Positions 1-64,000 of a DNA stretch of 64,000 nt are shown here, one piece after another (within the stretch, counting starts at the first letter, position 1; each line of letters begins with the position of its first letter). The DNA lies in the NCBI RefSeq assembly GCF_022045235.1, contig NW_027266270.1, positions 35,650,001-35,714,000 of the forward strand. Direction: 5' to 3'. The translations under genes were made by a program, and so were the position numbers. Source of the DNA: Haliotis cracherodii (lineage: Eukaryota). Under the pieces are notes generated by a model. It did not search any database and was not told the origin of the DNA. It was given only the letters and a program-made list of their open reading frames with translations.

Positions 1-1721
1 CCAATGATTTACATTGTGAGCAACAATCCGCATCGTTGGGTACAGTGGCACGCAATTAACCAAGTCGCTGATCCCGACTACCCGATCCATTTGGCTGTCT
101 CATACGACCAGCACAGGTTGCTAGGAACCTATTATAACCAGGAACCCCCATGGGGTTCATCTAAGACAATCTCTCGCAATGAACTCAGGGCGTCCACAGC
201 ATATCAAAAACCAATTCACTTGTCCAGCAGTTTGGAAGAAGCGAGCTTTGAATTATGACATTACAATATGGCTGAAAGTAGCATGGCTAAAAATTCCTCA
301 TAACATTTTTTTATCATGAAAAAACATGTTCCAAATACAAACCAGATAAATCGTCCTTTCACTATATGGGAACATTTATTACATCAACAGGGAGCAGAAC
401 ACCTCCAAGACTAACAATGATGGATTTTAAATGCCATAAACCTTCCCTTCCATTTCATTCCCTCATACAAATCCATACATATCAGACCCGAGAAGTTGGT
501 GATATTGATCCTCTGGAAATTCTCAGAACAAAATTGACCATTTCCTTTGACAGAGAGGCAGGTTATTGTAGGATTTGCTATCATGATCAACCAAATGGCA
601 TCCCACTAGCTGGGCAAACCTTTGGCCCCAAGAACCTTGCCATAGGGAGGCTAGGCTTAGACCTTTTATAATCCCAGAAGCCTCCACTGCCATATAACCT
701 CCGCAGACCCCCAAAAGATCTTTTCCTGACTTGGAGTGTCTTGTAAATTACCTACTGATCACTGTTATCCATGCAAGATGATTTCATTACCACTTTCAGC
801 TTCTGCGTCATCTGATGTCCTTTTTTGTTTTTTTTAAACAACATTTTCTGCACTTTCAGTGGGTTTGACTTATGTGTAGTCAAGGTCATTTGTGATAAAG
901 GGCAAATAGGCCACATGGAAAAATATTAAGTAAAGAGGGTTAGAGGAATCTCTTGGAAAGTAATTTTGTACATTGTCTGCCAGAAAAGGTTTTAATATGG
1001 AAGGGTTTGTCAGACTGTGCTGCCGTAAAAGCATATATTTGGGAAAAGGTCAGAGCTATTTGGGATTGTGGATTGTGTGAAGACATTTTGGGGTTTGAGT
1101 TTCAAGGAGGAATGTTGCGCTGTTTAAAGGGTAATAAATGTGCTCTTATCACACAAAACGCATGTCTAGTTGCAGACACAGCTTATATCAATGTCCATCA
1201 AAATCTGCCAGAAACCGATCTGTTGCTGATTCAACACTTTTCATTCTTTAACCCGGCTGAGAAGATTTTGAGGCAAAAGAATAATCCTTATTACTGGGAT
1301 AACTAGAACCTGTAAAAGACCATCTTTACCATTTAGTTCCAATTGGCAATCCGAGTTCGTGCCAAAAAAACAACATTTGTGTCTACTTGAACGAACTCAG
1401 CATCATTTTCAGCAGCTTTCAGTGCTCTTGGCTGAGCTGAGCTCCGAAGACAATTTAACTAGACTCGGACTTTGGACTCATGGCTCATGTTAAGGTACAC
1501 TTCTTCAACACTTCAACAAGTAAAAGAGTGAATTTTGCAGTGTTACACTAATATTTCAGTAACCCTGTAAACAACAGAATCTGAGCTTGGCAAACCAATG
1601 GTTAAAAACATGAGCTTCAGTTCTTGCTGCCAGGGTAAGACAAGATGTGGTGAGACAGGTCCTATATTGTAACCCCTTGTTAGTCATCAGTCAGCTCTTA
1701 CAATATGCATGATTTTGTTCA

Positions 1722-1904
1722 TGTGTTTGTTGTTTAACGGCGCACTCAGCAATATTCCACCTATATGACGGTGGTCTGCAAATAATCAAGTCTGGACCAG
1801 ACAATCCAGTGATTGACATCATGAGCATCAATCCACGCAATGATGGTCGACTTTTAAGTCAAGAATGGATTGCTGAAGACGTATTCTACCCCAGATCTTC
1901 AAGG
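1722..1904 (-). mobile_element. Family D retroposon (further copies ~1-155, 2258-2460, 16640-16860, 25497-25730, 35970-36310, 37143-37378, 50040-50200, 51198-51423, 54957-55140 on -; 55558-55790 on +)
   Basis: Shared GTTGTTTAACG.CGCACTCAGCAATATTCCAGCT tail, CCAGACAATCCAGTGATTGACATCATGAGC body and TTGCTGAAGAC.TATTCTA.CC head. Confidence 0.8.
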
Positions 1905-2528
1905 CTCACAATAAGTATGAGATGCTGAGCACTAAACTGTACACAGGATAAGAGAACTTAAGATGGGGCTCACCAACAAAACACTGGGATGGGAGATCGA
2001 TGGTCCACTTGATCTATCACGGAATGGTTTATCTGTTGGGCTCCAAATGAGATACTTTTTGTAAATAGTTTGATTGTTCAGCATTAGAAATTGGCACTAG
2101 TCCCGTAGTCCTTGCCAAACTGGCCAATAGTTAAGGTATCATAAGGACCAGTAGGAATTTGCCTTTTTTAAGGGTTTTTGCTTTATGTTATCATTATAAG
2201 GACTATATAGACTAAAAATGTTAGTTTCTCCTGCTGATGTTGGTTACTTCCACACTTTGCAATATTCCAGCTGGAAGAAGGCTGTATGTAATCGTGTCTG
2301 GACCAGTCAATCCAGTGATTGACATCATGAGCATTGATCTACTCAATTGGGACACGATGACTTCCACCAAGTCAGCAAGTCTGACCACTGGTAGTCCATA
2401 AGTCGTATCTTAGTGCAAGCATAGGTTCCTGAAGACAAATTCTAACCTGGTCATCTAAGTGAGTTTGACAGATAGAAGTATACTTTATCTTGTAATCTTT
2501 ATCAGTAATCTCTAACTCTCCAGTAATC

Positions 2529-2993
2529 AACCGCCTCGGTGGTGTAGTGGCAGAGTGTCCACCCGGAAAGCGTAAGGTCTGGGGTTTGATCCCCGGCTGC
2601 ATCAAACCAAAAGATTTTAAAAGATGGTATTTGTTGTTACCCTGCCAGGTGCTCCAGTGAGGTAGTCATGTTAAACTGTGGCATAGTATCTCAGTGGGCT
2701 AGCACTATAAAATCGGCATCAGTTCAAACTAGTACAAGCAGCCCCAAATACATACATGTGCATGCATGTCACTGTATAAGTGCAATAATCTTGGATTGAC
2801 ATTAAACCAGCGTTAGAAATTGGCACTGGTCCTGTAGTCCTTGCCAAACTGCCCAATGGTTAAGGTATGATAGTAGACTAGTAGAAATTTGCCCTTTTTA
2901 AGGGATTTGCTATATGTTATCATTTTAGGGTTAGTGGACGAAAACTGTTAGTTTCAACCGCTGATTAAACCCCATTTCGCCTCACCTCACCTC
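2529..2993 (+). mobile_element. tRNA-derived SINE family B (Meta/MESC-domain-like), internally deleted, with a MITE inserted in its tail
   Basis: A box GGTGTAGTGG, B box GGTTTGATCCC, ACCAAAAGATTTTAAAAGATGGTA Meta-like core, (CCTCA)n tail; homologous to the copies at 39092 and 60192. Confidence 0.85.
2808..2963. mobile_element. 156-bp MITE (CAG..CTG ends, hAT-like) nested in a SINE; sister copies 2079-2236, 36123-36277, 51543-51643
   Basis: Termini CAGCGTTAGAAA / TTTCAACCGCTG; target duplication ATTAAAC at 2801-2807 and 2964-2970. Confidence 0.85.
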
Positions 2994-3097
2994 AAGTAGT
3001 CCAGTAGACTGACCTACAATGACACTGTCCACCATATGATGTCATCAGCCCTGTGCAGAACATGGTATTTAGCATTATAAATGGAGAGTTGTCTCAC

Positions 3098-3227
3098 CTT
3101 GAGTTTCTGATAGATGACAGATGTAGTGATGGTGGAGTTGATCCTCCTCATCAGCTTCACCACCTCCGTCTCCTCCAGCAGCCCTGACTGACCCGAGTCC
3201 GCTGTCTCAAACAGCTCCAGCAACCAT
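3098..3227 (-). CDS. PLCL: PLCL exon, first EF-hand region
   Basis: (T)WLLELFETADSGQSGLLEETEVVKLMRRINSTITTSVIYQKLK, the PLC W...F..AD EF-hand pattern. 130 nt (1 nt + 43 codons); preceded by TTCCTTAACATGTGTAC, donor AAG|GTGAGA. Confidence 0.92.
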
Positions 3228-5550
3228 GTACACATGTTAAGGAAATGTACACACTTTCAAAACAACAACTTCACCGGCATCATGGCTGCTGCATGTGACA
3301 TCAGAACAGCAAAAGGCACCATTCAACACCTGCATGAGGATACACAAGTGCTGTGACATCTAAACATCTCAACTCATTGCCCTGTAAACTTAAGAAAAAC
3401 AATCCTGAATAGCAGGAGGCACCAGTTCAGTGCATACTGATATGTATACAAAGTTTCATGAAGAAATATTGATGGACCAACGGACGATAATTCAGAAAGA
3501 GGCTTGCACAACTACTTCAATCCAACTCAAGGACCGGACATAGAACTATAGTTGAAAGTGTGACAAAACGCATACATCAGTGAGTAAGTTCTGTTTAATG
3601 CCACTTTGAACAATAGGTCAGCTGAATGTGGGAGAAAAACTTGAAGGGAGGCAGGTCTTAGAATTTTCCCACTTGATGAAACCCATGAGCATGTATATGG
3701 TGCTGACAAACCCAGAACCATAATCAGGGTGAACAGGGATCCGGGCACATGATGACTGGCCTAGGTTTCAGGCTAGCATAAGGGATGCAACTCATGTGTC
3801 ATCTTAGACAACCCGCTAAATCAACTCATACATTGTAATGGCAATTAACGGTCCTATCAAATTTCCAAACTTGCTTCTACAATCAGTGGGGCTAAATCAA
3901 AATTCGAGCTTATTTAGCAGTCGAAAAAGTCATATCATTCAATACCTGTTTCTCAGCTTTTTTTCATTTGGACATGGATTTCTCAGATAATTTATCACCT
4001 AACTGCTTTTTTGAAACATGGCTTCATTTGAAAGAAAATCCTACAGCTGTGACCTGTCTGCAGATTCATTCTCTTTTAATCATTTTTGTCCCTTCCAAAT
4101 CGCCCGTCTGATCACGAAGTGCTATTTCCAGTCCTTGAAGTATATGCTCAGATCTATCTTGTTTGTTCAGCGCCACCTGAAACTAACCGATATGTACAAA
4201 TATCTTTCCAGTGATTCTGCCCGAGACCAGCACTGAATTATCTTGGTGATAGGCGTATTTTGGTAGCCCTTCTATTCTACACTGATGGAGTATAGATTAC
4301 GTCTCAAAACATCAAGCCTGCCATATCAAAATAACATCACATCCTTCAATGGAAATCTTTTTGTCATCTTGAGGCCTTGATCATGACCCAGGATCAAACA
4401 ATAAAGAAGTATTGTTAATATACTCGCATTACATCCTCAAGCTAACAATGGTGTCCCTAACGGAATCCTGGCAGACGTAAATATACCTTTGTTCATGATA
4501 ATACTAGCAGCTTGTCAAATCTAATCAAGAATTTAAAGTCCAAACCGTTGTGGCTATTTTGACATGGCATCAATGCCTGTTTTCTTTGGATACTTAAGAC
4601 CTGGCGCTCAATAAGCGCAGCTTCGTCTTTGCCCAATGTTATCAAGCCATGATGAAATATATTGTGACTGCCAAATCTATTTTTCCTTCAGCTGGTAGAG
4701 GCCCTAATCTAAGGGAGTCAATACTGCAATAACAGCTGTGATGAAGTAGGGCAAATCTCTCCTGTATAGAATAAGGATGGGAGTCACTAGAGGCCGGTGG
4801 AATGATGCTGCCCTCAACAGGAAGTGACAAACAGAGTTGTGCCCCTTGTTTGATGGCCAACTGCACTACCAGTGCATGTCTGCATAAAATCGGGGTCATG
4901 TCCCATCAGCAACTTAATGATGCCAAGAGGCTATAATCAAAAAGACATAACTTGTCTGGACATACTGTGGGTTGTGTTGCTGATAGGTTTCAGGGTGAAG
5001 TGGTAAGAGATTCTCACAAATGGGGGGAAGGTTCTGTCAGTGGGTAGATTCTGCAAAGGGGTCAGGTTATGGTAATGCCTAGATTCTATTAATGGGGTAG
5101 GTTCTGGTAATGGCTAGATTCTGATAATGAGGAAGGTTCTGGTAATGGCTAGATTCTGATAATGGGTAGGTTATGGTAATTGGTAGATTCTGGTAATGGG
5201 GTAGATTCTGATAATGTAACATTTGATTGCAGTAATTCTGAACAAGTTCTCTTTAGTTCAATTTGGCTACAAATTGGAACTCAATATAACTGACAAAAAC
5301 GTCGTAAACATTTTGTCTTGACAAGCTACAAACACTAAGAACTAGTGAAATCAGGTGTACAGTTATATTTAGTACTCTGGACTAGTCTTAGAAAATATGA
5401 ATCTCGAAGCCAGAAAAATATTGTTGCAGTTCACAATACAGACATGTTAACAGCTGTCTACTGTACCCCGATACACTGGAAATACCTTCTGACATGAGAC
5501 AAACCTGTGTGTCAACAGCCATAGAAGAGTCTGCAGCTTAAAAAGGATAT
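3228..5550 (-). other. U12-type (minor spliceosome) AT-AC intron, 2323 nt, phase 2
   Basis: 5' end ATATCCTTTT (5550-5541); branch point TTCCTTAAC (3244-3236) about 10 nt before the terminal AC (3229-3228). Removing it gives AC|A TGG = Thr-Trp in frame. Confidence 0.93.
5040..5216. repeat. Imperfect ~20-bp tandem repeat (GGTAGATTCTGRTAATGG)
   Basis: About 8 degenerate units, inside the U12 intron. Confidence 0.75.
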
Positions 5551-5590
5551 GTATCTCTCATCTGTTGGAGGTCTTCGATAGCATTGGGAG
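5551..5590 (-). CDS. PLCL: PLCL 40-nt micro-exon (PH to EF-hand linker), absent from the ORF track
   Basis: Acceptor TTTGTGTTGCAG, then (T)CT CCC AAT GCT ATC GAA GAC CTC CAA CAG ATG AGA GAT AC = SPNAIEDLQQMRD(T), then U12 donor ATATCCTTTT. Bridges phase 1 to phase 2 exactly and gives MRDTW, matching PLCL-type MR..W. Confidence 0.9.
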
Positions 5591-6961
5591 CTGCAACACA
5601 AAGCAGAATACTGACATAAACATTCTGTACAATACTGGTACAAACCTCTAAACCAATACAAATGTTATCAACAGTGTTTCATGCTACAGTCGGCTATATT
5701 CCAGCTATACCACACTGACCTATACACAAGCAAACCAGTGGTTGACAGTATAAGTACCCAAGACTGTTGCCAGTGGATATTGGTTCACCCACACCCTGTA
5801 CACTGCATGTTTGGTTACAAATTCAATTTAAAACAGTTAATCTTCAGGTAACCTAGCTCTACATAGTAAACACAGTACATCTCCTAAGCTTGTTACACCT
5901 ATATTCCAAAATTTAACAGCAGAAACAAGAATGAGAAAATGTGTCCTTGTCAAATTTCAAATTTGCTTACATCACAAAAATTGGTGAAAAATAAGGGAAC
6001 ACACACAAACAATCTTCCATTTCCCCTGTGCTAAGATTGTGCTCTCAGTGTTTCCAGACGAGCATCTCCAAAGAGAGCTCACTGTTTCCGACACAGAAGA
6101 AGATAGATGGGATTCAAACCAGGATGAGGATTTTCTAATGGTGACAACAAATCATTCTATTTCCAGAATGTCCTTCCTTGGAGGCCAAATGGCTAATGCC
6201 AGAGTTTGGAAACCATTATAACGAGTCGTGTAAACAGTGTGTAGCTCAGCTCATGGACTAATGAGCACCAGAAAGGAAAAGCTCATTCACCTGCCACGAC
6301 ATCACATTTATCATGCCTATTTCAAGGTAAGGCACAACTATAAAGTTCAACCTAAATCCTCCCGGGATCACCTCAATCGAGTTTGAAAAGTACATGAAAC
6401 AGAGGGGAAAAAATTGACAACACCATAAAGACTATTTTTCTTCAGATGGCATCTATTTTGCGTTTTCCAAGATTAAGACAAACTATACTATACATCCAAC
6501 ATCATCTGTAACAATGTGGGTTGTACTTCTTTCAAAAAACATCTATTGACAAAGGGAGGCAACTCTGCATGGGGAATTCTGGCTCCTTTGAACATTTGGC
6601 CATTTGTTGGTGTGTTTGCTTGTTGTTGAAAGCTCTCAATGCTACTGTCAGACCAATTCGACAAAGTGTGTCACTAGCCCTGCATCATCAGTCGAACCCA
6701 TTCTATAGGCACATAGCATAAGGACACCCCAAATAAAACTTGCAATAACTGTTCACTAACTAGGTTTCATGCATCATGTAAATTATGTATGATATGTATA
6801 AACATTCAGCTTTCCAAACATCATGAGTTTATTTACCTCTAAAAGAAATTACTGCATAGGACAAACATCAGATCCAATTGAATGAGTATCTTAAATTTAT
6901 GCACGAATTATACCCAAGTCAGAAAGTTGCATGGTTAGACGCAGCTAACATGAAAAAAAAG

Positions 6962-7622
6962 CCTGCACCCCTACTCTGAATCACAAGTGAACAGGTTACA
7001 TGTGCACACCCTGCACCCCTACTCTGGATCTGCAAGTGAACAGGTTACATGTGCACACCCTGCACCCCTGCTCTGGATCACAAGTGAACAGGTTACATGT
7101 GCACACCCTGCACCCCTACTCTGAATCACAAATGAACAGGTTACATGTGCACACCCTGCACCCCTACTCTGGATCACAAGTGAACAGGTTACATGTGCAC
7201 ACCCTGCACCCCTACTCTGAATCACAAATGAACAGGTTACATGTGCACACCCTGCACCCCTACTCTGAATCACAAATGAACAGGTTACATGTGCACACCC
7301 TGCACCCCTACTCTGAATCACAAGTGAACAGGTTACATGTGCACACACCCTGCACCCCTACTCTGGATCCGCCAGTGAACAGGTTACATGTGCACACCCT
7401 GCACCCCTGCTCTGGATCACAAGTGAACAGGTTACATGTGCACACCCTGCACCCCTACTCTGGATCACAAATGAACAGGTTACATGTGCACGCCCTGCAC
7501 CCCTACTCTGAATCACAAATGAACAGGTTACATGTGCACACCCTGCACCCCTACTCTGGATCTGCAAGTGAACAGGTTACATATGCACACCCTGCACCCC
7601 TACTCTGAATCACAAGTGAACA
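6962..7622. repeat. 48-bp minisatellite, ~14 copies
   Basis: Unit CAAGTGAACAGGTTACATGTGCACACCCTGCACCCCTACTCTGRATCA. Confidence 0.97.
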
Positions 7623-8175
7623 TGTGTGGACCAAGAACAGAGGTGAAGCAAACTGCTCTTGGTTTGATTCTTTTCATGTGTACAATGTGGGAAACCCATT
7701 CCTGGCTTTCCCACACCGGAATACTGCCAAATCACAAGGCCAAGCCCGACAGACCAGTCAAAATCTGCCACTATCCCTTCACAACCAATAAATTCCACAG
7801 CAAAATGAAATTTCCACCACAACCAACTAACCCATCATTTGTCTGGGGCACATCAAATCTTTTAAGTGTATTCATGAAGACATGTTCAGCTCCAAATACT
7901 TGCTATTGAAAATCTTTATTACATCCCTGGCCAATAATTAAACGAATGCAGTGTATGCCATCCCTCACCGCCATCATGAATACTAGAGTGTCCTATTTTT
8001 ATGCAGAACCAATATTGGTATTGATGTAATTCCAATCAACCACTTTCCAATTTTCCCCGACAGGGTTCCACAAACTTAAGTCTATAAGTTGCTGAAGAGC
8101 ACTTGGCAAACTCATTTTCTGCAAGACTTCAAGTTAACTAAGCTTAATGGTGGCTGTACCATGACACAAACTTAC

Positions 8176-8394
8176 AGGTCTGAGATTTGGAACTGGCATT
8201 AATGAGACAGGTAAGACCAGTAACCCATATATTCGCCTCATCCGGCGTATTGGCGATCAGATCCATCGACTCGAACTCCTCTCCAAAGATTATGGAAAAA
8301 GCGCATTCGTCGGGGTAAATCCCTGCAATTTCCTTGTTCCGAAGAGCATCTGTGGTTTTTCCTTGCCGGACCTCTTTGACTGATCGAACCGCAA
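8176..8394 (-). CDS. PLCL: PLCL exon, C-terminal half of PH domain
   Basis: (I)AVRSVKEVRQGKTTDALRNKEIAGIYPDECAFSIIFGEEFESMDLIANTPDEANIWVTGLTCLINASSKSQT, with PLC PH motifs KEVR.GK.T, CAFSII.G and LDL.A......NIWVTGL. Acceptor TTACAG, donor GTAAGT; 219 nt. Split codon A|TT=Ile joins the previous exon in frame. Confidence 0.95.
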
Positions 8395-9043
8395 CTGTAA
8401 CGACAAATGGTTGAGATTGGTTAGAGTAATTACATGGGATGGTGTCAAATGACAGCAACAGGTTGTCAGAGAGCCACCTGGAGGGAAATTATGTCACAAT
8501 GGTTATGTCCAAGATTGTGGTTTAATCAATCTTATTGAATTGTCTGACAGGTATCTGTTGCAGATCTGTGTCAAAGAAACATCACAAAAGGATTCACTGA
8601 TAAACATGGATGCAGGTGGTAATGTAATTATTCCATGTCACCATACAATGCTGACAAGAATGTTGGAGAATGTTATTAGAATCTTGCCAGGACAATAACA
8701 GTTTTGGGGAAGTTTTATGAGCAAGATATTGATTGATATTTTACTTGGTCATGGTGTGTTATTGAGCAGTTCATGAAAGTCCCCAGGTCCTTGTGGGCTG
8801 CCTATATTCAAATTGCATAAGACAAGGGGCCGGTCATTTATTATAGAGGGGGTGGGGGTTTTGGGGGTGTTGGGGTGGAGGGTCAAGGTCAGAGGGAATC
8901 AGATTGAATCAAGGGAGGATGTTCAGATGTTGGATGTTTTCCATGACACAAACAGATAATCTGTTCAAAACAACTCAATCCCTATAAATCTGTTCATCGT
9001 CTTCAGTGCTTGAAATTTAACATGATTGTCAAGGGGTCATCGA

Positions 9044-10416
9044 CAAGTGAGTAACGATACACCAATATTCCAATGCATCGCGATATTTAACCGACCATAC
9101 GATACACATGGGCCTATATATCAATACGGAATCTTAAGAACAGTGTTCACTCACTATTGCACCCCTCAATATATTGTTAACCCAGTTATAGCATGAGGTA
9201 ACGCATGGCTCCCAAAACTTACTTACATTTTTAATAAGGCTTAGTTTCCTGCTAAGTGAATGAGAAAATATGCAAAGTAATCGTAATCTCTGCACATTAA
9301 ACAATACCTTGGAGAACTTGGTTAAAGGGCAAGTTCACACGGAAATGAACCATTTTTTCTTGTACTTTTTCCACATTAAAAGTGTTAACATAGAAGTGTC
9401 ATAGACAAAAATATAAAAACATCATATTTAATTAACATATTTTTGGCACTAAAACGATTCATATTTTTCACATTTACCAAGTGTTCTATTTCCATAACAA
9501 AAACACCATGGCTTATGCCCCTTGCAATATGACGTCATTGGTGCCAATTGATAAACATTATGACGTCATCATGCTTTGTTAGAGCCGCTTCACGTGGGGT
9601 AGGTACAGTTTTGTGATTCTAGCATCTCAGATGCCAGCCAGAATTGTGTTATGCTGAGACACCACTGCGCCGGAGTGTGTCGTAGACCATGTTGTTTTAC
9701 CGCAAACTGGTCCTTGATATCTTTTGCGTTGAGAATAGACAGGGACCCAGTTGAATTGGCACCAATTACGTCATAATCTAAGGGGGATAACTCAGGCCTA
9801 TTTCGCTCGTAAAACGAAGGCCTCATAACGGCATATCACTTTCACACTATTGTGAGCTTCCTACTTTCACTGTGAAAAAAAATGAGTGTATATTTTCAAA
9901 CACAGATACTAACTAATTCTAAAATTGCGTTTTGTTTAGAAAAAGAAAGAAAGCGATTTTTGCGTGTACACTTCCCCTTTAAGATACAACAGCAAGAGAC
10001 ACTGTCAGTGCCGAAGGGCATCATTGTCCCTTGACAATGTAGACATTTTAATTTTTCTGAAAAAGAACCCTGAACTTGAACTATTCAGACTGTGAAGTAC
10101 ATTGATTATTTTCTGGTGTTTGAACTTTGAAGTTTTCTGTTGTTTTGAAATTTACAGCATTTGAAGGAAAGTTAGAGAAAGTTCCATTTTGAAGCAAAAC
10201 AACTTTAGTAGTCTTGTTATTATAAAAGAATTTTGACTGTACCAAAATCATGAAAGGTCCAATCGTGACATGCTTGAAGCCTTGAAACTTATTAAAAGCT
10301 GGAGCACTGTTATCTGTCTTTTATGTATTGTTGCGTAACGTGATATGTATCGTAATGTGACCAAACTATCGAGCAACGTATCATATCATGACCTTCCTGT
10401 ATCATTGCAGCCCTTG
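9044..10416. mobile_element. Non-autonomous hAT-like DNA transposon with subterminal CGATAC repeats
   Basis: Left CAAGTGAGTAACGATAC, right GTATCATTGCAGCCCTTG; flanking direct repeat GTCATCGAC / GTCATTGAC. Confidence 0.65.
9326..9978. mobile_element. Kolobok-like non-autonomous element in a TTAA target, nested in the hAT-like element
   Basis: TTAA|AGGGCAAGTTCACACGGAAA ... TTTGCGTGTACACTTCCCCT|TTAA; TIRs match at 16 of 20 positions. Confidence 0.78.
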
Positions 10417-11167
10417 TCATTGACATAAACTGAGTGTTTAAAGCTACAAGGGGTGACTCAGTTAAAATTGTATCGTACAACTTCAAGGACATTCTCAATA
10501 ACTCCTTTAACCCCTGCCTTCAGCTATACTTGTCACCAAGCAAATAATTACTGATTCCTCATCAGATTGTAACACAAACTGTTATCCTCCCACTAATATT
10601 AACCTAAATTAAATTACTGCCCATACACGTTCATTCCACAACCTAATCACTCATACCTCTGATAAAAATACAGCAACTAAAAAACTGTCTGACTTCAATA
10701 CCTCTATTCATATGAAAACCTAACATACTTTATTACAATCCACAATAATAACTAAAATATTAGCCAATCATAATCTTCATCACATATATCCTATGGCACA
10801 GCAACCAATCAGTGGTGAGCATCTTCAATGAAGCAACCCTTTTCTTGTCACTTTCAGGTGTAATTTTCAAAGACAGTGATCTGTCCTCAAGTTCAACACA
10901 CTGCCACACCGAGACACTCCAAGTTTCAACACAGTTGCTGCTAACATGTGACAACTTCTGGACCCTTGGGTAATCAGTGTTCTGGGAGAGTCTTGCACAA
11001 ATTTCACTGGCCTTGATGGACACAGCACTTGTGTACTTCCCACCAAAAGAGATGCACACTTCCTGGATCTAATGGCAAGGAAAGGTCAAACACTCAGCAT
11101 GGAGGCTTTGAGTATTTGCTGAACAGTTATCAGTAAGAAAAGCTGAAACATCAAGGATGTAAGGTGG

Positions 11168-11364
11168 CAGTGTTTGAAATATAAAAAATTGTCTGATTGC
11201 CTTCAGGACATGCATACTTTAGAAGCTGCAGGCCTTGACCAAACTCTTCGGGCCCTCATTTGACATGTAAATTTACTGCAGGTGATAAGGACCCATACAA
11301 ATTTGAAATTATGGGTCTGCCACAAAATCTGCCTGCCACGAACAGGTGCTTATTTCAAAGACAG
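11168..11364. mobile_element. hAT-like MITE
   Basis: CAGTGTTTGAAATA ... TATTTCAAAGACAG; flanks TAAGGTGG / TCTGGTGG. Confidence 0.55.
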
Positions 11365-13027
11365 TCTGGTGGGTCACCTCCATTGATTTTATTCAGGAAT
11401 AGTATGTGAATAACTGTGAATGAGTGACGGAACCACGGCGTGAGTGAGGGCAGTAGGACACAATGGAGTGAGTGAGGGAAAAAAGAAGAGAGAGGGGGCA
11501 GGAACACAGTGAACGTGTCAACAGTATATTTTGTTATCAAAGCTGGACCTAGCCATGCAGCACATATCAGGGTGACTGAAGTCTTAACTGACCACACCAT
11601 CAGGTACCCGACTCAGCACCCGAAGTCATAGAGAGCTGCACCATCTTGTTATCCAACACTGTACCGAAATCATTAAGCACTACACTATCAGGATTCCCAA
11701 TGAGCACTAGATCATAAGGGTAGCCAACTCAGTAACAAAAGCCACAAAGCACTACATCTTGTGAGTACTCAGATCACCAGGGCACTGAGACCCTCCACAT
11801 CAGGGTACAAGTCATAGGGCACAACACCATCAGGGAAAGATCACACCACCATGTCCCTAATGACAGTCGGTCTTCCAATAGTGATGGCCCATGAAAATAC
11901 CAAGCCACTCTGTATTGACCGTATAATTCCCACTATGGTCACCTCTTAGAGCAAGCATGGCCAGAGCATTGACCATCGATTCAGCATAGAGGCCCACAAT
12001 TTATTTGCTAACATGTATCCCAATCTAGCACAAGATACCTTAGCAACCATCAGTGCAGAATCACAATTCACGTCACCAGCACAAATGCAGGTATGTAAAA
12101 CAGAAACTAACTTCATTACCATGGCGACTAGAACCAGGGAGCTCAAGCGTAGTTAACACAATTTCCCTTCTTGGAAGAACCAAAACTGCCCCCGTTTCAA
12201 GTGAGACATGAAATATAGTAAATATTTGGATTGTCAGCCCTGACATGATTCAATTCCTCATTGTCACTCTGTTCAGCCGATCACAGGTCATTACCATCCT
12301 GCCCTTTATTAGTGTATTAGTGTCTGCAGAATGTTATAAAGAGACAAGCGGTTGTCACTATAGATCAATGGCAACATGATGACATTGTGCTGAATACCAT
12401 CACGATGGAGGCCGTTTTCTACATGATTACATACACACTCAAGTCAATAACATTACGAAGTCAACCAATATTCATCCATCTATAAATGGCAGACCTATCA
12501 ATTACATCCAAAATGAAATTCTGGACTGGCTCAATTCGTAAGCCTCTTCCACATTCAGCACCATGACAGCTGCCCCAGTGACTCTCGCCTTCCAATATTC
12601 ATAGAACAGGCTACGATGGTGACAAAAATACAAGTTGAGTATTAACAGATCTATTAGATGGATGACCTGGTATCTGAGCCCAGAGGAACCGCTGGACAGC
12701 ATTATTAATCAGCTGCAGACCTCCTCTCTGTAACTCTCTGGGGCTGGGAGTTGAGGGAGGGCAGCAAGTCTGACTTCATGGTAGTCATGAGGACCAGATC
12801 TGGGAGAAATCTGGGGGAAAAGGTCTGGTGTGGGTGTGACACCTTTCAAGTGATGGGGCTGGGGATTGGAAATGACACTCCATTTTCTGTCAAAATCCAG
12901 GTCAGTTGGTGCAGAGGGATTCAGCTTGTGAGAGGACTTTGGTTGATGGAGCAGGAAAGTTTTGTAAGAAGATGGATCTTAGTTTGACTGATTGGACTGT
13001 GAAATGATGAATCTTGGTTTGTGAGGT

Positions 13028-14066
13028 TAGATATTTGAAAAGATGACTACTGGTTGGGGTGGTTGGATATTTGAAATGATGAATACTGGTTGGGTGGTTG
13101 GATATTTGAAATGATGAATATTGGTTGGGTGGTTGGTAGAGGTGTAACGATACGGGAGGGTCGCGATACGATACATATCACGATACTGGGGTCGCGATAC
13201 GATACGTATCACGATACAGTGTTTACTGGTACAAGCTAAGCCAAGTTGATGTCTTTCTGCTCTCTAAAAGATGTGACAAGTACAGTTGAAGAAGATATAA
13301 GGTGTTTATTTACTGTTATAGCAAATTGTCAGCAATACAGTATGTTTTACTGAAACAACAAACTGGCTTTGAAACTGTTAAACGTATTTCATGTTCAAAA
13401 GTACCCCCCTCTAGTGGGTTCAATATTTTGGGAAAAAAGAAATTTGAATATTATGCGCCCAAAAAGATTACACTGTACCCCTTCAGCGAAGTCCGGCAAA
13501 CGAACGGGTGATGAGAAACCTTTTCAGTACAAATTCGAAATTTGAGATAAAAAATCACCAGACATGTTGATTTACAGTTTAAATTGTATTTTTTGTTCAG
13601 CTAGGCATTGTTTTATATCCAGGGATTAAGATTACCTTGAGTATTTTCTTGTAAACTAAGCCGGACACAGCAATCAGCTGTACACACGTTTTCTTGGAAT
13701 CTACCGGTGATTCGATTAAGATACTCCCAATGATATAACTTTACAGGATTTTAATGCAAGGATCGACAAGGTGTTCCGGTGTTACGTGCTCACGGTAATG
13801 TCTTTCCATGGGGGGAAAAACACAGCTGTTTTTTTTGGAAAAAAAGTGCGCACTATACTCAAGAAAATACGGTATGTAAAACTGTGTTATAAAAATATTG
13901 TATGTATCTTGATACATGCTTTCCAAATCGATGCATCGTATCGTGGGCTGTGCATTGCGATACAATACTGTATCGTGTATCGTTACACCACTAGTGGTTG
14001 ATGAATACTGGTTGGGTGGTTGGATATTTGAAATGATGGATCTAGGTTGGGTGGTTGGATATTTGA
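13028..14066. repeat. ~34-bp minisatellite interrupted by the hAT-like element
   Basis: GGATATTTGAAATGATGAATACTGGTTGGGTGGTT units on both sides of 13137-13993. Confidence 0.85.
13137..13993. mobile_element. Non-autonomous hAT-like element inserted into a minisatellite
   Basis: TIRs TAGAGGTGTAACGATAC / GTATCGTTACACCACTA; 8-bp TSD GTGGTTGG / GTGGTTGA; subterminal CGATAC arrays. Confidence 0.85.
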
Positions 14067-14846
14067 GGTTATAAGCTGAATTTGTTGATTTGTCGGAGGG
14101 TTAATCCTTGAGATTGGTTAGAGTTACCTTGACGTTAAAGCAGCAATGATCTTTGACATGTTTGTTGGTTATAAAATTGATTGCATTGTGCGTCTTTCTT
14201 TGTCAATGTGGGATAGTTGTTGAAGGTATAGGACTCTTAATCATGGGTTTACAAGAAGCGGCAGTTCATCGATTGATGAATGAAAACATGTATCTTTGGT
14301 TTGGAACTGGCTGCAGGACAATTTAGATGATGGTTTAACATGCAGTTTAGCTATCCTGTATATCATTGATTTTCTTTTTAAACTTGGTTTATGACTCCAA
14401 AAAATTGACATGTGAGAAAACAGAGTTTTTGTATTCTGCCGGACAGGAAAAAGTACACTGTATAAAGACCCACTTATTTTCTGACATTTACTTTTTTTCG
14501 ACATACTGACATGAATTTTTAGACCGAAATCCATAAACCTGAAAAACGAATGTACCCTGTGAGGTAAGACTGGCATTATGAATTGACCTAGCAAGCTGAG
14601 GTACTGACAGTCTCACTAGTGCAGAAAGAAAATAGCTGCTACAAATAGATGAGATCAATAATGTTCAATTCATGATGGATGGTGAAGATAATCTTCTAAA
14701 GTAATATACTAATGACTGGCCATGAGCAGCAGTGGTAACACAATTTAGTTGCCAAATAGAAGACTGAGAATACCTCAGTTCCATACCTCTCAATAACACT
14801 CTGTCCTGACCAGTGATGTTCGACTGATCTGGCATATGTTACAAGA

Positions 14847-15018
14847 GTGAGTGAGTGAGAGTGAGTATGGTTTTATGCCGCTTTGAGCAATATTCCAGCA
14901 ATATCACAGCAGGGGACACCAGAAATGGGCTTCACACATTGTACCCATGTCGGGAATCGAACCTGGGTCTTCGGTGTGACGATCCAACGCTTTAACCACT
15001 AGGCTACCCGACCGCCCC
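14847..15018 (-). mobile_element. tRNA-derived SINE family A (~165 bp, (ACTC)n tail)
   Basis: Minus strand GGTAGCCTAGTGGTTAAAGCG...GGTTCGATTCCC...GCTGGAATATTGCT; 12-bp TSD TATGTTACAAGA at 14835-14846 and 15019-15030. Confidence 0.9.
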
Positions 15019-15375
15019 TATGTTACAAGAAGCATGTCTACTTTACACAGAAAGGACGACTCGATGGGTGTATGGCGACCCTGTTCCAAATGGCCTCTTG
15101 AGGAAACGTGTCCCACACAAAAGCAACGCAATTATGTGCATTCAGATGTTAGAGAACAGAAAATTGCTTGAAAGGTCATGTTTTCATTATCTTCAAATCC
15201 CAGTTTACCATTCCGTGTATGTTGTTCTAATTACTGATTCTTGGCAGCATGAAGTGGTCGTATGTTTCCAACTGAGGGGGAACAAAGTATATCTAATGTT
15301 TAACAAGACCAGCCTCCTCCTGCAGAGTTGTCTGTCCCACTTGTACAATTTATCATCAGTATGTTTGGAATAATG

Positions 15376-15545
15376 TGAGTGAGTGAGTGTGAGTTTTATG
15401 TCACTGGATTTACTTTAGCAATTTTCCAGCAGTGTCATGGCAGGCAAGAGAAGACTGGGTTTCTTACATTGTGTTCATGTTAAACTTGAAGATGAGTCTG
15501 TGGAGTGACAACCATATGCTTTAACCATTGCACAAACCTTCTGCC
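15376..15545 (-). mobile_element. SINE family A, old and degenerate (another decayed copy at ~16104-16290)
   Basis: (GAGT)n tail, TTAGCAATTTTCCAGCA...GCTTTAACCA. Confidence 0.6.
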
Positions 15546-15718
15546 TAGGAGAATCCTTTGAGGTGAACAGTATAATATCGCTCTAAAGAGTATTTCAGTT
15601 ATAACCCAAAGTAGCGCAGGCCTCAGATGTTTACCACTTCGGTGAAAGCCATTAGCTTGATATGATGTTGTTAATACAAAAGGATTGCTTATAACAGCTT
15701 ATTCTGGTCCTTTAAGAT

Positions 15719-16033
15719 GCCATCAGTGGCTTTCTGACAGGTGGTCAAGCCACATGACCTTACATACAGCCATCAGTGGCAATCTGACAGGTCGTCAGGC
15801 CACATGACCTTACATCCAGCCATCAGTGGCAATCTGACAGGTCGTCAGGCGACATGACCTTACATACAGCTATCATTGGCAATCTGACAGGTGGTCAAGC
15901 CACATGACCTTACATCCAGCGATCAGTGGCAATCTGACAGGTTGTCAGGCCACATGACCTTACATACAGCCATCAGTGGCAATCTGACAGGTCGTCAGGC
16001 CACATGACCTTACATACAGCCATCAGTGGCTAT
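15719..16033. repeat. 50-bp minisatellite, ~6 copies
   Basis: Unit GCCATCAGTGGCAATCTGACAGGTCGTCAGGCCACATGACCTTACATACA. Confidence 0.95.
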
Positions 16034-17367
16034 CGGACAAGGGGTATGTGGGGTATGTGGAGGGTGTGGGGTGTGGGGGGTGTTTGTGTGTGGGGTTAAT
16101 ATGTGAGTGAGTGAGTGAGTGAGTGAGTGAGTGAGTGAGTGAGTGCCTGCGTGGGTGAGTGAGTGAGTGAGTGAATGGACATGATGTTACACCTATTTGG
16201 GTACTATTCCATGATACTCCATGGTATTCGATGACTCTAATAATGGCTTTCCACATTGTGTCCATGTGGGGATTTGAACCCTGGTTAACGTGATGGTTTC
16301 CATCCATTTAATCAATACAAATAACTTTAAACTTATTTATCCAGATCTCCTTAGCAACAGCCAATGAGTTTGACTCATCATTAACCAAGGGTCTTCTATT
16401 CATCAGTACTTGCTGTCGACGGAATTAGCTTCTGACAATAAACACGTACATTTATCAATAGTTCCGGCAGTCTAGTCCTGACTGCAGTTCACCAAGCCCA
16501 GATGTTGCAGTGGGTGAGACCTAGTCAGTTGATAAACTCAGCCTTCTTCATCAGTGCATCACATGTTTCATCATAATATTCTCACAATTGCTTACATCAG
16601 CTCTATGTATACAGCTTGTTATAGCTACCGCTCACAGAGGTTGTTTATTGTTTAACACTGCACTCAGCAATATTCCAGCTATATGAAGTCGGTCTGTAAA
16701 TAATGGAGTCTGAACCAGACAATCCAGTGATTGATATCATGAGCTGGGGATCGATGAAATGCATCTACCAAGTCTGTGACCACCCAATGTGATGACATGC
16801 ACCTACCAAGTCAGTGACCAACCGATGTCACGACATGCATCAACCAAGTCAGTGACCACCTCCTGAGAGTTTCCAAGTCATCAGTCCTGCTCACACTCAA
16901 ACACATGTAACACTTTCCTTCGGCAAGTGACTTTGTTCGAAATATGCCTCTATTCACAGAGCAGTGAATGGGTACCTGGTCGGAGGAGATTGTAATGTGA
17001 CTGTTAACCTTCTAGCATCTCAGGGTGCTGGGAATAATTATTTAGTGGACACAGATCCACTGTGACTGGGGTAATAATAAGATGTATCATGGCCTAAGGG
17101 CATTTGAGCAGGTATTGACTGGATAGTGCACTATACAAATTCATGATATGATATAATAACTTTATATGTATTTTTTCTTCAAGTTTTTTAGAGTCTGCTA
17201 TTACAGGGCTAAGCACAGTTTGTGGTCCATTACACTAGAGACATTTTGAAAGGTTGTGTTTAGGAGCAAGTAAGGATTATGCCCATCAGCTATAGACCAG
17301 TACTTGAGCCTGGATCAGACAAAGCTGCTGGCAGCAGTGAGAACAGCAATAAAAAACACCAGGAAGG

Positions 17368-18768
17368 CTAACCCTTGGTATCTAGTGCCAGTACTCTCCA
17401 ACCAGTAGATGTGTGATATGACTAACCCTGCCTAACTAGTGCCAGTACTCTCCAACCAGTAGGTGTGTGATATGACTTACCCTGGGTATCTAGTGCCAGT
17501 ACTCTCCAACCAGTAGATGTGTGATATGACTAACCCTGCCTAACTAGTGCCAGTACTCTCCAACCAGTAGGTGTGTGATATGACTTACCCTGGGTATCTA
17601 GTGCCAGTACTCTCCAACCAGTAGATGTGTGATATGACTAACCCTGCCTAACTAGTGCCAGTACTCTCCAACCAGTAGGTGTGTGATATGACTTACCCTG
17701 GGTATCTAGTGCCAGTACTCTCCAACCAGTAGATGTGTGATATGACTAACCCTGCCTAACTAGTGCCAGTACTCTCCAACCAGTAGGTGTGTGATATGAC
17801 TTACCCTGGGTATCTAGTGCCAGTACTCTCCAACCAGTAGATGTGTGATATGACTAACCCTGCCTAACTAGTGCCAGTACTCTCCAACCAGTAGGTGTGT
17901 GATATGACTTACCCTGGGTATCTAGTGCCAGTACTCTCCAACCAGTAGGTGTGTGATATGACTTACCCTGCCTAACTAGTGCCAGTACTCTCCAACCAGT
18001 AGGTGTGTGATATGACTTACCCTGGGTATCTAGTGCCAGTACTCTCCAACCAGTAGGTGTGTGATATGACTTACCCTGGGTATCTAGTGCCAGTACTCTC
18101 CAACCAGTAGGTGTGTGATATGACTTACCCTGAGTAACTAGTGCCAGTACTCTCCAACCAGTAGGTGTGTGATATGACTTACCCTGGGTATCTAGTGCCA
18201 GTACTCTCCAACCAGTAGGTGTGTGATATGACTTACCCTGGGTATCTAGTGCCAGTACTCTCCAACCAGTAGGTGTGTGATATGACTTACCCTGAGTAAC
18301 TAGTGCCAGTACTCTCCAACCAGTAGGTGTGTGATATGACTTACCCTGGGTATCTAGTGCCAGTACTCTCCAACCAGTAGGTGTGTGATATGACTTACCC
18401 TGGGTATCTAGTGCCAGTACTCTCCAACCAGTAGGTGTGTGATATGACTTACCCTGAGTAACTAGTGCCAGTACTCTCCAACCAGTAGGTGTGTGATATG
18501 ACTAACCCTGGGTATCTAGTGCCAGTACTCTCCAACCAGTAGGTGTGTGATATGACTTACCCTGGGTATCTAGTGCCAATACTCTCCAACCAGTAGTTGT
18601 GTGATATGACTAAACCTGGGTATCTAGTGCCAGTACTCTCAAACCAGTAGGTGTGTGATATGACTTACCCTTGGTAACTAGTGCCAGTACTCTCCAACCA
18701 GTAGGTGTGTGATATGACAAACCCTGGGTAACTAGTGCCAGTACTCTCCATCCAGTAAGGGTGTGATA
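17368..18768. repeat. 54-bp minisatellite, ~26 copies, with higher-order structure
   Basis: Unit TAGTGCCAGTACTCTCCAACCAGTAGGTGTGTGATATGACTTACCCTGGGTATC. Confidence 0.97.
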
Positions 18769-20953
18769 GGACACCAACACAGCCAGCCCCCACTTATCAA
18801 ATACTTGCAGTGCTCTGGTCAACTGGTCTGGTTTTGTTACAGTCTGGCATTCCTGTTCTGTCATTAGACAGCCAAGATGTCTGACATAATATTCACTTAT
18901 ACTGTTCACAGAATTCCTCTTCCAAGTTTATACTAGTCTGAGCTAAAAACATTCTTGAGTTTACAAGGAAGATTAGGTCCAATGGAATTGTTTTCAGAAG
19001 CTTGTAGTCTAAACATATGGGCTTTTTTCAGATAATCCGAGACCCCCAAAATTGATTAAAGACAAGCTTCAGACAGACAAGTGGATGAAGTTGCAGACTT
19101 TAATTCCTTGAGAAATGATCCATTATCTGCCACCATATAGCTGAGGTCTGACTACTGGAAACACTATTCTGCCCAGAATCACAACAGTGTTAAACAGGCC
19201 ACGGACGTATATATACGTCTTTGAACAGCCCAAGGATCCTATACTGGTGAGTGAGTGAGTGAGTGAGTGAGTGAGTGAGTGGGTGGGTGGGTGGATGGGT
19301 GCGTGCGTGCGTGCGTGCGTGAGATTTTTTGCAGTTTTTGGCAATATTCCAATCATGGTAAGGGGATACTAGTAAGGGAACAATAGACTAGCCCACTGCC
19401 ACTTATACTGAATAAGCTGTCAGATTACAGACTGAAGCATTAAATCATCTTGTTCCCTCTCACTGTTGATAGCCACACCTATTTGAGACTACTCCAACTG
19501 ACACAAATCAGCCTCTCACTAACCATCAGGCCTCCGCCCTTCGTACTGGCTCCCTCCCAACACGTTGCACAAACACGGCAACATTAAGCAGATCACTGTA
19601 CTCAAACAGCAACTGTCATCTAATTACCACATCCCGATTATCATGGAACGACATAACTGCCCAGGTTCTACCAGGGTCAACAGCAACAGCTTGGGACATC
19701 TGAAAGCCGATAAGGAAATTACTGGAGGCCAAAGATGTTAGCATGGTGGGGAGGACACTGTGTCAAGCACATTGGTAATTAATTGCTGATTCCATCACAC
19801 ATGATCCTTGTCAGCATCAGCAGGAATCTGCATCAAACTCATAATTTAATCTCTTAGGGAAGGTACTCTATCAAATGAAATGATTTGCTGTGAAACCTTT
19901 ATCTTCTTTGGTTATAATGGCAACCGGATATATTAGGAGAGAAAATAGCTATAGGAAGAGAAGATTACTACATGACTATTAAAAGTTAGAGTGGTGTGTG
20001 CTACCATTAAGGCAGGACATGCTTATCCTTTTGGTGAACACCTGGTGTCATCACTGATTTTCAGTGATCCATTCATGTAATTTTCACTGATATTTTGCCT
20101 TTTATGCCCAATCAAATCAGTCTCTGCAGATAATGGAGACTCGTTATTCACTGGCGTTGACGTTTTATCTTTCTTTTCCACTCTCATCATAATGCCATGG
20201 TTTCTTTTAAGAGTTGTGGCAATATTGAGTACATGAGTGACAATTGTTTTGCACTGCCTCAACAATTTATTCACGGCAATGTAGAAAGTACACCATGACT
20301 TCATTCTGGATTTACATGGTCTTGTAAAATAGAATTGATTAAAAAGGATGCTTATCAATGCCAATATGTTCAGAATAAGATCTACTGAAACCTTTCTACA
20401 GGAAATACTGAAGCTGGCAGGCACAAAACAAATGCTGACAGTCCATGGGGCATAACCAGATTGAATCAGGTGTATTCAAAACAGTGAATCCTGGTCCTGA
20501 AAAGGGACATAATTCATGTCAAATAAGAAAAACACAGTCGATTCAGACACCCAAGCCTCCTAAGCAGCCTGAAAAGTGAGTGAGGGAGTTGCTGCTTTGG
20601 ACAGTATTGCAACTTTGAAATTTGTATCACAATCCTATAAATATGCAAATGAGGAACTTTCAATAAGGTCCATGGATCGATGCAATGTCTACTTGCTCAT
20701 GAGTCAAGTGTTGTCAAAGGCTCCCAATAAGCTCAGATATAGGTCTTTTGATGTGTGGATGTTTCTGTACACAAACATGGCTTCAAATCATTTGGCACTA
20801 TAAGATAGAGTGGTTCACTCATGTATTCATACTCGGTGTCTAAAGTTACTCCTGTGAGTGAAATATATATATGCATTAAACATTGATTATTCTATAAATG
20901 ACATCATATGATAAACAGAGTATTAGCCGAGTTTGTTTCCACATCATAAAGCA

Positions 20954-21814
20954 GACACAACCATGACACAGCCAAGACGCAGCCACGACACAGCCAAGAC
21001 ACAGCCGTGACACAGCCATGACACAGCCAAGACACAGCCAAGACACAGCCGTGACACAGCCCAGACACAGCCAAGACACAGCCATAACACAGCCATGACA
21101 CAGCCGTGACACAGCCATGACACAGCCATGACACAACCATGACACAGCCATGACACAACCATGACACAGCCATGACACAGCCATGACACAGCCGTGACAC
21201 AGCCGTGACACAGCCATGACACTGCCAAGACACAGCCAAGACACAGCCAAGACACAGCCGTGACACAGCCATGACACAGCCATGACACAACCATGACACA
21301 GCCATGACACAGCCATGACACAGCCAAGACACAGCCGTGACACAGCCATGACACAGCCATGACACAGCCATGACACAGCCAAGACACAGCCAAGACACAG
21401 CCATGACACAGCCATGACACTGCCAAGACACAGCCGAGACACAACCAAGACACAGCCATGACACAGCCATGACACAGCCAAGACACAGCCAAGACACAGC
21501 CATGACACAGCCATGACACAGCCAAGACACAGCCATGACACTGCCAAGACACAGCCAAGACACAGCCATGACACTGCCAAGACACAGCCAAGACACAACC
21601 AAGACACAGCCATGACACAGCCATGACACAGCCATGACACTGCCAAGACACAGCCAAGACACAGCCAAGACACAGCCATGACACTGCCAAGACACTGCCA
21701 AGACACAGCCAAGACACAACCAAGACACAGCCATGACACAGCCATGACACAGCCAAGACACAGCCGTGACACAGCCATGACACAGCCATGACACAGCCAA
21801 GACACAGCCAAGAC
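20954..21814. repeat. 11-bp minisatellite, ~78 copies
   Basis: Unit GACACAGCCA(T/A). Confidence 0.97.
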
Positions 21815-22053
21815 AAAACAAAGACTTCAACTTCTGCTGATGTCTCCGCAGGTAGTCAACAACTCATGTTCCACATAACTGGATGCAACATATAGTGGGG
21901 ACCTCTTCTGCCCTTAAATTCCAGTGGGATCATTTTGTCACAGAGTGAATGAGTGAGTGAGTGAGTTTGGCTTACTGCTGCTTTAAATCATGGTTCAGTA
22001 ATGTCATAGCATGTCAGCATGACTGTGATGCAAGATCTAAGATTTTACCATGA

Positions 22054-22195
22054 CCTGTGAACATCTGGGTTAGAATAGGTCTTCAGCAACCCATGCTTGT
22101 CATAAGAGGCAACCAACGGGATCAGGTGGTCAGACTCGCTGACTTGGTTGATGCATGTCATCGTATCCCAATTGCGTGGATTGATGCTCATGATC
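22054..22195 (+). mobile_element. Short non-autonomous retroposon family D (no tRNA head), 5' part
   Basis: CCTGTGAACATCTGGGTTAGAATAGGTCTTCAGCAACCCATGCTTGTCATAAGAGGCAACCAACGGG...; roughly 15 homologous pieces in the window. Confidence 0.82.
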
Positions 22196-22660
22196 GGTTT
22201 ATTAACGGTTACACCAAACACTAATTAGTAGTGAAAACATAGATACTTTCATTCATTGCGCCATACTTGACACTGCCAACTGTAAATCGTCAGTGTGCCA
22301 GGTATTTGGCCATCTTGTCTATGAAAAACAGGGCTCACGCACCACAGAAAAGAGCACATGCAAGTATCGTGATACGTATCAGATCGTGAGCAAGGTACAG
22401 TGATACGAATCGGATCGCACAGTTGGTGTACCGTACCAACCCTAATCATAAGTGTGAATCGTGATATGCACCCATGAACATATATTCCTGGCATCCATAA
22501 CCCTGCACAGTGATTTGTTGTTTCCCCACCGGCCGGCCAGGCATTGGACAGAGTTGGAACACAGTACCTTCTAGAGCTGCCAAAGTCTACAACACCACCA
22601 AGCATGGAATTGAACCCTGACAACTTGGACAAAACAAAAAGACATATCCTTCACTTATTA

Positions 22661-23501
22661 CCATAATGTCTTGTATAGTGGCACCTGAGTATAAAGTACA
22701 TCCCCAAGTCTTGAGCTGTTTCATGTTTTGTGTGTAGTCAAAAACTATACTGTATCAGTTTAGGTGCACAAACAGGCGATAACTAACTTAGTCCATAAAA
22801 ATGTGAAATTTGTGATGAAACATCACTAGACATGATGATTTACCATTTCATTTGTATTTCCTGTTTTGCTTGGCATTGTTGATATGCAGATATCAAGATT
22901 ACCATGTGAAATAAGATGTACACACATTCTCTTACATATTCTGCTGGTGACTCATCTCAAAAATACCCAATATTAAAACCTAAAAAGAATTTTAATGCAA
23001 TGATCGGAAGACGATGTTTCTGAATTTATTCTTTTGCCAGGAATAATATATTCTAATATTTTGTTTTTCTAGTTGTAGCTTTTACTATATACATTCAAAA
23101 ATAAAAAACAAACAAGCAAAAACAGTATGATGACATGTTATAGTCGTACAACAACAAACATCTTTTTACAAGACTATGTATGGCATTTGAGATACTTATA
23201 TATATATACATTCTCTGACAATTAAAGTTTCTTTCAAGGCATCATTAGTAGTAATGGTAACGGTTGATATCATAGTCCACAAATAGATAGTGTATATAAT
23301 GAACACTGTTTGTAACCATATAGTGTAATGACGGGGTCTGTTAGGACTTCATGACATGCTATTTCCGGTGTTGCGTGTTCATGGTAATGTCTTTGCATTG
23401 GGAAAAACATTCAGAACTCAATGTCAGTGTATCATGCACACACTCCTCTACACAGCTGCATTTTATGTTTTAAAGTGCACACTATTCAAAAGAAAATATG
23501 G
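22661..23501. mobile_element. Degenerate pogo/Tigger-like MITE; a related segment lies at ~13590-13874
   Basis: TA|CCATAATGTCTTGTATAGTGGCAC ... GTGCACACTATTCAAAAGAAAATATGG. Internal blocks match 13590-13874, which ends AAGAAAATACGG|TA. Confidence 0.55.
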
Positions 23502-25906
23502 AACATGTCAGTTCATGAATTTAAGTTAAATTACATATATTCTTGGAAACTCATTTTTAAATAGAATAGCAAAACATTCAGTCATACATTCATACATACC
23601 ACTGAAATGACACAAAAATGATCTTGAACACTTTATTTTATATTTTGAAACATGAGACGCCTATAAGCAAGTTGTTTTAAAGAAAACTACTTTTAACTGA
23701 TCGTGATAAATCATTCATATTCAGTTGGGTCTCACACAAAACAAAATGAACCCTTTGCAAAGTCTGTTAGCATGCAATCCAACGCACCATAATTGAGTCT
23801 AAGGTGAGACTTAGTCCGGTCAAAAGCTACAACTAATTCCCTATGATGCGTACTTTCCCAGCTTTCTGGTGGCTTCAAGAACATCTACATCACAACTCAA
23901 CACGTGTAATGGAGAGAAGGTGCGAGAAAACATAGTTGGATAAATCAATACCTTGCATTTTGCAGCAGAAAATGTCAAGCCCCCCACTTGGGATGAAAGA
24001 GAGTGATGTTCATTTCACAGCTGATAGCAACAGCCAGCAATCTTCAGTGGGAGAAAGGTTGTAAATAGCGGCATCAACATTGTGAGTAGGATGGAGGTTA
24101 TATTAGCAGCATTGCAGAAAAGGAGGGATTTGTGAAAAGTTGTAAAATTCTCGGCTTGAGATTAAAGTTCGTTGGAACTTATTTGAATGAATTTCTTTCA
24201 AAGATTTGAATGCATGGTCACACTAAAATATTTAATGGCAACAATTTCCGTGTACACTTCGTTTATGGATGTCAAGCACATTTTACTGCATGATTCAAGA
24301 CTGCCAATTAGGATTGGCACCAATTTTCTGAACTTAATGTTTAATGAGATAAAACCTACAATACTTCCAAATTCAATACATATTACATTTATTTGTGCAA
24401 AGGTCATTTGAACTTCACATGAATACAATTTTTTTTATATTCTGTAATCTACAAGACAAACTGCAATGTTTTAGGATTAATGTAGCCTGTTTTTGGAAAT
24501 GTTTACATCAGTCTCTGTGTCGACAAGCAGAATCAATACAAACTCACTCTGAAAAACACTTATCAAACAACAAAAATGTTCAAAACCAAATTACAAAATT
24601 AGATTTCAAAATTCATGTGGAGTGGGATTTCCATTCAAATTATTTGATTTCTTTCAAACTATGAATGATAATTTACCAAAATGAATATTCAATTTATAAG
24701 GCTATGAGTCATTTTGTAAAAGCGTATTATTGCCCAAAAAAACTTTTGATGCACTTTTAAACAAATTGCTAAAACAGAATATCACAGTTCCTTTAGCAGG
24801 CTATTTGTTAAAGACCATACACTTCTCCTCGATCATGTCTAATGATTCAACAAACTACATTCAAAAATGAAGTTTGTTAATGCATAAATATTGGCCATTA
24901 ACACTCCCAGTTTAGCAACAAAACACTTCAATTTGTTTCATGGTGACAGCTTGGTTCAGACATCTCCGTCATCAACACTCCATCAGTGGTTAGAGGCTGC
25001 AGGATCCTGATAGGTGACAGATTTACTCATCAAAATGCCGGAATCATTCATGTGATAAATGACCATATTCTGAAAGATGTTTACAGTTGAGCCAGGTTTT
25101 ATTACTGCCAAATCAAGAGTGGTGATGAAGACCTTATTTGGAATCTGTAAAATAAAAATGTCTAAATGATTCTGCATCTAATACTGGGATGGACACCATT
25201 GGTCATACCCAACTAGTCCCCAGCTCATTTAGAACTGGTTTGGGTTATGTAAATTAGCTAGATTTGGGGATAAAACAACTGGATGCTCTAGATTTTCACT
25301 TGTCTGCGACTCATGGACAAGCGTGCATGTCCATACTTGAAGTAGCAGAGGAATGAACAAAGAACACACTTCCAATGCTAAACTCTTCCACCAGTCTGCA
25401 GACACACAGACAGCAATCATTCCTGTGGATATAGACTCTTGAGTAGATACGAAGGCCCCTGGATTGTGGGGCAGATTACACTTTAAGCAGCCCATGTTTG
25501 TTGTAAGATTTGTTGGTTTGCTTCCCAGCTTAACTCAATATATTCTTGCAATATGAATGCAACCAGCAAATAAATAGTCAGGAGCAGACAATCCAGTTAT
25601 TGACAAGCATTATGATCCACACAGTCGGGTTATGATGACATGCTGTCAACCAAGGCACTGAGTCTGACACCCAATCCATTAAGACCAGCATAGGTTGCTG
25701 GGGACCAATTCTAACTCGGAATATCTACAAGTTCTCTATTTAGACACCTCTTATGACTTTCAATGTGGTGCTGGGGACATGTGGTGCTGGGGACGTGATG
25801 CTGGGGACATGTTCACAGGGGCAGTATGTGACACAGCTGCATGGTTATGTATCATCACATCAAGAAGGTATGATGACACTACCCATCACTATTGCTATCA
25901 CCCACT

Positions 25907-26995
25907 ACACAGACATATCACTGGGTACCAGGACACACCTTCCACACACAGACATATCACTGAGTACCAGGACACACCTTCCACACACAGACATATCACT
26001 GGGTACCAGGACACACCTTCCACACACAGACATATCACTGAGTACCAGGACACACCTTCCACGCACAGACATATCACTGGATACCAGGACACACCTTCCA
26101 CACACAGACATATCACTGGGCACCAGGACACACCTTCCACACACAGACATATTACTGGATACCAGGACACACCTTCCACACACAGACATATCACTGAGTA
26201 CCAGGACACACCTTCCACACACAGACATATCACTGGGTACCAGGACACACCTTCCACACACAGACATATCACTGGATACCAGGACACACCTTCCACACAC
26301 AGATATATCACTGGGCACCAGGACACACCTTCCACACACAGACATATCACTGAGTACCAGGACACACCTTCCACACACAGACATATCACTGGGTACCAGG
26401 ACACACCTTCCACACACAGACATATCACTGGGTACCAGGACACACCTTCCATACACAGACATATCACTGGGTACCAGGACACACCTTCCACACACAGACA
26501 TATCACTGGGTACCAGGACACACCTTCCACACACAAACATATCACTGGGTACCAGGACACACCTTCCACACACAGACATATTACTGAGTACCAGGACACA
26601 CCTTCCACACACAGACATATTACTGGATACCAGGACACACCTTCCACACACAGACATATCACTGAGTACCAGGACACACCTTCCATACACAGACATATCA
26701 CTGAGTACCAGGACACACCTTCCACGCACAGACATATCACTGAGTACCAGGACACACCTTCCACACACAGACATATCACTGAGTACCAGGACACACCTTC
26801 CACACACAGACATATCACTGGGCACCAGGACACACCTTCCACACACAGACATATCACTGGGCACCAGGACACACCTTCCACACACAGACATATCACTGAG
26901 TACCAGGACACACCTTCCACGCACAGACATATCACTGGGTACCAGGACACACCTTCCACACACAGACATATCACTGAGTACCAGGACACACCTTC
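25907..26995. repeat. 39-bp minisatellite, ~28 copies
   Basis: Unit CACAGACATATCACTGRGTACCAGGACACACCTTCCACA. Confidence 0.97.
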
Positions 26996-27623
26996 TACTC
27001 ATTAGTCTGCCATACAGACCCTGAAACAAATACATCCAAATAAGCCCATGCAATTCTATAATAATTGGCAAGTCTAGATTACTGCAGAAAATGAGGTGAA
27101 CCTCTGCTCCTATTTATTTCATAATAAGATAATTTAGCCCTGTTTTTTCAGTCAAATATTTTATTCCAGAGACTAGATGTGAGTCTTCCCACACCAGACC
27201 TAGACATTCCAGTCAAGACAAATGTAATCAGGGACAAATACAACACACCCAACACCCCACCTAAAGACAGGGCAGACCTCATCACTACGCACACCAGACT
27301 ATTATCCTGGAGGTTAAACACATATGTGATTCTAACACAATTTGGCTGTAGACGCTGTTCAAACAGGCTAGCTAGCCAGAGAGCTTCTTACACAGGGTAT
27401 ATATCACAGAGCAGCCCTAGCCTAGCCTGGAGGTTGTGGGCTCACCCAGACATCTTCAACCTTCGTCCCATACTCCAGTAACTGCACTAGGCACAACTCA
27501 CTGTACCTTCGATGTATTGCATCTACAGTGCAAACATGGTTGAACGGAACAGCAAAATTAGCATTATTAGCATTTCTTTAAATCTTTAACTCTGCAAACC
27601 TGTTATCTATCATCATCAAAAGT

Positions 27624-27747
27624 GAGCAGTATTCAAGCAATGGCAAGGATAACAAAAAATGGCTTCACACATTGCATGTGGGGAATCGAACCTGGGTCTT
27701 TGATGTGACAAAAGAAAGCTTTAACCACTGAGCTACCCCGCCGTCCC
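27624..27747 (-). mobile_element. SINE family A, degenerate with tail deletion
   Basis: GGGGAATCGAACCTGGGTCTT...TTAACCACTGAGCTACCCCG; 14-bp TSD TCATCATCAAAAGT. Confidence 0.82.
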
Positions 27748-29984
27748 TCATCATCAAAAGTCTGTCATTCAATACTCAAGTATGGACTCAGATTTCAAAT
27801 CACATTAACCATCTCTGATGGAAACAGTTGATTTCATGGCTGTGCCACTGAAGATGCTTATATTTACAGAAAGGTTTGTCAGCAGGCATTTTCAAATAAT
27901 AAAATGTACACATATAGATTACAAAATTATTGTTACTCCAATACTTTCTGTGCAAAAAACATGATAGAATGTGTCTGATAATGTGTATCTTGAATATAAG
28001 GGACAACAGAGACTTTGAAATTTGGTGTTTTTCTTCATCTGACAGTGACTTCATACCAACTGTGTCATCACAATCAGTATGACATCGTAATAGTGACGCA
28101 CAGTGCAGAGCTACACCTTGCAAGGCTTGCTAAATTGTCCTCAGGGTCCCCCCACTTCATGTTGGCTTCCAAAGATGCCTGTCACATCTGATACTAAACT
28201 GATGTACAAATACAGTATTTGAGCAGAGATAGCACCATACTATGATGAAAGGCTTTGTTTACATCCAAACACAGCCACTATGCTATGAGGCACTATACAA
28301 AATTCGGAACCAGCAGTCCAAGAAATGAACAAGGAATTGTGTCCTGTGACAATAATCAGAATGTTTGAATTTGTCACTGCTATCTCCTAATGTGTCATTG
28401 ACCTATATGCTGTACCGGTAGTATCTGCATTTACTATACATCCTATACACCCATGGGCCCACAGCAACCCATATCTCAGACCAAGAGAGTTGACCAAATT
28501 GGATCCGGTGGTCCCACTAACTGCCCAGTCGTTTCCATGGTTCCATCACTTCAAATACTAGTTTGTCTCTTTCAGACTTGGTAACTGACATGCCATTATG
28601 GTATACATTGAATGTTGCTGACTGTGGCATAAAGAACAATCACTGTATCAGAAGAAAAGTCACAAGAAAAATTAATTCACTCACAAACAAAAATCCCAAA
28701 GGTAAAACAACCATACACCTGTAGAAAATTATGTAGGAGCTGCGAAGCTCAACAGCTCCTGACATGATCTTTAACAACAAGCTTCCCAGATGTGCCAGGC
28801 ACCTGTTCATCCAACAACCGGTCGCGTTCAATCACGAGCACAATCTAGTCAATTTCCTCATTGTCCCATCAATCAACAGTGTTCCATTCTCAAGCGGTCT
28901 TACATATTCAGAGCTAGCAGATATAATGATTGGTGCTTCATGCGGAAAAGAATCCTGATTTCACTGGGCATTAACGACCTCAGTCTGCTATTGATTCATG
29001 GGTTACCAGTCAATTTTCTTGTGCGTTTAAAGGACACGAAAAGTCATATCCTTGTTCCGTCCCTTGCTTGCATGATGCATCCGATTCTAATCCAAAGCCA
29101 TCCTCAAACAAATCATCTGGATTTCTCTTTTGCATCAGTGACCAGTCTTGGCTTGTTATTTTCAAATTCAGATGATTATGTGTCGTCAGTTATGGACAGA
29201 TTTTCAAGAGCATGATAGGAAATTTGTGACCACGCAATCCTTGTCTCCTCCATCAGGCGGTTGTTATTCATCAAGCGTTCGACATGCAATGGTCTTCATG
29301 CAAGAAATCCGCACCCTTGACCGTTGCTCAAGTTACATGTTGTCATGGCGTCATAACTGCAAGGACGACAGTACCAGCATCATGCTTGAATTATTTTCAT
29401 AACATTAACACTTTCAATGAAATTGTAACTCCCTCAAAAATATAAATATGCAATCTGTTTTGTATAAACATTGATTTCAGACACTGTTCCAGAAAGATGA
29501 ATTTAAATGCTGCATTAATGATCAGAGATGAGAATGAAATATGAATATTGTGAAACACAGCATTTTTGGCCATAGTTGTCAGGCATTGAGCAACGATCCC
29601 TGCTGTCGGGGTACGTACAATGTTGCCTGTGCATGTGTGTGTGTGTGCGCGTGTGCGTGCGTACACAAATGTCTGCTTGTACAAATCTGGACTGAAATGC
29701 CAGTTTTATAGTGCCATGCCACAGTTTAGGTAAGGGTAACAACAAATACTATCTTTTAACATCTCTTGGTATTGCACGTATTGAGATTGAACAACTGATC
29801 TTCTCTTTTCAGGCCAGACACCATATCCACTGGACCATGGAGGTGGTCAACAAGATTATCGTGATAGGAAATGTGAGTCAAGGGCAATAATCCTGCCATT
29901 AACTACTCTAAAGACATTGTGGCATGTCAGAGTAACTACAGGACGGTGAAAGAATCAGGTGTTCTTTAACTTCTTTTGAGTAGT

Positions 29985-30364
29985 CAGTGTTTGGCACTGA
30001 CCAAAATGTCAGTGGTCCAAAGGACCAGCACACAGAAAAATCTACTGGTCCTGTTGGATCTCTACTGGACACAAAGGTGCTGACCAAAACAGGTCTTAAA
30101 TTGCAGATACTTTATCATGTTCATACAACAAGTGAGCATGCATAATTAGAAGGAAGCCACTGCACACGCAGTTGTCTCGGTTGCAGGTCTTGCTCAGTGT
30201 TTAGAGTCAATCTATTGCCAATTTCAAAAGTTGTTTAAACTTATTTAAGATTACCTTGTTTCGTAGCAAATGTAACAAGCGGACCAGCATCTATTTAATT
30301 TTACTGCTCCTTTAGGAAATATACTAGAGGTGTGCCAGCGGGCCAGTGTTGGTGTGGAACACTA
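29985..30364. mobile_element. MITE with CAGTGTT termini and GGACCAG/CTGGTCC subterminal motifs
   Basis: CAGTGTTTGGCAC ... GTGTGGAACACTA; AGTAGT on both flanks. Confidence 0.55.
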
Positions 30365-30977
30365 GTAGTGTATATGACGATGAAAGAGAGAAGTGATTGA
30401 ATCACATTGGGCATCTCGATCCTCCTTTACCAAGTTTCTCATCCTCAAACAATTAACGTAGAATAAAAACCAATTAGCAATGTAAAAACTCTGCATCAGC
30501 ATTTCGCCAAGTGTGTTCACGTGGCATTTCCATATGCAAGAACTGACTCCTTATCTCCTACAGTCTCCACAAGACCTTTGATAGGGAGTCTGCAGCAGGG
30601 CTGATACATAACAAAGCTTCCAGCAAACCATTACATATTGTCCAGAACATGCCTCAAGAAAAGATAAAAGTGACAGCTCTACTCCAGGTATCCTTCAGAA
30701 TCTACTGGTTTTGTTATAGGCTCCACTGGTCCACAGATATAAAGTAAAAAACCTCTTGGAAGCTTCAACAAATAACAAATTCAACCTTCAGTGTAATACT
30801 GAAAGTGTGTGATTTATTATACATGTATACATACTTAGCACAAGGGATGAGGATATCTGAGACAAGTGGATGCTTCACTGCAATACAGAGAAAACTAACA
30901 CTTCACATCAGGGCAATATCAATTTGACAGAACTTCTTCATGTCTGCATTATCACCCTTATAATTATTTTGGTAAAA

Positions 30978-31139
30978 TGAGTGAGTCAGTATGGTTTTAC
31001 ACCGCTTTTAGCAATATTCCAGCAATATCACGGCAGGGGACACCAGAAATGGGCTTCACATGTACCCATGTAGGGAATCAAACCCAGGTCTAAAGCATGA
31101 CCGGGAAATGCATTAACCACCAGGCTACCCCACCAACCC
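30978..31139 (-). mobile_element. SINE family A
   Basis: Colinear with the 14847 and 62459 copies. Confidence 0.88.
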
Positions 31140-31852
31140 TGAGTTTGGTTAAAGAACTATGTTAGTACTTCAGTTACACCACTGTATGTCAGCTTGGTGT
31201 GGGAGGAAAGACCACAGTGATGCAGGACTTGTCATGTTTATCACTTTAGTGGAACTATGAGCACAGGCATGCTAATGACAGACCTGGAAACAGCGAGAAA
31301 CTGTTATTCAAATCCATGATCAAAGTTTCCTGGGTCTCCAAGGGATGAAACTCTGCACAGCGAATTGAAGCATCTTCTATGAATGAGCCACCCATGCCAA
31401 CTTATGTGTACTAACATGTCAAGGTTTCATGACCATCAGTTGCTTGGGTCTTTTCTGTTCTAGAGTACCCACGGGACAGGAAAGACCAGTTATATTTCTG
31501 CCAATGACCTAATAAGCCTTCTAGAATACATGACTCTAGCTACGAAAGTTGTTGATTCATATAAGGTAAAGCCAGACTGTTACACTGCATATCTTGTCCC
31601 TGATTAGACACACACTGACCATGAGTAATCCAATTACCGTCCCAGTCAGCTAACAGGAGAAGCTCTACCAATAGCAGTAATGTGATTTTGCCACTTAACA
31701 CCCTTTCAGATAGTTTCCGTTTGGGTTTTATCTTATTAAAAGCTCCTGACCTGTCTCCAAGCTAGGCCTGACCTTTGGGCTGATGAGGATAAGTGTCAGA
31801 GTATGAAGACAATTCCCTGGGCTGTTGTCTGATGACAGGTATGTAAACAGAG

Positions 31853-32498
31853 CTGATTGAAGAAGATCTCGGAGAGGAGGCTGGCTGTCTGGCCATAGGA
31901 AGGACAGTCTGTCCCATTGGTCATCTGACTGAAGATCTCGGAAAGGAGGCTGTCTTTCCATAGGAAGGACAGTCTGTCCCATTGGTCATCTGATTGAAGA
32001 TCTCGGAGAGGAAGCTGTCTGGCCATAGGAAGGACAGTCTGTCCCATTGGTCATCTGATTGAAGATCTCGGAGAGGAGGCTGTCTTTCCATAGGAAGGAC
32101 AGTCTGTCCCATTGGTCATCTGATTGAAGATCTCGGAGAGGAGGCTGTCTGGCCATAGGAAGGACAGTCTGTCCCATTGGTCATCTGATTGAAGATCTCG
32201 GAGAGGAGGCTGTCTGGCCATAGGAAGGACAGTCTGTCCCATTGGTCATCTGATTGAAGATCTCGGAGAGGAGGCTGTCTGGCCATAGGAAGGACAGTCT
32301 GTCCCATTGGTCATCTGATTGAAGATCTCGGGCTGTCTTTCCATAGGAAGGACAGTCTGTTCCATTGGTCATCTGATTGAAGATCTCAGAGAGGAGGCTG
32401 TCTTTCCATAGGAAGGACAGTCTGTCCCATTGGTCATCTGACTGAAGATCTCGGAGAGGAGGCTGACGGCCATAGGATGGACTGTCTGTTCCATTGGT
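31853..32498. repeat. 65-bp minisatellite, ~10 copies
   Basis: Unit CTGATTGAAGATCTCGGAGAGGAGGCTGTCTGGCCATAGGAAGGACAGTCTGTCCCATTGGTCAT. Confidence 0.97.
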
Positions 32499-32544
32499 CT
32501 AAGATGTTAATGCTACAATATTTAAGCTCTTAATGATTATCTAA

Positions 32545-33139
32545 ACTGCAGGAAGTGGTCCACTGTCAGTGTGGCCATCTTGTACTGCAGGAAGTGGTCC
32601 ACTGTCAGTGTGGTCATCTTGTACTGAAGGAAGTGGTCCACTGTCAGTGTGGTCATCTTGTACTGAAGGAAGTGGTCCACTGACAGTGTGGTCATCTTGT
32701 ACTGAAGGAAGTGGTCCACTGACAGTGTGGCCATCTTGTACTGCAAGAAGTGGTCCACTGACGGTGTGGTCATCTTGTACTGCAGGAAGTGGTCCACTGA
32801 CAGTGTGGTCATCTTGTACTGAAGGAAGTGGTCCACTGTCAGTGTGGTCATCTTGTACTCAAGGAAGTGGTCCACTGTCAGTATGGTCATCTTGTACTCA
32901 AGGAAGTGGTCCACTGTCAGTGGCTTCATCTTGTACTCCAGGAAGTGGTCCACTGTAAGTGTGGCCATCTTGTACTGCAGGAAGTGGTCCACTGTCAGTG
33001 TGGTCATCTTGTACTGCAGGAAGTGGTCCACTGTCAGTGTGGTCATCTTGTACTGCAGAAAGTGGTCCACTGTCAGTGCGGTCATCTTGTACTGAAGGAA
33101 GTGGTCCACTGACAGTGTGGTCATCTTGTACTGCAGGAA
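32545..33139. repeat. 39-bp minisatellite, ~15 copies
   Basis: Unit CTGCAGGAAGTGGTCCACTGTCAGTGTGGTCATCTTGTA. Confidence 0.97.
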
Positions 33140-33244
33140 CTAAGACCAACATAAGAGCCCAATTGGATAAGTCATCTCCCAGATTTACACTTTAAAACTT
33201 GTGGGCATTTTTATACTATAAAAAATCTTGATTCTTGATTCTAG

Positions 33245-34840
33245 TACTGTAGGAAGTGGCCACTATGTCAGTGTAGAGTCTTCTTACTACAGGAAGTGTT
33301 CACTATGTCAGTGTGGAGTCTTCACACTAAAGGAAGTGGCCACTATGTCAGTGTAGAGTCTTCTTACTACAGGAAGTGGCCACTATGTCAGTGTGGAGTC
33401 TTCACACTAAAGGAAGTGGCCACTATGTCAGTGTGGAGTCTTCTTACTACAGGAAGTGGCCACTATGTCAGTGTGGAGTCTTCACACTAAAGGAAGTGGC
33501 CACTATGTCAGTGTAGAGTCTTCTTACTACAGGAAGTGGCCACTTTGTCAGTGTGGAGTCTTCACACTAAAGGAAGTGGCCACTATGTCAGTGTGGGGTC
33601 TTCACACTACAGGAAGTGGCCACTATGTCAGTGTGGGGTCTTCACACTACAGGAAGTGGCCACTCTGTCAGTGTGGAGTCTTCACTCTACAGGAAGTGGC
33701 CACAATATCAGTGTGGAGTCTTCACACTACAGGAAGTGTTCACTTTGTCAGTGTGGAGTCTTCACTCTACAGGAAGTGGACACTCTGTCAGTGTGGAGTC
33801 TTCACTCTACAGGAAGTGGCCACTATGTCAGTGTGGAGTCTTCACTCTACAGGAAGTGGCCACTATGTCAGTGTGTGGAGTCTTCACTCTACAGGAAGTG
33901 GCCACTATATCAGTGTGGAGTCTTCACTCTACAGGAAGTGACCATTATGTTTGTGTGGGGTCTTCACACTAAAGGAAGTGGCCACTATATCAGTGTGGAG
34001 TCTTCACTCTACAGGAAGTAGCCACTATGTTAGTGTGGAGTCTTCACACTACAGGAAGTGGCCACTATGCCAGTGTGGAGTCTCCACTGTACAGGAAGTG
34101 GCCACTTTGTCAGTGTGGAGTCTTCACTCTACAGGAAGTGGCCACTCTGTCAGTGTGGAGTCTTCACTCTACAGGAAGTGGCCACTCTGTCAGTGTGGAG
34201 TCCTCACTCTACAGGAAGTGGCCACAATATCAGTGTGGAGTCTTCACACTACAGGAAGTGTTCACTTTGTCAGTGTGGAGTCTTCACTCTACAGGAAGTG
34301 GCCACTCTGTCAGTGTGGAGTCTTCACTCTACAGGAAGTGGCCACTATGTCAGTGTGGAGTCTTCACTCTACAGGAAGTGGCCACTATGTCAGTGTGTGG
34401 AGTCTTCACTCTACAGGAAGTGGCCACTATATCAGTGTGGAGTCTTCACTCTACAGGAAGTGACCATTATGTTTGTGTGGGGTCTTCACACTAAAGGAAG
34501 TGGCCACTATATCAGTGTGGAGTCTTCACTCTACAGGAAGTAGCCACTATGTTAGTGTGGAGTCTTCACACTACAGGAAGTGGCCACTATGCCAGTGTGG
34601 AGTCTCCGCTGTACAGGAAGTGGCCACTATGCCAGTGTGGAGTCTCCACTGTACAGGAAGTGGCCACTTTGTCAGTGTGGAGTCTTCACACTAAAGGAAG
34701 TGGCCACTATGTCAGTGTGGAGTCTTCACTCTACAGGAAGTGGCCACTATGTCAGTGTGGAGTCTTCACTCTACAGGAAGTGGCCACTATGTCAGTGTGG
34801 AGTCTTCACTCTACAGGAAGTGGCCACTATATCAGTGCGG
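33245..34840. repeat. 40-bp minisatellite, ~40 copies
   Basis: Unit TACAGGAAGTGGCCACTATGTCAGTGTGGAGTCTTCACTC. Confidence 0.97.
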
Positions 34841-36122
34841 TCAGACATCTGCCACCTTAAAGGATCAATGACTCACATGATCATCCTGACATTGCTGGTG
34901 CCCTTACTTAATGGTACAAATGAGGTCAGTGGTTAACATCGCATCAAATTGCATTGACCAGCTATTCCCATGTCTGCTGACTTGAATGTTCTAAGGATTT
35001 CATGGTCGCAGCAACCATGGCTTTTATTCACTCATCGACATCCTACAAACCAAATCATTGGTTGGAATAACATCATCTTTCCACAATGTCTCCTAGATTC
35101 AGCGTCCATCAGCATCATTCATCCAAGAAGTATTCACTCTTCTTCATTTGTCCAACTCAGCAACCATAATACCAAATCATCTAACAGTTACATATTCATT
35201 GAACTTTTATCATGATACAGGCCTGTGAAATTCGAACATATCCTCTTATAACATGGTCATCAATTCCAGGAACATACAGGATGACAATAATACATGGCTG
35301 CACACACTCTCGGTATGGCGCCATTCCAGCAGTAAACCTTTGGCTTACTGTCAACATCAATAACACGGCTAAACTGACCGGATAAAGTTTCCCATTTCCT
35401 TGCAAGCATGTATTATCAAACACAGACTGGTCTTTATCCCCATAATGAAGGTAATCCTCTTGCCAGGGATTTAGAGATGCCTGGACCATGTGCCTGGCTG
35501 TGTTATATTAATTACTGGTCATCTCCAAGGCTTAGTAATGCTAATCCTGAGCATGTTGCCAAGTTAAACGATCATCTCATTTGAAGTTGTAGTGACTGAT
35601 GAGATAGGAAGAATGCATTTTCAGATATAACACAACACTATATCCGTTTGAAAATTGTAACTACATTTGACAATCATTTCCAGTGAAAATATGACCTAAT
35701 TAACATATTTAGGTAAAAACTGGACAAACAGATTTTCTGATTTTGACTTTACAGCAATAACACACCGAGCCTGAGTTCATTTGACGTTAGTTTGTTTGTT
35801 TTGTTTGTTTGTTTGTTGTTGAACGCAGCACCCAGCAATATTCCAGCTTTATGACCGCAGTCTTTCAGGTTTTTATGGGTAGTCCAATCTTTTCACTTAA
35901 AGGGCAAGTAATTGTTCCCGATACTTTTTAGTTCTGACACACACAACACTTAGAAAAGCCCCTGTATTTGCTTGTTTACTGTTGAACACTGCATTCTAGC
36001 TATATGACAGCTGACGGTAAACAACTGATTCTGACACAGGCAAACCAATGACTGATTTTATGAGGAATGACCCATGTCATCAGAGTATGTCAGATTCAAC
36101 CAAATCACTGAATCCGGCCATC

Positions 36123-36277
36123 CAGTGAAAGAAATTGGCCCTCATCCTGTAGTCCTTGCCAAACTGCCCAACAGTTAAAGTATCATGAGGACAAGTACAT
36201 ATTTGACATTTTGAAGGTTTTGCTACATGTAATCATCACAAGTACTAGAGGACTAAATATGTTAGTTTCTATCACTG
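36123..36277. mobile_element. Same MITE family, inserted in a family D retroposon
   Basis: CAGTGAAAGAAATTGG...GTTTCTATCACTG; family D sequence continues on both sides. Confidence 0.78.
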
Positions 36278-36924
36278 TCATCTGATTTAGTAAGTCACAT
36301 CTTTCAACAAGGATAAAATGCTGAATGATGAGACAGCGTCAAGCCCTTGTCAGAACCCTAATGTTAACAGTTACAAAAATAGTGTTGCTTGATACAAATA
36401 ACAAAGAAGACCTCAAGGACCCCCGAACCTTAATTTTTTTCTACACAGTGTTACATATTCTGATCTCAGTGAACAAAAGCCCTGTGGGTACTGTCCATCT
36501 TCAGACAGAATATTTGTGACATTGTCAACACTTCATAGCAAGGTCCATAAATAAATAACAGAGTAAACCAAACACTTCCTGCGTGCTTCCTTGAAAATCA
36601 ACCAACATTATTGTTGACTATCAAACAATATTACTGCAAAGTAACCAGTCTATCAGCACTGAGAGACTGGCCAGTGCCACGGGAAACAGACATGATGAAA
36701 GATAAGCACACAGGTCCATGGTCGGCAAGTGGAAGTCTGCCACAGTGAATCAGATGTTCTTCAGCATGCCCGTTTCTTGTTTTGCTCAGAAGCAGGAAAC
36801 ATAACCACCCAATCAAAGATGAGTGAAAGAGGGTGAGTGAATGAAATCGGTAAGTCATGGATGTAGATAAGCACGACAAATGATGAGGATAAGAATGGGA
36901 ATCGACAAGACAAGTGTAACTTAC

Positions 36925-37074
36925 TTCTTGCTTTGTGCGCTTTCTTTGACGTGGGCTGCCATCGTATCTCTGTCATGTCATTGCTGAGCGAGAAGAAGCG
37001 GTGGTACTGCCGACTGTTGGATCGCACCTTTATCAACTCACTGCCATTCTGCATGTACGCCAGGCAGTCCTGGG
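36925..37074 (-). CDS. PLCL: PLC-like protein (PLCL/PRIP) exon, N-terminal half of PH domain
   Basis: Translates to QDCLAYMQNGSELIKVRSNSRQYHRFFSLSNDMTEIRWQPTSKKAHKAR, closely resembling the PLCL1/2 PH domain as recalled (DC..M.EGSELKKVRSNSRIYHRYF...RW.PSKK). Acceptor TGTTTTGTGTTTTCAG, donor GTAAGT; 150 nt, phase 1/1. Confidence 0.95.
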
Positions 37075-38050
37075 CTGAAAACACAAAACATGCATTAGAT
37101 AAATAATTATCCAGCGTTCACTCCAGAGCATAGCAATTGTTAGTTTGTTTGTTTGTTGTTTAACGCCACCCTAATCAATATTCCAGCTACATGATGTTAG
37201 TCTGTAAATAGTCCAGTCTAACCAGACAAACCAGTGATTGATATCATGAGCATCGATCTAAACAACTGGGATACAATGACATACATCAATCAAGGCAGTG
37301 AGCCTGACCAGACAATCCATTTAGTCACCTCTTTATGACATTCTCAGGTGGCAGGGGACCAATTATAATTCGGATATGAATGAGATATTTCAGTTATGAC
37401 ACTGAAAATATCAGCAATGTGTGTCACAAGGGCGTAAAGTTTCTATATCTAGCTTGTATGTTGAAGCGAGCAGAGTGTGTACTGCCTGTTGCAAAACAAT
37501 TGCTATCCAAAGCATGACACCTTTACCTCTATTCTTGTCATACAATGAACAAGGATCATTCTGTGAATTTTCTGATGTGGGCCGGCCCATTTAGCACTGA
37601 TAAGTGACATTTGGAACAATTCATGTGATGCCTATATAATACTCTGTAATAAAGCCCCACTGCTTTTGAAAATGTGGGCTTTTTTTCAGATTTATGGGCC
37701 AAAAGCCCAAGGGCCCTTCCTAGAATTATCCCTGGAGGCAACTTAATGGATTCAGAGGTCAAGCCTGGTGACTTTGTTAATTGCATGTCCTTACAGCACT
37801 CAACGGGTGACAAGATTTACCATATCAAGTATGATTCAATTGGTGAGTGGGCATTCCAGGCTAGAGGCTGGTCATGAGAGGCCAACCACATAGCTTGCGT
37901 GGTCACTGGTCACTGTCATCTATTCCTGACAGGATGTAGAACAAAACATTAATCACTGGTATGTGTGGTCCAGGCTATGTCACGTTCAGCTAACTCCCAT
38001 ATTACTGCTGACTGCGGTGTTCAACAGGAAGCAACCATCACTACCTTCTT

Positions 38051-38394
38051 ACTAAACAATAGTGACATTTCATCATAACCCTCTAACTAAACAGTGCAAA
38101 TAGTGACGTTTCATCGTAACCCTCAAACTAAACAGTGCAAATAGTGACGTTTCATCATAACTCTCTAACTAAACAGTGCAAATAGTGACGTTTCATCATA
38201 ACCCTCTAACTAAACAGTGCAAATAGTGACGTTTCATCATAACCCTCTAACTAAACAGTGCAAATAGTGACGTTTCATCGTTACCCTCAAACTAAACAGT
38301 GCAAATAGTGACGTTTCATCGTTACCCTCGAACGGAACAGTGCAAATGGTGACGTTTCATTGATACCCTCGAACTAAACAGTGCAAATGGTGAC
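38051..38394. repeat. 41-bp minisatellite, ~8 copies
   Basis: Unit ACTAAACAGTGCAAATAGTGACGTTTCATCATAACCCTCTA. Confidence 0.95.
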
Positions 38395-38606
38395 CAAAGT
38401 TTTGGTGTGAAAAACTCGGTTACATTGTTTATAAATAGGCAAGAAATCAATTGCATCACTAAAATAATGCGAGTGTTGACACTTTGATAGTCAAATGCGA
38501 GAAGCCCTTCCTCTTCACAAACTAAACTTCAATTGTTTGACATGAAATCAAAAGTAGGAGATTCCAGCTGCACATTTTCAAATGAGACAGGTCAGGTCAC
38601 TGATGA

Positions 38607-38836
38607 TTTGTTTGTTGTTTAACGCCGCACTCCAGCTATATGACAGCTGTATGTAAATAATCAACTCTGTACCAGACAATCAAGTGATTGACATCATGAG
38701 CAACAATGCACCCAGTTGGGATACGATGACATGCATCAACCAAGTCAGCAAGCCTGACCACCCCATCCCATTTGTCACCTCTTACGACAAGCATAGTCGC
38801 CTTTTACGGCAAGCATGGATTGCTGAAGACCTATTC
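38607..38836 (-). mobile_element. Family D retroposon with duplicated hairpin module
   Basis: TTTGTTTGTTGTTTAACGCCGCAC tail; GTCACCTCTTACGACAAGCAT followed by AGTCGCCTTTTACGGCAAGCAT. Confidence 0.82.
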
Positions 38837-39091
38837 ATCACAAGTGTGGTCACTGATGAAGATTGTACAGGTGCCAAGTGTCACTACACCACAGTTAGCA
38901 CAATCCCTTTAACGTAAAGGAGGGTGTTATGTATTCACCACAACTGCTTCTTCTTTAGCGGACACGTCCACTGTGTTGGTGAGCAGTGCTTTGCTTGTAA
39001 TTGTAAGTCATTACTAGTTTATCAAGAACAAAGACACCTTCATACATGGCTGGACGACTGTCATAACAATTGGATCAACTTGTGTAAGCAA

Positions 39092-39437
39092 GACCGCCTC
39101 CGTGGTCTGGTGGTAGTCAGCATCCGCCTGGAGAGCGGAAGGTCCAGGGTTCGATCCCCGGCCGCATCATACCAAAAGATGTTAAAAGATGGTACTTGTT
39201 GTAACCCTGTCTGGCGCTCGGCATTAAGGGGCTAAAACAAGGATTGGTCGGCTCAGAGTCAGTATACTGTGTCTGTGTGGGATATTCATGTTAAACTGCA
39301 GCATGGTATCTCGCTAGCTAGCAGTATGAATCGGCATCAGTTCGGACTAGTACAAGTAGCCACAAAAACATGCACGTCACTGTATAAGTGCAAAAATCTT
39401 GGACGCGATGTTAAATCCCATTTCACCTCACCTCACC
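39092..39437 (+). mobile_element. tRNA-derived SINE family B (Meta-like), full length
   Basis: GGTTCGATCCC B box, CATACCAAAAGATGTTAAAAGATGGTACTTG core, (CACCT)n tail; perfect TSD TTGTGTAAGCAA at 39080-39091 and 39438-39449. Confidence 0.9.
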
Positions 39438-40449
39438 TTGTGTAAGCAAACTGGCCACACTTGACATGGGCCTGGTAAGGAGTACTGTCCAATCTTAGCC
39501 CTCAATCACATTGTTTATTGCTAGCCTTGTTATATGTGTCACTGTTTCCGCCCATGTGCAGTGAACCTGACATGACAATAAACTCCATTATGTCCAGATA
39601 AAAACATGTCACTTTATTAATGCGAATAAGCGACACTTGCATTTTTCACATAAAGTTCATTCACATTAATTTCATGATTTAGAGAATTTGAGTTAATGAT
39701 TTTTTATTCGGAGCCACTACACATCACATTGTTTGGAATGGTCTGTGACAGTATCTACTTAGACTTGCACAAGTCTCTGAAGCAGTAATTATTAGTTTCA
39801 ATCATAATTTCTAGATTATGTAAGTAAGAACAACTAGTCCCAAGAGAGATTGTTCACATATCTAGACTTGCTTATTAGGAGGATAGAATTACTACATATC
39901 CATGGACTTATCTTTCAGTAAAGCCTTAGAGCAAGGCTAGTATCTATATAATGTTCAGAGGCATTCTCAGTGTGCTCTGGCTATTTTAGTTCCAGGGGAA
40001 TACAACTCCACCCCTCACTACCCAAGGAAGGTCATTCACAGCAACCAGTGGCCCCAACATAAGAAAATAAGCATGGCATAGAGAATCTCATCTGATTTTC
40101 ATTTCATATCAACACAAGTTGAAAACAACTTTAAGGCTTGCCAATCATTAAAGTTTGGATATATTTGATGTCCAGAGGCACTCTATTTGAGAAATTTGTG
40201 GGATTCTAATTATCATCCAAAATCAGTCTACGTTTTAAATTTGTAAACAGTAATAACCAGTCTCTTGAGTGTAAAAAGTACAGCTCCAGCTGCAGTAGAC
40301 TAACATCCATTCTGAAATTACCATTGTTCACAGAAAGTAACAATTACTAAATTATTTGACTTGCCCACTATTATAGGCTTGCATGGGCAGTATTGGCCAT
40401 ATCTGTTTCAGGGTCTGTATGACTGACTCCAGCCTCAGCAGCACGTACA

Positions 40450-41071
40450 GATATCCCTCAACTCACTCAAAGATATCCCTCAACTCACGCAAAGATATCC
40501 CTCAACTCACTCAAAGATATCCCTCAACTCACTCAAAGATATCCCTCAACTCACTCAAAGATATCCCTCAACTTACACAAAGATATCCCTCAACTCATCC
40601 CTCAACTAACTCAAAGATATCCCTCAACTCACTCAAAGATATCCCTCAACTCATCCCTCAACTAACTCAAAGATATCCCTCAACTCACTCAAAGATATCC
40701 CTCAACTCACTCAAAGATATCCCTCAACTTACTCAAAGATATCCCTCAACTCACTCAAAGATATCCCTCAACTCATCCCTCAACTCACTCAAAGATATCC
40801 CTCAACTCACGCAAAGATATCCCTCAACTCACTCAAAGATATCCCTCAACTCATCCCTCAACTAACTCAAAGATATCCCTCAACTCACACAAAGATATCC
40901 CTCAACTAACTCAAAGATATCCCTCAACTCACACAAAGATGTCCCTCAACTCACTCAAAGATATCCCTCAACTCATCCCTCAACTAACTCAAAGATATCC
41001 CTCAACTCACGCAAAGATATCCCTCAACTCACTCAAAGATATCCCTCAACTCACTCAAAGATATCCCTCAA
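40450..41071. repeat. 22-bp minisatellite with interspersed short units
   Basis: Unit CAAAGATATCCCTCAACTCACT. Confidence 0.96.
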
Positions 41072-41594
41072 ATCAAGCAAGCAATATCTGCTGTGGAAGC
41101 CAGCTGAGAATGATAAAAAGCACAGTTTTCATTTTCTGTCTTGCAATATAACAGATCCGAGCGTTTGGGGGGGATAAGGAGTAGGGGGGACCTAACTAAT
41201 GTATTAAAAATCACAGCTGACGCATAAGTAACAGCAACTGAATTCATCAACGTTTGAAATCCTCACATCAGATCTTAGACAACCGACATCACTCAGTCAA
41301 AAAGATAAATTGATTTGTGATAATTGAAGGAACCAATTCCTTTTCAATATTTCTTTTGACAAATCTCTCAGACATTATTTGACAAGCTATCACTCATACA
41401 TCTAAATCTGTTACTTTGAACACAGAAACACATTGAACACACTATTTGTGACCAAGATATGCACAAAAGTCATACAAACATTGTACATTTCACTATATGT
41501 AGGTCAAGGAAATGCAAGGAACACATTTACCAAATTGATTAAAAACTGGCATCACTTTCAGAAGTTTCAGAGCATAAAATCTTAAGAGAAACAA

Positions 41595-43355
41595 ATGAAT
41601 GGAGAGACATGAACGGAGATATGAACGGAGAGACATGAATGGAGAGACATGAACGGAGAGACATGAACGGAAACATGAATGGAGAGACCTGAACGGAAAC
41701 ATGAACGGAGAGACCTGAACAGAAACATGAATGGAGAGACATGAACGGAGAGACCTGAACGGAAACATGAACGGAGAGACATGAACGGAAACATGAATGG
41801 AGAGACATGAACGGAAACATGAATGGAGAGACATGAACGGAAACATGAATGGAGAGACATGAACGGAGAGACCTGAACGGAAACATGAATGGAGAGACCT
41901 GAATGGAAACATGAATGGAGAGACATGAACGGAAACATGAATGGAGAGACATGAACGGAAACATGAATGGAGAGACATGAACGGAAACATGAATGGAGAG
42001 ACATGAACGGAAACATGAATGGAGAGACATGAACGGAAACATGAACGGAGAGACATGAACGGAGAGACATGAACGGAGACACATGAACGGAAACATGAAT
42101 GGAGAGACATGAACGGAAACATGAATGGAGAGACATGAACGGAAACATGAACGGAGAGACATGAACGGAAACATGAACGGAGAGACATGAACGGAAACAT
42201 GAATGGAGAGACATGAACGGAAACATGAACGGAGAGACCTGAACGGAAACATGAATGGAGAGACATGAACGGAAACATGAATGGAGAGACATGAATGGAA
42301 ACATGAACGGAGAGACATGAACGGAAACATGAATGGAGAGACCTGAACGGAAACATGAACGGAGAGACCTGAACGGAAACATGAATGGAGAGACATGAAC
42401 GGAAACATGAATGGAGACACATGAACGGAAACATGAATGGAGACACATGAACGGAAACATGAATGGAGAGACATGAACGGAAACATAAATGGAGAGACAT
42501 GAACGGAAACATGAATGGAGACACATGAATGGAGAGACATGAACGGAGAGACATGAACGGAAACATGAATGGAGACACATGAACGGAAACATGAATGGAG
42601 AGACATGAACGGAGAGACATGAACGGAAACATGAATGGAGAGACATGAACGGAAACATGAATGGAGACACATGAATGGAGAGACATGAACGGAGAGACAT
42701 GAACGGAAACATGAATGGAGAGACATGAACGGAAACATGAATGGATAGACATGAACGGAAACATGAATGGAGAGACATGAACGGAAACATGAATGGAGAC
42801 ACATGAATGGAGACATTAGATGAGAAATGAATGGAGAAATGAATGGAGAAATGAATAGAAACATAAACGGATCCACGAACGGAGACATGAATGGAGACAT
42901 GAACGGAGACATTAAATGAGAAATGAATGGAGAAATGAATGGAGAAATGAACAGAGACATAAATGGATCTGCGAATGGAGACATGAACGGATCCGCTAAC
43001 AGAGTCATGAATGGAGACATGAACAGAGAAATGAACGGATCCATGCACAGAGACTTAAATGAGCGACATGAACATAGATATGAACGGAGAAATGAGCGGA
43101 TCCATGAATGGAGATATGAACAGAAAAATAAGCAAAGAAATGAGCGGATCCACAAACGGAGAAATGAATGGATCCACGAATAGAGACATGAAAGGAGAAA
43201 TGAATGGAGACGTGAGCGGATCTACGCACAGAGACTTGAATGTAGAGACATGAATGGAGATATGAACGGAGAAATGAACAGAGATATGAACGGAGAAATG
43301 AACGGATCCACGACTAGAGACATGAATGGAGAGACATGAACGGAGACATGAATGA
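41595..43355. repeat. Compound 12/14-bp satellite (CATGAACGGAAA / CATGAATGGAGAGA)
   Basis: Homogeneous to ~42810, then diverged 12-bp units. Confidence 0.96.
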
Positions 43356-44113
43356 AAGTTTGAATGGATGATGTTTGCAGCCTTTTTCAGAAATCATAGA
43401 GTAGTATAAGGCCAAACAAATACAGTTTAAGCTCTTTTCTCACACATTGACTTATATGCCTGTGTACAACTCCCAAGAATGCAGTCAAACAAACAAAGTC
43501 AACAAGTGTTAAATGACCATGGTCGTTACAGAGCAGGAATATTGCAGCATTACACAAACAAACAAACAAAAAACTCCCCTCAGAATCAATGACCATGACC
43601 GAAGACAAAGTGAAGTTGCTGTCATACCTCTGTCCCATTTCCACATTGCAATGTCCCAGCTCCCACCAGACAGAAGTGCCCACCTACATTAATCCCAGAC
43701 GGAGAAGGGTCAGTGTCAACATTCTAGTTTCTACAACACAGATAAACACTGGGCCTCGTCAGTGTGCCTACCTGGCCAGGTTGTATAGAAGCAAACAATA
43801 TAACTCAACCTGCCTGGATATCCACAACATTCTGCATTGTAGGGAAGTAAATATGCCTAGTGTTATCAGTCCAATAAACACAATATTAAAGCGTGATTTC
43901 ATTGCGAGATATTTTTTCCCAAAATAATAGCTTCCTGGTGCAGACTGTTTGAATGGCATTTGTGAAATCTGACAGGCAAGATTTTCCTGTATAGATAAAT
44001 AGAAGTACATCATCAATCCAACAATAAAACAAAAGCAACCAGTTTCCTGAAAGTCTCCATTATGAAAGTAAAGTTTGAATGGAATCAGTTTGTCATGTGT
44101 TTACACAACAGAT

Positions 44114-44530
44114 CAGTCCCTGCTGTCAACAAAGACTCAGCGGTCACGGAATATTTTGCAGAAATGCCTACTCGGTGCAGAACTGTACCTATACAGCAGA
44201 AAATCCCCTTTTGTGCAGAATTTGCTTTTATCTGCCGCAGAATTCACTTGAGTCAAAAGCTGGTTTTAAACACATAAACAGATATTCATGCTGTTTTGAA
44301 GTGATGATCACTTTTGTACAATTGCTTCCCTAAAGTGCAAGTGATCTCCAGATTCACTTCAATAAGGTATTCTAGCCGTGGATAAGTTTTTAAAAAAAAT
44401 GCCTGCCACATGTTAAACAGTGCAAAAGTACAAAATTCACAAAAATTAAACTTAAAAGTTTCGTGTGCAGAATCATCAAAATTGGCTGCAGAATGTTGAT
44501 TATTTTTTAGCTGCGGAAACGCCAGGACTG
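44114..44530. mobile_element. Probable MITE with repeated GCAGAA motifs
   Basis: CAGTCCCTG ... CCAGGACTG with ACAGAT on both flanks. Confidence 0.5.
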
Positions 44531-45384
44531 ACAGATATTCCAGCACTAGAACAGCAACAATATTGCTTTTGAATTTTTTAATGAGTAGTTTACACAATAC
44601 ATGTTTTTCCTTCGGATGAGAGGCAAGCCATATATGACTGCAATTAAATGACAAGCGTATAAATGACACACTTCACTAGAAATCATGCTAACCCTGACGG
44701 AGTACTTCCACATTCCTGGAGGACACCCAGGAATGTCCATGCATGATTGAATTGAGAAGTGCTGTTCCGGATCATTTAGAATATATGGTCTTGAACTTGT
44801 GATTTACAAGTGAGCCTGTTTGACTGCATGTCCTTGGCTGAACATCACCATCCTAGTGACAGAAAAAGAAATGCACACCCAAACTATTGACCCAATCTGT
44901 GCCGAGGATGACAGCGACTGTCAACAACATTCTACATAAATCTATGAATTCTCTTCAGTATCTATTTGACATATCATCATAATCACCTTTGAATAATCAG
45001 CCAATTGATTAATGATGACTAATACATAACCTCGCAGGTTCATTGACAGCCTTGGAAATCTCCCTTGTCATGTTCATTGTGTCAGCCGTTTTAAAGTTCT
45101 GTCAGTACAATCACTGACTTACTGTGACTGACTTCATGGACTTACTGAGGTACTTCTATCCAGATATTTATCATCTATTTGCGAGAGACGGACAACTCTT
45201 ATCTAATAGCTAAAGCCAAAACATAGTATGAATGCTGTCGCAAGCTCTATGAAGAGTCATGCTCCAATGAACTCACATGAATTGAAAGTCAATTCTTAAA
45301 TGATGACTTCCTGTAATGACACTTGGAGTACAATGACACCCAATCAGCCAGGTCAAGTTTGTCCTGAAGACTTCAAGGATAAAG

Positions 45385-45482
45385 GAGCAGAGATCATCTT
45401 TTAACATCTCATGGTTTGACATGGCCAGGGGCTCAAACCTCCAACCTTCTGCTCTCCAGGCAGACGCTTTATCCACTAGGCC
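45385..45482 (-). mobile_element. SINE family B, 5' fragment
   Basis: Minus strand GGCCTAGTGGATAAAGCGTCTGCCTGGAGAGC...GTCAAACCATGAGATGTTAAAAGATG. Confidence 0.7.
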
Positions 45483-46240
45483 GATGAGTCTGAGGTCAGA
45501 TGACTCTTAACCAGCCTCAGATACGAGGGGTGCTCCTACCAAGACTCCAAACATGATACAAATATATGGGCTTATTCATTTAAAAAATGACCTAATGATA
45601 TGTGTGACATAAGATTGCACAAGTTCATCAAAACTCATATTGTCAAGCATTGTACATCTTGCTACCAATATTTATTATTCAGCTTCTTTAATTAACACAT
45701 CATTTAACAAATACAAATCCCCAGATCAGGTACTCCTGCAGAACTCGTCAAATCAACGGCGTACATGTTATTAGCTATCATGACAGACAGTAATGGCATG
45801 TTAACAGTTCTTTTCCCCACATATCAGTATGCCCTGCAGTCCTAACACTCTTAAACAACCAAACTAACAACCAAGCAAACACAAGAATCCAAGTCATCAC
45901 CAGTATCCATGGTAGGAACGAGGATTTCTGAAATCAAAACCACCTCCCGTCACAATGTCAGACATTTTTACAACCTCTTCTGTTGCACAGAACATGAATC
46001 TTGCTCTGTGTCTGGCAGCAGCCACCAGAGTACACCCTGAAGGCCTGTACCTGATCCAACAGCTGACCACAGCCTGGACAACACAATATCTCTGCTGATT
46101 ATCAGACAGGTGTCCTGCTGGACGTCCAACATACTTAACATCAGGAATAAAACTTTCCAGGATTTCGCTCACAAAAGGTTTTTCGAAGTAGGTAGTAGAA
46201 GCAGTACTTAAGGATTATATTAAACACAACTTAAAAAGTG

Positions 46241-46392
46241 AGAGGTGGTCAGGTAGCCCAGTGGTTAAAGCGTTCACTTGTCACGACTAAGGATCAGGTT
46301 CGATTCCACACAACGGTACAACGTGTCAATTCCTGGTGTCTTCTTTCATGATATTGTTGGAATATTACTAAAAGCTGCATAAAACCACTCAC
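46241..46392 (+). mobile_element. SINE family A
   Basis: GGTAGCCCAGTGGTTAAAGCGTTC...GGTTCGATTCC...GGAATATTACTAAAAGCTGCATAAAACCACTCAC. Confidence 0.82.
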
Positions 46393-47041
46393 ATTTCCAC
46401 TCATAAAAGTAAGTGCATTTGGTTTGATTCAGTATTTCAGTTGCATCATGGCGTGTCAGCTGGATGTTTGACGAAAGTCCACTGTGATGCAGGTCCCAGA
46501 TGATGACTACTTTGGTGAAACCCACAAGTATGGTCATGGTGCCGATAAATCAAGGATCAAAATCGGGATTCAAACAGATCATAGGATTCTTGCACAGATA
46601 AGGGATGCAACCCTGCAAGATGGACCATCTTCACAACAACATAACCATTGATCTTTAAGAGTACAGTTCATAGCAGGCCCCCCATCTCCATAAAAAGCCT
46701 CCAAAGGATAAGCTCATACCACTTACCTAGCCAGCCTTTCAACAATGGTAATTCAAAATAAACACTCTGATGTTTCAAAGACATTTTGGCCAGCGGCTTC
46801 TGTATGTAGGACTGTCTTTACCATGTCGTTCTGCTTACAATGCTGTGAGAGACTTAATGATTTTTGTACATACACTGATACTTGACCAACACCCCACCCT
46901 AAGAAGCCGAGCCCGTAATGCTGTGTGGAGTAATTAGACAAGCATGTGGATGACGATAACTCCTGGTGCCGTTAGATGGCACCACACCCAGACAATCAAG
47001 CAAGGATATCAGTTGGTCACAATCACAACTATTCAGAGTAG

Positions 47042-47154
47042 CCCCAGGTTTGATTCCCAACGTGGGTACAATGTGTGAGGCCCATTTCCGGTGTCCCCTG
47101 CCATGATATTGCTGGAACATTGCTAAAAGCGGCATAAAACCATACTCACTCACT
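47042..47154 (+). mobile_element. SINE family A, 5'-truncated
   Basis: Starts at the B box GGTTTGATTCCC and ends CCATACTCACTCACT. Confidence 0.82.
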
Positions 47155-47770
47155 ATTCGGAGCTGCCTACCCACAATTGCATCAATGTGTCATAGCTTTA
47201 CTTTATTTGCATATTTAAAAAAAATTATGCATACAATGGTCACTTTTCATAGTTTTTTTGGTTGTAGGCATGCCAGAAATAATGTGATCTTATCTAAAAA
47301 ATATATATCTATCTACCAAATAAAAAATAAAATCAACATGGAGTCCAGAACAATGATTAATGTCAGATCGGAAGCAATCTAGACTTGAGTTGAATTGATT
47401 TTATAATTTATTCTCTTGGGTCATGGAGGCAGACTAGTAGGCAACATTGATAACTTTTAATTTACTGATGAGAAACCATCTGTGTCTGCCTTCCGTTTTG
47501 ATGCCATCTTTATTTAGCTTTGGTTACTTAAAAAGTTCAGACTACCTGAACAGGTTCCATACAGACAAGGCAAAAGAAGGATGGCGTTTTCAAATTCAAT
47601 ATCAGTTCTCAGAAAGCAACACGGTCATGAAGGACTGCATAACAAAACAAAAGAACTCATTGCAAGAAAATGCATTAGGCCTGTAATGAGGTAGGGCATA
47701 TAATCAATTTTTAAAAGGTTTTTAGTTAACAAAATCTGAAAAAAAGTAGGCAGATCCAACTACTTACAGT

Positions 47771-47870
47771 GACAAAGTAGAGATAATTTATGGATAACAA
47801 CATCTTTATTTACAGTAAAGGCGACTTTTCGGTATAGATCCTTATACTGTTGTCAAGCAATACTAACTGT
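47771..47870 (-). mobile_element. Penelope-like element terminal remnant with degenerate minimal hammerhead motif
   Basis: Minus strand AGTATTGC TTGACAA C AGTATA-AGGATC-TATACC GAAA AGTC GCCTTTACT, followed by AATAAA. Confidence 0.55.
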
Positions 47871-48356
47871 GGTCTATAAATAATCATTTCTGATCAAGGG
47901 AAACAAGCGAATGACAAGAAGAGCAATGCTCAACACCAAGCTGGTTACAATGACACACTGTCCGTCTCCTGGCGTGACCAGCCATTCAAGGAATGGGCAG
48001 CTCTCCTAGCAAGCATCAGTGGTCCTCGGTGACTCTACAGGGTCACATGGATAGAATATCACTTGAGACCTTGACTTTCTTTTACACTATTTTAGTCAAC
48101 TTGTACAACCACTGATGAACGAGTGAGTGAATGAGTGTGTTAGGTTTTACGTCAAAATTAGCAATATTTCATCTATACAATAGCAGGGTCACTAGCAATA
48201 GGCTATACTTTATAGCCCTGGTCAAATCATTTTGAATGATGAGGGAATGAGTGATACACTGCCTGACACTGAGGTGCCAAAACAAGAACCAACACTGTCA
48301 ACACAAACATCACTGTGCCAAAACCTTCAGAATTCTGGAACAATGAACCAATAAAT

Positions 48357-48575
48357 CTGAGTGAGTGAGTTGGGACTGAAGCCGCTTTGAACAGTATTCC
48401 AGATATCTAATATGGGAGGAAAGCCTGAAGTGATGCAGGTCTCACAGCGTTTAACACTTTGGTGAAACAGGCAGCACAGGTATGGTGCTAACAAACTTAC
48501 AAACATGATTGAGACAAAACCGGGATTCAAACCCACAATCATAGGTTCCTGGAGTGCCCAAGGGACGCAACTATG
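48357..48575 (-). mobile_element. SINE family C (related copies at ~46420-46615 -, ~59835-60063 +, ~61000-61165 +)
   Basis: GGGTTTGAATCCC B box, shared CACCAAAGTG / GACCTGCATCACTTCAGGCTTTCCTCC body, (ACTC)n tail. Confidence 0.75.
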
Positions 48576-50543
48576 GGGCTCCTGTTCCCCCTAAAACTCC
48601 TGATGCTGTCATCCATAATATATTGGCTGTAATGGAACCAAGAGCAGATCATGGCTTCTGCTCAATACAAAATTTGTGATGATGTGTCGAGACCTGTATT
48701 TACAGAAAATATTTGCACACATGTCCAATATGTCCAGGGTAAACACGACGTAATATTGGCTCCTTTGAAGGTAGGAAATAATAAACACCTTAATATTTTC
48801 TTGTGAATAAGCTTTTCGTATGACACTATGCAGCAAATTTGTCATCTCGCTGAAGTGATCAACTCTGAAGACATCAAATATTTATGCATTGTGTCGATCT
48901 CAAATAACAGCATCATGAGGAGAATAAGGAAATCCCTTGAATAAATCTCTATTGTTCAAAGTTCCTGTGATGTTGACTTGCATGTTTCAATCCCATGTGT
49001 TTCACTTATACTGAAACATGACTACAGCTTCATATTCTCATCATAACATTTCACAACAACTTTTTTCATTAAATTGAAATTCATGAAACATTTTTTTTCT
49101 TCTTTTCTTTAAGATCTTAAGGAACTGTGAGTCGTTATTCTCATAAAATACAAAATAAAATCTGTAACTGAATTCAAATTGAAAAGATGTGTTATTTTAA
49201 ATGAAGTTTTATTTTTCAAGCATTAAGAAAATACGAAATATTTAAATGAACTTCATTTAAATTAGGAGAGATATCGAAAAATCTCACTGAGATACCTCCA
49301 TCCAAGGTAAAACTAAACTAGAGAAAAACACATTAGAGATGCAGGTCCAATTGCCGACAAGCCATTTATCAGTTGAAAACATCATTTTAAGGGCCAATGA
49401 AAAAAACATCCCTCACAAATCCTACAGTCACAATCATCTCACAAATTGAGCACAAAATGAAACCAATCTGATTTACTACCAAGCCAAATACCCATCCTGA
49501 TCATCCCAGCAAAAACGAACAGATTTCCATCAAGATTTGTAGCTGTTAAACAACCTAGAACACCGAATGTCATTTAGTTTAGTGACTTGACCTCCACCAG
49601 GGTGCATACAAACTCCCTTCTACAACACTTGCAAGTGCTCCTGAAGCCAGGTACCATATACACACCATTCTATCCAATTACTTCCACAATGAACATTATG
49701 GACATAATACAATGAAATCATCCTCCAATATACCAGTGATCTGGTCGACAGTTGTTCTGGCTACCTCGCTCGGTAACAATCACAGTGTAGCGAGTTGAGA
49801 GGAATATCTGCACATAAATGTTATCCTGTTTTATAGAAGTTGGATACGAAACAGATACTAGCATCCTCACATCAAATACCAGCATTTATTGTCATAGTAA
49901 CATGTGGAGCTGTTAAATCGTTTTCCTGCTCTGTATATTCCCCTATAAGACTTTATACTCATCGATCATATTCACAAGAATGGGAGTATGGCAGTTCTAG
50001 TACCATGGGGAAGGGCGATCTCGGGGATTCATTGTTGTCTGAGGCTGCACTCTGGAACATTTCACCTATATGACTGCGGTCTGTAAACAATCAAGTCTGG
50101 ATCAGACAATGTTGTGATTGACATCATGAGCAACAATGCACCCAATTTGGATATGATGACTGAGCTTGACCACCTAACCCATTTTGTACCTCTTAACCTG
50201 GTCATCAGGTGATATATATGACTGCGATCATTGGCCTTTGTCATGCAATTGTCTATGCTCCTAGGAACACATTAGGTACTGCCTGAAGCAACACTGTGAA
50301 GATATCCTTTGGGAGCTGGTGCCACGGCATATGAGTTGCCTCCCCTGGAATGTCTTGACAGCAATACATGGATGGCATGTTACAACATCATTAGTTGCAG
50401 ATGGACACTATCAATATTTAACAGCCTTATAAATGCTAATTATTGTCAACTCTAGAAAGAACTTTACATTCTGTATTTGTCCAAGCTATACTTTAGTTTC
50501 ACTCAAAAACACTTCTGACAACTACATCTCCAAGACACCTCGC

Positions 50544-50718
50544 ATGGTGGGGTAGTTGAGTGGTTACAGTGTTGGCTCATCGCTGATATTAACAATATTC
50601 CAGCAATATCACGGTGGGGGACACCAGAAAAATGGGCTTCAAATTGGACCCATGTGGGGAATTGAACCCAGGTCTTCGGCATGACAAGTGAACACTTTAA
50701 CCTCTTGGCTACACCACT
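50544..50718. mobile_element. SINE family A: plus-strand head fused to a minus-strand copy
   Basis: GGTGGGGTAGTTGAGTGGTTACAGTGTTGGCTCATC (+) followed by CAATATTCCAGCAATATCACGG...GGCTACACCAC (-). Confidence 0.72.
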
Positions 50719-52794
50719 TAACATAAAATAATCAAATCAGGTTTAGGTTCTAGGGAAGAACTAGACTTTGTACTGTGAACTACTCATAAGCATACAGGAG
50801 CTTATTTTCGGATCAAGTTTGCCATGAAACTGCAGACACACATAGATATGTATCTGTTATTGAGAAAGCAAGTTGAGCTTCAAGTAGGCAGACTATCGGT
50901 CTTTTTCCAGGCTGTGGTTGGATTTTTCTTGGGGAAAAAATGATGACACACAAGACAAGATTCCTCATGTAAACGATGTCTGCAATTAACTTGTTTTTCA
51001 TCACTGTGCCGGCCTTGCTGTGTGGCAATCATCGCATCAGTTATACCTGACACAAATACTGTAGGATAGTGGTCTGATGATGCTATATTTTACTGCCTGA
51101 ATTTAACCAAATTCTATCTGGTCCATCTGTTCCATATTGAATCAAAGGCCCGGTAAAGTATCACAGTGGAACAATTCATTAAAATGTGTTTCTCCTTTGT
51201 TGTTTAACCCCACACACCTGTATTCCTGTTATGAGATGGAAACCTATAAATAAGCAAATCTGGACCGGACGATCATGTGATTGATACAGGAACAGCACTC
51301 CACACCATTCATCGGAGTATCCTGCAATCAACCAAGTCAGAGCCTGACCGACTGATCCAACAAGTCACCTCTCACTACCAGCATCGGTTGCTCAGGACCA
51401 ATTCTACCCAGAATCCCATCAGGAAGCAATACAATTACAAATGTACATTGATGCTTCATCATACACCAGGTATGTATTCCACTGCCATGTAATAGGATGA
51501 TGACATAAAATGATGAGTTATATAGATATTGGTTGGGTACTGCAGCAGTAGAATCTAACATTTTCAGTCCACTAGTCCTATTGACACCTGAACTATTGGA
51601 CTGCTTGGCAAGGACTAAAGGACTAGTGCCATTTCTAATTCTGGTACCCTTATTGGGTAAATGTCGGTGGCTCGCCACATGTTTCTGTGATGTGGCTGTT
51701 CATCTTGATGGAAAACGACAAGGCAGGACAGTGGTCTTTTTTTGTTCACAGGATGGGCATTCTTTAAGAAATAAGCAAATTTCTAGAATTTGCTATGAAA
51801 ATTAGCACGTGTTGCTATGATTGAGAACAAGGCTTTGTTCATCTCAGCACATGCATGTTTAAGATTTACGACAACACTAAATGCATAGATAAGGAAAAAA
51901 TCTCGTCCTAATAAACATGGAACTATCCTTAAGAATTACAAAGCCTTTGTGAATATTCAACAGGATTGTTAGCCTGTATTTGTGTATAGACGGCTATTTC
52001 ATCAGCAGACAGCTGCAAGATGACAAAGTTAAACATTTCTGAGATGATATTCAATGTGAAGACACACTGACCTAGCAACACCTAAAAGCATGCATTTACA
52101 AGCTACGGCCAAGAGAATGAAATATTTAACAAGAGGATTCCATTTTTTCAGGAATTTGACAAATCCATTGAATTTTATATCTTTGGTATGTTCTCTTAAT
52201 CAGATTTTCCCAGCTGTTGTAACAATAAACATTCAAATGCTTGGAAACATCAAATAATGTTAAGAAGTTTTATTCTGGGCATAAAATTATATGTTGAAGT
52301 CATCCTATCGACTGGCTCTGTGAGTCTAGCAAACACACACGCATAAAAATCAACAAGAAGAACATTTGTTATCAACAAGCTTGCTATCTTTGGCAGACAA
52401 TCACATTCATATTCCACTTCCCCCAGATCCAGGAAAACAGTAACAATTTGTGTTAATGACACCAATGCTTTCATTTCTTCTCAAGTCTGATCAGTTTGCT
52501 TATTTATCCTTGACAGAAGTGTAGTTCCTCTGTCAGGAAAGGTTGGCTTATGTTTATTTTGTGTTTATTTGTGAACATTGAAAGGTCAGGTTGGAACTTC
52601 TTGTATACCAAAACAGCGAAAATACTTGCAACAGGTTAGATTTTCTATTCCTCCCCTGCTGAAATGCACACCACGGCTTCCCATGATCATTGAAGATTTT
52701 AACATGGAAGACCATGGTTATCTTAGACATTGCCATACAACAATATCTTCAACTAATACAGTAATCACTAGACAGAAACCAAGTCTACCAAACA

Positions 52795-53003
52795 CAGTGA
52801 CATCATTAAGCTCATGGTCTGTTCTATACCCTAACATCGTCATCTAACACTAATACCTTAATGACAACACCACACTCAAGTCAACCAAGCACTGTGACAT
52901 CATTAAGCTCATGGTCTGTTCTATACCCTAACATTGTCATCTAACACTAATACCTTAATGACAACACCACACTCAAGTCAACCAGTGACATCATTTAGCT
53001 CAT
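52795..53003. repeat. ~97-bp tandem duplication (2 copies plus a partial)
   Basis: GTGACATCATTAAGCTCATGGTCTGTTCTATACCC... repeated. Confidence 0.9.
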
Positions 53004-53434
53004 TTCAAGCTGTATGTTAGGTTTAAAACTTGTTTTCACAATGCCTGGCGATGAATTCATGAAGATAGTTTTGAAACAGTTTTAGAAAGTAGTGCAAATT
53101 ACTTCCTATTTGGTCCTGTTGAGAATTTACTGATACCCAGAACCTTGAAATGATAACATTGGTGAAACTAACAGAAAGCAACTCACATTGCCTGGCCTTC
53201 TGGGAAGTACTTGGATATTAATGTCAGGCAAGTAGGCTGGTGATAATCTATATTCCTGTTTTCTATTTCATTCCACATGCCTCCAGCTTATTAAGATTAT
53301 CTTCTTCCAGATTTGTCAGAATCAATATTTTTTAATCTTATATAGGCATTAAGAAGTTGGTAGTTCAGAGAGACACAAGATATATTGATTTCAATTTCTG
53401 TAATCTGTCATGACATTTTTTGGCACAAAATTGT

Positions 53435-54279
53435 GCCCCTTCATCAGGTGAATGATGTTCCTTAATCCGGTGAATGAGGCCCCTTGATCAGATGAATGAG
53501 GTCCCATAATCCAATGAATGAAGCCCTTAATCCGATGTATGAGGCACCTTAATCAGATGAATGAGGCGCCTTTATCAGATGAATGTCTAAGGTCCCTTAA
53601 TCCGATGAATGAGGTCCCTTAATCCGATGAATGAGGTCCCTTAATCCGATGAATGATGCGCCTTTATTAGATGAATGAGGTCCCTTAATCCGATGAATGA
53701 GGTCCCTTAATCCGATGAATGAGGCGCCTTTATCAGATGAATGAGGTCCTTTACTCCGATGAATGAGGCCCCTTTTATCAGGTGAATGAGGTGCCTTTAT
53801 CAGATGAATGAGGTCCCTTAATCCGATGAATGAGGCCCCTTTTATCAGGTGAATGAGGCGCCATTATTAGATGAATGAGGTCCCTTACTCCGATGAATGA
53901 GGCCCCTTTTATCAGGTGAATGAGGCCCCTTTATCAGATGAATGAGGTCCCTTAATCCGATGAATGAGGTCCCTTTAATAGGTAACTGAGCCCCCTTTGT
54001 CAGATCAATGAGGTCCCTTAATCCGATGAATGAGGCCCCTTTTTTATTATTTGAATGTGGTCCCTTAATCCAATGAATGAGGCCCCTTTATCAGATGAAT
54101 GAGGTCCCTTAATCTGATGAATGAGGCCCCATAATGCGATGAATGAGGCCCCTTTATCAGGTGAATGAGGCCACTTTATCAGATGAATGAGGTCCCTTAA
54201 TTGGATGAATGATGCGCCTTAATCCGATGAATGAGGCCCCTTTGTCAGGTGAATGAGGCGCCTCTATCGGGTGAATGAT
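53435..54279. repeat. ~22-bp minisatellite, ~38 copies
   Basis: Alternating CCTTAATCCGATGAATGAGGTC and CCTTTATCAGATGAATGAGG variants. Confidence 0.95.
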
Positions 54280-57200
54280 TATAAAGTCTTATTATTTACA
54301 ACAACACAAATATATATTCTCAGTGTAAACAATCCTCAACCTGGAATATCATCAAATGGTTAGAGGATCATATACAGTAAAAACATACAAAATCGGTTTG
54401 GAAACTATCTGATCACTTCGGATGAACTGGTCTTCAGTGCCCCATGTTTGTCATAAAGGTTAGACCTGGATGATCATAATGTCTGCTGATGGTATCACTG
54501 CCACTGTTGTTTTCTGGTCGGAACTTTAGGAGTTGCTCAACTTGTACCCAATCAGTTACACTATTGTGAATAAGATAAGCGTAAAACAAAATTTAATTAT
54601 TTACTGGTCACTATGATATAACAGCTACAATAAAGTGGGCTAAAACATTCACTCACTGACTGTAAGCTGGCCGATGGATACATTGAATTTGCAACAACAA
54701 TTTCACCAAAGTCATTGGGATTGGCCATAGACCACAAAAACAGGACTTGTCCTTCTGAATCGCAAGTGATGCTTACAACACTTCTATTACCTACAAGACA
54801 GCAAAGTGCATCTGTTTCATGGAACTTCGAAGAAGTCGTAATTAACCCTGAAAACCCTGCACGCACTGGTGCAAAATCACTTGCTATTAAATCTAACTGA
54901 CATGTGCAAGAAACATGCCAGGATCTCATGCTGTAGTCACAGGCATGCAGATATTGGCTTGTTTGTTTAATGCTGCGCTGACGCTATATGATGGCAGACT
55001 AATAATGAGTTGAATAACAATCCCCAGTCGGGGCAAGGTGACACCCAGTCAACTTGGTCACCGAACCTGACCATCCGATCAATTAGTCCTTCCTCTTATG
55101 ACCAGCATAGGTCGACAGGGAGCAATTCTAACCCGGCATGGGTATGCAAATAAACATCACTGCTTGCATGGAAACCCAATAGATCTGCAGTATATCAGTC
55201 TTCATCAAAAACGTTTGAGTATATAGGCACAAGCTTGTCTCTTGGCATCATTTCCAGTGAGTGTAGTGTTGATGTATGGACTATTATTAGCAACGTGTAT
55301 TAGACAAAACAAAACATTTGTAGACTCAGGTTGTGGACTGGTGGATGGAGATGCAGACTGGGAAGGATGGGTCGGATGATGTCCACACGGATTAGTATTG
55401 ACATATCCATCTTCCCAAATCCATAGGTCCACAGAAATATAATTATTCAGGGTTGTAACTGAACACAAAAGCTTAAGTAACCCAAGATAAAATGCCTTTG
55501 TAATGTAAAACAATGGCAACATTGGTAAAATTGTAATATCTGCAGGAATTTGTACTAGACCCGGGATAGTAAGCTGGTATTAAGTTCTAACCATGCTAAA
55601 AAATGGCTGTACTCGTTGTTAGAGGTGTTTAAGCGGATCGGGTGGTCAGACCCAGAGACTTGGTTGTTTGAACATCATGCTGTCCCAAATGCATGGATCG
55701 ATGATCACAATGTCAATCACTGCATTATATGGTCCAGATATTGACAGACTGCCATGATATTGCTGAGTGTGGCATTAAACAACAAACAAAGTGTTTCTGT
55801 TTTTGACTCAAAATAAAGAAAACATTTGCAAGACCAAACAAACTTCTCTTCTAATAGTTAATAAACAGGTTGAATTTACTGACACAGTATCATTTCCTAC
55901 CAACCACAGAGACTTCTTATATTACAGATGTTCGACATTATTTAATGACCACTGATGAACAACTTCTTTTCCTAACTGTCCTACCAACCCGTTGACCTTG
56001 AGACTTCCTTCCCATTATCAAGGTCAAATACAGGTGACCTTGACCTTTCATTAAAGCAAGATCAAGTATGGAAAAACTTAATTTGAGTGAGGATGAACTG
56101 GCTACTCAGATGGTAGAGAAAGGTCAAGTTCAGAGAAACAAAATCTGGATGTGGATGTACACATTATTGGCTGCTCAGATGAAATCAGCAATACCCCAAC
56201 ATGACCTCCTCAACCCTTCCACCACACCCATGGATTAACTGTCAGACGATGGCTGCTACCAATGGTATCACCAGAACAATCCATGATCAAGCACTAAGAA
56301 ACCATCGGCATCAAAGATACAATCTTAGATATTTTACCAAGTACATGTATAAGCTCATGGCCATGAATTGCGGTGTCTCCAGAAACCAATACCTTTCTGA
56401 GAAAGAATCGATGGTATAAGATACCCACATCCAAAGTACAACAACAGCTGACACATACTGACACATCAAAGCCTTCAATGTACAGCCGGTTCAAAGATGA
56501 ACACTTCAACAAAAACTGTCAATCTTTGAGAACGAAGTCAACATCTAAGCCTCCCAGATCTTCCACTGCACAAACCAGATCCACCTTCTTCAAGAAGGAA
56601 GACATGCAGAATGCTCACTTTAATACACAAACACACTGGGATTAAAAGCCTTAATTCAGCCATTCAAGCAAAACCAGCCATTTCATCGTTCCACATGATT
56701 CGAAGAGAAAGTGAGGAATTCAACAATGGCAACAGATTCCAAGAACCTGCCATGAACTTGGATGAATGTCTGGACACTAAATGCCAACATGAATGTGAGG
56801 ATATGTATTTCTTGAAGAAGGAATCCTGAAGAAGGACTTATTTCACCATGAACTAAGCTGTGCTCATCATAATGAAGCTAATTAACACTGTTCCCAAATG
56901 TCATAGAAAACCTTCAATAATCACCGATGCTGCCATAACTTTACCATTATCCAATCTACTGAATCCTGTGAAAGAGATTCTCTTTATGAAACTGATGCCT
57001 GGTTTTACAATGAAACATCAATATATCTGCTCAGGGACTGACTATTTTATATTCTGCAAGCTGGGATTTTTCTGAAAAACATATTAAAGCCTAAGCTACA
57101 AGGCCCTAAAAAACATAAAACAAGACAATCAGAAATAATCACTGGATGTGTTGTGGAAAAAAAATGCTATCAGAGAAAAACATTGTCTCTAACAAAAACC

Positions 57201-57733
57201 CAGCCCCCTTAGTTATCAAGAATAATAAATGGCGTTTCCTGTAATCTCTCCCTACAATGAGTTATTACATAACAGGAAGTGTTATAAATGATAATAATGT
57301 GGTACCATTCCGCAATATTGTTCATCAACTCCAGTCAAATTCTGATTCCACATATGTCACCAGTTGACACCAGGCTTCGTGTCAACCTCAACAAACTGAG
57401 TTTTGACATGTTAAGCACCAATGAGATTCCAAATATTCCTGTTCATGATTTTTTTCAAAGATGATGTGATACCATGCTCTGTTAGGCCCTTACTCCTACA
57501 TGCCAATTCTGCAGAGCAAACTTCCCAAGATGTTTCTCCTGAGTGTATTAAACCAGGCCTGCCTGACTGTCAGCCTATATCATTAGCTTCTGTCAATTCA
57601 GCAGTGACAGGTCTTGCCAGTGGAGTAGTCTGTAATCATCAAGTCTCAACCCTGCTGGACACAAGAGCCAGGCTGTCACACCAGCCCATTTAAAGCACTT
57701 CCATATCCCAACCTCAAATGTCATGCTGTTGAT

Positions 57734-57795
57734 GAGTGAGTATGGTCTTCGGCATGACAAGCGAACACTTTAACCAGTAGGGTACTCCTACGCCG
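57734..57795 (-). mobile_element. SINE family A with ~100-bp internal deletion
   Basis: Tail GAGTGAGTATGGT joined directly to CTTCGGCATGACAAGCGAAC; flanks GCTGTTGATGA / GCTGTCAATGA. Confidence 0.75.
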
Positions 57796-57872
57796 CTGTC
57801 AATGATGAACTGAGGACACATTCTATGCCTTGAGTGAAAGAAATACCAAGTTCCTGTATTGTATCTATAGAA

Positions 57873-58021
57873 TAGTTCACTTGTAACACCAAAGGTCTGG
57901 GTTCGATGCTTCACATGGATACAATGTGTGAAGCCAATCTCTGGTGTTCATTGCTTAACATTGCTGCCCAAAGTGGCATAAACATAGAGCTCACTCACTC
58001 ACTCACTCACTCACTCACTCA
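57873..58021 (+). mobile_element. SINE family A, degenerate, expanded (ACTC)n tail
   Basis: GGGTTCGATGC...ACAATGTGTGAAGCC...(CACT)n. Confidence 0.75.
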
Positions 58022-59834
58022 CACCCTTTTGGAGTCTGTTCCAACAGGTTACATGTCCAGGTGCAGAAGCTGAAGTCAATATGTGTTTGCATGTAGGCCC
58101 CACAGCCCTGGAAACACCAGATGTTAGTGACTTCATACTGCACCTGTGGCAAGCAGAACTCTCGGATAGTGCAAGACTGTTGACCTTTCATGCAATCACA
58201 GAAAGATTACTTGTACTGTCAAAGACGGTGTGTCATGTTTGTGGTGACTGATGTTTGGATGACACAGATTTCCTCTATCTTCAATGAGTGAGTGAGTGAG
58301 TGAGTGAGTGAGTGAGTGAGTGAGTGAGGTTCTAACGCTATCAACCGCTGGTATGCAGTGTATGACACCAAGAATATCACCATTAGCCCATTGGGCTATC
58401 AAGATATATATTCTGGTAACCCAGAATTTTGGAAGGTTGACCACCGTAGAGATTTGGCTTCCTGCAAAAATTAAACATCTGGACTGCAGAAGGTGCAAAC
58501 GAGAGCAATTTAGAGTAGGAATTAAAGAATTTTTTTCAGTTTTCAGACATATATATGTACATAGCTGGATAAATAAATAGATGTTGTCTAATCATGAAGA
58601 TGAACAAAGTCTAAATGTTTGAATGTGTAAGGACATTTATGGCTACAATGCATTATCGGCCATACTTCTAGTCCTATCTGGTCCTTCGGTCCAGCTTAAT
58701 CTCTCTCAAAGTAGACGAATCACAAATTTGTTGACCCTTTTCATGATCATAAAAATGAAGTAAAAAAAGTTCATCATCACAATTCCTACTGACAAATATT
58801 CTGAACATAACACTCTTAAATCACTCTCTCAAGCCAATTAACTCTCTCCTCACACCATTACTTGCCAACCATACCTTCACTAGCAACAGACAAGAAAGTA
58901 TGTAGAGGATAACATATCATGTTCACTGGATATTAGATGTGAGCCGGAACACTTGAAAATAAACCGCACTAAACAATTGAGGATGATTACCCTTTAGATT
59001 GATGGCTTGCCGAGCAAGCACCTCTGGTTACTTTGATGTATCTGACCTCAGTGACAACGGCCATCATCCCAGGCATCAGTTTGGTTACATTGATAGCATC
59101 ACATCTAAACTAACTTCTCAGTAATCAAAGTTTATGAGGTTAATATTCTGAAGAACATCCACTCAACCATGCCTTAACCATCCACAAAACGTAATGCCTG
59201 TGAAAATGCCGAAATTGGCTTATAACAACTGTAAACTCCCAGTGCACATCAGTCACTAACGTAGCCGCAAGTCATGAATACAAATGCGATGATATCTGGG
59301 TGACCAGTGTCAGCTTCCGTGGTGACCCTCGCCCAATCCAAGCACCACATTAAGCCATCAAAACTGAGTCTCTGGTGGGAGGTGTAAATCTTCATGCCAA
59401 GATGGAAGCAGAGTCCATCAGACAGACATTGATTGTACACAAGACAGCATAGTAACACTGGGCAAAGAAAGGGTCATACCTCAGCACAGCCAGCCAGGTC
59501 ACTCCAATAGAGATTTATGTTGTCAGACATTTAACATACTACAGCATTCTGTCCAGTAAGAAATGAAAACGGATATAAAACCAATTTAGGAATCAGCATG
59601 GTGTTTGAAATGCTGTTTATATAAGCTGTGATGGATATAAACAGATTTATCAGATCTTACACATTCGACTGCAATGGCACATCAGAGAATGTGGTCAGTC
59701 ATCAATTTTCAAGTCATACCACAGCAACCTTTAAATAGTCAAAGACTGACTGACTGAGGTTGATAGCATGACAATTCATTGTTCAGGGAAGAAGATAATC
59801 AGCCAGGTCACACATTGTAAGCACTGGTGATATG

Positions 59835-60063
59835 GGGGGCACTAGAGGCCCAGTCGTCTAAGGCGACGTAATTCGCTATGCAGAGTTGTGGGTTCGAATC
59901 CTGGTTCGCCCCTATTGTGTTTCTAGGTTTCATACCCGTGCTCGAGGGTTTCACTGAAGAACTGCATCACTTCAGAATTTCCTCCAACATTAAATACACG
60001 CCTTGGTATAACTGGAATACTCTTAAAAGAGGTATAAGACCCAGCTCACTCACTGACTCACTC
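59835..60063 (+). mobile_element. SINE family C-related with intact tRNA-like head
   Basis: GGCCCAGTCGTCTAAGGCG A box, GGTTCGAATCC B box, CTGCATCACTTCAGAATTTCCTCC body, ACTCACTC tail. Confidence 0.72.
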
Positions 60064-60191
60064 GTGATATGACATGATGTATGATGGACAAACTCTCTGG
60101 GAATCCCTATAGGGGGGCAACCACTGACAACAAGCAAGGGCTACTCTAGAAATTCCAACACTTTGGACATTGTCTGTTCAAATGAGCCAGT

Positions 60192-60530
60192 GACCTCCTC
60201 CGTGATCTAGTAGGAGAGCGTCCACCCAGAGAGTGGAGGTCCGGGGTTCGATCCCCGGCCTCGTCATACCAAAAGAAGTTAAAAGAAGGAACTTGTTGTT
60301 AGCCTACCTGGCGCTCGGTGTTAAAGGGGCCAAAACAAGGACTGGTCGGCTCAGAGTCAGTATACTGTGTCTGAGAGAGGTATTCATGTTAAATGGTGTC
60401 TCAGTGGGCTGGCACTATAAATCAGTTTTAGTCCGGACTAGTAAAAGCAGCCACACACACATGTGCATTCACATCGCAATATAAGTGCAATAATATTGGA
60501 CACACTGTTAAACTCCATTTCACCTCACCT
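60192..60530 (+). mobile_element. tRNA-derived SINE family B, full length
   Basis: Colinear with the 39092 copy; flanking direct repeat TCAAATGAGC. Confidence 0.88.
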
Positions 60531-60604
60531 CAAATGAGCTCAAGTTTCATTGCTGGTCTTGTAATGGGACAAAGTAGCAAACACGTAACTCTTTATACAA
60601 GATA

Positions 60605-60759
60605 GAGTGAGTGAGTAAATGAATATATAGCAATATTCCAGCAATATCATGGCAGGGGACACCAGAAATGGGCATCACACATTGTACCCTTGTCAGGAAT
60701 CAAACCTAGGTCTTGGGTGTGACAAGCGAACGCTTTAACCACTTGGCTACCCAACCACC
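60605..60759 (-). mobile_element. SINE family A
   Basis: Colinear with the other copies. Confidence 0.85.
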
Positions 60760-62220
60760 TCTTATAACAGACAGAGGAAGGGTGACAGCACATGATAGGG
60801 ATACAAATGTATTGCTTTCAAACATATTACTAAGTGAAGCGGAGTAATACACTTTGCACAGCAGTACCAGTATCTCCTGATCATGTCCTCCATGGCTGAG
60901 GGCTGCAGGTGGTGCGCACACAGCTAAGTTTTCGAACACGTCAGCCTTATTTCAGTTTTTCTGTCATGTTTTTGTTCACACATGGATCATGTTCACCACT
61001 CCATTACAAAATCCTGTGTTCCTAGGTTTGTCAGCCATACCTGTGCCCAAGGGTTTAACCAAAGTGGTAAACGCCTGATCTGCTTCACTTCGGGGTTCCC
61101 TCCCACATAAAGCTGACATGCTGATAACTTGTAAAAGCTGTGTAAACCCCAACTCATTCACTCAAAATCCTGGATCCTGTGTACTGCTACAATCTTTCTC
61201 AAATTGCAGGCAAAAAACACAAAAATGCAGGAATTGCACACACAGAAGTCTATTTAAAATAATATCTGCAAGACAGCTGTCAGGATACAAATGTACACAA
61301 TGTGTTCAAATAAAGTGCACTCACATTGGACAGGAGCCACTGTCTATGCTGAGGCTGAACTTTAACTGGCCAATTATCCCAAATCCACAACCCATAGCTT
61401 GTCTTTGCCAAGCCCAACTTCATTAGGTTCTATGTAAATTATGAAGACTGAAGCTGTGTTTGCTTGGACTCCTCTCTTAAAGTAATCCTTTACATAAATC
61501 ACAACAAATGGCACCAATCTACAGTAAGTCTCTGGGTGGCACCTGTCCCACAAACCAGTTATTCATGTATTGCTGGAAGCAGTCAGTGTAAAACCTACCT
61601 TTAAGACTAGCACAGCAGAAAGAAACCAGGGCATCATCATCCCCGACTAACAAATAGTCTGTGAAATGTTTTATTACACAAAACAAATCTCTCCTCCAAT
61701 TTTATTTTCCTGATGCTGATTTGTGGAACAGAGCTGGCAAGGCCTGATTTATATAAGCTAGACTGGTTTGGGTTTCATAAAAACTTCTATTCCAGTCCTG
61801 GTGTTGGTGCTCCTGCAGGACTCCCGTTGATCACTAAACACTGGGGGATAGGGAGCAGTCTTTAGTCTCCTATTAAGCTTCTGCATTGCCCCGATCAATG
61901 GCAGTCTGGTATTGGGGAATGGTTTCAAACTGCTCGTGAAACCCGCTGGTTAAGAAGGTCTGTACATGTGTGGGCACAGATAGGTGACAGTAAGTATAAC
62001 CCCCATGCAAAGACTGGACGAGCAGGAGGAGACAGCTGGCCATGAGCTGTAAGTCAGGCACAGGCTTGAGCTGTACAACAGGCAGACAGAAGCATGACTT
62101 GGCCATTAGGAATCCCCCCACAATGTTAAAGAATACTCTTTATTCAGTTCAGACCCACAAAGCAATTTTCGATAAAGTATAGGACATGACACCAGTGTTT
62201 GCAGAAGAAACATTGAAAGA

Positions 62221-62382
62221 ATGAGTGAGTGAGTTTGGTTTAACGCCGCTTTGAACAGTATTACAATTATAGTCATATCACTGCATGTCAGCTTAATATG
62301 GAAGGAAAGCCTGAGGTGATGCAGGTCTCGGACGTTTACCACTTTGGTGAAACCCACAAGCACGGGTATGGTGCTGACAAAC
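62221..62382 (-). mobile_element. SINE family C, 5'-truncated
   Basis: Body GGTTTCACCAAAGTGGTAAACG...GACCTGCATCACCTCAGGCTTTCC, tail GCGGCGTTAAACCAAACTCACTC; 13-bp TSD AAACATTGAAAGA. Confidence 0.82.
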
Positions 62383-62458
62383 AAACATTGAAAGATTGAA
62401 TATCACTGTTACTGTGGGATAACAATCCCAACTTTTCAACTGATTTGTAATAACTTTG

Positions 62459-62621
62459 CGTGAGTGAGTATGGTTTTACGCCGCTTTTAGCAATATTCCA
62501 GCAATATCACGGTGGGGGACACCAGAAATGGGCTTCACACATTGTACCCATGTCAGGAATTGAACCTGGGTCTTCGGCGGTACGAGCGGACGCTTTAACC
62601 ACTAGGCTACCCGACCGCCCC
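62459..62621 (-). mobile_element. SINE family A, full length
   Basis: Near-identical to the 14847 copy; 13-bp TSD TGTAATAACTTTG at 62446-62458 and 62622-62634. Confidence 0.9.
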
Positions 62622-64000
62622 TGTAATAACTTTGAATCATACATATATTAACTTTTGCAAACAAAATTTTATTACTCACAGGCTTTGAGCTGTGCAAACT
62701 GATTGGGTCAGAAGTCTGCTGAACTATTGTGAAAAACAGGAGTAATGCTTGTTATCATGTGGCAATGAATATTCTAACTGTAGGTATCCCCCAAGATGCC
62801 GTGTCTTTTACAAGATATGAATGAAACTTGAAATGCAAATACTAACAAAATCTTTCCCATAGAATACATTCCATAATTACCAATTAACAGATATAACATT
62901 TAGCAAATGATATATTTGTAATTGTGTTTGTATCACTACGCTTCTAATGTAGCGCCTATGTAACCTCCTCAAAAAAACCACGAGCTGATTGCCATCATGT
63001 CTAGCTTATAATGATTTGGAATCTGATGAATACAAATGTGTACTTTGCTGTTCTGTCTTGTCACAGAACTGTCCAGAACATCTTGAATATCTCCTGGAGG
63101 AGACAGTGACGAGGCAGTGTCTACAATTTACAAAACCTCTATTTCTCATCCATATTTGACATGAATAGTCAGAATGACACAAATCAATCTTGATAAATGT
63201 TAAAATGTCGATGATGTCTCTATTTCTGCAGTTTCAAAGAAAATCTATAACCTTAAAGTTATTACTGCTTATTGCTGTAAAGAGGAGAAATCCAAACAAA
63301 GAAATCATTGACAATAAAACAATGCACACATCTGTCAAACATTTCCAGAATTTCGTTTGACAGGGCACAGAAAGCAGCCAACAGTTGTCATTCATCTGAC
63401 CAAAACTAGCAGGTGTATAGCCTACACATTATTTTCATGTATTGAACAGACAATGAAGTCAAAGGTTAAGGTGACCTGAATGACAATGTTTTGGAGGCGT
63501 AGGATGTACAGGGGGACACAAATAACCCTCATAAAAAGGTAAATAGCACCATGGGACTTCACGTTCCAGAGCAAATCCTTTTTGCAGGGCTACTCATTCA
63601 AAGTATTCATGTCCCAAATGAGTATTCCTGTCGAACACGATGTTCCCATACAAAATGAGGTTCAAATAACCTAGCTATGAAAACAAAAAGGTTGTGGATA
63701 CTAATGTTAAAGATGGTGATGCTGGAAAGTCCTGCTGCAGTCATTATCAACTGCTAATGTTGCTTACATCGTAAACATAACATTCATGGAAGACAGGCTG
63801 CTGCCATGTCTTCAAGACAAGATGGAACACTTCACCAGTTGGCTCAAGCCTTGTAGTGACAGACACTAAATTCCAACATAGCTCATGGTACATATCCTAA
63901 TTAAGGGCCCTTGTTTGCCTTGAGTGTGGCTATCAGCAGTCTTATTGTACAAATTCAAAGTGACAGGCACTCCATAAAGTCACAGATGATAAGTCTATTC

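What the first reader, a model, noticed from the sequence alone, without database searches (positions are those of the whole stretch)
3228..5590. U12-type AT-AC minor intron directly after a 40-nt micro-exon in an invertebrate PLCL gene
Seen in the sequence: consensus U11 donor ATATCCTTTT, consensus U12 branch point TTCCTTAAC and terminal AC. A hidden 40-nt exon plus this AT-AC intron joins the phase-1 PH exon to the EF-hand exon in frame (SKSQT-SPNAIEDLQQMRDT-WLLELF). Established: AT-AC U12 introns are very rare, can be rate-limiting for expression, and are often mis-annotated by GT-AG-only predictors. Inference: the micro-exon has a U2 acceptor and a U12 donor, so it needs both spliceosomes. 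As recalled, vertebrate PLCL1/2 encode this region in one large exon, so this may be an ancestral PLC-family minor intron lost in vertebrate PLCL.
Basis: partly seen in the sequence, partly recalled or inferred. Interest (0 to 1): 0.8.

Follow-up and report, generated by a model that had tools for sequence, protein, structure and literature searches.

The report
Real AT-AC minor intron in PLCL
A mollusc phospholipase-C-like (PLCL) gene really contains a 40-base exon followed by a rare AT-AC "minor" intron, and transcripts use both, but this is the minor intron already known from the phospholipase C family, so it is a solid yet ordinary find.

Summary
On the minus strand, the second PH exon (8394-8176, GTAAGT donor) is followed by a 2,585-nt GT-AG intron. 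Next come a 40-nt exon (5590-5551) and a 2,323-nt AT-AC intron (5550-3228), then the first EF-hand exon (3227-3098). The AT-AC intron has donor ATATCCTTTT and branch site TTCCTTAAC, with 8 nt between the branch site and the terminal AC.

Transcript contigs from four runs in four studies join 8176|5590 and 5551|3227, as predicted. No alternative joint was seen. The PH exon is single-copy in the genome, so a retrocopy does not explain the joined form. The genome encodes U11 and U12 snRNAs with matching pairing elements.

The gene is a PLCL/PRIP orthologue. A PLC-delta-like paralogue in the same genome has an AT-AC U12 intron at the identical codon and phase, but without the micro-exon. Read-through gene models from a sea cucumber and a millipede, plus two unnamed contigs, show the same TATCCT donor at this place.

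Published lists name PLCB1-4, PLCD1/3/4, PLCH1/2 and PLCZ1 as minor-intron genes in human and mouse, but not PLCL1/2. A vertebrate-type PLCL open frame crosses the site uninterrupted. The result is a new member of a known kind. Its main practical value is explaining broken PLCL gene models.

The parts
36925..37074 (-). First PH-domain exon of the PLCL-like gene (…DCLAYMQNGSELIKVRSNSRQYHRFFSLSNDMTEIRWQPTSKKAHKAR). Acceptor ttttcag, donor GTAAGT. Boundaries read from sequence context, not from RNA.
   Evidence: tblastn of PLCL homologues with flanking context; open frame
8176..8394 (-). Second PH-domain exon, 219 nt, phase 1 at both ends. Matches Pfam PH_12 positions 64-131. Ends ACC T|GTAAGT.
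   Evidence: transcript contig pieces 8176-8394 in four runs; single copy in the genome
5591..8175 (-). U2-type GT-AG intron, 2,585 nt. Contains a 48-bp tandem repeat (x13.7) at 6962-7622.
   Evidence: joint 5590|8176 with ends CT..AC on + (GT..AG on -) and no ambiguity, in 4 runs; tandem repeat
5551..5590 (-). 40-nt micro-exon encoding (S)PNAIEDLQQMRD(T), the linker between the PH domain and EF-hand 1. It has a U2-type acceptor upstream (pyrimidine-rich tract + CAG) and a U12-type donor downstream.
   Evidence: contig pieces 5549-5590 lying contiguously between the flanking exons; homologous peptides in Dreissena (TPEALEEMQQMRD), Holothuria (SPEAVERNQDMRDR) and a stomatopod (SPDAVENNQTLRDT)
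3228..5550 (-). U12-type AT-AC intron, 2,323 nt, phase 2. It splits codon AC|A (Thr) immediately before the conserved EF-hand Trp.
   Evidence: joint skipping 2,323 nt in 4 runs from 4 studies, with AT-AC the only canonical cut within the 5-nt ambiguity; sequence
5541..5550 (-). U12 5' splice site ATATCCTTTT. The nine intron letters ATATCCTTT are identical to donors scored 99-100 in the MIDB tables. CCTTTT is complementary to the AAAAGG at the 5' end of this genome's U11 snRNA.
3236..3244 (-). U12 branch-point sequence TTCCTTAAC. It is the only TCCTTAAC in the window, lies 8 nt upstream of the terminal AC (3229-3228), and is complementary to GTAAGGAA of this genome's U12 snRNA.
3098..3227 (-). 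First EF-hand exon, 130 nt (WLLELFETADSGQSGLLEETEVVKLMRRINSTITTSVIYQKLK), with donor GTGAGA.
   Evidence: weak EF-hand_7 match; contig pieces 3097-3225

Best explanation
This is a genuine, apparently constitutively spliced U12-dependent (minor-spliceosome) AT-AC intron of 2,323 nt in the PLCL/PRIP orthologue of a mollusc, probably a bivalve. It lies in phase 2, in the codon just before the first EF-hand tryptophan. It is preceded by a 40-nt exon whose upstream boundary is an ordinary U2-type acceptor.

Shown:
- Both junctions occur in transcripts.
- The signals match the U12 consensus.
- U11 and U12 snRNA genes with complementary elements are in the genome.
- A PLC-delta-like paralogue in the same genome has the same intron position, phase and AT-AC type.

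Inferred:
- U11 pairs with ATATCCTTTT and U12 pairs with TTCCTTAAC.
- The 40-nt exon is defined across the two spliceosomes (U2 components at its 3' splice site, U11/U12 at its 5' splice site).
- Skipping the exon would shift the frame, because 40 is not a multiple of 3.
- Retaining the intron would stop translation after ...RDTYPF*, so correct PLCL expression depends on minor splicing.

Evolutionarily, this is the old PLC-family minor intron at the PH/EF junction. It is retained in invertebrate PLCL and absent from vertebrate PLCL1/2.
For: - Sequence and translations.
- Transcripts: contigs from runs X1, X14, X5 and X13 (4 studies, 3 organism labels) carry PH exon, 40-nt exon and EF exon contiguously. 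Joints are 5590|8176 (GT..AG) and a 2,323-nt skip (AT..AC). Intron depth is zero outside repeats.
- No retrocopy: the PH exon matches once in the 1.18-Gb genome.
- Machinery: U12 (127 bits, 2 copies) and U11 (105 bits, 3 copies) genes carry GTAAGGAA and AAAAGG elements.
- Paralogue on contig C11...ETD-AG|ATATCCTTGAAT ... CCTTGAC-cttggc-AC|A TGG GTG, with the same phase, the same codon before W and the same 8-nt spacing.
- Orthologues: read-through models end ...REK|YPLI (millipede)...MRDR|YPLL (sea cucumber)...LRDQ|YPSL and ...HRDQ|YPCIQ (two unnamed contigs). Each reads as x|TATCCT at the same place.
- Literature: the PLC family is minor-intron rich (PMC6865273). The MIDB tables list PLCB1-4, PLCD1/3/4, PLCH1/2 and PLCZ1, with AT-type donors in PLCD3 and PLCH1 (PMC6717393). 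The PLC-delta U12 intron lies between exons 3 and 4 (PMC2603472).
- All other donors mapped in this gene are GT.
Against: - The runs are labelled only 'RNA?' by guess. Their RNA nature is inferred from the spliced contigs and empty introns.
- Contigs cannot show minor isoforms, retention level or strand.
- The AT-AC cut is chosen from six equally fitting cuts because it is the only known splice pair.
- Dependence on the minor spliceosome is not tested experimentally.
- The branch A lies only 9-10 nt from the 3' splice site, at the short end of the usual range (own knowledge). The paralogue has the same spacing.
- The exact codon of the human PLCD1 intron is inferred, not read from a genome.
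Confidence: 0.93

Rival explanations
1. The AT-AC intron is removed by the major (U2) spliceosome, as a rare U2-type AT-AC intron, not by the minor one.
For: AT-AC termini alone do not define the spliceosome type (own knowledge).
Against: The donor is the full U12 consensus ATATCCTTT. U2-type AT-AC donors resemble AT-AAGT instead (own knowledge). A perfect TTCCTTAAC lies 8 nt from the 3' end, with no polypyrimidine tract. The paralogue and orthologues keep TATCCT at the site. U11 and U12 genes are present with matching elements.
Confidence: 0.02
2. The joined contigs do not come from this locus's mRNA. They come from a processed retrocopy, a contaminant, or an assembly chimera.
For: The runs are only guessed to be RNA, and contigs can be chimeric.
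Against: The same two joints occur in four runs from four studies, in contigs of 706 to 3,814 nt with 0-3 mismatches. The PH exon has a single genomic match. The encoded peptide matches orthologues across phyla.
Confidence: 0.02
3. The micro-exon and minor intron form a regulated switch rather than a constitutive junction. Substantial intron retention or exon skipping in some tissues would give a PH-only product or a decay target.
For: Minor introns are often retained in a tissue-dependent way (PMC6717393, the paper read). Retention here stops translation after RDTYPF*. Skipping the exon shifts the frame.
Against: No alternative joint or intron coverage appears in four runs, although contigs drop rare forms. 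A GT donor on the PH exon cannot pair with a U12-type AC acceptor, so simple skipping is mechanistically unlikely (own knowledge).
Confidence: 0.15

Closest known systems
Minor (U12-type) intron at the PH/EF-hand junction of mammalian PLC-delta/eta/zeta genes (e.g. PLCD1 intron 3; AT-type in PLCD3 and PLCH1)
   Same: Both belong to the same gene superfamily and sit in the same linker between the PH domain and EF-hand 1. In PLCD1 the exon letters GCA before the donor fit a phase-2 split of the His codon before W; here the split is AC|A before W. The U12 donor TATCCTT is shared, and the AT subtype also occurs in PLCD3 and PLCH1.
   Different: Here the host gene is PLCL, which is not a minor-intron gene in human or mouse. 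The linker is a separate 40-nt exon. PLCD1 uses GT-AG termini. The exact mammalian codon was inferred, not read from a genome.
AT-AC U12 intron of the PLC-delta-like paralogue in the same genome (G000:C11:19676168-19677845)
   Same: Same phase, same codon before the EF-hand W, an ATATCCTT donor, a CCTTGAC branch site 8 nt before the terminal AC, and similar size (1,678 nt against 2,323 nt).
   Different: In the paralogue the linker is fused to the PH exon, so there is no upstream U2 intron and no micro-exon. Its branch site is one letter further from consensus.
Exon definition across the two spliceosomes (a U12 5' splice site downstream of a U2 3' splice site), described for AT-AC introns in the 1990s (own knowledge, not checked here)
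   Same: An internal exon bounded by a U2-type acceptor and a U12-type donor.
   Different: The exon here is only 40 nt, and no functional data exist for it.
Vertebrate PLCL1/PLCL2 (PRIP-1/2)
   Same: Orthologous architecture: PH-EF-X-Y-C2 plus a C-terminal extension, with the homologous linker ...MR.SW....
   Different: The vertebrate-type gene has no intron here: a 479-codon open frame runs from PH to X on a genomic contig. Its X domain reads IIYTGHT, whereas the bivalve gene keeps IYHGHT.

Membership tests
U12-type (minor spliceosome) intron, AT-AC subtype | 5' splice site /ATATCCTT | tested here: met
   ATATCCTTTT at 5550-5541. The same nine letters score 99-100 in the MIDB tables.
U12-type (minor spliceosome) intron, AT-AC subtype | Branch-point sequence TTCCTTRAY close to the 3' splice site, terminal AC, no need for a polypyrimidine tract | tested here: met
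   TTCCTTAAC at 3244-3236, then 8 nt, then AC at 3229-3228, with no AG nearby. The 12-mer differs in one flanking letter from one scored 97.7 in MIDB.
U12-type (minor spliceosome) intron, AT-AC subtype | Actually excised at these boundaries in RNA | tested here: met
   A 2,323-nt skip in contigs of four runs from four studies. AT-AC is the only canonical cut within the 5-nt ambiguity.
U12-type (minor spliceosome) intron, AT-AC subtype | Splicing depends on U11/U12/U4atac/U6atac snRNPs | not testable with these tools
   Only the prerequisite was shown: U12 and U11 genes are present in the genome with GTAAGGAA and AAAAGG elements. U4atac and U6atac were not searched.
PLCL / PRIP (phospholipase C-like) orthologue | PH-EF-X-Y-C2 core plus the long C-terminal extension; nearest named relatives are PLCL | tested here: met
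   Exon-by-exon tblastn against amphioxus and stomatopod PLCL covers residues ~90-1059, including the post-C2 extension. Names are; Pfam matches.
PLCL / PRIP (phospholipase C-like) orthologue | Catalytically inactive X domain (loss of the second catalytic His, as in vertebrate PRIP) | tested here: not met
   The bivalve exons read SSHNT and EPVIYHGHTLTS, like active PLC-delta1 (iiyhgytfts). The vertebrate-type PLCL reads IIYTGHTMTS. The gene is a PLCL orthologue by architecture, but the 'inactive' label is not supported by sequence.
Conserved PLC-family minor intron at the PH/EF junction | Same position and phase in paralogues and orthologues | tested here: met
   The same-genome PLC-delta-like paralogue has it in phase 2, in the codon before W, with AT-AC termini. 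Orthologue read-throughs show x|TATCCT. For mammalian PLCD1 the evidence is only consistent, not exact.

The most novel reading that the evidence does not exclude
The unit 'U2 acceptor, ~40-nt linker exon, U12 donor' may be an old, conserved arrangement in invertebrate PLCL. It is seen here, apparently in an unnamed contig with a ~75-nt upstream intron, and possibly in a sea cucumber. It could act as an obligatory two-spliceosome checkpoint that gates expression of a PLCL protein. Unlike vertebrate PRIP, that protein still has both catalytic histidines and may be an active phospholipase C.
Probability: 0.12. Interest if true: 0.45.

Novelty: new member of a known kind. Interest (0 to 1): 0.27.

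Why it matters
The finding is a clean, transcript-supported AT-AC minor intron in a mollusc. It shows that the well-known PLC-family minor intron predates the PLC-delta/PLCL split and was lost on the vertebrate PLCL branch.

The practical value is for annotation. Four public PLCL gene models appear to break at or beside this intron:
- Dreissena KAH3894174.1 stops at the micro-exon.
- Sinanodonta KAL3841875.1 reads into the intron after the PH exon.
- Holothuria KAJ8048666.1 reads into the U12 donor.
- Chamberlinius GAB6030650.1 also reads into the U12 donor.

Predictors limited to GT-AG introns would be expected to truncate this gene in this way. The finding does not open a new question for splicing biology.

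Tried and rejected
Orthologous genomic loci (Dreissena, amphioxus, gar and others) could not be fetched, so conservation was inferred from read-through gene models.
Only the C11 paralogue was examined.
- The word search with the 80-aa open frame around the EF exon, meant to find genomic fragments showing FLN (= TTCCTTAAC) in other species, found nothing.
- The PH_12 family search found only this gene and one other PH exon on C2.
- Rfam and tRNA scans of 1-9000 found nothing.
- Levine & Durbin 2001 is not held. One MIG paper had no supplements held. A search for the PLCL1 gene structure gave nothing.
- The PDB search with the paralogue exon gave only calmodulin-like EF-hands.
- A motif-only chance test showed the donor/acceptor pair alone is not significant (57 of 300 simulations). 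The case therefore rests on placement and RNA.
- The N-terminal exon (KKTVSFSSMP motif) was not found in the window.
All searches were exon by exon.
- The primer sequences printed in PMC2603472 were only read.

Full report
**Observation**

- A pyrimidine-rich tract ends in CAG at 5593-5591.
- A 40-nt exon follows: CTCCCAATGCTATCGAAGACCTCCAACAGATGAGAGATAC (5590-5551).
- The donor ATATCCTTTT is at 5550-5541.
- The branch site TTCCTTAAC is at 3244-3236. Eight letters (ATGTGTAC) follow, ending in AC at 3229-3228.
- The next exon then starts A TGG TTG CTG at 3227.

The upstream PH exon ends ACC T|GTAAGT at 8176. The translations are ...CLINASSKSQT, PNAIEDLQQMRD and WLLELFETADSGQSG.... The three pieces join in frame through the split codons T|CT (Ser) and AC|A (Thr). 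One correction: the PH exon begins at 8394, because the AG acceptor is at 8396-8395.

**Chance**

The motifs alone are weak evidence.
- ATATCCTT occurs 5 times in the window against 2.5 expected.
- TCCTTAAC occurs once against 1.6 expected.
- A donor/acceptor-like pair within 10 kb arose in 57 of 300 simulated windows.

The signal lies in the placement. The only TCCTTAAC in 64 kb sits 8 nt before an AC that abuts a conserved coding exon with no AG nearby. The donor closes a 40-nt frame that restores the reading frame.

**RNA evidence**

The PH exon was held completely by 20 public runs whose contig totals (60-120 Mb) fit transcriptomes. I laid four runs from four studies on 3000-8500. Each has one contig (706 to 3,814 nt, with 0-3 mismatches) in which 8394-8176, 5590-5549 and 3225-3097 are contiguous.

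- The joint 5590|8176 is unambiguous and reads GT..AG on the minus strand.
- The other joint skips 2,323 nt. It has a 5-letter ambiguity, because TACAT occurs on both sides.
- I enumerated the six possible cuts. Only 5550..3228 gives a known splice pair (AT..AC), and none gives GT-AG or GC-AG.
- Intron bins have zero depth except at repeats.
- No joint skipping the micro-exon was listed.
- The PH exon matches only once in the 1.18-Gb genome, so a retrocopy is not the source.

There are caveats. The runs are only guessed to be RNA, and contigs hide rare isoforms and retention levels.

**Machinery**

The genome carries two U12 genes (127 and 124 bits) and three U11 genes (100-105 bits).
- The U12 gene reads ...AATGAGTAAGGAAAATAACG. 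Its GTAAGGAA element is complementary to TTCCTTA-C with one A bulged.
- The U11 gene begins TAAAAGGGCC. Its AAAAGG is complementary to the CCTTTT of the donor.

U4atac and U6atac were not searched.

**The gene**

A full HMMER scan with the PH exon found 304 relatives.
- The closest named relatives are bivalves: Dreissena KAH3894174.1 and Sinanodonta KAL3841875.1.
- Full-length relatives are RefSeq 'inactive phospholipase C-like protein 1/2' from amphioxus, a stomatopod, a tick and gar.

Exon-by-exon tblastn of two such proteins against the window plus 100 kb fetched downstream maps PH, EF, X, Y, C2 and the PLCL-type C-terminal extension. These run from window position ~37,074 to contig C7:35,560,705, a span of more than 126 kb. 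Every other donor seen in the gene is GT. The window holds only the 5' part of the gene.

**Conservation**

*Paralogue.* A weak EF-exon match on contig C11, 4 kb upstream of a PLC X-domain hit, turned out to be EF-hand 1 of a PLC-delta-like gene.
- Its acceptor reads ...tgaCCTTGACcttggcAC|A TGG GTG.
- Its upstream exon ends ...GAG ACA GAC AG|ATATCCTTGAAT.
- It shares phase 2, the codon before W, the AT-AC termini and the 8-nt branch-to-end spacing with the window gene.
- It has no separate micro-exon.

*Orthologues.* Gene models or open-frame calls that read through the donor give the following:
- REK|YPLI (millipede);
- MRDR|YPLL (sea cucumber);
- LRDQ|YPSL and HRDQ|YPCIQ (two unnamed contigs).

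Each corresponds to x|TATCCT at the same codon. One fragment also reads ...FCCCFF before its linker peptide. That fits a short upstream intron and a micro-exon there too.

*Literature.*
- The PLC family is cited as minor-intron rich, at 60% of genes (PMC6865273).
- The MIDB supplements list PLCB1-4, PLCD1/3/4, PLCH1/2 and PLCZ1. PLCD3 and PLCH1 have AT-type donors (CCA|ATATCC...). The PLCD1 donor is GCA|GTATCC. PLCL1/2 do not appear (PMC6717393).
- PMC2603472 uses the PLC-delta exon 3-4 U12 intron. Its printed primers encode IIHHSGS and CLRKAD.
- In PLC-delta1 the sequence HWIHSCLRKAD aligns with TWLKEIF of PLCL.

These data fit a phase-2 split of the His codon before W, but they do not prove it.

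*Vertebrate PLCL.* An unnamed open-frame call on a 1.2-Mb NCBI contig (P0088) runs 479 codons without interruption. It extends from the PH domain through ...DNMRASWLGDLF... into the X domain.

**Mechanism**

- Shown: both junctions are used in transcripts, the signals match the U12 consensus, and the snRNA genes are present.
- Inferred: U11 and U12 recognise the donor and branch site.
- Inferred: the 40-nt exon is defined by U2-type factors at its acceptor and by U11/U12 at its donor.
- Inferred: the PH exon's GT donor cannot use the U12-type AC acceptor directly, so the micro-exon is obligatory.
- Inferred: skipping the exon would shift the frame, and intron retention would terminate translation after RDTYPF*.

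**Verdict**

The novelty is modest, because this is a further member of the known PLC-family minor introns.

The most useful outcome is for annotation. Four public PLCL models break at or next to this intron.

A side observation is that the bivalve X domain keeps both catalytic histidines (SSHNT, IYHGHT). The vertebrate-type PLCL reads IYTGHT. The 'inactive' label may therefore not apply to this gene.

**Limits**

- Earlier scan notes mention other AT-AC introns in this genome, but they did not affect this reading.

Noticed in passing
outside the window: G000:C7:35604898-35605023, 35586842-35586979 (loci L012, L010): The X-domain exons of this 'inactive PLC-like' gene keep both catalytic histidine motifs (SSHNT and EPVIYHGHTLTS), as in active PLC-delta1. 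A vertebrate-type PLCL open frame reads IIYTGHTMTS instead. The invertebrate orthologue may be catalytically active.
   Followed up: partly
window 3552-3740 (inside the U12 intron): A short repeat (pieces 3673-3740) is matched at 90-95% identity by hundreds of transcript contigs, with summed depth of 26,000-61,000 in all four runs. It is an abundantly transcribed interspersed element, perhaps SINE-like. It gave no tRNA or Rfam match.
   Followed up: partly
window 6962-7622: A 48-bp tandem repeat, 13.7 copies at 93% match, lies inside the U2-type intron upstream of the micro-exon.
   Followed up: no
window 5024-5216: A degenerate 17/35/70-nt tandem repeat (ACCATTACCAGAATCTA-like) lies about 330 nt downstream of the U12 donor, inside the minor intron.
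   Followed up: no
G000:C11:19676168-19677845 (loci L021/L020): A PLC-delta-like paralogue has an AT-AC U12 intron (ATATCCTTG ... CCTTGAC-8 nt-AC) at the same codon before the EF-hand W. No RNA evidence was gathered for it.
   Followed up: partly
public protein records P0012, P0013, P0043, P0064: PLCL gene models of Dreissena polymorpha, Sinanodonta woodiana, Chamberlinius hualienensis and Holothuria leucospilota are truncated or read into intron at or beside this minor intron. These are likely annotation errors.
   Followed up: partly
protein P0123 (Logan contig, 1,294 nt) and P0120 (NCBI contig): One unnamed genomic fragment reads MRDRWLRETF without interruption, so the intron is absent there. 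Another reads LRER|FHFF, which fits a GT donor at the same phase. These are possible examples of loss and of U12-to-U2 conversion in other lineages. The taxa are unknown.
   Followed up: no
G000:C80:5298045-5299643 and G000:C34:72773349-72777125: The U12 snRNA genes (2 copies, 1.45 kb apart) and the U11 snRNA genes (3 copies within 3.8 kb) are arranged in small tandem clusters.
   Followed up: no

Follow-up and report, generated by a model that had tools for sequence, protein, structure and literature searches.

The 5′ head of an abundant short retroposon in Haliotis cracherodii is predicted to form a compact RNA module, a pseudoknot followed by a hairpin, that is common to LP-SINEs, I-group LINEs, and the 3′ UTRs of RNA viruses. 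By analogy with the exonuclease-resistant RNAs (xrRNAs) of viruses, this module may act as a roadblock to 5′-3′ exonucleases, a reading that we adopt tentatively. More tentative still is the wider proposal that the heads constitute an undescribed class of xrRNA that has passed between LINEs, SINEs, RNA viruses, and an iridovirus and that would give promoterless retroposons within host transcripts their exact 5′ ends and, in a LINE, would form a cut-then-guard tandem with an HDV-like ribozyme. The element class itself was already known (Matetovici et al., 2016, PMC4758252); the new part comprises the fold, the viral copies, and the tandem of HDV-like unit and pseudoknot, for which we found no report in the literature searched (subscription journals, Repbase, and Dfam lie outside its coverage). 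The fold provides a testable structure for a 5′ domain that had been recognized in retroelements of molluscs, insects, fish, and turtles by 2016 but had been given no explanation.

Identity and Abundance of the Element

The window (the whole 64,000-nt stretch of DNA analyzed here) contains the flagged copy and several others (Table 1). The first-pass annotation had described the flagged stretch as a copy of a retroposon with a structured head; the profile match and alignment with genomic copies show it to be one copy of a high-copy repeat. The other copies it listed lie on the minus strand without exception and have the helix letters quoted. Decay is evident in the flagged copy (z = -0.43), which breaks off near 22194, leaving it without a tail or TSD of its own. 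The ~230-nt alignment of the best 30 genomic loci is terminated by (AAAC)n. In 654 kb of sampled DNA (the 64-kb window and 59 stretches of 10 kb), 254 profile hits make up 4.9% of the sequence and 90 copies bear a head; rough extrapolation from this sample to 1.18 Gb gives ~160,000 heads genome-wide. Most SINE profile hits in the window (20 of 26) lie on the strand of the PH-domain exon.

Table 1. Features of the window, with positions counted from its first nucleotide.
Feature	Positions	Strand	Basis or remark
LP-SINE-type retroposon copy, 3′-truncated (positions 1-143 of ~230 nt)	22052..22194	+	profile match 2-143, E 9e-52; aligned with 29 other genomic copies
Structured RNA head (entire motif)	22052..22120	+	model R1, 58.3 bits; copy itself in the training set
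Predicted pseudoknot stem S1 (22054-22057 with 22066-22069)	22054..22069	+	two wobble pairs in the flagged copy
Stem S2 (22059-22065 with 22078-22084)	22059..22084	+	first hairpin of the first-pass annotation
Loop L3, conserved AGAAUA at its end	22070..22077	+	4/6 letters >=90% conserved
Predicted stem P3 (22090-22092 with 22118-22120), around internal loop and P4	22090..22120	+	own-partner test
Predicted hairpin P4, GUCG/CGAC, decayed in the flagged copy; 7-nt loop 22103-22109	22099..22113	+	97% paired
Older-subfamily copy	16..155	-	profile match
Copy with internal deletion	1732..1905	-	profile match
Copy	2246..2460	-	profile match
Older-subfamily copy	25540..25730	-	profile match
Coding exon, PH_12 match, E 1e-5 (just under cut-off)	36925-37074	-	domain match
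Older-subfamily copy, intronic	37158..37385	-	profile match
Duplicated-P4 subfamily copy, 5′-truncated	38617..38839	-	profile match
Older-subfamily copy	51203..51423	-	profile match
Older-subfamily copy	55012..55147	-	profile match
Diverged copy	55558..55780	+	profile match

Among 41 full-length young copies, 20 have TSDs of 8-14 nt, and the spacing from TSD to the C-run that opens the head is exactly two bases in 12 of these 20 (GA in 9). Taken over all 41 copies, the first of the two bases before the C-run is G in 32 and the second is A in 34. In a large subfamily (32 of 58 scorable heads among the 90), the last hairpin, P4, is present twice in tandem, and at one place in the genome (L057-L060; G000:C3:44.36 Mb) the P4 segment has been multiplied into a tandem array of ~33-nt units.

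The tRNA-less nature of the head, as first annotated, agrees with ARAGORN, which found no tRNA in any of five loci. The accompanying statement that no Pol III boxes are visible holds for the A box, which does not recur over the 90 copies, but B-box-like matches concentrate at +110 to +150. A separate, tRNA-headed repeat family is also present in the window (39093-39403, 2530-2795, and 60193-60500; Rfam tRNA, 30.5 bits at 39104-39169).

The SINE head is 77-80% identical over 61 nt to the 5′ UTRs of related LINEs. A second shared piece is a 32-35-nt tail segment (the closest LINE tails, in L313, L322, and L324, are 89-91% identical over 32-35 nt), and the middle has no match. With only a ~60-nt head and a ~35-nt tail piece shared, the proposed origin by internal deletion of a LINE is unsupported. 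No LINE that ends in (AAAC)n and could be the exact partner was found. When the head was searched for in combination with a non-SINE body, all 30 loci proved to be SINE variants. A second head-pattern search, with 30 loci inspected by eye, returned SINE subfamilies, three members of the head-bearing LINE family described below, and some heads whose downstream sequence is unclassified.

Taken as sequence evidence, head homology, the absent tRNA head, the TSDs, and the short-repeat tail indicate that the element is likely an LP-SINE. Such SINEs are known from Haliotis and other molluscs (Hdi_LP, Hmi_LP, Lsa_2, Sgl_LP, and the pectinoid MESC), and their ~70-bp head, a presumed promoter, is common to Nimb-17_LMi, I-3_DR, and RTE-9_CPB (PMC4758252). 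The elements described in that paper agree with the present one in having a LINE-type head of ~70 nt with no tRNA part, TSDs, a tail of short repeats, and a similar length (the Hmi_LP consensus is 255 bp). The paper differs in the hexamer before the Haliotis tail, AATATA there versus AATATT in the H. cracherodii copies, and in proposing a promoter; its section on these SINEs mentions no RNA structure, viral homologs, or partner LINE.

A Predicted Pseudoknot and Hairpin in the Head

The fold that we favor, predicted from sequence comparison, places an H-type pseudoknot at the extreme 5′ end (S1 of 4-5 bp, L1 of 1 nt, S2 of 7 bp, and L3 ending in AGAAUA). The predicted 3′ half consists of P3, an internal loop, and then P4, whose 7-nt loop resembles a T-loop motif. 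The 121 heads with sufficient flank fall into 35 clusters, and the alignment holds 22 hand-picked rows, 20 from 19 clusters and two from H. cracherodii. The 16 excluded clusters mostly have a missing or decayed 5′ half, a selection that favors the fold; the alignment is structure-blind (plain MAFFT). Across these rows, the hairpin GAAGATC/GGTCTTC of the first-pass annotation, here S2, has double-sided changes at 7/7 pairs with 84% of cells paired. In S1, 84% of cells are also paired, and two of four pairs change on both sides. The invariance of P4 is built in, as P4 is the search pattern; the AGAAUA letters of L3 lie outside the core search patterns (16-17-nt core). In LINE copies, P4 is lengthened by a G-C or G-U pair, which favors its register. 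Fixed-column pairing is poor for P3 (40%), the register of which differs between families. Sliding the partners lowers whole-structure pairing from 77% to 32-50%.

A register-free test compares the pairing of each 5′ strand with its own partner against its pairing with the partners from other families, ignoring kinship. Own partners were preferred for S2 (p < 1e-4), for P3 (middle strand with the strand after CUAA; p = 1e-4), and for S1 (5′ end with loop; p = 0.014), the S1 and P3 pairings having been proposed post hoc from the same sequences as tested. Two other pairings of the first-pass annotation fared poorly: the closing helix CCCGT/ACGGG gave p = 0.23, with 1/5 fixed-column pairs double-sided, and the pseudoknot GGGTT/AACCC gave p = 0.09, with 0/3. 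This pattern was unchanged in a reduced set of 15 rows; in the six viral rows alone, the values were 0.0014 for S2, 0.20 for S1, 0.056 for P3, 0.29 for the closing helix, and 0.34 for the GGGTT/AACCC pseudoknot. Within the H. cracherodii SINE family alone, the closing helix together with GGGTT/AACCC is the more stable alternative, and these pairings may form there.

Association of changes among copies of one genome was rejected as a test of covariation, because a non-partner column pair was more strongly associated (p 1.7e-9) than the partner pairs (3.8e-6 and 8.4e-6). A-to-G and T-to-C changes co-occur within the genome, in non-partner columns likewise, and the paired changes earlier taken as compensatory are two subfamily events.

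The Rfam search that the first-pass annotation had suggested gave no match to the motif in the window, in six genomic loci, or in eight outside loci (four of them viral; E up to 10). An HDV-like ribozyme was discarded for the flagged head, which has no P1-P2-P3-P1.1-P4 order and no Rfam match. The folds of hammerhead, twister, pistol, hatchet, and hairpin ribozymes, compared by eye, do not fit either. The annotation's view of a LINE-derived head with a conserved, pseudoknotted, non-HDV fold is supported. Scallop copies in Fig. S2 of PMC4758252 hold the 16-nt P4 segment and, compared by eye, an S2 hairpin with other letters.

Related LINEs and an HDV-Like Leader

The LINEs that bear the head are two-ORF elements; ORF1 is of CCHC type, and ORF2 combines APE, RT, and RNase H. 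In a contig from outside the H. cracherodii genome (L229), the head is followed by ORF1 and then by such an ORF2; its RT, used as a query, gave 150 scored matches in the H. cracherodii genome. Of 20 LINE copies taken with flanks, 18 carry the motif ~550 nt upstream of ORF1. By domain architecture and head sharing, the head-bearing relatives are I-group, Nimb-like LINEs, "Nimb-like" following PMC4758252. Ingi/Vingi elements have a single-ORF build. The relatives have two ORFs, and the part of the LINE that recurs as the SINE head is distinct from the HDV unit; derivation from an Ingi/Vingi element by internal deletion, as first proposed, is not supported by these LINEs. L229 belongs to the assembly of a bacterium (Solemya velum gill symbiont), in which positions 5976-11678 are an intact, eukaryotic-type LINE, and heads also occur in two Sedimenticola MAG contigs (L217 and L222); the sequences in these three contigs are likely host DNA.

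In the H. cracherodii LINE, a 58-nt unit with all HDV features adjoins the 5′ side of the motif. P1 is paired 7/7 in 17 of 18 copies, as is P2 (7/7, 17 of 18), and P3, L3, P1.1, and J4/2 are present in all 18; the best Rfam match (RF02682) has E 0.004, below the gathering score. On this sequence evidence, the leader is a complete predicted HDV-like ribozyme. The TSDs of the LINE end -2 to +3 nt from G1 of the leader in 15 of the 16 copies with a TSD call. The family is young, of high copy number, and has intact ORFs, and its ribozyme has almost no P4 (L305-L321, L324, and L325-L354; example leader, L310:7167-7224, minus strand); many copies cluster at G000:C2:20.8-21.8 Mb. HDV-like heads of other non-LTR elements (L1Tc/ingi Pr77 and R2; PMC4035085) are likewise short structured 5′ modules found in different LINEs and in short derivatives, and the H. 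cracherodii LINE carries its HDV-like unit directly 5′ of the motif. The flagged SINE head, in contrast, does not have the HDV helix order, and the SINE starts after the HDV unit. No HDV-like match lies upstream of the motif in L229, and the tandem is therefore not universal.

The exact junction of leader and motif occurs 661 times in the genome. Among LINE copies chosen by the motif alone (the first 30 of 542), 29 have the full leader and one has most of it; at least two of these 30 are insertions also present in the set of 18 chosen by RT. No copy starts at the motif (0/30 motif-picked and 0/18 RT-picked). Because the leader is kept in 30/30, the motif neither cuts itself at its 5′ edge nor fixes the start in the LINE, and the self-cleavage entertained by the first-pass annotation is disfavored.

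These counts weigh against a related reading, close to that earlier idea, in which the head is a new class of self-cleaving ribozyme that would cut at the base of S1 and free the element from host transcripts. Such a cut would lose the 58-nt leader that the LINE copies keep, and, we infer, a virus cut where its 3′ UTR begins would lose the end of its genome; the motif also has no Rfam match (E up to 10). We consider this ribozyme improbable, even with elements whose 5′ ends fall exactly at the first helix, with conserved unpaired letters, and with a LINE motif that differs at positions constant elsewhere, as if relaxed behind the HDV unit.

Homologs in Viruses

Four scans of a viral collection yielded seven true contigs and four chance matches (L235-L238), which were set aside. 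Six of the seven are RNA-virus contigs from five viruses, identified by RdRP or capsid families (L205 by a capsid domain alone), and include Hubei tombus-like virus 21 and Shuangao toti-like virus. Each of the six contigs carries the motif in coding sense, past the last long ORF and near the 3′ end; P4 starts 55-153 nt past that ORF, and another 30-122 nt separate it from the end of the contig. A second motif copy lies in tandem in L205. Because five different sequences share one position, chimeric assembly is an unlikely source. The seventh contig is invertebrate iridescent virus 6 (IIV-6), in which the motif (L233:9977-10055, plus strand) is intergenic between 206R and 209R, ~130 nt upstream of 209R, with letters close to those of the mollusc SINE head; it may be either a fragment captured by the virus or a leader with a function there. 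Its presence in RNA-virus 3′ UTRs and an iridovirus suggests that the motif acts as RNA.

This distribution is difficult to reconcile with a promoter, the function that PMC4758252 proposes for LP-SINE heads but does not test. RNA viruses have no DNA stage, so that a DNA-only promoter cannot explain their copies; base-pair covariation is not needed by a promoter, and in the LINE another 58 nt of the element precede the motif. A promoter would suit the 5′ position and the purine first base in four families, and Pr77 is both promoter and ribozyme (PMC4035085). It is nevertheless the least probable of the readings considered here.

The Head as a Candidate Exonuclease-Resistant RNA

If the head is an xrRNA-like roadblock, a nuclease would degrade host transcripts that contain SINE copies from their upstream side and stall at the base of S1, leaving an RNA with a fixed 5′ end, and a Nimb-like reverse transcriptase would then copy the trimmed SINE RNA from the shared tail. 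In viruses, stalled trimming would leave a 3′ subgenomic RNA, and in the LINE the motif would be a second guard behind the ribozyme. A roadblock of this kind would account for the viral position, the tandem viral copy, and the exact SINE start. The excess of SINE profile hits on the PH-domain exon strand of the window is also counted in its favor. The predicted pseudoknot adjoins the presumptive protected 5′ end, judging from S1/S2 covariation and the element starts. Plant-virus xrRNAs are reported to stop Xrn1 at the first helix base and to sit both in 3′ UTRs and where coding subgenomic RNAs begin (PMC6299227), and the coremin xrRNA is reported to resemble an H-type knot and to require a downstream hairpin (PMC10321173). 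The head is similarly predicted to form a compact pseudoknot in viral 3′ UTRs, like those of the dianthovirus/luteovirus class (PMC6299227) and coremin (PMC10321173). It differs from both in helix order and conserved letters, in occurring also at the 5′ ends of host retroelements, and in that its resistance is predicted; no described xrRNA family model in Rfam matches it in eight loci (four viral; E up to 10).

Several observations run against an xrRNA. With 0/30 and 0/18 LINE copies starting at the motif, the LINE gives no sign that nuclease-trimmed RNA has served as a template, and retention of the motif by the LINE is poorly explained by a roadblock. Four short-element families start 1-2 nt before the S1 C-run with a purine as first base, as expected of a polymerase start; the scallop copies in Fig. 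S2 start within the C-run (PMC4758252). A frameshift pseudoknot of the ordinary H type is not enough to stall Xrn1 (PMC10321173).

Retention by the LINE is best accounted for by a cap-independent translation or RNP-assembly element, which would bring initiation factors or ribosomes to RNA that lacks a cap (HDV-cut LINE RNA, or viral RNAs in the manner of a 3′-CITE) and through which the SINE would gain access to nascent ORF2 protein. In the LINE, where the HDV unit in front is intact, the motif has paired changes in S2 and P4; the motif precedes the LINE ORF1 and the IIV-6 209R at the distances given above, and 3′-CITEs are present in Tombusviridae (PMC6299227). We regard this reading as unlikely, since by itself it does not give non-coding elements an exact 5′ start. 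In the first 300 nt of five viral contigs, moreover, the 7-nt loop has no full-length complement and L3 has one in a single contig (1/5). One 3′-CITE core motif was not found in the five contigs.

Should the head block Xrn1, the known range of xrRNAs would widen beyond viruses to include host transposons, and a third way to define a retroposon 5′ end would join the promoter and the ribozyme. Should it drive translation instead, this would explain how ribozyme-cut, uncapped LINE RNAs are translated. On either reading, a compact RNA module absent from Rfam spans viruses and several animal lineages.

Occurrence in Metagenomes

Core scans (16-17 nt) returned five contigs of the viral collection and at least 120 metagenome loci. 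A longer pattern gave 23 hits in GTDB, three of them true; the other 20 were set aside as chance matches. One metagenome cluster (cluster 27: L166, L134, L135, and 15 more) has the 3′ half of the motif only, preceded by (GTAA)n repeats, and is possibly an antisense tail module of another element. In cluster 3 (L114, L152, and L161), the head is followed by a tRNA-like segment, as in the scallop MESC SINEs. At L103:1366-1517, two different heads directly adjoin each other, and their helix letters are not the same.
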